A DNA stretch of 64,000 nt from Lytechinus pictus. Taxonomy: Eukaryota. How positions within the stretch are numbered: position 1 is the first letter of the stretch; each line of letters begins with the position of its first letter. Positions 1 to 64,000 of this stretch are shown one piece after another. The position numbers and the translations under genes are program-made. The notes below the pieces were generated by a model, which made no database searches, was not told the origin of the DNA, and worked only from the letters and a program-made list of their open reading frames with translations. The DNA lies in the NCBI RefSeq assembly GCF_037042905.1, contig NC_087262.1, positions 25,420,001-25,484,000 of the forward strand. Reading direction: 5' to 3'.

Positions 1-779
1 TGAAAGCAAATAAAATCAAAGTTTTTTTTTACTGAGTTCAGTGAGATAAAGGAGGTCGAAAACAGAGTACAAACTAACAAAATGTACATAATAGCATAAT
101 CATACGTAGATTCGTATCTAAATGTATGTTTAATCGGGAACTATATCTGTTAGGATATAAATACTTTCAACGTTGAAGATGTTTATGGTTCACTAATTGT
201 TAGTCCTTAAGAGGATTGTTTGAAGTTGGAGTGATCATTGAACTACTACTCAGGTCCATGGAGTGATAGAGATGAAAAATGTCAGGCAAGAATGGGGAAA
301 AATAAGAGTGGGAACTTTATTTCGAGATATAAGGTGCAGTCCTAAAATGACTGGAAACCAGGTGAGATTTAATGACTTGGAGGTGAGATTATTGTCCTGC
401 TAGAGAGTACACATGAGCGTTGGAGAGTCGGATATGATGCTATGTGAGGTTTCGACATTCCTGGTATTTTTATTTTCCTTCATCAGGATCGATATCGCGA
501 TTATGTCTTTCATTAGTTTTTTTTTTCAATTACATGTGTAGATATGGTTACAATTGCATTGTGTATTTTTAATCATCATTTCGCTTTAAGGCTAGCATAT
601 ATTAAAAACCACCCTGCCTCATATTTATTTTTTTTATCATATATTGTTTTTTTTTTATAATGTTCATAACGGATTCATACTGTTTTCATGGAATCGTGGA
701 CAATTAGTTTTCTGACGTAAAAAAAAAAAATGCAGAAATTTACTCAATACAATTTCTAGAAAATCACGTAATATGCTTG

Positions 780-781
<2 letters not shown>

Positions 782-822
<41 letters not shown>
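782..822. repeat. (TA)n microsatellite
   Basis: About 20 uninterrupted AT units. Confidence 0.95.
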
Positions 823-825
<3 letters not shown>

Positions 826-1311
826 ATTAACACGTCTACAAGAACATAATTTCGGAGTAAGAATATTATCACGTTGGCTTGTGATATTTGGATGATGTAA
901 GACTAGACCACAGGCGCTTTGTAAGAAGGAGGCATATCGTATAAACGAAGCCCTTCACAGTTTTTAGTCACAAACCAACTCGTCATCGATGGAGAGTTCC
1001 ATCGAACACATTGAATTAAGATGATTTCGCCCTGTAGAGTCGAACGTGTTCGGACTTTTAAATATTGAATTTTAAAGAAAGCGTCACTGTTATTTTTTCA
1101 TGATTTTTTAGTATGGCTGGATTTCTCATATTTATATAGAAGAACTGGATGGACGTTCCTTTATATAACATTATGGTTATTTCTTTTTCTGAACATAACA
1201 AATGATTTTGGATGTGTGTATCGGAAAATAATGTAGCCTGATTTCAATACTTATGGACGTCAAAGTTTGACATGAAATCTTATATATATATCTTCCATTC
1301 CTTTTTTGCAG

Positions 1312-1508
1312 ATTGTTAAGATGATAGTGATAGTAGTGGCTGTCTTTGCCATATGCTGGCTACCACTCCATGCCTACCACTTCATGACGTATCTGAACTT
1401 TGATGCATTAACGGTGAAGGGAAGCCGTCATATCTACATTACAATATGGCTGATAGCTATGAGTAGCTCCATGTACAACCCTTTCATCTACTGCTGGCTA
1501 AATGACAG
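1312..1508 (+). CDS. Tacr: Tachykinin-receptor-like class A GPCR, penultimate coding exon (TM6-TM7)
   Basis: Acceptor ttttttgcAG ends at 1311. The exon reads IVKMIVIVVAVFAICWLPLHAYH...WLIAMSSSMYNPFIYCWLND(R), with CWLP (TM6), AMSSSMYNP and NPxxY (TM7) motifs. Donor ag|GTAATT at 1509 (phase 2). The motifs and both exon boundaries match the tachykinin receptor family; RYamide/luqin receptors are the nearest alternative. Confidence 0.9.
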
Positions 1509-1724
1509 GTAATTATCAGATTAAACTACAAATCTCCTGATTGTACTTTGTACTTCGCAGAGATCCATTTTATATTAGTGGATTTCCGAAAGAGTTGTCT
1601 TTCTTCAGTTATATTAAATTATATGGAATCATATGTTATAGTAGGATCAAGTCAAACCTATTTTTCAGCGAAATAAAAATATTAAAAGCACGCAGTGATA
1701 ATTAAGAATTCGTAACATAAGGGG

Positions 1725-1935
1725 AAGCCCTTCATGACAAAACTGCCTTTGTCAAAAATCGGTGAATCAAAACAATCAGTGTCGTCCTGCACCCACACAC
1801 GTCCTGCATAAACGATTATTTGCATTTTTTCATCAGCTCCAAACCTTAGGACAATCTTCTGTTCCGGTTCATCAATTTTCGACAAAGACCTCTTAACTGT
1901 CCATTGTGATTTGACGGACATTTTCAATGGATTTA
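1725..1935 (+). repeat. Diverged interspersed repeat, related to the element at 13371-13674
   Basis: Colinear similarity, e.g. ctgtccattgtgatttgac(g/c)g.cattttcaat and gcctttg.c.aaaat..gtgaatcaa occur in both places. Confidence 0.7.
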
Positions 1936-4934
1936 CTAATGTAGAATCCGTCCCCGTTAAAAATGCAAAAACAGTTCAAACGCGATCCACGCGAAGCGCG
2001 TTTAGGGTATGAAAAGAAAATTTAAGAGCAAGGCGTAAGTTTTTTTTCTCATTTTTTGTAGGAAATAGAAAAAAACGAAGGAAAACATAAAAGTCACATT
2101 TTACGCCATTCATTCATAGCCGTTTAGAGTATCTTTTCGCAATCAGGATTTTCAGTTAATCTAGAATTCCTTGATAAGTATCTATGTTAACATGTATAAT
2201 ATATATGTGGCACACAACACTCGATGTTCATTTGCACTGTAAACTGCAATAAAAAGTATTTTTGCTGAATTTTGAAGCAAAGATATTAGATTCGCAGTTG
2301 ACATGTTATTTTATCGTTACACGATCAAACTCAGTGCGTGTTGCTAGTTTAACCGTATCTGTCGATTCCTATAGAATTGATATTGCATTGTTTTGAAACT
2401 TCATTAAGAGACTATAGGGATTTTAGCCGAGTGTTTATTTTCATACAAATATATCAGGTTTCGTTTATTACTTTTAAATGTAGAAATTGTTTATTGCCGG
2501 TTAATGATTTAATTTGTCGTTGATTTGATTCCTTTTCAAAAGCCTTGTTACTATGGTTACTATCAATGCGTTCTGTCATGTGCATAAACTATTTTGTCCT
2601 TTTCAGCTTTCCTGCTTATCCGTTATCAACACAATCACATAAAGCGTTGAAGTCCACCGTACCGTCAGAACTTGTCATTGATAAATATCACTGGCTAATC
2701 AAGATTATTGTTCTAAGTGCACCTTCTTCGGAAGTGCGAGCAGTAACCAGTCAAAAATGATCTTAATTTCTAGGAGAATTATCGAAATCATTTCTGTTAC
2801 GTGTTTCAATGATTATTACTTCCTCATTTCGTCTTATGTCTATATTCTCTATATTCTTTATTATTGCCTTTGCTCAGGGTCATGTTTTTCCGTTGACATG
2901 ATCCGTACATACTTTATAAATCACCTGAATCATACACCTCCTACCTCTTTAATTTTAGAAACAGCAAACGTAAAAAAAAAATCAAATTTGCTTTGCTTTA
3001 TCGCAATAGAAAGAATGAAACTATTTTTCGGGTATGACGTCACAGACCCCATTCCATCCGAGGCCCCCAACCCTCCATGTTGTGACAGAAAATGGCTGAA
3101 TGTGATTTTGAGACACCAAGCATGCCAAGCTTTGTGTCTTTTTCGGAATCCGAACTGTTTTCTAAAATGACGACCTACTTTCAGCCAGCGCCTTGGCCTT
3201 GTTCTATCACTAATGACTAATCATCGATATGTTTGCACGCGGGGGCTTCAATCTCACCTTACCCCACGCCAAGCTACTGTACCACACGCCAAGCTGCTCC
3301 GGTCGAAATCACCTGATGCATTCATGGTGCGCTGTATTTAACAAATCGTTTTAATCCAATTAAATCGAAGGATCCGATATCCATGATAAACACTTGGGAT
3401 AGGGATTGAATAGCCGATATGTAGGCAACAAAGAATTTGAATGAAAATAATCGGCATTAGGCCCACTCCTTGGTACAACAATCCGATATTGATTATTAAG
3501 ATAAAATTATATTATAGCAATAACATTAAATAAGGGCGATAATTAAGGATGATATTCATGTCACAGATATTACTTTTAAAATAAGGTGAGACGGAAAGAG
3601 ATAGGAGATGAAAGAGAGAGAGAGAGGGGGGAGAGCATGGAGGAGAGGAGGGAGGAGTGGGGCAGACGAGGAGGAGAGGAGGGAATTCACTGTTTATCAG
3701 AAGGAAGTTGTAGAAATAATTTTATTAAATATTTTACTTTAAACGTTTTATTGGCTATTCCCCGCCTGAATCTAGTTAGACCGACACTCGATCAACTTCA
3801 TTCCATGATGAATCAACAGCTATTTCAGTTCATGATTATCTCGATAATTGTAGTAAAATCAAAGGAATGCCAGTGCTGAAATGTGTGTGATAAAATTACT
3901 GACAAGTTAGATCAATTATACATTTATTTATCGTTCGTTTGATTGAATGACTGATAAATTGGTTTGGTAGTTGATTGATTAAAAAATTATTCAGTTGATT
4001 GCACAGAAGTTTAAAACATACGATCTAGAAGAGGATGAATCTTGAAAACAAGAATTGATTCCCATATTTTAACATACAATGCATTCCACTGATAGTTTCA
4101 CATCTTAGTAAGATATCAGTGTAGACGGAACAATGTCCGCAGGCTATTTGTTACCTTCCTTTTTCTATTTTGAATTGAAATTGGTGTGCTTTCAAAGGTA
4201 TTCTGTTACGGTGATGGCGGAATGCAAGGCGCCAACATCTGACTGATTCATGACCCCTGCAACTAACACTGCGTAGGCAAATTTGACTCAATTCGGTTCG
4301 TTTGGTATAATTATGTGTCGCAACATGGATTGCGATATGGGATATAAAAGTGATGCTTTTTTTGTAAAGTTAAAATTTGTGAAAGAATTATGCTTCAAAA
4401 TACAAATAAAAAAAGTATTATTTTGTATGTCCCTTGTCGCTATCCATGTTACGATACATGGCATCAGGACATGCATGTAATGTAGGCCTAGTTGAAGAGG
4501 TTATATGTAGAACATCACCAGAGACTGCATGTTCACATTGCGTCCTTTACCCATGACGTAAAACAAAATGTGTCATTATTCATATCCCCTCCCCGACACT
4601 AACATCCCGAAGACATGGAAGAACTATTTACTTTGTTGGAAGGAACCAGGGATAGAGGAGGAGTGTAATTTCCACAAAATACCCATCGTTTCCTCTCGTG
4701 ACAAGAAATCGATCAGACAAAACAAACGATCGTACATGATTGAGAAAAGAACCTTCAGCACGTAATTCAATAGCCAAAATCTCCAAGCATGTTTTGCCTA
4801 TCCGTCGAGGGTGCGATGAAGCTCATCTTTAGGCGTGAAGATGTACCATGTTAAACAGGAATAGTGCTTTTAACACATTCAGCCTCGAAATCATTATCGG
4901 TTCGCTCACTGTATGTCGTACATATCTAACATGG

Positions 4935-5255
4935 GATCATAATACACAAATGTAAAACAGAGAAGGGAAAGAAAAGGATTTCAGAACACGGTTCAATTCT
5001 GTGGAATGATATTCCATCTGCAGTAAGAAGGGCTGCATCCTTGCAATCATTTATTTCATCCTATTGGAGAAACCGTAAATCTCATCCCCGGTTATAAGAC
5101 AACTCGCTAAACTTTATTCTGTTTGTATCGTTCTATTTTTTGGTCCTTTTTTATGTGTTTAAATGTAGCAGGGCCCTCTGGGAGAACAGTGTAAGTCACT
5201 GATGAGGCTACCCTGGATAAATAAGACTTTATGATAATAATAATAATAATAATAA
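4935..5255 (+). mobile_element. 3' fragment of a CR1/L2-group (Crack/Daphne-like) LINE
   Basis: Encodes an ORF2-like C-terminus (KCKTEKGKKRISEHGSILWNDIPSAVRRAASLQSF), followed by a short 3' UTR with a cagggcc...ccctg stem and a (TAA)n tail. Confidence 0.75.
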
Positions 5256-6848
5256 CATAGTTATGATTCTCTATCATGATCATGATGACCTTGTAGGTGA
5301 GCCCTTTCCGTATGTTCAGAGTATTTCTCCCAGTTACAAGTTGTTTATTTCTTGAAAACAGTTATTTTAGGTATAAAGACTCGAAATAATTATTCTATTG
5401 TTTCGTAAATTGTTAATCAATCAAAACTTTGAAGTACGTTCAAGGTCGAAAAACGCATTTACAATTTCCCTAGGCTGGCTAAATGCATAAAAATACAAAC
5501 GGGAATTTAGAGATATTGGTATTCTAGTTGGTGCATGGTACTCCCATTTTAAGTAACAACCCTTAGAGATGGGTTAGGCAAGGAAAGGAGTTCTATATGA
5601 AGGACCATCAGTTTGCGCTCATTCAAATTTTAAATCTCGTTGGTTCGTGTAGCAACATTGTATGATGTGGTTACTTTCTTGTGAAGAGCAGGTATCAATC
5701 ATGACAATTAATTGATGACATATGACATGCATGACAAGAAATTAAAGTCATAGCTAAAGGTCATGCCCTATCCCCCTTCGACACAGCCATCATCTGGTAA
5801 ATCCCTTTCATCGAGGGTCATAAGTTCATATTGGTACAATTTCACGACAAACACTACGATGTCCACTGTGTCCGCAAAATCCCCAATCCGACATCCCATC
5901 AATTTGCAATAATGATATTAAAAAAACTTGTCATCTGTTATATACATGTCAACTGACCAACAAAAATCATCATACTTAAATCTGGAAAAACTACAATTGG
6001 CATGTTAATGGATTTTTCTGTGGATAAACTTAGTAGTCATGCTTACTACTTCTCTCCTGCAAAATGTATGTGTAAGCACTTGTTCTAAAGTTCTAGGTCT
6101 GCAGCTGTTTTTTGAACAAGTGGCTACGATCAATCATGGTCAATATTTAAACGTCTGGGTTAGGACAGCTGACCGACATATCTAACCCTTTATGCATTTA
6201 ACAGATCGGAGGTTTATCAAAGATTCGGAGTAGGGGGTGAGGTCAATGCTTTTGTATTACTAAAAAGCAATAGGAATAATTGTGACGTAGGGGAAGCTGG
6301 TTCAACACTTCATTTGATTTCTTTAAATATAGAATAACTATTCATGTTAGAAAATAAATTTGGGAACATTACAAGGTGAATTCTTTATTTTGTTTGAAGC
6401 ACTCCTTGGTTCTGCCATGTGGGTCTTATGACCACGTAAGGATGTGGGACTTTGGGGCCATGCCACACCCCCCAGAAAAAAAAGTTTCACGACCAACAAA
6501 AAAAGGAGAAAAAGACAGAAATGAAAGGGAAAAGGGTGAAATATGATACACATTCTGAAGAGTACGTCAAATTATTTAATATAACTTGTTTTTGTATCAA
6601 AATAATCAAATTATTTGATTGCTCGCTTCTCTCTTTCGCAGCTTCTAGAATTTTTGCCCCATACGCCATTATCTGGTCCCTTTTTTTTTTTGGGGGGGGG
6701 AGGGGGCTTATAAAGCCACTTCTTATGACAGATGTCTTCAAGGATTTAAAGGGAAAGATATAAATGAGAAACCCTTAACATTAAATGAACAAACTGTCGA
6801 CCATGTCAAACCTGGTCTATTACTCAAAGAAGATAATTACGTTGACAC

Positions 6849-7671
6849 CAGAGGCGTCGATCCTGGGGGGGGCAGGGGGGGCGATCGCCCCACCAATGAA
6901 AATATTGGGGGGGCAAACATATCATTTTGCCCCCCCAATAATTCCGGATATGCATTTAAAAAAAACAAGATTGTAATGTTCAGCAAGCGAGATTGAGATA
7001 CACAACTCGTTCTTTATTTAAAATCGTGCTCAAAATGTCCGCTTTTCAGATTGGAATATAAAAATTTTCAGCTCGCGCTTCGCGCTCGCATCATTTCTGT
7101 AGCAAAAACCCATACTTTTCATGATTAAATTGGTGAATGTTAATGTCCCATTTTCAGTTCTAAGCCTCAAAAGAACTGCTTCAATTTGCAATCATCTTTT
7201 CTTGGATATATAGCTTGTTCTTTATCAAAAACGTCCAGTAAACTGTCATTTTTTCAGATCGAAATATCAAAATTTTCAGCTCGCGCTTCGCGCTCGCATC
7301 TATTCTCTTTTAGATACAAATCTTAATCATTGGTACCAAAAATGCTTAGAATATCAAGTTTTCAGCTCAGAATATAAAGAAATTTGAGCTCACTCTCGGC
7401 ACTCGTACTATCTGTGTAGTGAGATACGTGTCTGTNNNNNNNNNNNNNNNNNNNNNNNNNNNNNNNNNNNNNNNNNNNNNNNNNNNNNNNNNNNNNNNNN
7501 NNNNNNNNNNNNNNNNNNNNNNNNNNNNNNNNNNNNNNNNNNNNNNNNNNNNNNNNNNNNNNNNNNNNNNNNNNNNNNNNNNNNNNNNNNNNNNNNNNNN
7601 NNNNNNNNNGAGCGCCTTTGGAACGTTAATGATTTCGCCCCCCCAATCTGAAAAATGGATCGACGCCCCTG
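6849..7671. mobile_element. Non-autonomous hAT-type element with internal hairpin-motif repeats (contains an assembly gap)
   Basis: TIRs CAGAGGCGTCGATCC / GGATCGACGCCCCTG. Perfect 8-bp TSD GTTGACAC at 6841-6848 and 7672-7679. Internal aaattttcagctcgcgcttcgcgctcgca repeats. Confidence 0.88.
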
Positions 7672-8940
7672 GTTGACACCGATACAAGTCCTGAGGCATA
7701 CCATGGACCTATAGGTCCATGGGCATACGTAGAAGAAACGGTGAAATACAGTGGCTACTTCGTGTTTATTTAGTTCCATCAAACTAGGATGGGTGGTAAG
7801 GTTAATCATACTCGATACGCTTCTCATCAGACTTCTCTGGTTTTTTGAGAGCCTTTTCACTCTTCTTCAAACTGAATGCTTTTTGAGAATAGAATGACCG
7901 CCCCCAATCACCTGATCGATGACCTGTCCAGCGGCACTGATTCAAATCCACTTGACCATTACTCGGACTTTGAGGTCGTGTGGTTAAAAGCAGCCATGGC
8001 TGTTTGTAAATACTCTATGCAAAAAGTTTATCAGAAGAAACGCCAAAGAGAAAGGGGTGGTGAACGAAAAAGCGGATAGAAAATTGTGCGAATAAGAATG
8101 ATAAAAAGATAAAGAATCACATGGGAACAGAGAATTGTGAAGATCGAAAATGTTGGAATTCTGTCAAACATGGGAAACGTCAACCATTTTGTTTTTTTAT
8201 TGGCGTTTTAATACAAAATGTAACTGCCTTCTATAATTGAATTACATTATTCCTATATATATAGAGTAGAACGCAATGAAACGATACGACTTTCATCTGT
8301 TAATCATGTTAATGATGATATTTGGAAACAGAGGACCAAAGTCGCATTAAGAAGGTGTTTTTCAATTTGTTCGCTTGAATTGTTTGTTTTCTATTGGGTC
8401 AATATTTTTTAATTAGCATGAGGGGACTAATTATTTTTGACTAACTGTGATAAAAAGAAAAGAGTTTACTTCAATAAAAAATAAAATCTGGATGTTTTAT
8501 CACGATTCTCTGTATCAAAACACAAGTGATAAAAAGCGTAAGAAAAGTTTAACTTCTTGAATTATGATTTCTACTGCTTATCCCTCCGCGTCATTTGGTT
8601 TTGGAAGTAACCAGTTTCGCACAATCGCATTTGTAACACAAGAGCCAAAGTGGCGCCGTTCCACCGGTAATACAAGCCTAATTCGATACTTCAACTGTGC
8701 TTTCAAAAACTGTTATGCCTTTTAAGATCAGTATCTCTCCCTACTCGTTGAATGCTTTAACGTGTTTGATGTGAGAACGCTTAGGTCGTTTGCTGCTTGG
8801 GCATTTCAAACTTCTCATTCAGTTGTGAGAGAACTGAAGAGGCAGATCGCTACAATGGTACTTTCTTCTTTCTTTATATAATGTGCTTCCTCCAAAATGT
8901 TTGCGCGTTTCTTAGTTTAATGAATAATAGAATTAAGATA

Positions 8941-9149
8941 CACTCATAACAAATCAGTCAAATTGACTACACCAGTAGTCGGCTGGGTGCAACTGATATA
9001 TCTAGCCACATTTCTGACATATATTCTGGTCAGAAATAACTATGTTGTGGTAAAATACGAATAGAAAATAGTCAAATATGATTAGAATAACAGTTGCACT
9101 CAGCTGACCCTATTAACTAGTCATTCTTTACTGATTTGTTTTTAGAGTG
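8941..9149. mobile_element. Palindromic MITE with CACTC...GAGTG ends (CACTA/EnSpm-like)
   Basis: Imperfect long TIRs (cactcataacaaatcagt...actgatttgtttttagagtg), flanked by TA on both sides. Confidence 0.7.
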
Positions 9150-11964
9150 TATTGAAGTAATAGTTATTCTCCATTTTTTCCTTGTCCATTCGGTATGAAT
9201 AAAATCTGAAGTAATAAATGCTAAAAACATTTGCGATAGAATTCAATATATTTATTTTACACCACCTTTCCGTCAACAGCACAAACAGAAACTCTGCACT
9301 AAAACAGGGGCAGCGAATAAAAAGAGATACATTAAAGAAGAAAACTCTGGAAACAAAGCCCTTCCCTCAGGCTGTGTCGTGAAATGGATTTGAAATTTGA
9401 GACGCGCAGAACTGCTCCTGAACTTAGAGCTTTTGGCTACGATACGTCACAATGTAGACGGAACATTCGATAATGAAAATATCAAAAATATATATTTACC
9501 CGGGCTATTTGTCATTTATGTTCGGTTTTGGATATTTTGATTTTTTTCGATGAAGAAAAGAATCACTTACTGCGTATCATGTTTTATACACAGAATAAAT
9601 ATTGAAACTTTATCCGATTTGTTTCTCGAGAATACATATACAAATTACTAAATAATTCCATATGTTTAAAATGGACATCGGCAGGAATGTAGAAGGAATT
9701 TTCATTGCTAAACTATGGCCACTTTGTTCGTGAAATCATTTCAGAAGCAGAATTTGGGGGGGGGGGGATTAGTGGTAATAGGGATGTGTAGAATTTCTAC
9801 ATACTACAGACGCGAAAAGAAAATATTTTAAAATCAATTACGAATGAAATTTGGTCAAGACTTGAATAAAAGGTGGCATATTTTTTTGTATCTTTATCAA
9901 AACTTTCGCACAGTCAGACTCCATCGGATAAGCCTAGCTACATTTTTTTCTATAAAATATTGTTGCAATTAAAACAACACAATACAAAAAAACAGAATCG
10001 CACCCCATCCCCCCCCCCTCCAAAAAAAAGTTGGACTGTGAGATTTTAAAAGGCATCCTTTATATGTTTTTTTTCCAGTTAACTTAACCACCGCTAGAAC
10101 AAACTGTATATTATTGAAACATACATTTTGCAACTATACCAGAAGCTTAGAAACCATGTGTAAAAGTTATAGACATGTCCTTGTATCATACATATATTAA
10201 TTTCAAGTCACTGTCATGCGTTATAACACACTATTTGTTTCTTTCATGTAAAGAAATAAGAAAGTATTTAAATTGAAGAATAGGAATTTCCAATTTTCTA
10301 ATTTCAATTTATTTCATTTTCAACAGAACAAAGTAGAATGGTCGAAATAATTACAATGAACTTATACAGACAATATAAATTGAGGCATGTACAATATATG
10401 ATATTTTTCTATAAGTAAAACAAAACAGAGTATTATATAATGCAAAATATCATAAACATAAAATAAAGTTTATAAAGAGGATGGGAAACCTCTCTTAAGA
10501 GTTGTTTTGATCTCTATATATCAGATGACGATTGTTCTTGTCTTATTAATAACGGATGAGACCACCCCCCCCCCCCCTGTATATCAAACACGACATTCAA
10601 GAAACAGCGCGTTCAAGTTTAGGAAGACAAGATAAGGGGGAAAAGATTGAAGAAAAAAAAACGAAGATTCTTTTAAGATCGCATTTATGAAGAGCTGGTA
10701 GTATCTGGTAAATTGCATGGCAAAGAAGTAATATAATAGTGTTTACGTTTGGCTACCAACAAGTAAAACATTTATTCAACCACTATATCACAACAGCGAC
10801 ATGAAAATATGCTATCAAAATTTCCTACAGGTTTTTTTTTTTACAACATTTTAATTTCTGTGTATTTTTCCCACCAACTCAAAACCTATCTCCAATTCCC
10901 TTCACTCTATGTCATCCCATGTCCTTTCTCGTTACTAAACTGCCTTTAGTTTGTCATCCATTCATCAATGCATGAAAGAAAAAAAAACACCTTCCAATGC
11001 AGTTATTTTATTTCCATATTCCATCGAGTCACACCACTCGCAATTATAATTAAAATGGCCAACAGTTTATCGCAGAAATCAATCACTTCGTGGCTTCCTC
11101 CCACATCCAACACCCGATGTCCATCTGCAAAATGTGTGACTTTTTCACCTCAAAAGCGAGAAAACGAACAATAAATTTAACTCAATTTTATTGACTCGTG
11201 TTAGATATCACCAACGGGCGACGCCTGGTCTCTGGCCCACATACGTGCTTCCTTAGATCACATCCAAATCAGATCGTCGCTTGCAGATTCAGTTTCATAA
11301 GAGAAGGACTAGATACAGTTATAATCATAATTATCATTGATTATTTTTAGTCAATGCGCCATTAATATGTAACCCCCTTGTTTGTTAAGAGGTTTGTGGT
11401 ATAATGTTATTCCGCCAGGGGGGTATCTAGGAGAAATAACGTCCCGGATGTTAATGCATTCACCACGTCCCCCGTTTGCAAACATACCCCAGTTCGAGAT
11501 GAAATCGCGCCCCTACAAATTCGTGACCACTCTGACGCTGATAGATAATATTTCATGAGACTGTCTATCAAGGTAGCTTTTGTTTGCTTCCGTGTTCTAT
11601 CTTCATCTGCCCCCTTCCCGCCCCTGTACCTTAATATATGTTTCATTATTCTGCACTCATTATGTATACAGTATTTATAATCCAGCTTGATGAAAAATAA
11701 ATGCCACGTGGGTGTAATATCCAGAACAAGATAATACCATTATCATTCTTGTCGGTATTAAAGAATGATAATACCCACATTATATGTTTTATTATTTCGC
11801 AATGAGGGTTCAGGAAGTGTTAGGAAGAAAGTCCGAGTCTGTCAAATTAACTCAAATGATAATTGATAATGAAATGTAATTGATAATAAAGCTACTTTTT
11901 TGCTTTGTCTTTAACCAAACAAGAGCATCGCATGGTCAGGGCATCAGGTGAATCATCAGAAAAA

Positions 11965-12175
11965 TAATTTTATAATGATAATGATTTTGAATTCACCCAA
12001 CATGCAGGGTAGCCACATAGCTGATCTCTAAGTCAGCACTGCTCTAGTCTAGCGCTTGACAATTTAGTAGGCAGACTGTTCCATTTATTTAAGTCCCTGG
12101 TAAGACTCGGCCAGATATCGAACCCCGACCTCCAGTTCGCCAGTTGAGCGCTCTCCCACTCAGCCACCATGTCCG
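11965..12175 (-). mobile_element. tRNA-derived SINE
   Basis: The minus strand has an A box (TGGCTGAGTGG) and a B-box-like GGTTCGATATC at tRNA spacing, then a non-tRNA body and an AT-rich tail. No intact acceptor stem. Confidence 0.7.
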
Positions 12176-12301
12176 CAGAAGCCTCTGACACAATACAACT
12201 CATCCCGTGGTTACATCAATGCTTGTAGGAGAGAACTATTTCGTGGTTCAAGATAACCCATTATGTAATCCAGTATTCTTTTTCTTATCTTTCTAATACA
12301 G

Positions 12302-12530
12302 ATTTCGATACGGCTTCAAGAGAGTGTTCCTCTGTCTTTTACCAATCCGGATCAATGGATACAATCAGCAGCAAGGTTCGAACGTCCCTGCTAGCTCAAA
12401 CGCAACCAACACAACCAACTACATGTGCAGCCAACGAATAGTCAACGGCAAAGACCACAGAACTGTGTCTTATCGGATGCCTTCGGTCGGTATAACATCG
12501 GCCAGTGACTCAGCCGAAGATACGATGTGA
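12302..12530 (+). CDS. Tacr: Tachykinin-receptor-like GPCR, last coding exon (helix 8 and C-tail)
   Basis: Polypyrimidine tract plus tacAG at 12300-12301. The phase-2 join AG|A gives ...LNDR-FRYGFKRVFLCLLP..., then a Ser/Thr-rich tail ending SAEDTM and TGA at 12528-12530. Intron is 1509-12301. Upstream exons lie before the window. Confidence 0.9.
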
Positions 12531-13370
12531 TGCCGAACTCCGGCCGAAGACACAATGTGATGCCGAACATTCGTCAAACTCTGCCGAATGTGCTTGGACA
12601 GAATAACACTGGATGTCTTCATGGGCGCCTATGTGTAAGGACTGGAAGTGGAGACGGCATTGACCGAAAACCTAACGGAACGGTTCTCGTGATGTTAATG
12701 CATCAGCTTATTGAAGATAAGATACACATGACAAGTGAACAGGCCTGCCTACAACACCCTCCCTTTATTTAAACAGGGGAAAACTTTTATTTTGTTGATG
12801 AGAATGAATTTTATGAATATCTCTGCCGTATTTTGACTCCGAGGCATGAGAAATTTGTTGATGCCGAACAATTATGATAATTGAAATACAGGCCATGTGT
12901 GTTCCATTCGTTCTCATGTAGTAGTCCGACTGCCCTGTTTCTTGTTTGGCTGCACTTTAACTTTATATTGTTAAAAAAGTTGACATTGTCGCCTTGGTTA
13001 CTACTATCCCCAAACCCCTTAATGTATTTTTTATGCACGTTCTTGGAGATATGAGTGAAATAAGCTAAACGCTATAATTCATCAGCCTCGCTTTGAGAAG
13101 ATAGCTACATCCAAACTGCCTCGGAAATGACAAATAGCCCCATCTTCGACACCTCAATTATTTGTTTTCATCAATTAAGCATCTAACTTGACGATTTGGT
13201 ATCAAATGTGGATAGGTCGGATATAAGCATTGACGACCAATATTAGTGACCTTTTTTTGCCGTTCTGGATCGCACTGATGCCATAATGCAGTCGCAGAAG
13301 AACGCATGAAGTTACAGCAGAGCGTAGTAGACCGAACAAGAACGATTCAAGAAGGCCTTTTATCCTCCAT

Positions 13371-13674
13371 TAGGGCATTTTAGCAATCACTTTGCAGACG
13401 CTTTCTATAAAGCAGATATTCTTTTGTTAAAGCCTTCCATTACAAAGCAGCCTTTGCCGAAAATTTGTGAATCAAGGCAGCAGTGTTGTCCTGAACCTTG
13501 GACAAACTACATTTTTGCAATTATTCGTCCGGTCAAAATCTTTAGACAATGTGCTGTTCAGGTCCATCAACAATCGACAATGACCTCTAATCTGTCCATT
13601 GTGATTTGACCGGCATTTTCAATAGATTCTGAACTTCCAGAAATCGTCTGCGAAGTGAATACTAAAATACTCTA
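13371..13674. mobile_element. MITE-like repeat (possibly PIF/Harbinger) downstream of the GPCR stop codon
   Basis: Imperfect TIRs tagggcattttagca / tactaaaatactcta. Its body resembles 1725-1935. Confidence 0.55.
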
Positions 13675-14180
13675 CTGACCGACTGTCTAACTTTGACCAT
13701 TGCTCTTGTATGAGAGCATCTTATAAGGACCATGAAACAAAAAAACTGATCTTCCTCATTAACTCCTCCAATATGTCCAACCTATATCAAATCTATATTT
13801 TTTGGATAAAAATTGAGGTTGTAATTGATGGCATTTGTCTCCATTTTGGGGCTATCCCACGAGTATTACGAACAAGAAAGGGGTATTGCATTCTGTCAAT
13901 GTGAAGCAGGTTAATTAGTTGTCTTCAGATATACGTTGTATTTTTAACCCCAGTTTAGTTTTAATGTCTAATGCCATCTTGTTAAATTCATAGAAGTAAA
14001 ACGGAAGGATTTGACTCCAAATGATTTCTGTATTTATTTACCTGTTAAAAGAGTACATGTCTCATATCATTTTGTATTCCAATCGTTATATAAACGATTC
14101 ATTATAAATGTGTTGATGACCTGCACAATATGCGAGCATGATTTTTTTTTTATTATTTGTCGATGACTCAGCGTAAAGAC

Positions 14181-15341
14181 CAGTGGCGTAACTACGGGGG
14201 GGGGGCATGGGGGGCACGTGCCCCCCCCCCCCCCCATCGGCTGACCACAAAAAAAACGGGAAAGGAGAAAAAGAGGGAGAAAGGAAGAGAAACGTAGCGG
14301 GAAAGAATAAATTATTTTTCATTATAATTATAATAACAATTATGTTATATTGCATAAAAAACATTTTTCATAACTTTATGAAACATGATTTGCTCAGGGC
14401 CTATGTCTTCATTGTTCCTGGTGCTCGCATTGTCTGTTTAACGAGATATATAATCTTACTAAAACCTCCCGTTTTCAAGTCAATATACACCAAATATATT
14501 TCCGCGCACTTCGAGTTATTATTGTTTTATGCAGTGAAATATGCTTCTTATTCATGACTACTTAAAGTGATTGCTCCATGTTAAGGTCTTAATATAAAAC
14601 ATTTTCTGTCCGTGCTTACGTTCGCATTAGTGGATTGGTGATATTTGCCTGCTCTTCATGAATTTCTAAAATCAGTCCCTAAAATGTCCCTTTTTCTAAG
14701 TTAAATCTGAATATAAAAAAATTCAGCTCGCGCTTCGTGCTCGCAATATTCGGTTAGTGAATTCCTACAAACAAGCCTTAGAATGCCCCTCTTCAGGTCT
14801 GAATTTCATAAATATTCAGCTCGCGCTTCGCGCTCGCAATATTTGATTAGTGAGATGCGTATGATAATCATGATTACGACAACAAAAAGTGCTTCGTGTG
14901 TTTAGATGTAATTACAAAAAAATTAGGAGGCGCTTGACACTCGCATTAGATGACTATGGTGAGATATGCATACTCTTAATGGATTCCTTTAAAAAATAGT
15001 CCTTAAAATATCCCTGTTTGGGGTCAAAATATACAAAAATTTCAGCTGGCGCTTCGCGCTCGCATTGTTTGTTTAGTGAGACAGGTACGTATTATGATTA
15101 AAAAAATTTGCTTATAATTATGTCCCTTTTGGGTCTGAATATCAAAAATTTTCAGCTCGCGCTTCGCGCTCGCATTATTTGGTCAGTGACATACATATCC
15201 GTTTAATGCACTGTACTTAAAATGTCTCTATTAGGTCAGTATACCTAGCAACTGAGCGCGCTTCGCGCGCTCACTAAATGACTCAATTTTTTTGCTGGTG
15301 TGCCCCCCCCCCCCAATGCCGTGACCCACGGTACGCCACTG
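14181..15341. mobile_element. Non-autonomous hAT-type element with ~100-115-bp internal tandem repeats
   Basis: TIRs CAGTGGCGTA / TACGCCACTG. Perfect 8-bp TSD GTAAAGAC at 14173-14180 and 15342-15349. Poly-G/C subterminal tracts and a repeated gctcgcgcttcgcgctcgca motif. Confidence 0.92.
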
Positions 15342-17553
15342 GTAAAGACTATAAAACTACCATGAATTATGTCATTCACATTTATTATCATCTGGGGACA
15401 ATGCTGGGGGTAATATCTGGAAGTACTTATCCTGGTGTTTATTCAATTAATGAAAACAGTTAAACAGGTATCGACGGTATATTCATTTAGTTAAAATGAA
15501 GACTGTCAGAGTCTCCTAACAGCATAGGCGACGATACTGCCCTCTAGCGTCTATGGCGCAACAACTGACAACAACAAATATCTCTTCGGGGAGATAGTCT
15601 ATAAACTAAAGCATAATTGTCGTAGGGGTTAGTTGTCAGGGGTATTCGTCTTGGGTACTAAGGGGTGGGGGATGTCCTTGTGGTATTTTTGTATTCTCCC
15701 TAAAGGTTAATCCTGAAAGGTTAGCTTGCCCATGTTGCAAGCAGTTATCTGGATGGTGTTTATCCAGGCGGTGGAAAGTGCCGGATACACATTCGATCAA
15801 AAATAGTTTTACTTACCTGCTATTATTGAAATGAACAGACTAGTTTTAAAATATATGCGCGTTCTAATGGTATAAACTTGTCTAGGTCACACCTGTTTAT
15901 TCTTATTTAACAATGTGGGGAAAAATTATCGAACAGCTAAATTATACAAACACCATCATGATTATGAAGCCGTCCTCATTAAATCCACTGTGTGGATAAT
16001 AACAATGAGCTACTGAAACTATTGTAACCAAAATCGGATTTACAAAAATCATCAAAACTCCGAGGTAGATCTATTCCCAGGTAAAAAAATAGGTGAGCTT
16101 GTGGATTAAGGGAAAGCTGTTAGAAGATCATTTTTTCCTCGATTTGACAAGTCAATATATTTTGTTGATCCTATAATCGTAACAGCGGTAGACCTTGTAA
16201 TGAGTTTGTGAAATAAACAAGTCTTCTCCAGAAATTATACAACAATGCCTTAAAATGTTAAAGTAGGGCAACACTTACGTGTGCGTGTTGTTTATCATTT
16301 GAAGAATAGTTTGTTTATATAATGTGAAAAGATAGGCAACTATTTACCCATTAAAATAATGAAAAACTTATGGGTTTATTGCTATCTTTATATAAGGGAT
16401 GTATTATACTATTCCGTTTGTCCATCACTGAACACGTTTCCTTCAGACATTATACACATTTTCAATGTTTCAATTTGACATGTTGGATAAGAACTACATT
16501 TATGGCTAATGATATAATATATTTCCTTTATTAAGTTCCATATTACATTTTTGGAATATCATTTCCAAACGCTGATAAACCAAGTTGGTATAACAATTGT
16601 GATAATAACATGTGTCGTCTGTAATTACACGTGTTCAAAGAAATCATTCAAACACTGTCTTATTTCCGATTGCCTGTTACAAGCTGCCGTAGGGGCATAT
16701 AACACAATGATGGAAAGGTTGTCAGAATTTGTAAAAATCAAGTTTCAAAGAAATGAAACATCAGCCAAATCCTATTCTGGTATTGTGTAAAGTATTAGTT
16801 TGAAATTGCTATAGTAACATACTTCATTATCTTCTAATGCATTGTATTTCCTTTTATTTTCTACAGAAATACTGATAGAAATGGACATTATTTACAAATC
16901 GAGAAGATTCTAAATGAAAAGTTTATTGGAACCTTGCGAAAGAAGTACGTTAATGTATCATCATGGCAAAGAACATGATAACAGAATATAGAGAAAGGGG
17001 TTCCTAATACATTTGGAGATGTATGCGTAAAAGGAGCCGCGCATTGTATTGAATTTCGAGTCGTAATTGGCTGGAGGAAACTCGAATTTTGTCGGAACTG
17101 TTCCTAACGTGATGGTGATGATGGGAAAGTTATTGAGTACATGACCGTTATACATGATTTCCTTTTTTTTTCATTTAGAAAAGACGCAGATTTGCAACAC
17201 ATTATCAATGTTGTGGAAATTTTGAATCATTTTAATACAAGTGTCTACTGAAAATTGTATCATTGATAAAGATGAATGATCACCAGTATCTCAGCTCTTT
17301 TTTTTTACATTTTCCCTCTCTATTTTCGGCTTTAATTAGACATGGCAGGGGGAGTGTGACCACTGGCACACAGATATATTATTTTCTGAATATCATTTGA
17401 AAATCTACCACAACATTAGATTTTTATTTTAACAGTAAAGAATTTTGGCTCGCTCGTTTCGCTCGCTCGGGAATTTAAAAAACTGCCACACACCTCATTC
17501 TATGCCCCCTCAAAACTGTTGGCTTATTACGCTACTGACATTGACTTACTGCA

Positions 17554-17712
17554 GGGCTTCGTAACACAAAGGTTTGCGATGAATTGCAAATATGAAAAAA
17601 ACCGCACTCATTGGCTCCCGGTCAGTATATTAAACAGAGTACGCATGCAACGATGATCTTGATTGGTCAGTGGTATTTAGCGATTGATTGCAAACCTTTG
17701 TGTTACGGAACC
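17554..17712. mobile_element. Short MITE (Harbinger-like)
   Basis: Inverted ends cgtaacacaaaggtttgc.at / attgcaaacctttgtgttacg. Confidence 0.7.
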
Positions 17713-20640
17713 GATGTGACATACCGACACTGGTACTAACGTGACTAGAATGTCCAGATAGTATGTAGATGTTCTCCGAAATGGATGAAATTTTGTATTT
17801 TATTTGCATTTGTTTTGTCAGAATTGTAGTATCTTAATTGAAATACGATAGCATATATGCACCGAAGCTATAGGCCTTCGCATTATAGCACTACCTTAGT
17901 TTTTATCTCATTAGTAAACCTTGCTATCCAGCTACAATGATAAAAGGTATATCCCACGCATTATTACTTTTTAGATATTATGATGAAATGGATAAGATCG
18001 CTAGGCTTTTATTCTTTAAATTAACAACATCAGTATCAGACTATGTCCAGAAGTGATTTTATCATAGTATAATACTATATATAACTATCTTGGTTACGTC
18101 TCTAAATGTCGGGGGTGGATGAACGCAATGGTTCCAATTGTTATCCATATTCTGAATACATACGCCACATTGAGCGTTGGACTCCGAGCTGATGTATAAA
18201 ATCAAGAAATTTCAAAGAGAAATGGAGATTGTAAGTGGCGCCTTCTAACACCCCTCTTTAGCTGATATGAAAACCGCCGGTGTTGAGTGGGTGTTTAATG
18301 ACAGGACTCAGAGTTATCAAGTTACCATTGCGTGACAACTCGAGAATTATAATAACCACAAAGCTCAAACCGTCAGAACAAATGTAGACACAACATCAGA
18401 CTGGCTTGGTTTATCAGTATTGTGGCCAAACTTGGCAAGACTACAGTAAGACTATTTAGCTAGGAAAGACTTAGGAAAGCCACAATTCTGACTGCAATTC
18501 GTAAATTTTATTAGCATTATGTAAATCTGACCAGTATTGTAAATCCTTTTGCTAAAATCTGACTAAAAAGAGATTACTGTAAAGGGACATAGTAGAGAAT
18601 AATTATGATAATACTATATGCAACATTTAAATAGCGTTTAATACAATATGTTTCAAAGCGCTACATTCTATTACCCCGGCTTTACAGCGGTATCTTAGAA
18701 TGATATTCATGTTGTTGATATTGGAGAATAATACAGTTAATTTCATATATTTATAATAGACCCAGAACAGTTATGTGACTTTGCAGCAGAATTCTTGAAC
18801 TAGATTTACATATAGAATTTAGATAATCTAAGATTTACCAAAAAATATTCATGATTTCAGTCTTAATCCAAATTTAGACTTGTCTTTATCCTTAGTCGAT
18901 CTGGATTTATCACAAATTCATTTAATACAGAGCGCAAAAGGAAATATGTTGAAGGGAAAATATACTTTTATGGAGAAAATAATATTCATGTCAATATTCC
19001 TTTTAATCAGCCGGTTAATCTGCCTGTCTGACATTCAACATACTTACTACATCATGTACAACAACCACTTCTTATGAATAATCGGACTTTCATGACTTTG
19101 ACTATCAATTTTCCCCTTGTGACTGACAAAAATAATGTTCGAATTGTGTTCAGACGGACTGATTTACTCCAAAAGAAGTTAAAAACCAAGCTCCTTGTTA
19201 ACACAATCGGGTAAAGAGGAAACATGGAGAGAAAAATCCTGATCTTTCTTGGGGGTTATTAACATGACTTTTAATACTCGTATTGTTTAGAAAGTCGTTT
19301 ACCTCTTAATGATAAAACCTGGTATCAATCGGTTAAAACAATACCCCCCGAGGGATGTTCTGGTCAATCGACTACCAACCACTGCTAGTTCGATCGGTGT
19401 ATCTTCAAATGCGTCACAAGAACAAGACGACCCTGGGGGTACCTTAATGAGTTGTTATATAGACAGAAAGCGATACTTCTCAATGCCCTTACCACTTTCT
19501 TCAAATTGCTATCCTTTGCTATGTTTCGTCTTTATCAGTGAAGGTCTTCAAAACCAAGCCAGCCTTTCATCAGTTTGCCAGATCTCTAAGCGCAGATTGG
19601 CTATGATGTTTTTCATATTGAAAGATGTCTGCTCCCTGCATCCGATACAAAAAAAAATCACCCACCTAATTTCATCTCTGCTCCTTCCATGTTCATCCGC
19701 GCCATTTTCTGTTCTTCTTCATTACCTTGTTGGGACGTCGGTTGTGAGTTTGGTCATTATTGTTTCAGCTATTGTTCCATGTCAAAAGTACAACTGCAAA
19801 ACTATATGCTGGACCTCCTTGCTTCTCTTACGCTCTTTTATTTATGTTCTTCATGTTCTTGTCTTTGGTGAGGTGTTAAATTCATAGTTCTTATCTTATT
19901 ACGAAGCTGCATGTCCAAAATTTCACAATCTCAGTTCACCACGCTAATTAAGATGATGAATGATACATAGTGATAGGGTTCTGAAGTTTATACCTCCTAT
20001 CTCCTTAGTCTATTTCTTTATACATGTTATATTCCATTTTGATTCGTGGTTTGTTGGGGTTGAGGATATCACGAATTTTGAATTTTTAACTTGAGTTGTG
20101 GGGATGATACTCCGTTCACATTACTTGATGGTTGATAGAATTGGTCTCATTGTGAGAATATGAGTATATATGACCTAATTGTACAACAGAGTTCAAGTAC
20201 AAGTTCAAACCAGGTAACATTTTTAGCAGTATGTATTTGATTTTTTTTGTATATGTTTCTTATTAGATATCTACATATTTTTATTTTTTTTTCAATTTTT
20301 ATAAAGCTTTGAACGAGTCAATTTCATACAAGATCCAACAGATTATAACATTAAAAGGATATGAATTAGATTTCATTGGTTTTTTATTACATCATTCTCT
20401 ACTTTTGCGAAACAAAAACGTGTAACTAACAAGTTTACAAAACTCTTTGCTCTGATTTGTCTCTTCATCACCTTACGATATCGGTTTTAGAATATTAGAG
20501 ATATTTTTCTTTCAGCACAAGCCAATAAAAACGAAAAGAATGATGTTGAAGGCGCTATCTTTGGTTCCTTGAAGCGCATGCGCGATGATGCATGTAAACT
20601 ACGTTCAACAACTGTCGGAGATTTTGTAATTGGTCGGTTC

Positions 20641-20823
20641 CATGACATTTCCTTCGGCGACAATTGCTTCGCTGTAAATTCCACACACCAATGAAACGAC
20701 CAACTTCAACTCTTAAATTTTGACGCTATACCTTAAACCTAACATATAACCCTAATGCAACCCTAATCCTATAACTTAGAGGAAATAAAGCACGGAGCGA
20801 TTGTCGCCAGAGTAAAGGTCGTG
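20641..20823. mobile_element. Fold-back MITE with internal CCCTAA-like repeats
   Basis: Imperfect ~30-bp TIRs catgacatttccttcggcgacaattgcttcg / cggagcgattgtcgccagagtaaaggtcgtg, with degenerate ccctaa repeats inside. Confidence 0.65.
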
Positions 20824-23800
20824 TCGCTATTTGGGTTGGGCGGAGGAGGGGGGGGGGGGGGACCCTTTGCCATATGCTGTTTTATTAATAGATGAAAATC
20901 AACGGGGAACGCCTCCCCCCATGAACGTCAATGGATCCGGCATTGATAAGGATTGTTGACAGTAATGTAGTAATTTCGTTCACTTCATTGTCCCATTTCA
21001 GAATGTATGGATATAACATCACAGGAAAACAGAATAGTTTGTTGATTAATACGCACTGTTAGTTATGTTGTTACATACAAAAATAGTTATTTATGTCATT
21101 ATAATGTCTTATGGGCGAGAAATTATTTCGTTTAATTTTGTTTCTCGTTTACACTTTACATGTTATTTGGTATAATTCTATATTGTAATCAGTTAAAATA
21201 ATTAGCGAGATCCTTTACCTATAAATGATTGTTATAAACGATATCGATAATTCAGAATGTTGGCGATAGAATAATGATGTTTACTGTGTCTATATTTTTT
21301 TGTATATGTAACGCCATGAATAGACAGACGAATTTACTTACCTGTCCAGTTTGATTCTCAGTAATTTTTGGAAAAGGAATTGAAGTAGCTATTGATTTAC
21401 CCCTGCGTTACTGATCGATGACCTCGTCTTTTTGAAACACACAAACAAACAAAAAGAAACCGTTAATGCACAATGTCACAGTCACACTTGTGAAATCTAC
21501 TCTAGACCGACCAAAGCTTGAACGTTATTTCCACTGTAATAACCTACGGTCGGTTTGCAGTCGATTTCGTTCGAGTGGCTGTGTCTAAAAGAGACATCAT
21601 TCCTCTGTCTCTCACGTTGAAGTAGTATGCAGTGATTGTATAACGAATGAAGTGCGTATTATTGCATTGGATTGTGTTGTATATTTTCCACAAAGGATAT
21701 AAAGAAAGAACTAGCCTATGCCATTGCCTGTTTGAATAAATGAGATATGTATGTACATATATATGAATTGCCATACGTCGACTCATTTGTTTGTGTGTTT
21801 TGTATGTTTTTTCATAATCTCTTATAACAATAATAATGAATAACCAATAATTCAAGAGCGTTGTGAAATCAGATTGAAATTTGAAAAGTCATGGGATCAA
21901 CGTGAGTGAAGGTTCAATAATGAAAATGAACAGTTATCCTTATATACTGTTTACTGATTGATTCTAAATTTGGCTGATTATTAGTTTTGGACCGCTCTCT
22001 CGGTGACTGTTATTAAGATATGTTAATGAAAACATTTCTATTTTTTACCTTATGAATTATTTTAATAAACTTATGTATGTTTTTTTATTCATACAGGAAG
22101 AAATACAAATTACGAATAAAAAATAAATCCGTTCATCTGGACTTACTGTTATTGAAACGAAAAACAGTTTCACGTCCGATCCGGGACGCTTCTTCAGCTC
22201 GTCTTAACTGGCGGGAATTATTTTAATGTTTCTCAAGAAATATATACGAAGATTGTATCCTATAACCTTTTTCTCCAATTCCACGCTTAACAATTGGTTT
22301 TGTATATTAAATACCCCCACCCCCACTAAAACCAACTTACTCAGAATTAAATTGTACTCATTCATACATAGCAAAAATCAGGTTATTTATTGCATGGCAG
22401 CCCGCAATATAAACGTTTTTGTTCGCGTCAGAAAAGTGATGCCAGTTTAGTCTTCGTATCCATGGTAACATTAGCGGGAATTTTTCGACACCCGTCCTAT
22501 CTGGTGTTAGCCTGAAACGCAGCTGATGTTGCTTTCAACACTTCTCTCATGTGGACAAAATGAAATAGATATTCCTAACATCCCCAAGACTGCTGTTCGA
22601 CATTGTAGTTCGTTAGACCACATTATTATTGCATTCGTATTGATTTCCCCCCAATACCCTCAAAAGAAATGTGAATCAATCACAAAGTCATTTAATATTT
22701 CATTTACAGTATCTTATCACAAGCCATGTCCTCGCTCCAAGGTAAAGTTCATCAGAGATTTCGGTCTGGAGATTTTTTTTTTAAAAGACAATCATAATTT
22801 TCATGACTTTTCCAGGCTTAACAAGACTATGCATAATTCATGCTATATATAGTATAAAGCTGGATTTTACTCCCCCATGTTCTCAATCTCTTTGAACTGC
22901 AGAAGATTTATTGAAGTAATGGGATTTTTAAAAAGTAAGAACTGACCCTTGGAAAAGAGAAATTATGAAATCGACTTTTATCATGTTTATGGAACATTTT
23001 CAGAAATGGACATCGGATAATGCTATTCCTTCCGTTGTTTGTCTCTACAAAGATTCCACCCATTCCTTCCATCACTGCATATGTCGTTAATGTTATAAAT
23101 ATTCAGATTTTATTAATTTCCCTTAACTACCTGATCAGATTTATTTCCCGTCACTTTTCTATATACCCCCCCCCCCTTCTGCCCTTGATATCAAGCTCCA
23201 TTCCATCTCCTATTAGTAGCACATTTTGGCATCTTCTTTGCAGATGCTTTATACAACGTTCAGAATCTATTGAAAATATCCGTCAAATCACAATGGACAG
23301 ATTAGAGGTCATTGACGAAACTTGGTGGACCGGGACAGCACATCAGACTCGAACCTGACAAAAAATTGTCAATATGTCGTTTGTCCTGTGTCTAGGAGGA
23401 CACTGCTGTTTTCATTCACCAATAATTTTCAACAAAGGCTGCTTTGTTGTTAAGGCTTTGGACAAAAGAATATGTGCCATAAAAATGCCCTATTAATTAA
23501 TTCACATAATCATTTAACATCTTTTTCAAGCTTTGCCCCCCCCCCCCATTCAAGAGCGGCTCCACATGGGATGAGGCACCGCCCTTATCATTACACAAGT
23601 CTTAAAATAAGGAGGAGGAAATCAGAAGAAAAAATAGAAAACAGAAGAATAAAGGGCATCTAACATGTCTAACAGATGTGTATTATTCGTGTAATTTTAT
23701 AAAACCCTTAGAAAAAAAATATATTGCCCCTCTAAAAAAAACAGGGGTAGGCCCTGCCCCTAGTTCAGTATCTCCATCATGCCTATGCTATACGTCACAC

Positions 23801-24356
23801 TAATAGAAATATAAAACAAAAACAAATATTCTTACGTTGATAAATGCTATAGGAAACTTGAAGGTTAGACAGATATCAAAGGTAATCATTGATAAGAGAA
23901 TGGTTTAAAAGACTGCTGGAAGTTCTGATTCTTGTAATTTCTTTCCTATCATCGTTTTCAATACACTCCTTACTCTCAAATTCTCTTACAACCTTGCCCC
24001 TTCCTCTCCTATTCGTCACAAAACTAACATCTCTGTACTTTATCCTACATAATTTCTTAACCATCTCCTTTTCTAGCATTGATTCACCCCCGCACTCTTC
24101 TCACTCTCAAACGAGACATGATGCCTTCTCAATAAAGTCTCTTTTCTCACGTAATTGCCCATCGAATGTTATCCAGCTCCATTTCAGTGCTTTTCTCTTC
24201 ATTTCAAGCACGCATCTCCGCATCCCGTTTCATAGCGCAGTATAAAACATGGCAAAGTGCGAAGGAAGAATCCGACACCCCTCTTGTAGAGAAAGATTTA
24301 TGAAATTTCATATTTCTGCAGAGTTCGGAAAATCCTTCTGGTAATACGATCGATTC

Positions 24357-24760
24357 CAAGGTGCCCTTGAACCAGCATAACAAGGCACTAGCTTACCTGA
24401 TGATGGGGCGGGGGGGGGGGGGAGGGAAGGCCAAAATATATCAATATATTAATAATTGCCTCATCATATCTTATTTTGGGGGTATCAGTGGTGTTGTTCC
24501 TGTAAACATTCATTTATTTATTTTTATTTTTATTTTTTATAAAAACATAAATTCAAAAGGACAAAAAATACAGATACAAGATCGTTTCATTTCATACATA
24601 CAAACTTTAATCAACAGATAAATTTTGATATTCTTACCCATGTCGAATGCTAAGTTTTATTATTGAAAATGTTTCGTGCTTCGCTCGCTCACATACACGT
24701 GTTTACGTTAAGATTATGTCCTTTTGTTTTCCGTTCTCCCCCCCCCCCTTTTTTTTTTTA
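24357..24760 (+). repeat. ~404-bp direct repeat, copy 1 (left flank of the L2)
   Basis: Near-identical to 27616-28020. Visible differences are limited to homopolymer runs and a 1-bp indel (tcaaaaggac vs tcaaaagac). Confidence 0.95.
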
Positions 24761-27615
24761 ATTATTATTATTATTATTACTTATTATTTGTACTGCGCTT
24801 TTCCCATTAGGCCCAAAGCGCTTACAATGAATTAATTAAATGTAATATTTTAAAAACTACAAAGTACGAAAAAGATGAGTTTTTAATGACTTTTTGAAAA
24901 TTGCTAATGTTGGAGACTGTCTAATTATTAGTGGCAGGTCGTTCCAGGATTTTGAAGCCGACACTGTAAAAGTTCTGTCACCAGCTAATGTACGAGTTAA
25001 TGAATATGTGAGGCGAAGGTAATCACTGGCCGACCTAAGTGCTCTAGTTGGTGTATACAGATTCAAGCAGTTACTTAAATACTGTGGAGCCTGTTTATTC
25101 AGTGTTTTGTAGACAATCAAGAGTAATTTGAACGTAATTCTCTGTTTAAAAGGAAGCCAGTGAAGAGAATTAAAGAGTGGTTGGGAAGGATGATCTCGGG
25201 AAACCTGTAAAATTAATCGTGCTGCCCAATTTTGTAGTCGTTGAATACGAATTAATTGATTAGAGGGAATTGTAGAAAGGAGCCCATTGCAATAATCAAT
25301 ACGAGACAGAACCAATGAACGAACAGCATTGTGACAGGCAGACTGGTCAATGAACCTTCTGATTCTAGAAATGTTCCTTAAATAAAAAGTGACTGTGCTA
25401 CAGATATGAGAGATATGGTACGACATTGACATGCGGGAATCAAATATGACACCAAGGTTTCTTATTTTTTCTGATGGTCTAAAGAGTGTACCATCAACAT
25501 CAAGTTGAACATTTGGAAGATTGCGCAAGTTATAAGTAGAGGCCGCAACAAAAAATTCAGTTTTTTTGTCATTTAATTTTAGCTTATTCACTATCATCCA
25601 CTGTCTTATATCTGATATACAATTCTGGAGTTTAACCAGTGCATTATTGAGAGCTCCAGGAGTCTTCGGATCAAAAGAAACGTATAGTTGTATGTCGTCA
25701 GCATAAAAATGATAATTGATACAGTGATTTCGGATGATGTCGCCAACTGGAAGAGTATATATTGAGTAGCCTATGGGTCCGACTATTGACCCCTGAGGGA
25801 GTCCAAATTCTAGAGTTATGGGATTTGACAATGTGCCGTCAATATCAACTTGCGAAGTCCATCCAGACAGGTATGATTGGAACCAGGATAAGACTTTGGA
25901 CCTAACGCCTATTCTATTGAATAACCGAGATATGAAAATGTTATGATCTATTGTATCAAACGCGGCAGATAAATCTAACAGCACCATACAAACTACATTA
26001 TTTGAGTCGAGAGAAAACATGATATCATTTTTTACTTTGATCAGAGCTGACTCGGTGCTGTGACCTGGCCTATAGGCAGATTGGAGAGGATCAAAAATAT
26101 TATTAGATTCAATATGATCAGCTAGTTGAGTACATGCCGCCTTCTCGATGAGTTTACCTAGAAATGTTAAGTTTGAGACCGGTCTATAATTACTGATGTC
26201 ATTTACGTCCAACCCTGATTTCTTCAAAAAAGGTTTGATGATTGCTGAATGTGCTTGATCAGGGAAAATACCTGTAGAAAGAGATTGATTGATTACATTT
26301 GTGAGCAATGGTAATAAATGAACAATGTTTTCTTTCAAAAACCATGTAGGAATCGGGTCAAGTCGGGAGGATTTAGTAGCCGAAGACATAATGATTCTGG
26401 ATACATTTGACTGAGAAAGCACCTGAAATTCTGCGAAAAGTGGAATATTTTGATTTTCAGTATCACTAAACTGAATGTTAACAGGTACAGTACATGCATC
26501 AAGTTCAGCTCTTATTCTCCTTATCTTGTTGACAAAAAACAAAGAGAATTGATGAGCTAATCTGGTTGCAGATTCGTATAAGGGAAGTTGATTCGACTTC
26601 TTGTTCAAAAGTGAATGAATGATCTGATATACCTCCTTGACAGAACACGAACCTAACTTTTCTTTCAAGAAATCTTCTTTAGCGGTATCAATGATTTGAC
26701 ATACATTCCTATTAGCTTCTATGAACAATGTGCGATCTGAATCTAGTCGTGTTTTACGCCATTTACGTTCTGCTTTACGTCGGTGCTGGCGAGCAACAAG
26801 TACAGACTGATTAAACCAGGGTCTACGTCGCTTCAGAGGGCGGGACTTGGTTGAAGATGGTGCACAGGTATCGAGTACCTTAGTGACGCCAGAAACATAC
26901 CAGTCAAAAAGAGACACATTATCTAAATCTTCTGGTTGAGATGAAACTAAGTCAAGTAAAGCATTACTGAATTGAGCTTTATCAATCTTGCGATAATTAC
27001 GTAAGGAAGAAGTAACAGAGACTGGCTCTGATTTCTGATGAGCCAATAAAAAACGAATCATATAATGATCAGAAATACAAGTGTCGAATGTGTGACACTG
27101 TAAGATAACTGAGTCATCTCTGGTAAAAACTAGATCTAAAGTATGACCAAGATTGTGTGTTGGACCTTGGACATGCTGAATGAGCCCAGCCGAAGAAATG
27201 GTGTTCCTCATGTGAAGCACATCATTTTTATTCATATCTTCCCAATGGACGTTGAAATCACCTAATAACACCAATTTTCCTGGACATAGTGATATCTCAC
27301 ATATGTATTCATCAAATTCCTTCAAGAAGTCAGAACTTGTGAATCTATTTGCTGAAGAAGGGGGTGGTCTATACACAATGAAAAAATGGATAGAGCTTGA
27401 CAAATCGGTAATATGAGCGCATTCAAATGTGGCAAACTTGAAATCTATGTTCTTAATCTTTAATTTGAGCATACTTTTATACAGTACTCCAATCCCTCCT
27501 CCACGTTTACTTGCGTCTCTTGGAGAGTTAATGAATGTATATCCTATAGGAGTGCACTCCCCTATTGATACATTATCCTGATTACTTAACCAGGTTTCTG
27601 TAATGCACAAAACAT
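24761..27615 (-). mobile_element. 5'-truncated L2-clade LINE retrotransposon
   Basis: APE+RT reading frame, ~95-bp 3' UTR with a GCGCTTT...AAAGCGC stem-loop (24795-24821), and a (TAA)n tail at 24761-24779. No ORF1. Confidence 0.93.
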
Positions 27616-27637
27616 CAAGGTGCCCTTGAACCAGCAT
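24857..27637 (-). CDS. LINE ORF2: AP-like endonuclease plus reverse transcriptase (926 aa, uninterrupted; first ~7 codons come from flanking DNA)
   Basis: APE motifs ITETWL, GGGIG, YRPP, GDFN, TLDL, SDH. RT motifs YRPVS, DLSAAFD, PQGS, YADD, LGV. L2-type C-terminus LHWLP...RITFK...WNDLP...FKKSLKTHLF. Confidence 0.92.
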   Translation of the reverse strand: MLVQGHLDVLCITETWLSNQDNVSIGECTPIGYTFINSPRDASKRGGGIGVLYKSMLKLKIKNIDFKFATFECAHITDLSSSIHFFIVYRPPPSSANRFTSSDFLKEFDEYICEISLCPGKLVLLGDFNVHWEDMNKNDVLHMRNTISSAGLIQHVQGPTHNLGHTLDLVFTRDDSVILQCHTFDTCISDHYMIRFLLAHQKSEPVSVTSSLRNYRKIDKAQFSNALLDLVSSQPEDLDNVSLFDWYVSGVTKVLDTCAPSSTKSRPLKRRRPWFNQSVLVARQHRRKAERKWRKTRLDSDRTLFIEANRNVCQIIDTAKEDFLKEKLGSCSVKEVYQIIHSLLNKKSNQLPLYESATRLAHQFSLFFVNKIRRIRAELDACTVPVNIQFSDTENQNIPLFAEFQVLSQSNVSRIIMSSATKSSRLDPIPTWFLKENIVHLLPLLTNVINQSLSTGIFPDQAHSAIIKPFLKKSGLDVNDISNYRPVSNLTFLGKLIEKAACTQLADHIESNNIFDPLQSAYRPGHSTESALIKVKNDIMFSLDSNNVVCMVLLDLSAAFDTIDHNIFISRLFNRIGVRSKVLSWFQSYLSGWTSQVDIDGTLSNPITLEFGLPQGSIVGPIGYSIYTLPVGDIIRNHCINYHFYADDIQLYVSFDPKTPGALNNALVKLQNCISDIRQWMIVNKLKLNDKKTEFFVAASTYNLRNLPNVQLDVDGTLFRPSEKIRNLGVIFDSRMSMSYHISHICSTVTFYLRNISRIRRFIDQSACHNAVRSLVLSRIDYCNGLLSTIPSNQLIRIQRLQNWAARLILQVSRDHPSQPLFNSLHWLPFKQRITFKLLLIVYKTLNKQAPQYLSNCLNLYTPTRALRSASDYLRLTYSLTRTLAGDRTFTVSASKSWNDLPLIIRQSPTLAIFKKSLKTHLFRTL

Positions 27638-28020
27638 AACAAGGCACTAGCTTACCTGATGATGGGGGGGGGGGGGGGGGAGGGAAGGCCAAAATATATC
27701 AATATATTAATAATTGCCTCATCATATCTTATTTTGGGGGTATCAGTGGTGTTGTTCCTGTAAACATTCATTTATTTATTTTTATTTTTATTTTTTATAA
27801 AAACATAAATTCAAAAGACAAAAAATACAGATACAAGATCGTTTCATTTCATACATACAAACTTTAATCAACAGATAAATTTTGATATTCTTACCCATGT
27901 CGAATGCTAAGTTTTATTATTGAAAATGTTTCGTGCTTCGCTCGCTCACATACACGTGTTTACGTTAAGATTATGTCCTTTTGTTTTCCGTTCTCCCCCC
28001 CCCCCTTTTTTTTTTTTTTA
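27616..28020 (+). repeat. ~404-bp direct repeat, copy 2 (right flank of the L2)
   Basis: Starts caaggtgcccttgaaccagcat and ends cccc-tttt-a, as in 24357-24760. Confidence 0.95.
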
Positions 28021-28087
28021 CTGTGATGACTTATTTCATTTTTAAAAAAGTGTTATGTTTCACTGATGAAACAAACAAAAAATCGAT

Positions 28088-28176
28088 TTAGGGTTAGGGT
28101 TGGTGTTAGGGTTAGGATTAGGATTAGGGTTAGGATTAGGGTTAGGAGGTAGAGTTAGGGTGTGTTACGATTAGGG
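28088..28176 (+). repeat. Degenerate interstitial (TTAGGG)n tract
   Basis: About 14 hexamers of TTAGGG, TTAGGA and variants. Confidence 0.85.
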
Positions 28177-28490
28177 TTTTTCGAGGAGTGCCCCCCCCCC
28201 CCCTCTCCCGTGATCGTGGAAAATGTCTTACATGTCGTTTTGATTGACATATCATTATCAGAATATCTGCTTGTCGCTGTCCCAGATGGCGCTATTTAAT
28301 ATTACAATCATGACAATCATTGCCGTAATTATGTGGTCTTCATCGTCTCACTAATTACATTTACCAAAACTTTTTTAAAATAATGAATTACAAAATAACC
28401 ACTTTATTGTTGGAAACCCACATAATAAAAGAATCTACAGCATACACCTATTGTCATTAGGGTAATCTTTAGGTTTTTGAAAAATATACA

Positions 28491-29060
28491 TTAAAGGAGA
28501 ATGAAACCCTTGAAACCAGCTGAATCCATAACGAAGAGAAAAATCAAAGAAACATATTGTTGAAAGTTTGAGCAAGATTGAATGAATAATAAGAAAGTTA
28601 TGAGCATTTGAATGTCGAGATCACTAATGCCATGTAGATCCTCCCATTGGCAATGCGACCAAGATCTCCCTCATTACTTTAGTACTTATTTCACTTATAT
28701 TCTCACTTTTATAGAGTCTATCACAAGGTGAGGTGTTCTCTTTATGAGAGGACAAGTACAGAGGTTTCACAACATTATATCATTGATGAATCATTTATCA
28801 CATGATAAGAATGAGCAAAAAGAGATGTTTTGGGGTATATTTTCAGTGTCCAAAAGGGGAGAGTTGTTCATCTGTGACATCATAGATCTTGGTCGCATTG
28901 CCAATATGAGGATCTCCATAGCATTAGTGATCTCGACATTCAAATGCTCATAACTCTTCTATTGCTAGTCCTATTTTACTCAAACTTTTGTTGATCTTAT
29001 TCTTTGATTTTTCTGCTTTCACAAAAGCTAACTTGCTCCAAGAGTTTCATTCTCCTTTAA
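28491..29060. mobile_element. TTAA-flanked fold-back MITE (Kolobok-like AG...CT termini)
   Basis: TTAA|AGGAGAATGAAAC...GTTTCATTCTCCT|TTAA, with long internal inverted arms (e.g. 28597-28666 vs ~28884-28955). Confidence 0.85.
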
Positions 29061-29770
29061 TACAGTCCTCGTCGTGATATCAGGTTTTGATTCTTTTTCT
29101 TCATTTCATTCCCATAATAAAAAGTAATGTTTAATATGTAGGGAAAGGCGGGATAAGTTGAGCATAGGGGCAAGTTGAGCCACCACCCCAGGCAAATAAT
29201 GAGTGAGTCAGACATTGTGGTGGTGTCATGTATTGATGGCCCATTACATTACTTTAACCCCACCACATTATTTTAAACTTTGAAACAAAAAATACGTTTT
29301 AAGAGGGAAAATACAAATTTCAGCCAAAAAAGAAAAAAAAAGTGTGAAATATATCAGTGTTTTTACCCACACACGTCTTTAAATATAATAAAGAAATAAG
29401 AACAATATTGTTAGTCCAGGTATGGATTCTCATTTATGTCATAGTCTTTTACATGATGGATGCACAATAAATGTATGGATTTGAAAATATCGCAGTAAGT
29501 TCGGACTGGGGTAATTTGAGCCAGCCAACATGGGGCAAGTTGAGCCATAAAATCAGTACATGTGTCTTTTTATAAATTTATATGGAAGGGGAAACCTGAC
29601 AAAATAAGCAGGAAATAGATTGTTTGTAACTATGAAAATGGTGGACTAAAATGATCGATGTTGGACAATTTTCTAGAGCTTTGAAGCTGCCTTGGATAAG
29701 AAGAATACTGTCAAATTCATGTGAAGAAGTTTCCCATTTAATGTATGCATTTTTGAAACCATTAGTATTA

Positions 29771-30155
29771 AACATTATATTTGTTTTGTATGCATTTAAG
29801 GTACACTCTCTGTCATCACACGCTGGTCTGACTGGCTTCCTATGGGGGCTGGTGCCCTTATTTGTTAGAGTACTGAGCTGACCGGGCTTGTCCCTTAAAT
29901 TGTCGGTGAACGGGGCAGCAAGCACAAGGGCACCAGGCCCCACCAGGATGTAGCTGGGAATTTCAGAGATGGTGATGCAGGATGGTACTTGTAGTGATTT
30001 AAGATTTCTATTTATATGTAAGTAGCTGTTTGTAATGTACGTGTATAAAATATTTGTATCTAAAGGAACTGTTGCTGCGCTAGCGCCATGAGCGTCTCTG
30101 GACGGTGTGCGCGCTCAATAAGATATCACTATCATTATTATTATTATTATTATTA
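29771..30155 (+). mobile_element. Retroposed LINE/SINE 3' fragment inserted in the Tx1 ORF2
   Basis: Ends with a gcgc...gcgc stem and a (TTA)n tail. tatta occurs at both junctions. Removing it restores the Tx1 frame (...FLKPLVL|EWGKGDIYF...NSFWKEM). Confidence 0.75.
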
Positions 30156-31427
30156 GAATGGGGTAAAGGGGATATATATTTCATTAAACTATCCCCCATG
30201 TTCCAAAACAGTTTTTGGAAGGAAATGTTTATTATAGTTTCCTCCTTTATTCGAAATGTTCAGTGTACTTCTCTTTTTTTGACCGGCTATTCCTTTATGG
30301 TACAATTCTGATGTAAAAATTATTGGAGGAAAAGGTATATTCTTAAAGGAATGGTGGGACAAAGGCATTAGATTTATTAACGATTTATTAGATGAGAATG
30401 GAAAACCTTTGGAAAGAGAAGAGTGTGAAAACAGATTTTCAATCAAAATTCAGTTTCTTCATTATTATGCCCTATGTCAGATTATCAAATGTAAGTATAA
30501 AGCTCAGTTGAATACGTGTAATATGAAATCTAATGAACCAATATGCCCTGCTTATATCTCTCATGTACTGAAGGACAAAAAGGATGTAGACATGTAAAAA
30601 CTATATCATATCATGTTAAAAGAAAATTATGATAACTTGATTAAATTGTGTAATAGACTGATAGATGGCTTGTCAATGGCATTTCGATGGACACCAGAGA
30701 TGTGAATAATTATTTTAAAATAATGTTTCGATGTACAACTTATACTACAATGAGGTACTTTCAGTACCGACTACTAAATATGATATTATATTTGAATAAG
30801 GATCTTGTAAAGATGAAAATAACTGTAGATGCAAAATGCTCTTTTTGTGGAAGGGAAGAAGAAAACGCCATACATTTTTTTAATCAATGTCATGTGGTAA
30901 ATCTTATCTGGGAACGATTTACATATTGGTTATTCAAATTAACAAGCTTTAGAATAAATATATCTGCTGTACATGTTTTGTTTGGTTTCACAGAAAAAAG
31001 AAACGATGCTTTAAATTGTTTAATAATTTGGACGAAACAACAATTATACTCTGCTCGTGTGGAAAAGACCATACCTAGTTTTGAGAAAATTAAACAATAT
31101 ATAAGAAAATGTTACAAATATGAGAGGCAAATTAGTATTATGGAAAACAAAACACATAAATTTGATAAAAAATTGGTTAATTTCGAAAGAATACTTGTCA
31201 TTTTGTAATAAGATTTCCGGACCTTGATATCTATTTCTGTTTAATGTAAACATATTTCCATGATGAATATGCAGTGTGTTTCGGGTTAGAGGTGATCAAT
31301 TATTGTTGGAGGGGCCTTGTTCGGTGCTCATTGTTTTTGCTGCTGCATGTGTCGGCGGCGGAACGGATGGGCGTAGGGCATGGCCACTCTAGGGATTGGT
31401 TGACTTTTGTTTGAAACGCCCTGTAGA

Positions 31428-31724
31428 CATAGGCGGCGGAAGCGGGTGGAACGGGGGGGACCTGTCCCCCCTAAATTTGAGGTGGGGGGGGGGGGACGAT
31501 CCCCCCTAAATTTTTTGTTGAGAACTTTTTTTTTTTTTTTGCTTGTCAATTTTGTTTCCTGCGTCCCCCCTAAATTCAGGTGGACCCCCCTAAATTTTAT
31601 TTGGTCCCCCCCTAATATTTTGCTTGATAACTTTTTTTTTTTGGGGGGGGTCAAATTTTTTTATCTGTGTCCATCCCAAAATTTCACGTGGAACCCCTAA
31701 ATTTTTTTCCATCCGCCGCCAATA
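31428..31724. mobile_element. hAT-type MITE inside the Tx1 3' UTR
   Basis: TIRs cataggcggcgga / tccgccgccaata. 8-bp TSD cctgtaga / cctgtagg (1 mismatch). Internal cccccctaaa repeats. Confidence 0.8.
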
Positions 31725-33742
31725 CCTGTAGGCCTATACTTTGTTCAAAATTATACTATGTGTGTATGCTATGCTTGGTATTATGTTTACTATATCATTG
31801 TTAAAATGTTTATGCGCGTATATGCCCTATCGGAGGGAAAAAAAAAACTAAACAAAAAAGTTGAGCCATAGTAATTCTTATAGTAATGTACAATAAAAAA
31901 AAACCTTTAAAAGTCATTGATATGCAGGCAGAAAGGAGCAATTTCACATGACAGTTCTTTTCCTTCTAGAGGATGTTGGTATTTATAGAGAACTAGCAAG
32001 TGAAAAGTCTTTAAATAAAAAAAATGACATGCTGGTTCTTCTCGCATACATTTTGTAAATAGTTTTTGTGGCTCAACTTACCCCAGAAGGTGGCACAACT
32101 TACCCCACAGATGGGGCAAGTTGAGCTATTTGACATCGTTTTTTTCAAAGGTGACAATGACTTGCAGTGTGGGGGTAGAAAGTCATTTACAGATGAAAAA
32201 TATTTCCCAAGAATTAAATTTAAAAAGCAAGGTAATTATTTCTACAAGATTATTAGTCATATCAATTCCAACATGCAAAATGCAAAAAGTGTCACAACTT
32301 ACCCTGCCTTTCCCTACCCAATTACTTTCAAAGGAATCCACACTTTAAAGCAATGCTGTTTGTAGCCCCCCCCCCCCCCCACCTCATTACTATTTCCATA
32401 ATATGCTCTATTTTGTACTGCTTTTCTTTAACATATCAATATGATATTTTGTATCTGATTAATTTCATTTTGTATCATGTTTGAATAGAAATTAAATAAC
32501 GAAAAAATGCTTTAAAAATATTTCAGTATCCTATACGTGACTGTCAGGTATCAAGGTCTGTCATTACTGATGACATGTAGTCATGAAAGTGAGACTTTTG
32601 TGACATTGAAATCACTGGTACAAACTACATTGAGAATTCTTCTAGATGAATACAATGACAGTAACAAATAACGTGTACAATAAAATAGTAAAGCAAGAGG
32701 AAACTGTATCACTGCCGTGGAGTTATTTCAATTATTCCTTAATGTGGTACACGGGAGGGTGCATTATTTTGTGCAAATGGAATTTCAAACAAGAGAACGT
32801 AAATGGACGAGGTTGGCAAAATCAAATCATCAAAACAATATTGATCATGGCCAAATTTATTGAGCGGTGTCTTTGAAGCAGAAAAGACTCGCCATCACTA
32901 ACAGGAACTCAATGCAGACGATAGTAATTTCATCCATTTACGAGTGACGTCACAGCGGTATCTCAACAAGCCAAGATTAAGAGGAGAAGGACTGGCGCAG
33001 GGGATAACCCCCCCCCCCGCCCTATCCTCCTCCACATGGGGGAGACACGAATTCATTTTTTTATCGTTAAAGTTCGGGATTATTCAATGTCAATGTTGAC
33101 TGAGGATTTTTTTTCCTCGCATCTTCACCCATCCATCTTATCATCTCTAATGTTTTTATCGATCTTTGATATTTTAAACACGGTTAAAAAGGCCCAACCA
33201 GTTATGGAACAGTTTTCATGGGGACCATGTAAAACAATATTAGTGACATTTTACACACAATAAAAGGCAATACNNNNNNNNNNNNNNNNNNNNNNNNNNN
33301 NNNNNNNNNNNNNNNNNNNNNNNNNNNNNNNNNNNNNNNNNNNNNNNNNNNNNNNNNNNNNNNNNNNNNNNNNNNNNNNNNNNNNNNNNNNNNNNNNNNN
33401 NNNNNNNNNNTAAGCGTAGAACTCCATCACTCCCGTTAATATATCCTTGAAAACAATTATCCCTTCTAATGAAATATGCCCTGGATATGACACTGGTCTC
33501 TTGGACATGTTGGAAGTGCCTTCATTTTTATAAACCCAAATTACCGATGGCCTACCTGTAGTCTGTAAGGGGCACCGGAAACCACGGGAATGAAACTAAA
33601 TAGGAAGGATATAGTAAGATGTCAATTGAGAGGAGGAAACATGGGTTGTGTGATGGATGGGATGGCTGAGCATAGCATATAGCCTTATTGGAATAATACC
33701 CCCTCTCATTTATACAGTGAGATAATGAACTGATAAAGATTT

Positions 33743-34770
33743 TGACGTTGCTGCGGATAATGATGGTGATCGTGGTAACATCTCAAANNNNNNNNNNNNN
33801 NNNNNNNNNNNNNNNNNNNNNNNNNNNNNNNNNNNNNNNNNNNNNNNNNNNNNNNNNNNNNNNNNNNNNNNNNNNNNNNNNNNNNNNNNNNNNNNNNNNN
33901 NNNNNNNNNNNNNNNNNNNNNNNNNNNNNNNNNNNNNNNNNNNNNNNNNNNNNNNNNNNNNNNNNNNNNNNNNNNNNNNNNNNNNNNNNNNNNNNNNNNN
34001 NNNNNNNNNNNNNNNNNNNNNNNNNNNNNNNNNNNNNNNNNNNNNNNNNNNNNNNNNNNNNNNNNNNNNNNNNNNNNNNNNNNNNNNNNNNNNNNNNNNN
34101 NNNNNNNNNNNNNNNNNNNNNNNNNNNNNNNNNACGATGTTGGTAATGGTGGTGGTAGTGTGATAATGACGCTGTTGAAGATGGTGGTAGCNNNNNNNNN
34201 NNNNNNNNNNNNNNNNNNNNNNNNNNNNNNNNNNNNNNNNNNNNNNNNNNNNNNNNNNNNNNNNNNNNNNNNNNNNNNNNNNNNNNNNNNNNNNNNNNNN
34301 NNNNNNNNNNNNNNNNNNNNNNNNNNNNNNNNNNNNNNNNNNNNNNNNNNNNNNNNNNNNNNNNNNNNNNNNNNNNNNNNNNNNNNNNNNNNNNNNNNNN
34401 NNNNNNNNNNNNNNNNNNNNNNNNNNNNNNNNNNNNNNNNNNNNNNNNNNNNNNNNNNNNNNNNNNNNNNNNNNNNNNNNNNNACGATGTTGGTAATGGT
34501 GGTGGTAGTGTGATGATGACGCTGTTGAAGATGGTGGTAGCGGAGATGATGATATTGGTGATGGTGGTGATGATGATGATGGTGGTGATGATTTTTATAT
34601 CGGTCGTGGTGTGATGATGATGATAAAGATAGTAATGATGATGATGAAGATGATAATGATGATGACGACGACGACGATGATGATGATGATGATAAAGATG
34701 ATGATGACAACGATGATGATGACAACGATGATGAATACTATGAGGAGGATTATTGCGACAATGATTATAA
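33743..34770. repeat. (GAT/GGT)n low-complexity tract with assembly gaps
   Basis: GAT/GGT/GAC triplet runs. N blocks at 33788-34133 and 34192-34483. Confidence 0.85.
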
Positions 34771-36637
34771 AGAAGAATGCAAAAATGGTGTTGATCTCCG
34801 TTACTTTGTTACGTATTTTGTGCAGACTTAAAACTAGAAACTTGCATCTGTTGGCATTAGGCATGTTATGGTATTAGGTGCTATATGAATCTCATTTCTT
34901 TATCCTTACAAACCAAAAGATAAAATACTCCTAATCATTATTATATTTCATTTGATATAATGGGATTGTCACACATTATGATTAAGCAAGCTACCAAGAA
35001 TCCAAGGTCGAAGACCCTCTCAGAGGAAAGTCAACATCTATTTTTTTAGGATGACATATTTAAGAGGTATCTATTGAGAGAAAGTGGCAATTCGGTAAAA
35101 AATTGAGGGAAAACATGGAATATGTTTGACAGAGTTGGTTAATGCATTTATATCATTAAAATGGCAAACACATGGTTTTTATTTCCTATCATCTGCATCT
35201 TCGAAGTTTCTTGAAATTATTGCATTTTTCAATTCTTGTTTAATAAACAGAACAATGTCCTTAAAGTTTTTTTTCTCATGTAGTACATACTGTACATGAT
35301 TAGCTTTCTCCAACGATGAGTTGAAATTGAAAACCCCATGGAATGTAGACCCATTTAAACTAATTATAACGATACTCTTCTGAGTGCCAAGGGGTCGTAT
35401 GCCAATTCATTTGGGGAATGTCCGCCTACGATCAAAGCTGTAAGACGTTTCGATGTTAGCATGCCGAAAGGAAGACAGCTGAGTAGGAGACTAATACTAA
35501 TCAGTGTCAATTAAGTAGGACGACAGATCTTGAAAATAAGTAAAAACAATACCAGTTAAGTTGATTAAAATCGATATTTTTCTAAGTAGAATATTCAACA
35601 AATACAAATTGGGTTTTAGTTTTGTATTTCCTTTTTAAGCTCCTTCTTATATGATCTTTAAACAATCGTCAACAAATACAAATTGGGTTATAGTCCGTTT
35701 TGTATTTTTTTTTTTTTCAAATCTCCTTCTTATTTCATCTTTTTCCAGGGCCTCTAAGTTTAACAGTGTTTGACCCACTGACAGAGTCACCCTGGTAAAA
35801 TAAGAAATAATAAATAAATAAAATATAAAATAAAAAAGCAATCGTCCGAAACGAAGATCTTATTTTCAAAGTTTTCATTATCAATAAGTAGCAAATTAAG
35901 ATAATAAGTCAAGATTTTTTTTTTCTTAACAGTAGTAGAGTCCACGTGGTCGAGGGGGTGTTCTCTTGATTCATACATCTAAAATGAGATTAATACATTG
36001 CTTTTATCAAATGAAACGAAATTTTAACACACAATAAAAATTTCATCAATATCTGAAGACCAAAAGCAAGGTTGAAAGATTTCTAAACACGTTTATTTAT
36101 TGTTTCCCCAAAACGTACAAGGCTCTGGCAAATATTAATGTTGTTTCTTAAATCAAATGACATACGATAGTCGCTCGCATGTGACTTCACAAATTATTAA
36201 CTATGCAAATCCTTGTTATTGTTTTTTTTTCCACAGATGTTGCAAAGGTTCCTGCAGACATTACAAGCTCTGCTTTTTATGCAGGTTCCTTGATATCTCA
36301 CTTTTACAATTTTCTGTATTCTGTATGTAATCAAAATGTATTTCTTGTTTCATGTTAATATATTTTGTTATATAATTTGTGAAGTATAGAAATAAATTCA
36401 ATTCAATTCAATTTAATTCAAATCTTAATTAAAATAGCCACTCATACAATTTTTTTGCGCTTATCAAAACCACCTTAAAGTTGATCGCCATTAATTCACG
36501 CCTGACGACGTGATGGCGGGCTCCTACTTTTTCTAAAAAACTGCATGTTAGTGATAAAAAGGGTCTGAACGGCGCCCTTACAAAATCATCACCGACAGAG
36601 GTCTATAAATCTGTTCAAATTCAAATTTTTACAAAGT

Positions 36638-36900
36638 ACGAAGAAAAAGAGGAGGAAGACGAAGAAGGGGGAAGAAAGGCCAAAAAGAACCTGAAGAATA
36701 AAAGAGGAGAAGGAAGGAGAGGAAGAAAGAAGAAGAAGCAGAAGAAGAAGAAGAAGACGAAGAAGAACAACAACAACAACAAAAAGAAGAAGAAGAGAGG
36801 GGGAGGAGGAAAAGTGAAAGAAAAGAAGAGAGAGAGAGAAATAAGGGAAGGGAGGAAGAGGAGGAGAAGATGAATATGGAGAAGAAGAAGAAAAAGACTT
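36638..36900. repeat. Purine-rich (GAA/GGA) low-complexity tract
   Basis: Almost purine-only + strand with GAA repeats. Confidence 0.85.
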
Positions 36901-39900
36901 GAAAGCAAAGATATAAGAGCAACAATAAAATGAAAGAGGGCAATAATTTTTTTTTTAGAGTTTAATTCAATACAAACCATTTTCTATGGTTTAGTTCTAT
37001 TAACCACCAGAGCTGGAAACCTTTTGGAAACTCAATTTGTATGCGAATTGCATCTCGGCCTGTTTGTTTCTCGCAAGTCATCGATTGCCTTGCGAGTTCG
37101 ACGTACGTGGTTTACTTGATTGGGCTGTAGATTAAACTGAAACATCGCCATCTACGATCATTTTGTGTAAGCTCACTATGGCATTCGCCTGGAGAAAAAT
37201 AATAACAGCACGGTGGAAATGAATTCGTTCAGAGACCAATCATTTGTGCCATTGTTCTCATCTACGTGATAGAGGCATTAACGTTCGTTCCACATACATA
37301 AGTTATAATGGATACGTATCTATATCTACATAAACCCACCATACAAAAGAAAACTACACTCCATTAAAACGTTTAACGTTGAAAATTGATCACAAGAGTG
37401 AAATTACTTGATGAAATCAGAAAAGACAATTGGAAAAGAATGAGTGGTTTAAAATAAGATACGATTTTTTTTTTCATTACATTTATTTTCAGAGAATGAA
37501 ACATTGATGATTGTATGGGTCTCTATTTCAATGTATTTTATCATGATGAAATTCAAATATTTTTGTTCAAAATGGCTGTATCATGAAATATCGAGAATAA
37601 ACAGAATCGTATAGTACCGCCGTTGTTTTCACCCTTAAATTAATAAGAAAGTGGGTAAAGGGGAAGAAGGAAAAGAAGTAGACAGTGTAAACGTGTAGTT
37701 CAAGAAAAACATATCACGTGTCACAGTGGTTACATCAATAATCAAGAATAATCATAAAATACTCTGTTCTTGTACATGTTGTATAATCATGTAGGAGCGC
37801 TAATAATGAATGAATCGTTTTGCATGCTGTAAACATCAGTGATTTAAAATTCTTTGTTTCATTAATATGTCTTAACATGCAGTCTAAACAAGAAGGTGAG
37901 TTCCTGTTACCCATCCCCTCCCCCACAGTCATGATCATCTGAAAAAAAAAAGATAATTCAAGAAGAAAATTGTTAGCTCTTTCGGCACTCATCTTTTCTC
38001 AAGCATGCCAAGGAGAAAGAGGTGGAGACGATGGGATTGAAGCTGGATTTTTCTTTAAAGAGCATTTTAATGACGTCCATCTTCAGTCTTACCGCTATAT
38101 TTTCCCTTCACTGCATGTACAATGGTAATTCAAGCGCGCCAAATGCCCAAGAGGAGTGCAATATTTCGTCCAATAACCTCCGGTGCTGTAAACTAGATAG
38201 CACGCTAGAACCAACTGAGTAGCTATCTAGAGGCACGGATTTCGTGTTTAAATACATCCGACAGGATTTGCAGTCATTATGGTACAAAATTGAAAGTAAA
38301 TACGTCCGCCATTAATTGGGGCTTACGCGCTGGCTTGAGCTATGCGTGAAAAGGTAAACCCGTACCTCCTAAATCGTCTGCGCGCTTCACGAACACTCAT
38401 ACTCCCGCTTCCGTGACCGTCTAGGGGGAATAGACACGACAGCGGGTATGTGATTGTCGAGTTCCGAGGGGACTTCTCCTCGAAAGGGATGCTCCTTCGT
38501 CTCTAAACGACTCCTTACTATCGCTTATTGATCGTGTGTTATGATACAAGGTGCAATAATGGAAGGATGATGTATCGCTGTTACTCGCTAGAATGATCAA
38601 GTAGCAACACTTGATGAAAGTCTTCTGGTCAATTACGTCGCCACTGATAATTGAGCTGTCAAAAACCTCTTTCCTCTCTTCTGCTATCCCCCTCATTCTC
38701 TTCGGACAATGTGCATTACAAACAATCTCATGTTTGATATAAATTTCCCCGGGTCTTGAGGCGCACGCCCCCAGATGCTTGCGGTATTTGCGTTTTAATG
38801 AGCTGAGAATACAAGAACGCGCCTCCGTGAAAATAACCCACTTCCATTATTTAGACAGGCGAAATGAGGGATTTGTATCACTTTCTGACATGATAAAGTG
38901 ATGAAATCTGAAATTATGAAGATTGATTTCTATCCTATAGAGCCATGTTTGTTTTTCATAGTCATGTTAGTCAGGCGTTCATAATAGGACAAGCAATTTC
39001 ACACGTTACCGTGTTCAACATTTTTCTCGCCACATTCACATTATATAAAGAGGGTTCCTTTGATGGACTAATGATATCATGAAGTCATATTCTACATAGC
39101 ATTACCCAAGCCAACATAAAATAAACTCTTTGACATGAAACTATATTGCTGAATAATGTGCACCCAGCTGATTTTTGGCAATTTTACTCGTATATGCCTA
39201 CAATAGAAGCAAGGTTTTATGAAAAATAAAAACTTATCTTATATTGCAGATTTTTTTCAAAGACCAACCTACCCCCTACCGAATTAATTGATTTATAACT
39301 GTGTTTTACCCTCTTAATGTCAGTCACGAATTGCAATCTACTTTTGTCCAATGTTGCACAATAAAAAATAAATATCATAATCATTCTTTTATGGACAAAA
39401 TAAATGAAACGAAAAAAAAACATAAAAAATTACATGAAATAAAACATCTCGCTACCTCAGATTTTAGTTTTATTTGATCAGTTGAAACAATAATAAACAA
39501 AAATTACTATAATATTTTTTTACAATTGTTTGCAAGCAATTAAAATGAATTCTATTCCATGAAAACGCCCATACAGTGGCCCATTGCCGATATGAATGAA
39601 AATTTCGTAAGAATTATATTAGATATTCAATAAAGTATCCCTATACACTGATTGAGAGCTCCACGGATAAATTCATAGCAATGGCATTTCATAAAATTGT
39701 GCTATAAACGCCAATATCAAATAAAATCGGATATTATGTAGTTACGGCGACGGAAATATTTCTTCCTTCCGTCATTGCATTATTCACAAATACCATATTT
39801 ATTCCTCACCTAACCCGCTAACCGTGATTGAATAAATTCTCTTCACCACCAACTATCGGCCAACTATAATATAGCCAGATACACTGCGTGCCAAACAATT

Positions 39901-40064
39901 GTGCCGTATATTATTATGTTTTGTTGCGTTATATTGGCAATAAAAGAAAATTGAATACCATATAGTGTAGAATAAAGCATTTTTTGAACAATGGTTGAAT
40001 ATAGCATGTTTTGAACAATGGTAGAATGCCGGCTTAAGTAGAGATCATGTTGAAGGTTCGGGGA

Positions 40065-40275
40065 AAATATGTCAGAGGTAAAAAGAATGGTAGGGGTAAA
40101 TTGATGGCAGAGGAAAAAATGGCAGAGGTAGAAATAGTAGAGGCTAAAATGGCGGAGGTCAAAATTTCGGAGGTTAGAATGGCAGAGGTAAAAAATTGCA
40201 TACGCAAAAATTACAGAGGCAAAAAAGGCTGAGGTAAAAATGGTAGAAGTAAAAATGGCAGAGGTAAGATTGGTA
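40065..40275 (+). repeat. 15-16-bp minisatellite (consensus AAAATGGCAGAGGTA, ~13 copies)
   Basis: Tandem degenerate units are directly visible. Confidence 0.85.
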
Positions 40276-43200
40276 AAAAGAAAGGATAAAGATATGTTGG
40301 TATTAAGATACCATCCAATCTAAATGTCATGGCAAAACCCCTGTATACTTATAACGGCTATAACTGCTAATTCCATATTTAAAAAAATGTAAATAGTTAA
40401 CAAAGGAAGGATAAAAGAAAGGAATTTCACAACTTTATAATGCCGGACTGACGGGAGCTTGTCATAATATATTTCTTTTTTATTAACGTTTTAATTTTGT
40501 TAACGGTTCTAATTTTGGTGATAATAAAGAATTAATGAGGAAGGGAATAACGCAGTTCATTATTATGCTATAAGCATTGTAAAAATAGTTTTGACGATTA
40601 GAATAATGCTAGATATAATCTAGATAAAATGATCAAACCCTGTAATGTAAACAAATATTCAACATATTGAAGTGGTTTCAACATTGGTAGATGATTTGCC
40701 ATATACAAGAAATGCGGAGCAGTTTTGAAAGTGTGGGAGGGAAGGGGGCAGAGGAAATCACAATCAGCATGATCAGATTGACATTTGTCATTAATTCATT
40801 ATATTTTGTCATATTATGTTATCTTATGTCTGTTCTATCGATTTGCTTTCATTTCACGTTTTATTATTTTTAGTTGAAACATAAATATATATCCTCTCCT
40901 TTGGTATTTTGCATTGTTTTATTTTTTCGATTGTTTGATTTATGTTTTTATCTTGATGATACTTTATTGTAATTCTACTTTATTGGGATTCAAGCTTGTA
41001 TATGTTTTTAAAACCTTTTTTGGTATCCCTTTTACATGTTTTACTTTGTATGTTTTACTTGCTGTCTAAATAAAGGCAAATACAAAGTATAAATACATTA
41101 ATTTTTAAATGTATTTATACACGTTTATTTAAAATAACTGGGGGTAGAGACCCCCTCCATCCCCTGAGGCACGGTTTATCTCTAATGACACATTCAAACA
41201 GGTAAAAACCGACTCCACACAGACTAAAGACTTATAATTTCTGAATGACATAATAATTGGAGTCGGATTCATTCGGCTGACTGCAACCGGCAAGTGTTGC
41301 CAAGACGTAAAGAATAGTAAGAGCGCCATCTGTGACCTTTGTTATTTCTTTCGTCGTCTTTGAATAAATTCACCGTCGGTGCTGACGTGAAAGAAAATAC
41401 ACTAAAGATGAGTGTATACCTCATTACACAAGAAAACATATTCCACAGACACCCTGAATAAATAAATGGATAATTAGATAATACAACGGATAAATAATTG
41501 GATTATAATTTCGAATTAATTGAAAAAAGGTCTCTAAAATAAAACAGATACAGGAAAGCATGTATAGCAATTTCTCTAAAGGATATTTTGGTAATCTCAA
41601 CATAAGCTCCGAGGTATTGGGCGGTTTTTTATATATATAATTCATTTAACTTGATCAGGTCTGTTAATTTAAGATGCTGAATCTATTCATTTCATATCGT
41701 GATCAAAGATAGGTCTTATAGTTCGGGCATTGATAAATCATTTAGCATTAAGTTAAAAGACGAGAAAGGGGGTTAACAGTATCTAACAGTGTTGAAGTAC
41801 CAGTATCAACTACGGTTCAGAAAGATCGACTATAATTATTTCAGTATTATTTAGTAAATATATCAAATTTCTACATTTTCGAATCGCTGGGTATTAAAAT
41901 GGACCAATGGTATTATCTTAAATGATAGACACCTCCTTGCTATTCTCAATGAAATACGATAGCCCATATTGTCACAACGGACACAATGCACACCACTCCC
42001 CTCCAATTATTCGGAGACTGCATAAACTAAAGTGGGTTTTTATCTCCTGTGATATGTTATTAGGTGAGGAGGTATAACATGGATAATCCTAATAAACCTG
42101 AATAACAATCTGCCTATACTAAGGTGGTGTCCTTAAATTAGGAAGACATAAGGAAAAAAACACCTTCAATGTATTATCTACGAAGAAAAAGAAAAGACAC
42201 ACATTTCAGATAATACGGATAATAACAAAATTATGGCGTTCACAAACACTCAACAAGACCTCCTTCTGATCTTCATAAAATCACCACCATTCTTCAACTA
42301 ATGACCCCATAACATCTGGACAATACCATGCCCTCTCATCTGTACTTGTTTTTTGTCATGTAAATGTCTAAACGGCATTTATCTGAGCTAAATATGCTTT
42401 TAAAGTTAATTTTATCTGATACTGAACAAACTACAGTGCACCTCTTCTTTCTAGTTAGGCATTTAACTAACAATAAAAACCTCTGAAATGAAAGGTATGG
42501 GGTCAACCTTTAGAGAAGACACCAGAAAATGCATTTCACGTAACATTGTAGGCCGCCTGATGTTACTAGTATTGAATGGGGTCACCAGATAGAACAACAA
42601 AAATCGAGATAAACTTTATTTTGCTCTACAAATATTTACATATAATTTTTTTTCCAGCAATCCTCTCCAAGATTATCATCTTGCAGTTGTGTATTGTTAC
42701 TTTACTGGTGTATAGCAAGATTGATAAAACAAAAATACACTTTTCTGCTCCAGAGAGTCCAGATCTTGGCATTTTATTCAACATTATCAATATTATCATA
42801 AAATGCATTTAGAATTGATAGATGTTGACAATGTTATGGCCATCATTATCTTTATTATAACAAATATTTGGTTATTTATCTTCATATAATTTTTCATCTT
42901 TCATAAGTTGTTTATCTTCTATTCAGTTTGTATCAGTTAATGTCTAACAGTAAGTAGCTTTTCTCATGTGATTACCATTTATAGCATCAAGATTTCTTTT
43001 TTTAAAGATCTTAAAGATGTGCCGGCGAATTATAGCCTTGTTTGCCAAGGCTTTGGATGGAAATATCATTGTCGTTTCCTTCATAACTCATCAATAATCA
43101 TAGATTAGATTTGACAAAATATGTAACTTACCATGAATAGCCATAAATAAATATTTAATAGTAAATCATGTGTTCATTATTGTGTCTTATACCCTTGTTG

Positions 43201-43399
43201 GTTTTTATTTCACTCTTCTTCTCTCATTATTGATGCCTGATTTTTTTTTTGGGGGGGTCGTATGATAAATTCGCAAAAAAGGGAATTTGAATAATTAAAT
43301 TATGTAAAACACAGACAAATAATATATATTTTTAAATTTCATACCTTGATTTACACATTTGATGTATATTGACTGCTGACCATATTGGGCATTTGAAAC

Positions 43400-44455
43400 A
43401 TTGAAAAAGAGTGGAAGATTGGCTCACTTTATGGTAGTTTTTAGGTTTAACAGTCTTCTCAGAGTAGTCCAATGAGTGGTCTATGGTTTTCGGCAGAAAA
43501 TGAGCACCTCTCCAGCGTTTCCTAATCTGTTTTTTTTTCTTTTGATCTGGGGACCCCGATCGTCGCTCACTTTTTCGCGGCAGCGGCTCGGCTTGCCCCC
43601 AAACCTATTACCCATGTCACCAAAATCATTCGTTGGGGTGCCTAACTCCGAATGGCATTGTGACGTCATTGATGAGTACTTTGGTTGAGCAGGTCTGAGC
43701 CTTGCTACCAATCGACGAAGAGGGTGAGACGGGTTTAGGCGGAGTGCGAAAGGCGACAGCGGATGACACGAGATTTTTTGTATAGTCCATGGCATGTCCA
43801 GTTAACAGGTTATTTTTTCCTCTCTCAAAGCTTGATCTCTTGCTGGTGCTGTTATTATCAGCTAAGCTATAAGCTTACATGCAAACAAGTGATTTGACTT
43901 TAGTTCGGTTATTCTTTCCTTCGCTCCGGGACAACATTGGAAGAGCTGAGAACCTCGAGATCAAGCTTATGTCGTCCTCAGTAATAGTCCACTTGTATAG
44001 ACTCGTTTGGTTATGACTGATTATTATTATTATTTTTTTAGTTTGTTCTATTCTACCCGGTAATTCGCCACCGCCGGTAGCTGCTTGCCTTCTAACCCGT
44101 TACTATCCCGTTTGATCCTTTGCGGTGATCCGCTGGTTGAGCTCCAGGATTGTCACCTCACCCTTCAACCCAAGCCGTCGTTCGTCAGTCAGTCGTATAC
44201 GGCGAAATAACGACGAAATCTTCCTCGAATCGTCAACTTTGTGCTGGCGGTTGGAATCCTATCTGACGGGATTTAGCCGACACACGCCGTTAGGCTCGGC
44301 TTCTAAATCCCTCCTCATTCACTCAACTCCGCGAACTTGAAAATCCCTCAACTCGCCAATATTCATCCGGTCTTCCCACCATCTTCGTGAGCCATCTACC
44401 TCGAGAAACTATTTTCTTGTTTTCTATAATTACGATTGAAAATTAATCAGCAGCG
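43400..44455 (+). promoter_or_regulatory. Putative Pitx proximal promoter and 5' UTR
   Basis: CpG-richer island just upstream of the ATG. CCAAT motifs (~43418 rev, ~43469, ~43708), TGACGTCA at 43661-43668, Inr-like TCAGTC at ~44184. No ATG between 44185 and 44455. Confidence 0.5.
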
Positions 44456-44639
44456 ATGAACCAGTTACACCATAGTCACGGGCCGTTGTCAACATTAGAA
44501 GATTTGGTGGCTAGCGAATCGGCACGCGTCTCGGCAGGTATCGGGAGTGTAGCGGGCCAGAGCCCTCTCGATGGTGCCCCTCAGTCACGCACCCACCACG
44601 TACATTCGCCCACCATAAACCACAATCAAGAAAAGTCGG
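44456..44639 (+). CDS. Pitx: Pitx homeobox gene, predicted first coding exon
   Basis: ATG (gcagcgATG) opens MNQLHHSHGPLSTLEDLVAS...NQEKS. Strong donor G|GTAAGT at 44640 in phase 1, matching the phase of the homeobox exon (G+GA = Gly). Confidence 0.78.
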
Positions 44640-47600
44640 GTAAGTTTGAACGTTTCATTTTATTTTTTAAAAATCCACTCCTTCAACAACTTCATCATTT
44701 TTTTCAGTTTACTATAACTAAAAATATTTTCATTGGTATGAATAATGATACGTATTACTATTAGTTTATCATTCATGGAACCCAGACTTTATATACAATC
44801 AGGGTGTTATTTGATCATGTGCATGTTGAGCTTGACAAATTCGTGCAATTATAACCTGTCAAAACATAGGATAAATTTCAAATATATATATAAAACCCGG
44901 GCATACGCGCTCCATGTATTGTGTTGTATATATATAAAGATGATATATTTCAAAAGATGGAAACTTCTAATCATCAAGTTCCCAAATATTCCTCTGAAAA
45001 CCGTCGTTTTATTTGAAGAAAAGTAGAGTTAGTTATAAGAGGGGGAAGTCGCTGCACCGAAGCAAGTTATCTCTATCTGATAATCCGGCGCTCGTTTATT
45101 TGTGTTACGTTGGGGACATAACGAGTTTATCGACTTTCGTCGAATGCATGTCACTTCACTTCCTATCTATCTGTCAATCGTACTATTTTATCCAAATCTT
45201 CCTTTGATTTTTGTTTAGTTTGTTGGGGTTTTTTTTATCGTGAAAAGGAAAATTCACGGGCAATGTGGCCAGGTGTCATAAGCCTTATGTCACTTTACAA
45301 TGTATACAGGTGTCAGTTATGGTTGTATCAAAAAGAATCTTGGTAGTTTTGCAACTTTACAAGGCACACATGTTAGATTGTGTCATGTGCTTCCTGATTA
45401 GTGTCAATCAAAGAAAATGACATTAGGGTTAAGCTATATACTCTCCCTCCTCCCCCCAAAAGAACTGATATTTATTGATTGATTATGTAGTAATTATTGT
45501 AAACTTGTTCGTTACTTTGTGGGCTTTTGACTTTGGAACTATATGTATATGCGTGTGTTGTGTTTTTCTTCACTAAATAAATTAATGAGAATAAAAGAAT
45601 AAGTAATAAATAATAATGATAATAATAATAATAATAATTTAATATTGTAAGTAAGATATCATTAAGTCTGTCCCATTGTTATATTTAATCATTGGTCCTA
45701 TATCTATAATTATATTTATTAATTTTTAATTTTGAGCACTGACAAAAAGGAATAAAAAAAATAATCTAGTATATTCTCCATTCATATAGAGTTTCAACCG
45801 GATGAAATGCTCAATTTGCTTGTAAAATTAAAACATTTTTTTTTACATTAATCAACGGAGTCTCTGTGTGGTTAGAATTCAAAGTGGGGGTGACGGTGTA
45901 AAAAAACTTCAATTTCAAGCATAAATGCAGCTGTTCTTAATCATGTTAATCGGTTAACTCCAATCCCTTTCGTGTGTAAAATTCCGCAAAACTTTCAATT
46001 CCCTCAGTTCATTTTAATGGTTTTGTCGTTTTGTAAAGGTTGCCGGACAACATAAGAAATAAAGATATTTATCATATATATATATTCTCGGTATTTAGTC
46101 CACATCAAGTTCACAAATTTTTCGACGGTTACAGCATGCCGTCTATTATAAACGTGTATCATAGAAAGAACATATGAATAAAGAGATACTATATAAAGAA
46201 TAGGGTTAACATTTGATAATACTAAAAATGTGACCCTTTTGTTAATTCTGGGGTAAAGAAGTATAAAGCTCAGCATGCAGTGGTCTCGCAGTTATTTTAG
46301 GATTTCTAAAAAGTTTGAATTGTAGTTTCTAATCAATACCCTGTTTATGACAAAACACTATACCGGTGCATTGGCTCGGCATAACGAGTAAACACACATA
46401 CATGAAGACATTAAAGTGAATGGATGGGGCAACTATTCAAAGAAAGTCCCCTTATTGATAAGGATTATAGTCCTAAATGCTTGAATGTGTCGCCAATTTG
46501 ATATAATTTTTTGAAGCTTTGCTAAGATTTTAAGTCAAGATAAATGAATATGAGTAAAAAAAAAAAAAGAACTAAAATGTAAATTATGTTATTTCAAATT
46601 TCAGCCTATGCTATGCCTACATGTAGGTATGTTGAGACATGACTTGTCTTGAATTGTGATATAATCATGTTAACGAACATCAGCAATACTATTGTATGTA
46701 TACATGGATATGAATTATACGGGTATCATTATTGATAGAACCTTTTAAATATCTAATGAAGTAAATCGATGGCTCACACCATCACACCTCATCATCCCGT
46801 GTATTGGCATTGGCAGAACAAACATGGCTTCGTCCAGACCCCTCATTACGTTATTCATGATCTAAGAGTAAGTGGGACATCGATAATCAATAAGTACGAT
46901 GTGAAGGGGGCAAGATACATATTATCGTTCCGCTTGATTGATCTGAAAGGACATGATAACTGACCAATCAGAGTCTAGAAGGGTCATTTCACACAAAAGT
47001 ACAACTCGTCGCCGGGAGTGTATCACAAATGTGATTTTTTAAATAAAGTTTTCTAATGAAATTAATATTTTGATTAGCTATTTTAGGACAGATGTTTTTT
47101 TCCTTACATGGTTGTAATTAAATCGGTGTTAGATTTTTGGGTTCGTTTATTATAACAGAAAGTTTTGATAGGAAATCATAAATCACATTTTAAGTGGAAA
47201 TTATTACCTTAGCCGATTGATTTCCATTCGCAACTTTAATAACCATTGTAACATATAATAATTATCATTATCATACGGTGTAAATGATGATGAAAGTAGT
47301 ATTGATGCTACTAATAATGTTGATTATGCAAACAATAATCATGATCATAATGATAATTATAGTAATAATTATTAATGGCACTTATAATGATAATGATAAT
47401 TTTCACAATGTTGATGATGATAATACTTATGATAATAATGGTGATAATGACAACCTAATAAATGATGATAATGGTGAGGGGATCAAAATGAGCTCGAAAA
47501 TATTTTTGCATAATTAATAGGCTTATACTGTCTTCTGCGATATATTACATTCACAAGTCGAATGGTTTGTTTTGAAAATGAATGATGTGATAAAACTGAA

Positions 47601-48766
47601 TTATATTTGTTAACTCATATCTTACACCACGTCAGTGGTTGAAATGAACTCTTAGCCTCTAACTAGGGATTTACATTTTCAAGGAAGTATGGATTCGGTG
47701 GATTTCTGCCCGGGCAACGCGAGGCCAGATTATTTAGGTCAAAATATTAAATAAAAATGAAATTTCCCTCTGTCTGCTTAAAAATAGGATCTCAATCTGT
47801 CCCTGTATAGCTCTCCATCCACCCCTTCTCTCTCTCCCTCTCTCACTCCCTTCTACCCCCCTCGCCTACACTCTCTTTCCCTTGCCTTCTCTCTAATTGT
47901 GTCTCTCATTTTCACTTAAAAATATATTTGTTCTCCCCCTTCCCTTCGATTCCACCATAATATCTGTCCTATATTATCTATAAAAATTATTGTGATCAAG
48001 CAAGATAAATTACATGCAGACAAAACCAAGAGCATCAGAATACCCCCCCCCCTCTACACATCTCTCTTTCTCTCCCTCTGTGTGTGTTTCTCTCCCTCTC
48101 TCATTCTCATTGTGTCTTCATTTTTCTTCTTCTTCTTCCCCTCTCTTTTTCGTTCACTCACTATTCCTTTCAAAATCCCTACTATAAAATTTGTTTCACT
48201 AATCCTCCAAACCCGGGTATTAATCACTTGGGTCCCATCATATAGCTCTCTTCATCATCCCTCATTGTCATTTATCTGGCACAATTTTATTAAATCAAAG
48301 AAAATGGAATATAAATCATTTTAACGAGATTCTACTGGTTGCAATAGCTGTACATTTTTGCAAAGTTCTAAATTAATACTCAAATCACAACAATTTTTGT
48401 TTCTTTTCTATGATATCAAGATCAAAGAAATAACATGACGACCATCGGCTAAACAAACAGGTCTGGATTGACCCCCCCCCCCCCCCTTCCTTTTTTGAAG
48501 AGTAAGGCCGCATTGGCGTTCGATATGTCATACCTTTGAAAGTGTGTCAGAATAAATAATTTGAGAAATTAAAGCTTGAATTTAAAATTTAAAATACATG
48601 AAGTTGAACTTACAATGTAATCATAATTTGGGTTATACAGTTTTTACGGGTTTTCTCAAACACTAATCAATGTCAGAAAATATATATTTTTCAGCTTTTA
48701 ATAATTAGGTTTCTGATCAATAACCTGTAAAACACACAATGTGTTTTTAAATCGAATGTTCCACTA

Positions 48767-48962
48767 CACTCTTAAAAATGTTGGGCAACATACTGTCCAC
48801 ACAACAATTGGTTAGAATTCTATCCAATTCTGGGTAGTTTTAAACCAATAATGTGTGCTTTGGGTGAAAACTACACAGTATTGGTTGAAAACTAACCAGA
48901 GTTGGATAATTTTTAAACCAAATAATTGTGTAGACAGTATGTTGCCCAACATTGTAAGAGTG
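48767..48962. mobile_element. Palindromic CACTC...GAGTG MITE (CACTA/EnSpm-like), TA-flanked
   Basis: TIR cactcttaaaaatgttgggcaacatactgtc / gacagtatgttgcccaacattgtaagagtg. Confidence 0.85.
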
Positions 48963-49771
48963 TATAGCCGTTGCCGCGCTAATAATCATGATCCGTCATA
49001 TCTCATATCTTATTATATTACTATTTTTTTAAATTTGGAATAAGCCGTTCATTATCTAGTCCAGTAGCCATTATAATTCAAAAGAAGAAAAAGATGTTGA
49101 TAGGTTTGGTGGGAGTGGGGACATTAATAACACAGTCTAAAGATTAAGAGATATCCAGTGACCGCGATATCTCGTAATACTTGTTGGATAAAGATAAAGA
49201 ATTCTCTGCTATTTATGTTTAAAATTGCAATTCCTATTAACGAAACGACGTTGTTCATTGGATACAAAATTCACGATCGCAAGTTTACGTTGGTTAACTT
49301 GTTTATGATATTTGCACAGTATGCAATATACAAATCTTATGTCATGTATAAGATGCAAGGAAGAGCTTTTAATATATATTCAATTTGGTATGAGTTCAAG
49401 AAAGAGATACTTTTTATGTAAAATGGCGATTTAAATCCAATGTTCATTTAATTCAAATGTTCAAAGAGCTTTAACCCTATAGAGAAATTTCATCTTTATC
49501 ACATTTTAGATTAAATTGTTGATGTCTATAACATGTTTATTTGTAACTTGTTTTGTAACTCTACACGCACTGAGCCTCGAAAGAAATTGTTAAAATGAGA
49601 AAGGAATATGAAGAATAAAGTACCTCTGAACGAGGAAAAGAAAAAAAAGTAATACTTGTTGGATAGACATCGTAATTGCTTGCAGAAACATCCATTACCA
49701 CTGATTATCGGACACTCGTACATCATGCAAAATTCAATTTTCATAGATATGTGGATGGATTGATGGACAGA

Positions 49772-49856
49772 TGTAATAGATAGATAAAAGATAGGTAGGC
49801 CTAGATAGAAAGATAGATAGAAAAATATTGATAGATAGATAGATAGATAGAGATCA
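49772..49856. repeat. (TAGA)n degenerate microsatellite
   Basis: Repeated atag/taga units. Confidence 0.8.
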
Positions 49857-50918
49857 ATAAAATATATAAAGTATATGAAGTACGAACAGTTATTGTCGTT
49901 CTTGTTTTGGATTTTTATAAAGAATGTATCAAATACATGGGATTTTTTTCGATAATTTTTTGTCACTAAATAAAATTTCACTCTAAAGAAGAAAGCAATC
50001 ACCATCATGTGATCAGTTCTAGAAAACTGACAGACCTATACCAACATTCGGTTACTGCTCAGTTTCTAAACTTATTACACCAATGCAAATATCTTGGCAT
50101 GAAAATGATATACCCTCATAGCCCGAAGCGCGTTGTAAATTGATACCTGTTAAAAATGAATGAGTGCCCCCCCCCCCTGCCCATCTAAATTCTAAATTAG
50201 CCTTGCACCACTCCTGATCACGTATAAACCTACATACTGGATACGGTTCAATATGACATTTGGAGAGATGTGTAATCTTAGATGATATGATTGTCAAGCA
50301 AAAGGAGAAAACGCCATTCTGTTTGCGTTTGAATAGCGCTGGGTTCGATTGTTGATTTGGGTGACAATGCAACAGCCCCGGTACCCCATTCAGCGAGGAG
50401 AGATATACCAACACGCCGAGGCAGACGGCCGATAATGGGTAACATGATGGTCTCTCCACGAGCAGCGTGCGAGCTGAAACCGAACACATCGGTCATTAGT
50501 GTGTACATAAAAAAGACACTCGACGCTCTCTCTCGCGACAAGTGGATATGGGCACTTGAGTGGATACTTGATCGACTTGAAAGAGTTTTTGAGATGATAT
50601 TAATGGTTTTGAAACAGCTTCCTCTAGAATGACAAGTGGGATCCCATTGACTTGATACATTGAGGAGTTGCCCCTCTGTTTGCATTGTTTCTGTAAATAA
50701 ATTCATATGCAATTATATTCGTATCTTACTCAGTAAAATAGCGGTCCTCATTTTTTATTTATTTAAATTGATCATGTTCTTTTTTTCGAAATGCGCCTGT
50801 ACTGCCCCTGGTAACATAGATAAGAGATATTATTTGTCCGTGCCTTCAAATTTTAAATTGAAAATACTTTTGATTGAAATTATTAGCAAGATCCCCCAAT
50901 CTAGCCCAAGAATACCTA

Positions 50919-51118
50919 CACTCTTAAAATATTAGGCAACATACTGTCCACACAACAATAAATTGGTTAAAAAAATATCAAATTCTGGGTAGTTTTCAAC
51001 CAATACTGTTTTTTTTTTCACCCAAAGCACACATTATTGGTTTAAAACTACCAAGAATTAAATAAGGTTTTAACCAATTATTATGTGGACAGTATGTTGC
51101 CCAACATTTTTAAGAGTG
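50919..51118. mobile_element. Second copy of the CACTC...GAGTG MITE, inverted relative to 48767-48962
   Basis: Same TIRs. The asymmetric core (aatgtgtgctttgggtgaaaa) appears reverse-complemented. Confidence 0.85.

Positions 51119-64000: not shown

What the first reader, a model, noticed from the sequence alone, without database searches (positions are those of the whole stretch)
24357..28020. Young L2 LINE flanked by a ~404-bp target-site duplication
Seen: 24357-24760 and 27616-28020 are near-identical direct repeats that abut the element exactly. One ends at the (TAA)n tail, with ...ttta microhomology as expected for TPRT priming; the other begins at the 5' truncation point. Known: LINE TSDs are normally under ~20 bp, and L2/CR1 insertions often have short or no TSDs. 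Inference: second-strand cleavage or repair synthesis occurred ~400 nt from the first nick, so the insertion duplicated host DNA. The result mimics LTRs and could excise the element cleanly by recombination. Flush junctions at both ends argue against a simple haplotype-merge artefact.
Basis: partly seen in the sequence, partly recalled or inferred. Interest (0 to 1): 0.7.

Follow-up and report, generated by a model that had tools for sequence, protein, structure and literature searches.

The report
L2 LINE with 404-bp target duplication
A young, front-truncated jumping gene (an L2-type LINE) sits exactly between two near-identical 404-base copies of otherwise single-copy host DNA that were likely duplicated when it inserted, a rare but already described outcome rather than a habit of this family.

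Summary
24357-24760 and 27616-28020 are direct repeats with no substitution, only two single-base indels and a T-run of 11 versus 14. They abut a 2.86-kb, 5'-truncated APE-RT LINE that is 99.5-99.8% identical to sister copies. The unit matched only these two places in the genome. Among 140 family loci (112 independent insertions), only this copy has a long flush duplication of unique DNA. So the unit is target DNA, not part of the element. One correction: the microhomology is 3 nt at the 5' junction; the 3' 'ttta' is one base out of register. No read data spanned the locus, so misassembly is argued against, not excluded. Long TSDs are in print: 1,228 bp for ZfL2-2 (PMC2666801) and over 100 bp for L1, with solo-LTR-like loss already proposed (PMC5223499). 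A blind look at three other LINE families found a ~330-bp and a ~90-bp case. The scan noted this before on other DNA, twice in this genome. Verdict: real, rare, known kind.

The parts
24357..24760 (+). Duplicated target, copy 1 (404 nt), next to the LINE 3' tail; ends in T11 plus A
   Evidence: the unit matches only the two copies in G000
24761..24786 (-). LINE 3' tail: (TAA)n repeats preceded by the family's TAATAAG unit
   Evidence: shared by family copies
24788..24827 (-). Predicted 3'-UTR stem-loop with internal loops, of the stringent-type LINE kind
   Evidence: -15.2 kcal/mol, z -2.98, 0 of 200 shuffles fold as well; compare ZfL2 tails in PMC4176376 (passages)
24857..27618 (-). 5'-truncated ORF2 (APE endonuclease plus reverse transcriptase), frame still open; starts at position 1055 of a 3,914-nt longer copy (L035)
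27616..27618 (.). [quoted passage not shown]
   Evidence: longer copies and the target share the same three bases here
27616..28020 (+). Duplicated target, copy 2 (405 nt), next to the LINE 5' end; ends in T14 plus A at the inferred first-nick site
   Evidence: the nick site is inferred

Best explanation
This is a young, 5'-truncated L2-type LINE flanked by two near-identical 404-bp copies of single-copy host DNA, which were likely made during insertion as a long target-site duplication. Inferred steps follow. The endonuclease nicked the plus strand at the end of the T-run near 28020. The freed 3' end primed reverse transcription on the (TAA)n tail. Synthesis stopped after about 2.86 kb. The opposite strand broke about 400 nt away, near 24357, instead of the family's usual 0-10 nt. 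The cDNA end annealed to that DNA end through 3 nt of microhomology, and host gap-filling copied the 404 nt twice. The duplication is a sporadic repair outcome, not a family trait. Recombination between the copies would restore the empty site exactly, but that is untested. I put 0.85 on 'made during insertion' and 0.62 on this particular route.
For: Shown: flush junctions at both ends, no substitutions between the copies, and a 99.5-99.8% identical element, so duplication and insertion are equally young. The unit matches only here. Longer family copies continue upstream with their own sequence. 1 of 112 independent insertions has the feature, 0 of 111 once this copy is left out (95% upper bound 3.3%). 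Short TSD-like matches of 5-10 nt occur in 32 of 83 insertions against 12.5% in mismatched controls, in line with the 3-5 bp L2 peak cited in PMC4245944 (passages). Contigs from two other studies (X4, X5) join the left flank to the unit across 24357, so the unit is native to this site. The same geometry turned up blind in an L1/Tx1-type family: about 330 bp with no mismatch between copies, while other genomic copies of that target are 98% alike at best. Precedent: a 1,228-bp TSD in 1 of 25 ZfL2-2 inserts in wild-type DT40 cells (PMC2666801, passages); L1 TSDs over 100 bp explained by a distal nick (PMC5223499, passages).
Against: No read or contig was seen spanning either LINE junction or the empty site. 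The 3' junction has no clean priming microhomology, and the T-run beside the tail is 3 nt shorter than in copy 2. Three small length differences exist although a fresh TSD should be identical; all are in or beside homopolymers and may be sequencing error or slippage. The sequence cannot tell a distal nick from replication restart. The genome search scores only the best candidates and skips simple repeats, so 'single copy' is a strong hint and not a proof. A 3-nt microhomology can arise by chance.
Confidence: 0.62

Rival explanations
1. The duplication was made during insertion but by replication restart: the TPRT intermediate broke a fork, and break-induced replication or a template switch re-copied 404 nt, leaving the LINE at the junction of a small tandem duplication.
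For: The product is the same. bioRxiv 10.1101/2024.12.14.628481 (passages) treats small 1-10 kb tandem duplications at L1 sites as large TSDs and suggests break-induced replication. The 3-nt 5' microhomology fits.
Against: The size is below the 1-10 kb range in that paper. There are no templated insertions or extra rearrangements at the junctions. Nothing here discriminates it from a distal nick.
Confidence: 0.23
2. Assembly artefact: the filled and empty haplotypes were merged, or an overlap was written twice.
For: No spanning reads were seen. The differences between copies look like homopolymer read errors. Several similar cases in one assembly could share a software cause.
Against: It needs a chimeric join at the exact LINE truncation base that also shows microhomology. 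There are no substitutions between the copies, whereas contigs of other runs differ from the window by 5.6-7.6% here. At 3% heterozygosity about 12 differences are expected (P of 3 or fewer = 0.002), but at 1% the test has no power (P = 0.42), and this individual's heterozygosity was not measured. There is no N nearby. A diverged ~90-bp case (87-89%) in another family cannot be a fresh merge.
Confidence: 0.07
3. Post-insertion rearrangement: a longer LINE with an ordinary short TSD was later truncated by a microhomology-mediated switch to the empty homologue at 24357.
For: It explains the 5' truncation and the 3-nt microhomology in one event.
Against: 5' truncation with microhomology is ordinary for L2 inserts (about 50%, PMC2666801). 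The two copies would come from two haplotypes yet show no substitution. It needs a second rare event soon after insertion.
Confidence: 0.05
4. The LINE landed by chance at the joint of an existing tandem duplication, or the unit is part of the element (an LTR-like repeat).
For: Family members do land in tandem arrays (L034, L046, L095) and inside an older duplication (L051).
Against: Those cases are either multi-unit arrays or not flush. Hitting the single joint of an 808-nt duplication is very unlikely. The unit accompanies none of the other 139 family loci examined and matches only twice in the genome.
Confidence: 0.03

Closest known systems
Long TSD (L-TSD, over 20 bp) class of ZfL2-2 (L2 clade) inserts; Suzuki et al. 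2009, PMC2666801 (passages read)
   Same: L2-type element, long flush duplication of target DNA, rare (1 of 25 in wild-type DT40; 1 of 112 here).
   Different: That case is a 1,228-bp de novo insert in cultured chicken cells. This one is 404 bp in an invertebrate genome assembly, with no known empty site.
L1 inserts with large TSDs in HeLa and NER-deficient cells; Servant et al., PMC5223499 (passages read)
   Same: TSDs over 100 bp, a distal second-nick model, and the proposal that recombination between long TSDs removes the element as in solo-LTR formation.
   Different: Different clade and host. No repair defect is known here, and the rate here is far below the 57-91% seen in NER-deficient cells.
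Small tandem duplications at L1 sites read as large TSDs; bioRxiv 10.1101/2024.12.14.628481 (passages read)
   Same: The LINE sits at the junction of a head-to-tail duplication.
   Different: Those are 1-10 kb, somatic (cancer genomes and cell clones), and attributed to break-induced replication.
2A-bearing single-ORF APE LINEs; Odon et al. 2013, PMC3708506 (passages read)
   Same: A longer family copy (L035) has one long ORF starting with a leader and a 2A-like motif before the endonuclease, with N in place of the canonical E as in the active STR-197_SP.
   Different: This copy is truncated downstream of the 2A-like motif. The clade (L2, Crack, CR1 or Rex1) was not tested by a tree.

Membership tests
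Long target-site duplication (L-TSD) of a LINE insertion | Direct repeat over 20 bp flush with both element ends | tested here: met
Long target-site duplication (L-TSD) of a LINE insertion | The repeat is host target DNA and is absent from other family copies | tested here: met
   2 genomic matches only; 0 of 139 other family loci; joined to the left flank in two other studies
Long target-site duplication (L-TSD) of a LINE insertion | The empty allele carries exactly one copy | tested here: inconclusive
   No contig bridged the empty site; rows at repeats were dropped by the tool
Long target-site duplication (L-TSD) of a LINE insertion | The structure is confirmed on single molecules | not testable with these tools
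   All 20 runs listed were short-read contigs, with no long or raw reads
L2 clade LINE | APE endonuclease plus RT in one ORF | tested here: met
   Pfam PF03372, PF14529 and PF00078, no other family at E 0.001
L2 clade LINE | 3' stem-loop followed by short tandem repeats | tested here: met
   (z -2.98); the ZfL2 tail layout is described in PMC4176376. The feature is not unique to L2.
L2 clade LINE | Short TSDs (3-5 bp peak for L2 and CR1) | tested here: met
   41 of 83 with none found, the rest 4-10 nt, with an excess over controls; PMC4245944. Shared with CR1.
L2 clade LINE | RT phylogeny places it in L2 rather than Crack, Daphne, CR1 or Rex1 | not tested
LTR retrotransposon | Terminal repeats belong to the element and travel with it | tested here: not met

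The most novel reading that the evidence does not exclude
This animal's germline has a host-set route that finishes a small share of LINE insertions of any clade at a break 0.3-0.5 kb from the first nick. The cases are 404 bp here, about 330 bp in an L1/Tx1-type family found blind, and 398 bp (RTE) and about 500 bp (L1/Tx1) in unchecked earlier notes. Such inserts would be self-erasing, so population long reads would measure both the second-strand step of LINE integration and traceless LINE loss in a natural germline.
Probability: 0.2. Interest if true: 0.55.

Novelty: new member of a known kind. Interest (0 to 1): 0.3.

Why it matters
How the second strand is cut and the 5' end joined is still poorly understood in LINE integration, and the long-TSD evidence I read comes from cultured or cancer cells. 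A clean, young example in an invertebrate genome, with a family-wide denominator (1 of 112), shows that the outcome also occurs in nature and is rare. If the 0.3-0.5 kb lengths cluster across clades, the host sets the distance. Such inserts could also vanish without trace and bias insertion counts. The single locus has no evident functional effect: no Pfam match was found in the ORFs in or beside the duplicated unit.

Tried and rejected
1) Read support. All 20 runs found were short-read contigs. X15-X18 covered the LINE and repeats but barely the unique flanks. X1, X2, X4 and X5 gave no contig across either LINE junction or the empty site; X5 record 25 has 251 letters beyond 24730 that the output does not place, and one joint and 28 loose ends at repeats were dropped by the tool. 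X2's contig passes 24357 by only 23 letters and was not counted as a bridge. This is inconclusive, not negative. 2) SINE idea: 25 short hits looked like a partner SINE; 21 proved to be one 72-nt tail inside a larger dispersed element and were counted once. 3) False long TSDs rejected: L051 (older tandem duplication, not flush); L034, L046, L095 (tandem arrays); L005, L010, L011 (arrays, 1.5-kb flanks); L155 (83%, not flush), L083 and L149 (not flush); L247 (has a 16-bp TSD). In arrays a long TSD could not be recognised. 4) L142 duplicated L134 and was dropped. 5) Limits of the survey: eight long copies had only about 0.85-1.0 kb of 3' flank; 17 and 30 pattern matches were not listed; my clustering may leave a few non-independent pairs (L129 and L170 share 3' flanks with clusters). 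6) A fourth comparison family was listed, but its flanks were not examined. 7) Gilbert et al. 2005 (PMC1190285) is not held and is known only as cited in PMC5223499 and PMC4245944. No supplements were read; Tables S4-S5 of PMC2666801 may list further long TSDs. 8) Searches for long TSDs in sea-urchin LINEs or natural L2/CR1 copies (listings only) showed no such title, which is weak evidence of absence. 9) A nucleosome-multiple or Okazaki-fragment explanation of about 400 bp was considered and not adopted: the lengths seen here are 404, about 330 and about 90 bp.

Full report
Observation. The two repeats are at the stated coordinates: 24357-24760 (404 nt) and 27616-28020 (405 nt). They differ by one base inside the poly-G, one base after an A-run, and a T-run of 11 versus 14, with no substitution. 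Between them, on the minus strand, lies a LINE with an open 929-aa frame carrying endonuclease and reverse transcriptase domains, a predicted 3' stem-loop (z -2.98) and a (TAA)n tail. It is 99.5-99.8% identical to its 14 closest long sister copies and begins at position 1055 of a 3,914-nt longer copy. No N lies within 5 kb.

Junctions. At the 5' end the last three bases of the target equal the three bases that precede the truncation point in longer copies, a 3-nt microhomology at 27616-27618. At the 3' end the plus strand reads T-run, A, then (ATT)n. The join is blunt or carries one added base. A T after the last whole TAA unit is the family norm: 92 of 122 loci scored.

Target or element? A search of the genome with the unit gave two matches, the two copies; the tool warns that this does not prove rarity. 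Longer family copies continue upstream with their own sequence. I examined 140 loci of the family in 10-kb stretches, the focal copy included, which collapse to 112 independent insertions. Only the focal copy has a long, flush, high-identity duplication of unique DNA. Apparent cases were tandem arrays or not flush. Leaving out the focal copy the count is 0 of 111, with an upper 95% bound of 3.3%. In the first 83 insertions, 41 had no TSD of 4 nt or more by my exact-match script (the focal copy among them, being beyond its length limit) and 42 had 4-10 nt; matches of 5 nt or more were 32 of 83 against 12.5% in 600 mismatched controls. This agrees with the 3-5 bp peak for L2 and CR1 cited in PMC4245944 (passages).

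Is it an assembly artefact? No run with long or raw reads was listed, and no contig spanned a LINE junction or the empty site. Contigs from two studies (X4, X5) cross the left edge at 24357, which shows the unit attached to its left flank in other animals; these and X2 differ from the window by 5.6-7.6% and may be a related species. If the copies came from two haplotypes differing by 3%, three or fewer differences would have P = 0.002, but at 1% P = 0.42, and this individual's heterozygosity is unknown. An artefact also needs a chimeric join exactly at the truncation base with microhomology. I put it at 0.07.

Other families. To see whether long duplications recur, I checked three other young LINE families found in the fetched DNA. 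Family of L102: none among the 25 of 30 loci that keep the 3' end, though several lack a defined 5' end. Family of L106: one insertion, present as two loci (L230, L231), among the 17 of 30 loci with a 3' end, with a flush ~90-bp duplication at 87-89%. L1/Tx1-type family of L176: 1 of 20 copies (L254) with a flush ~330-bp duplication and no mismatch between copies, while many of the others have exact matches of 7-17 bp. The L254 target lies in another repeat, but its two copies match each other at 100% and other genomic copies at 98% or less. Flanks there were 1.2-1.5 kb, so longer duplications would be missed. Earlier unchecked notes report 398-bp (RTE) and ~500-bp (L1/Tx1) cases in this genome and 160-438 bp cases in other genomes. 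I did not verify those.

Mechanism. Shown: the geometry, the youth of both parts, the 5' microhomology and the rarity. Inferred: a first nick at the end of the T-run near 28020, priming on the tail, a stop after 2.86 kb, a second break about 400 nt away, annealing through 3 nt and gap filling. Replication restart gives the same product and cannot be separated by sequence. Recombination between the copies would restore the empty site exactly; this is untested.

Comparison with what is known. Suzuki et al. (PMC2666801, passages) define L-TSD as over 20 bp and report a 1,228-bp case in 1 of 25 ZfL2-2 inserts. Servant et al. (PMC5223499, passages) report TSDs over 100 bp in at most 10% of HeLa L1 events and in most NER-deficient events, propose a distal nick, and propose loss by recombination akin to solo-LTR formation. 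bioRxiv 10.1101/2024.12.14.628481 (passages) reads 1-10 kb tandem duplications at L1 sites as large TSDs made by break-induced replication. The locus therefore works like, and meets the sequence criteria of, an L-TSD insertion, with the empty allele unseen. L2 membership rests on architecture alone; no tree was built. That the host is a sea urchin comes from earlier notes and was not tested here.

Verdict. Real, well supported as an insertion-generated long duplication, rare in its family and already described in kind. Interest 0.3. The bolder reading, a host-set 0.3-0.5 kb route shared across LINE clades, is not excluded (probability 0.2) and can be tested by a genome-wide scan.

Noticed in passing
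L254 (G000:C4:12615576-12617302): A 5'-truncated L1/Tx1-type copy with a flush ~330-bp duplication, no mismatch between copies, nested in another repeat family.
   Followed up: yes
L230 and L231 (G000:C21): An older LINE copy with a TAAG-type tail and a flush ~90-bp duplication at 87-89%; the whole locus is itself present twice at 97%.
   Followed up: partly
L035:5488-7290 (+): The long copy of this family has a single ORF starting with a hydrophobic, signal-like leader and a 2A-like motif before the endonuclease; no ORF1 was seen in the 3.9-kb copy.
   Followed up: partly
L081:3671-10000 continuing to L175:5316; 21 loci: A dispersed element of about 10.6 kb at 97-99% identity carries one 72-nt tail of this LINE. 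It has sharp ends and a short subterminal inverted repeat; one copy (L176) holds an L1-type insertion. The class is not determined.
   Followed up: partly
L061/L079/L097/L149, L091/L092/L093/L156, L102/L103, L166/L167, L010/L011: The same truncated insertion recurs at several places with shared flanks, so it was spread by duplication or by a carrier element.
   Followed up: no
window 28490-29061: A very high-copy element with terminal inverted repeats (MITE-like), 470 bp right of copy 2; related foldback elements at 51926-52477 and 59866-61076.
   Followed up: no
window 28088-28178: A degenerate TTAGGG-like tract 70 bp right of copy 2.
   Followed up: no
window 23215-23477: A ~260-bp dispersed repeat at about 80% to many genomic copies, with relatives at 1725-1933 and 13412-13676.
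   Followed up: no
window 53217-53495 (+), 1276-1509 (+), 30657-31205 (+): A homeodomain exon, a rhodopsin-family GPCR exon and a zf-RVT fragment of another LINE.
   Followed up: no
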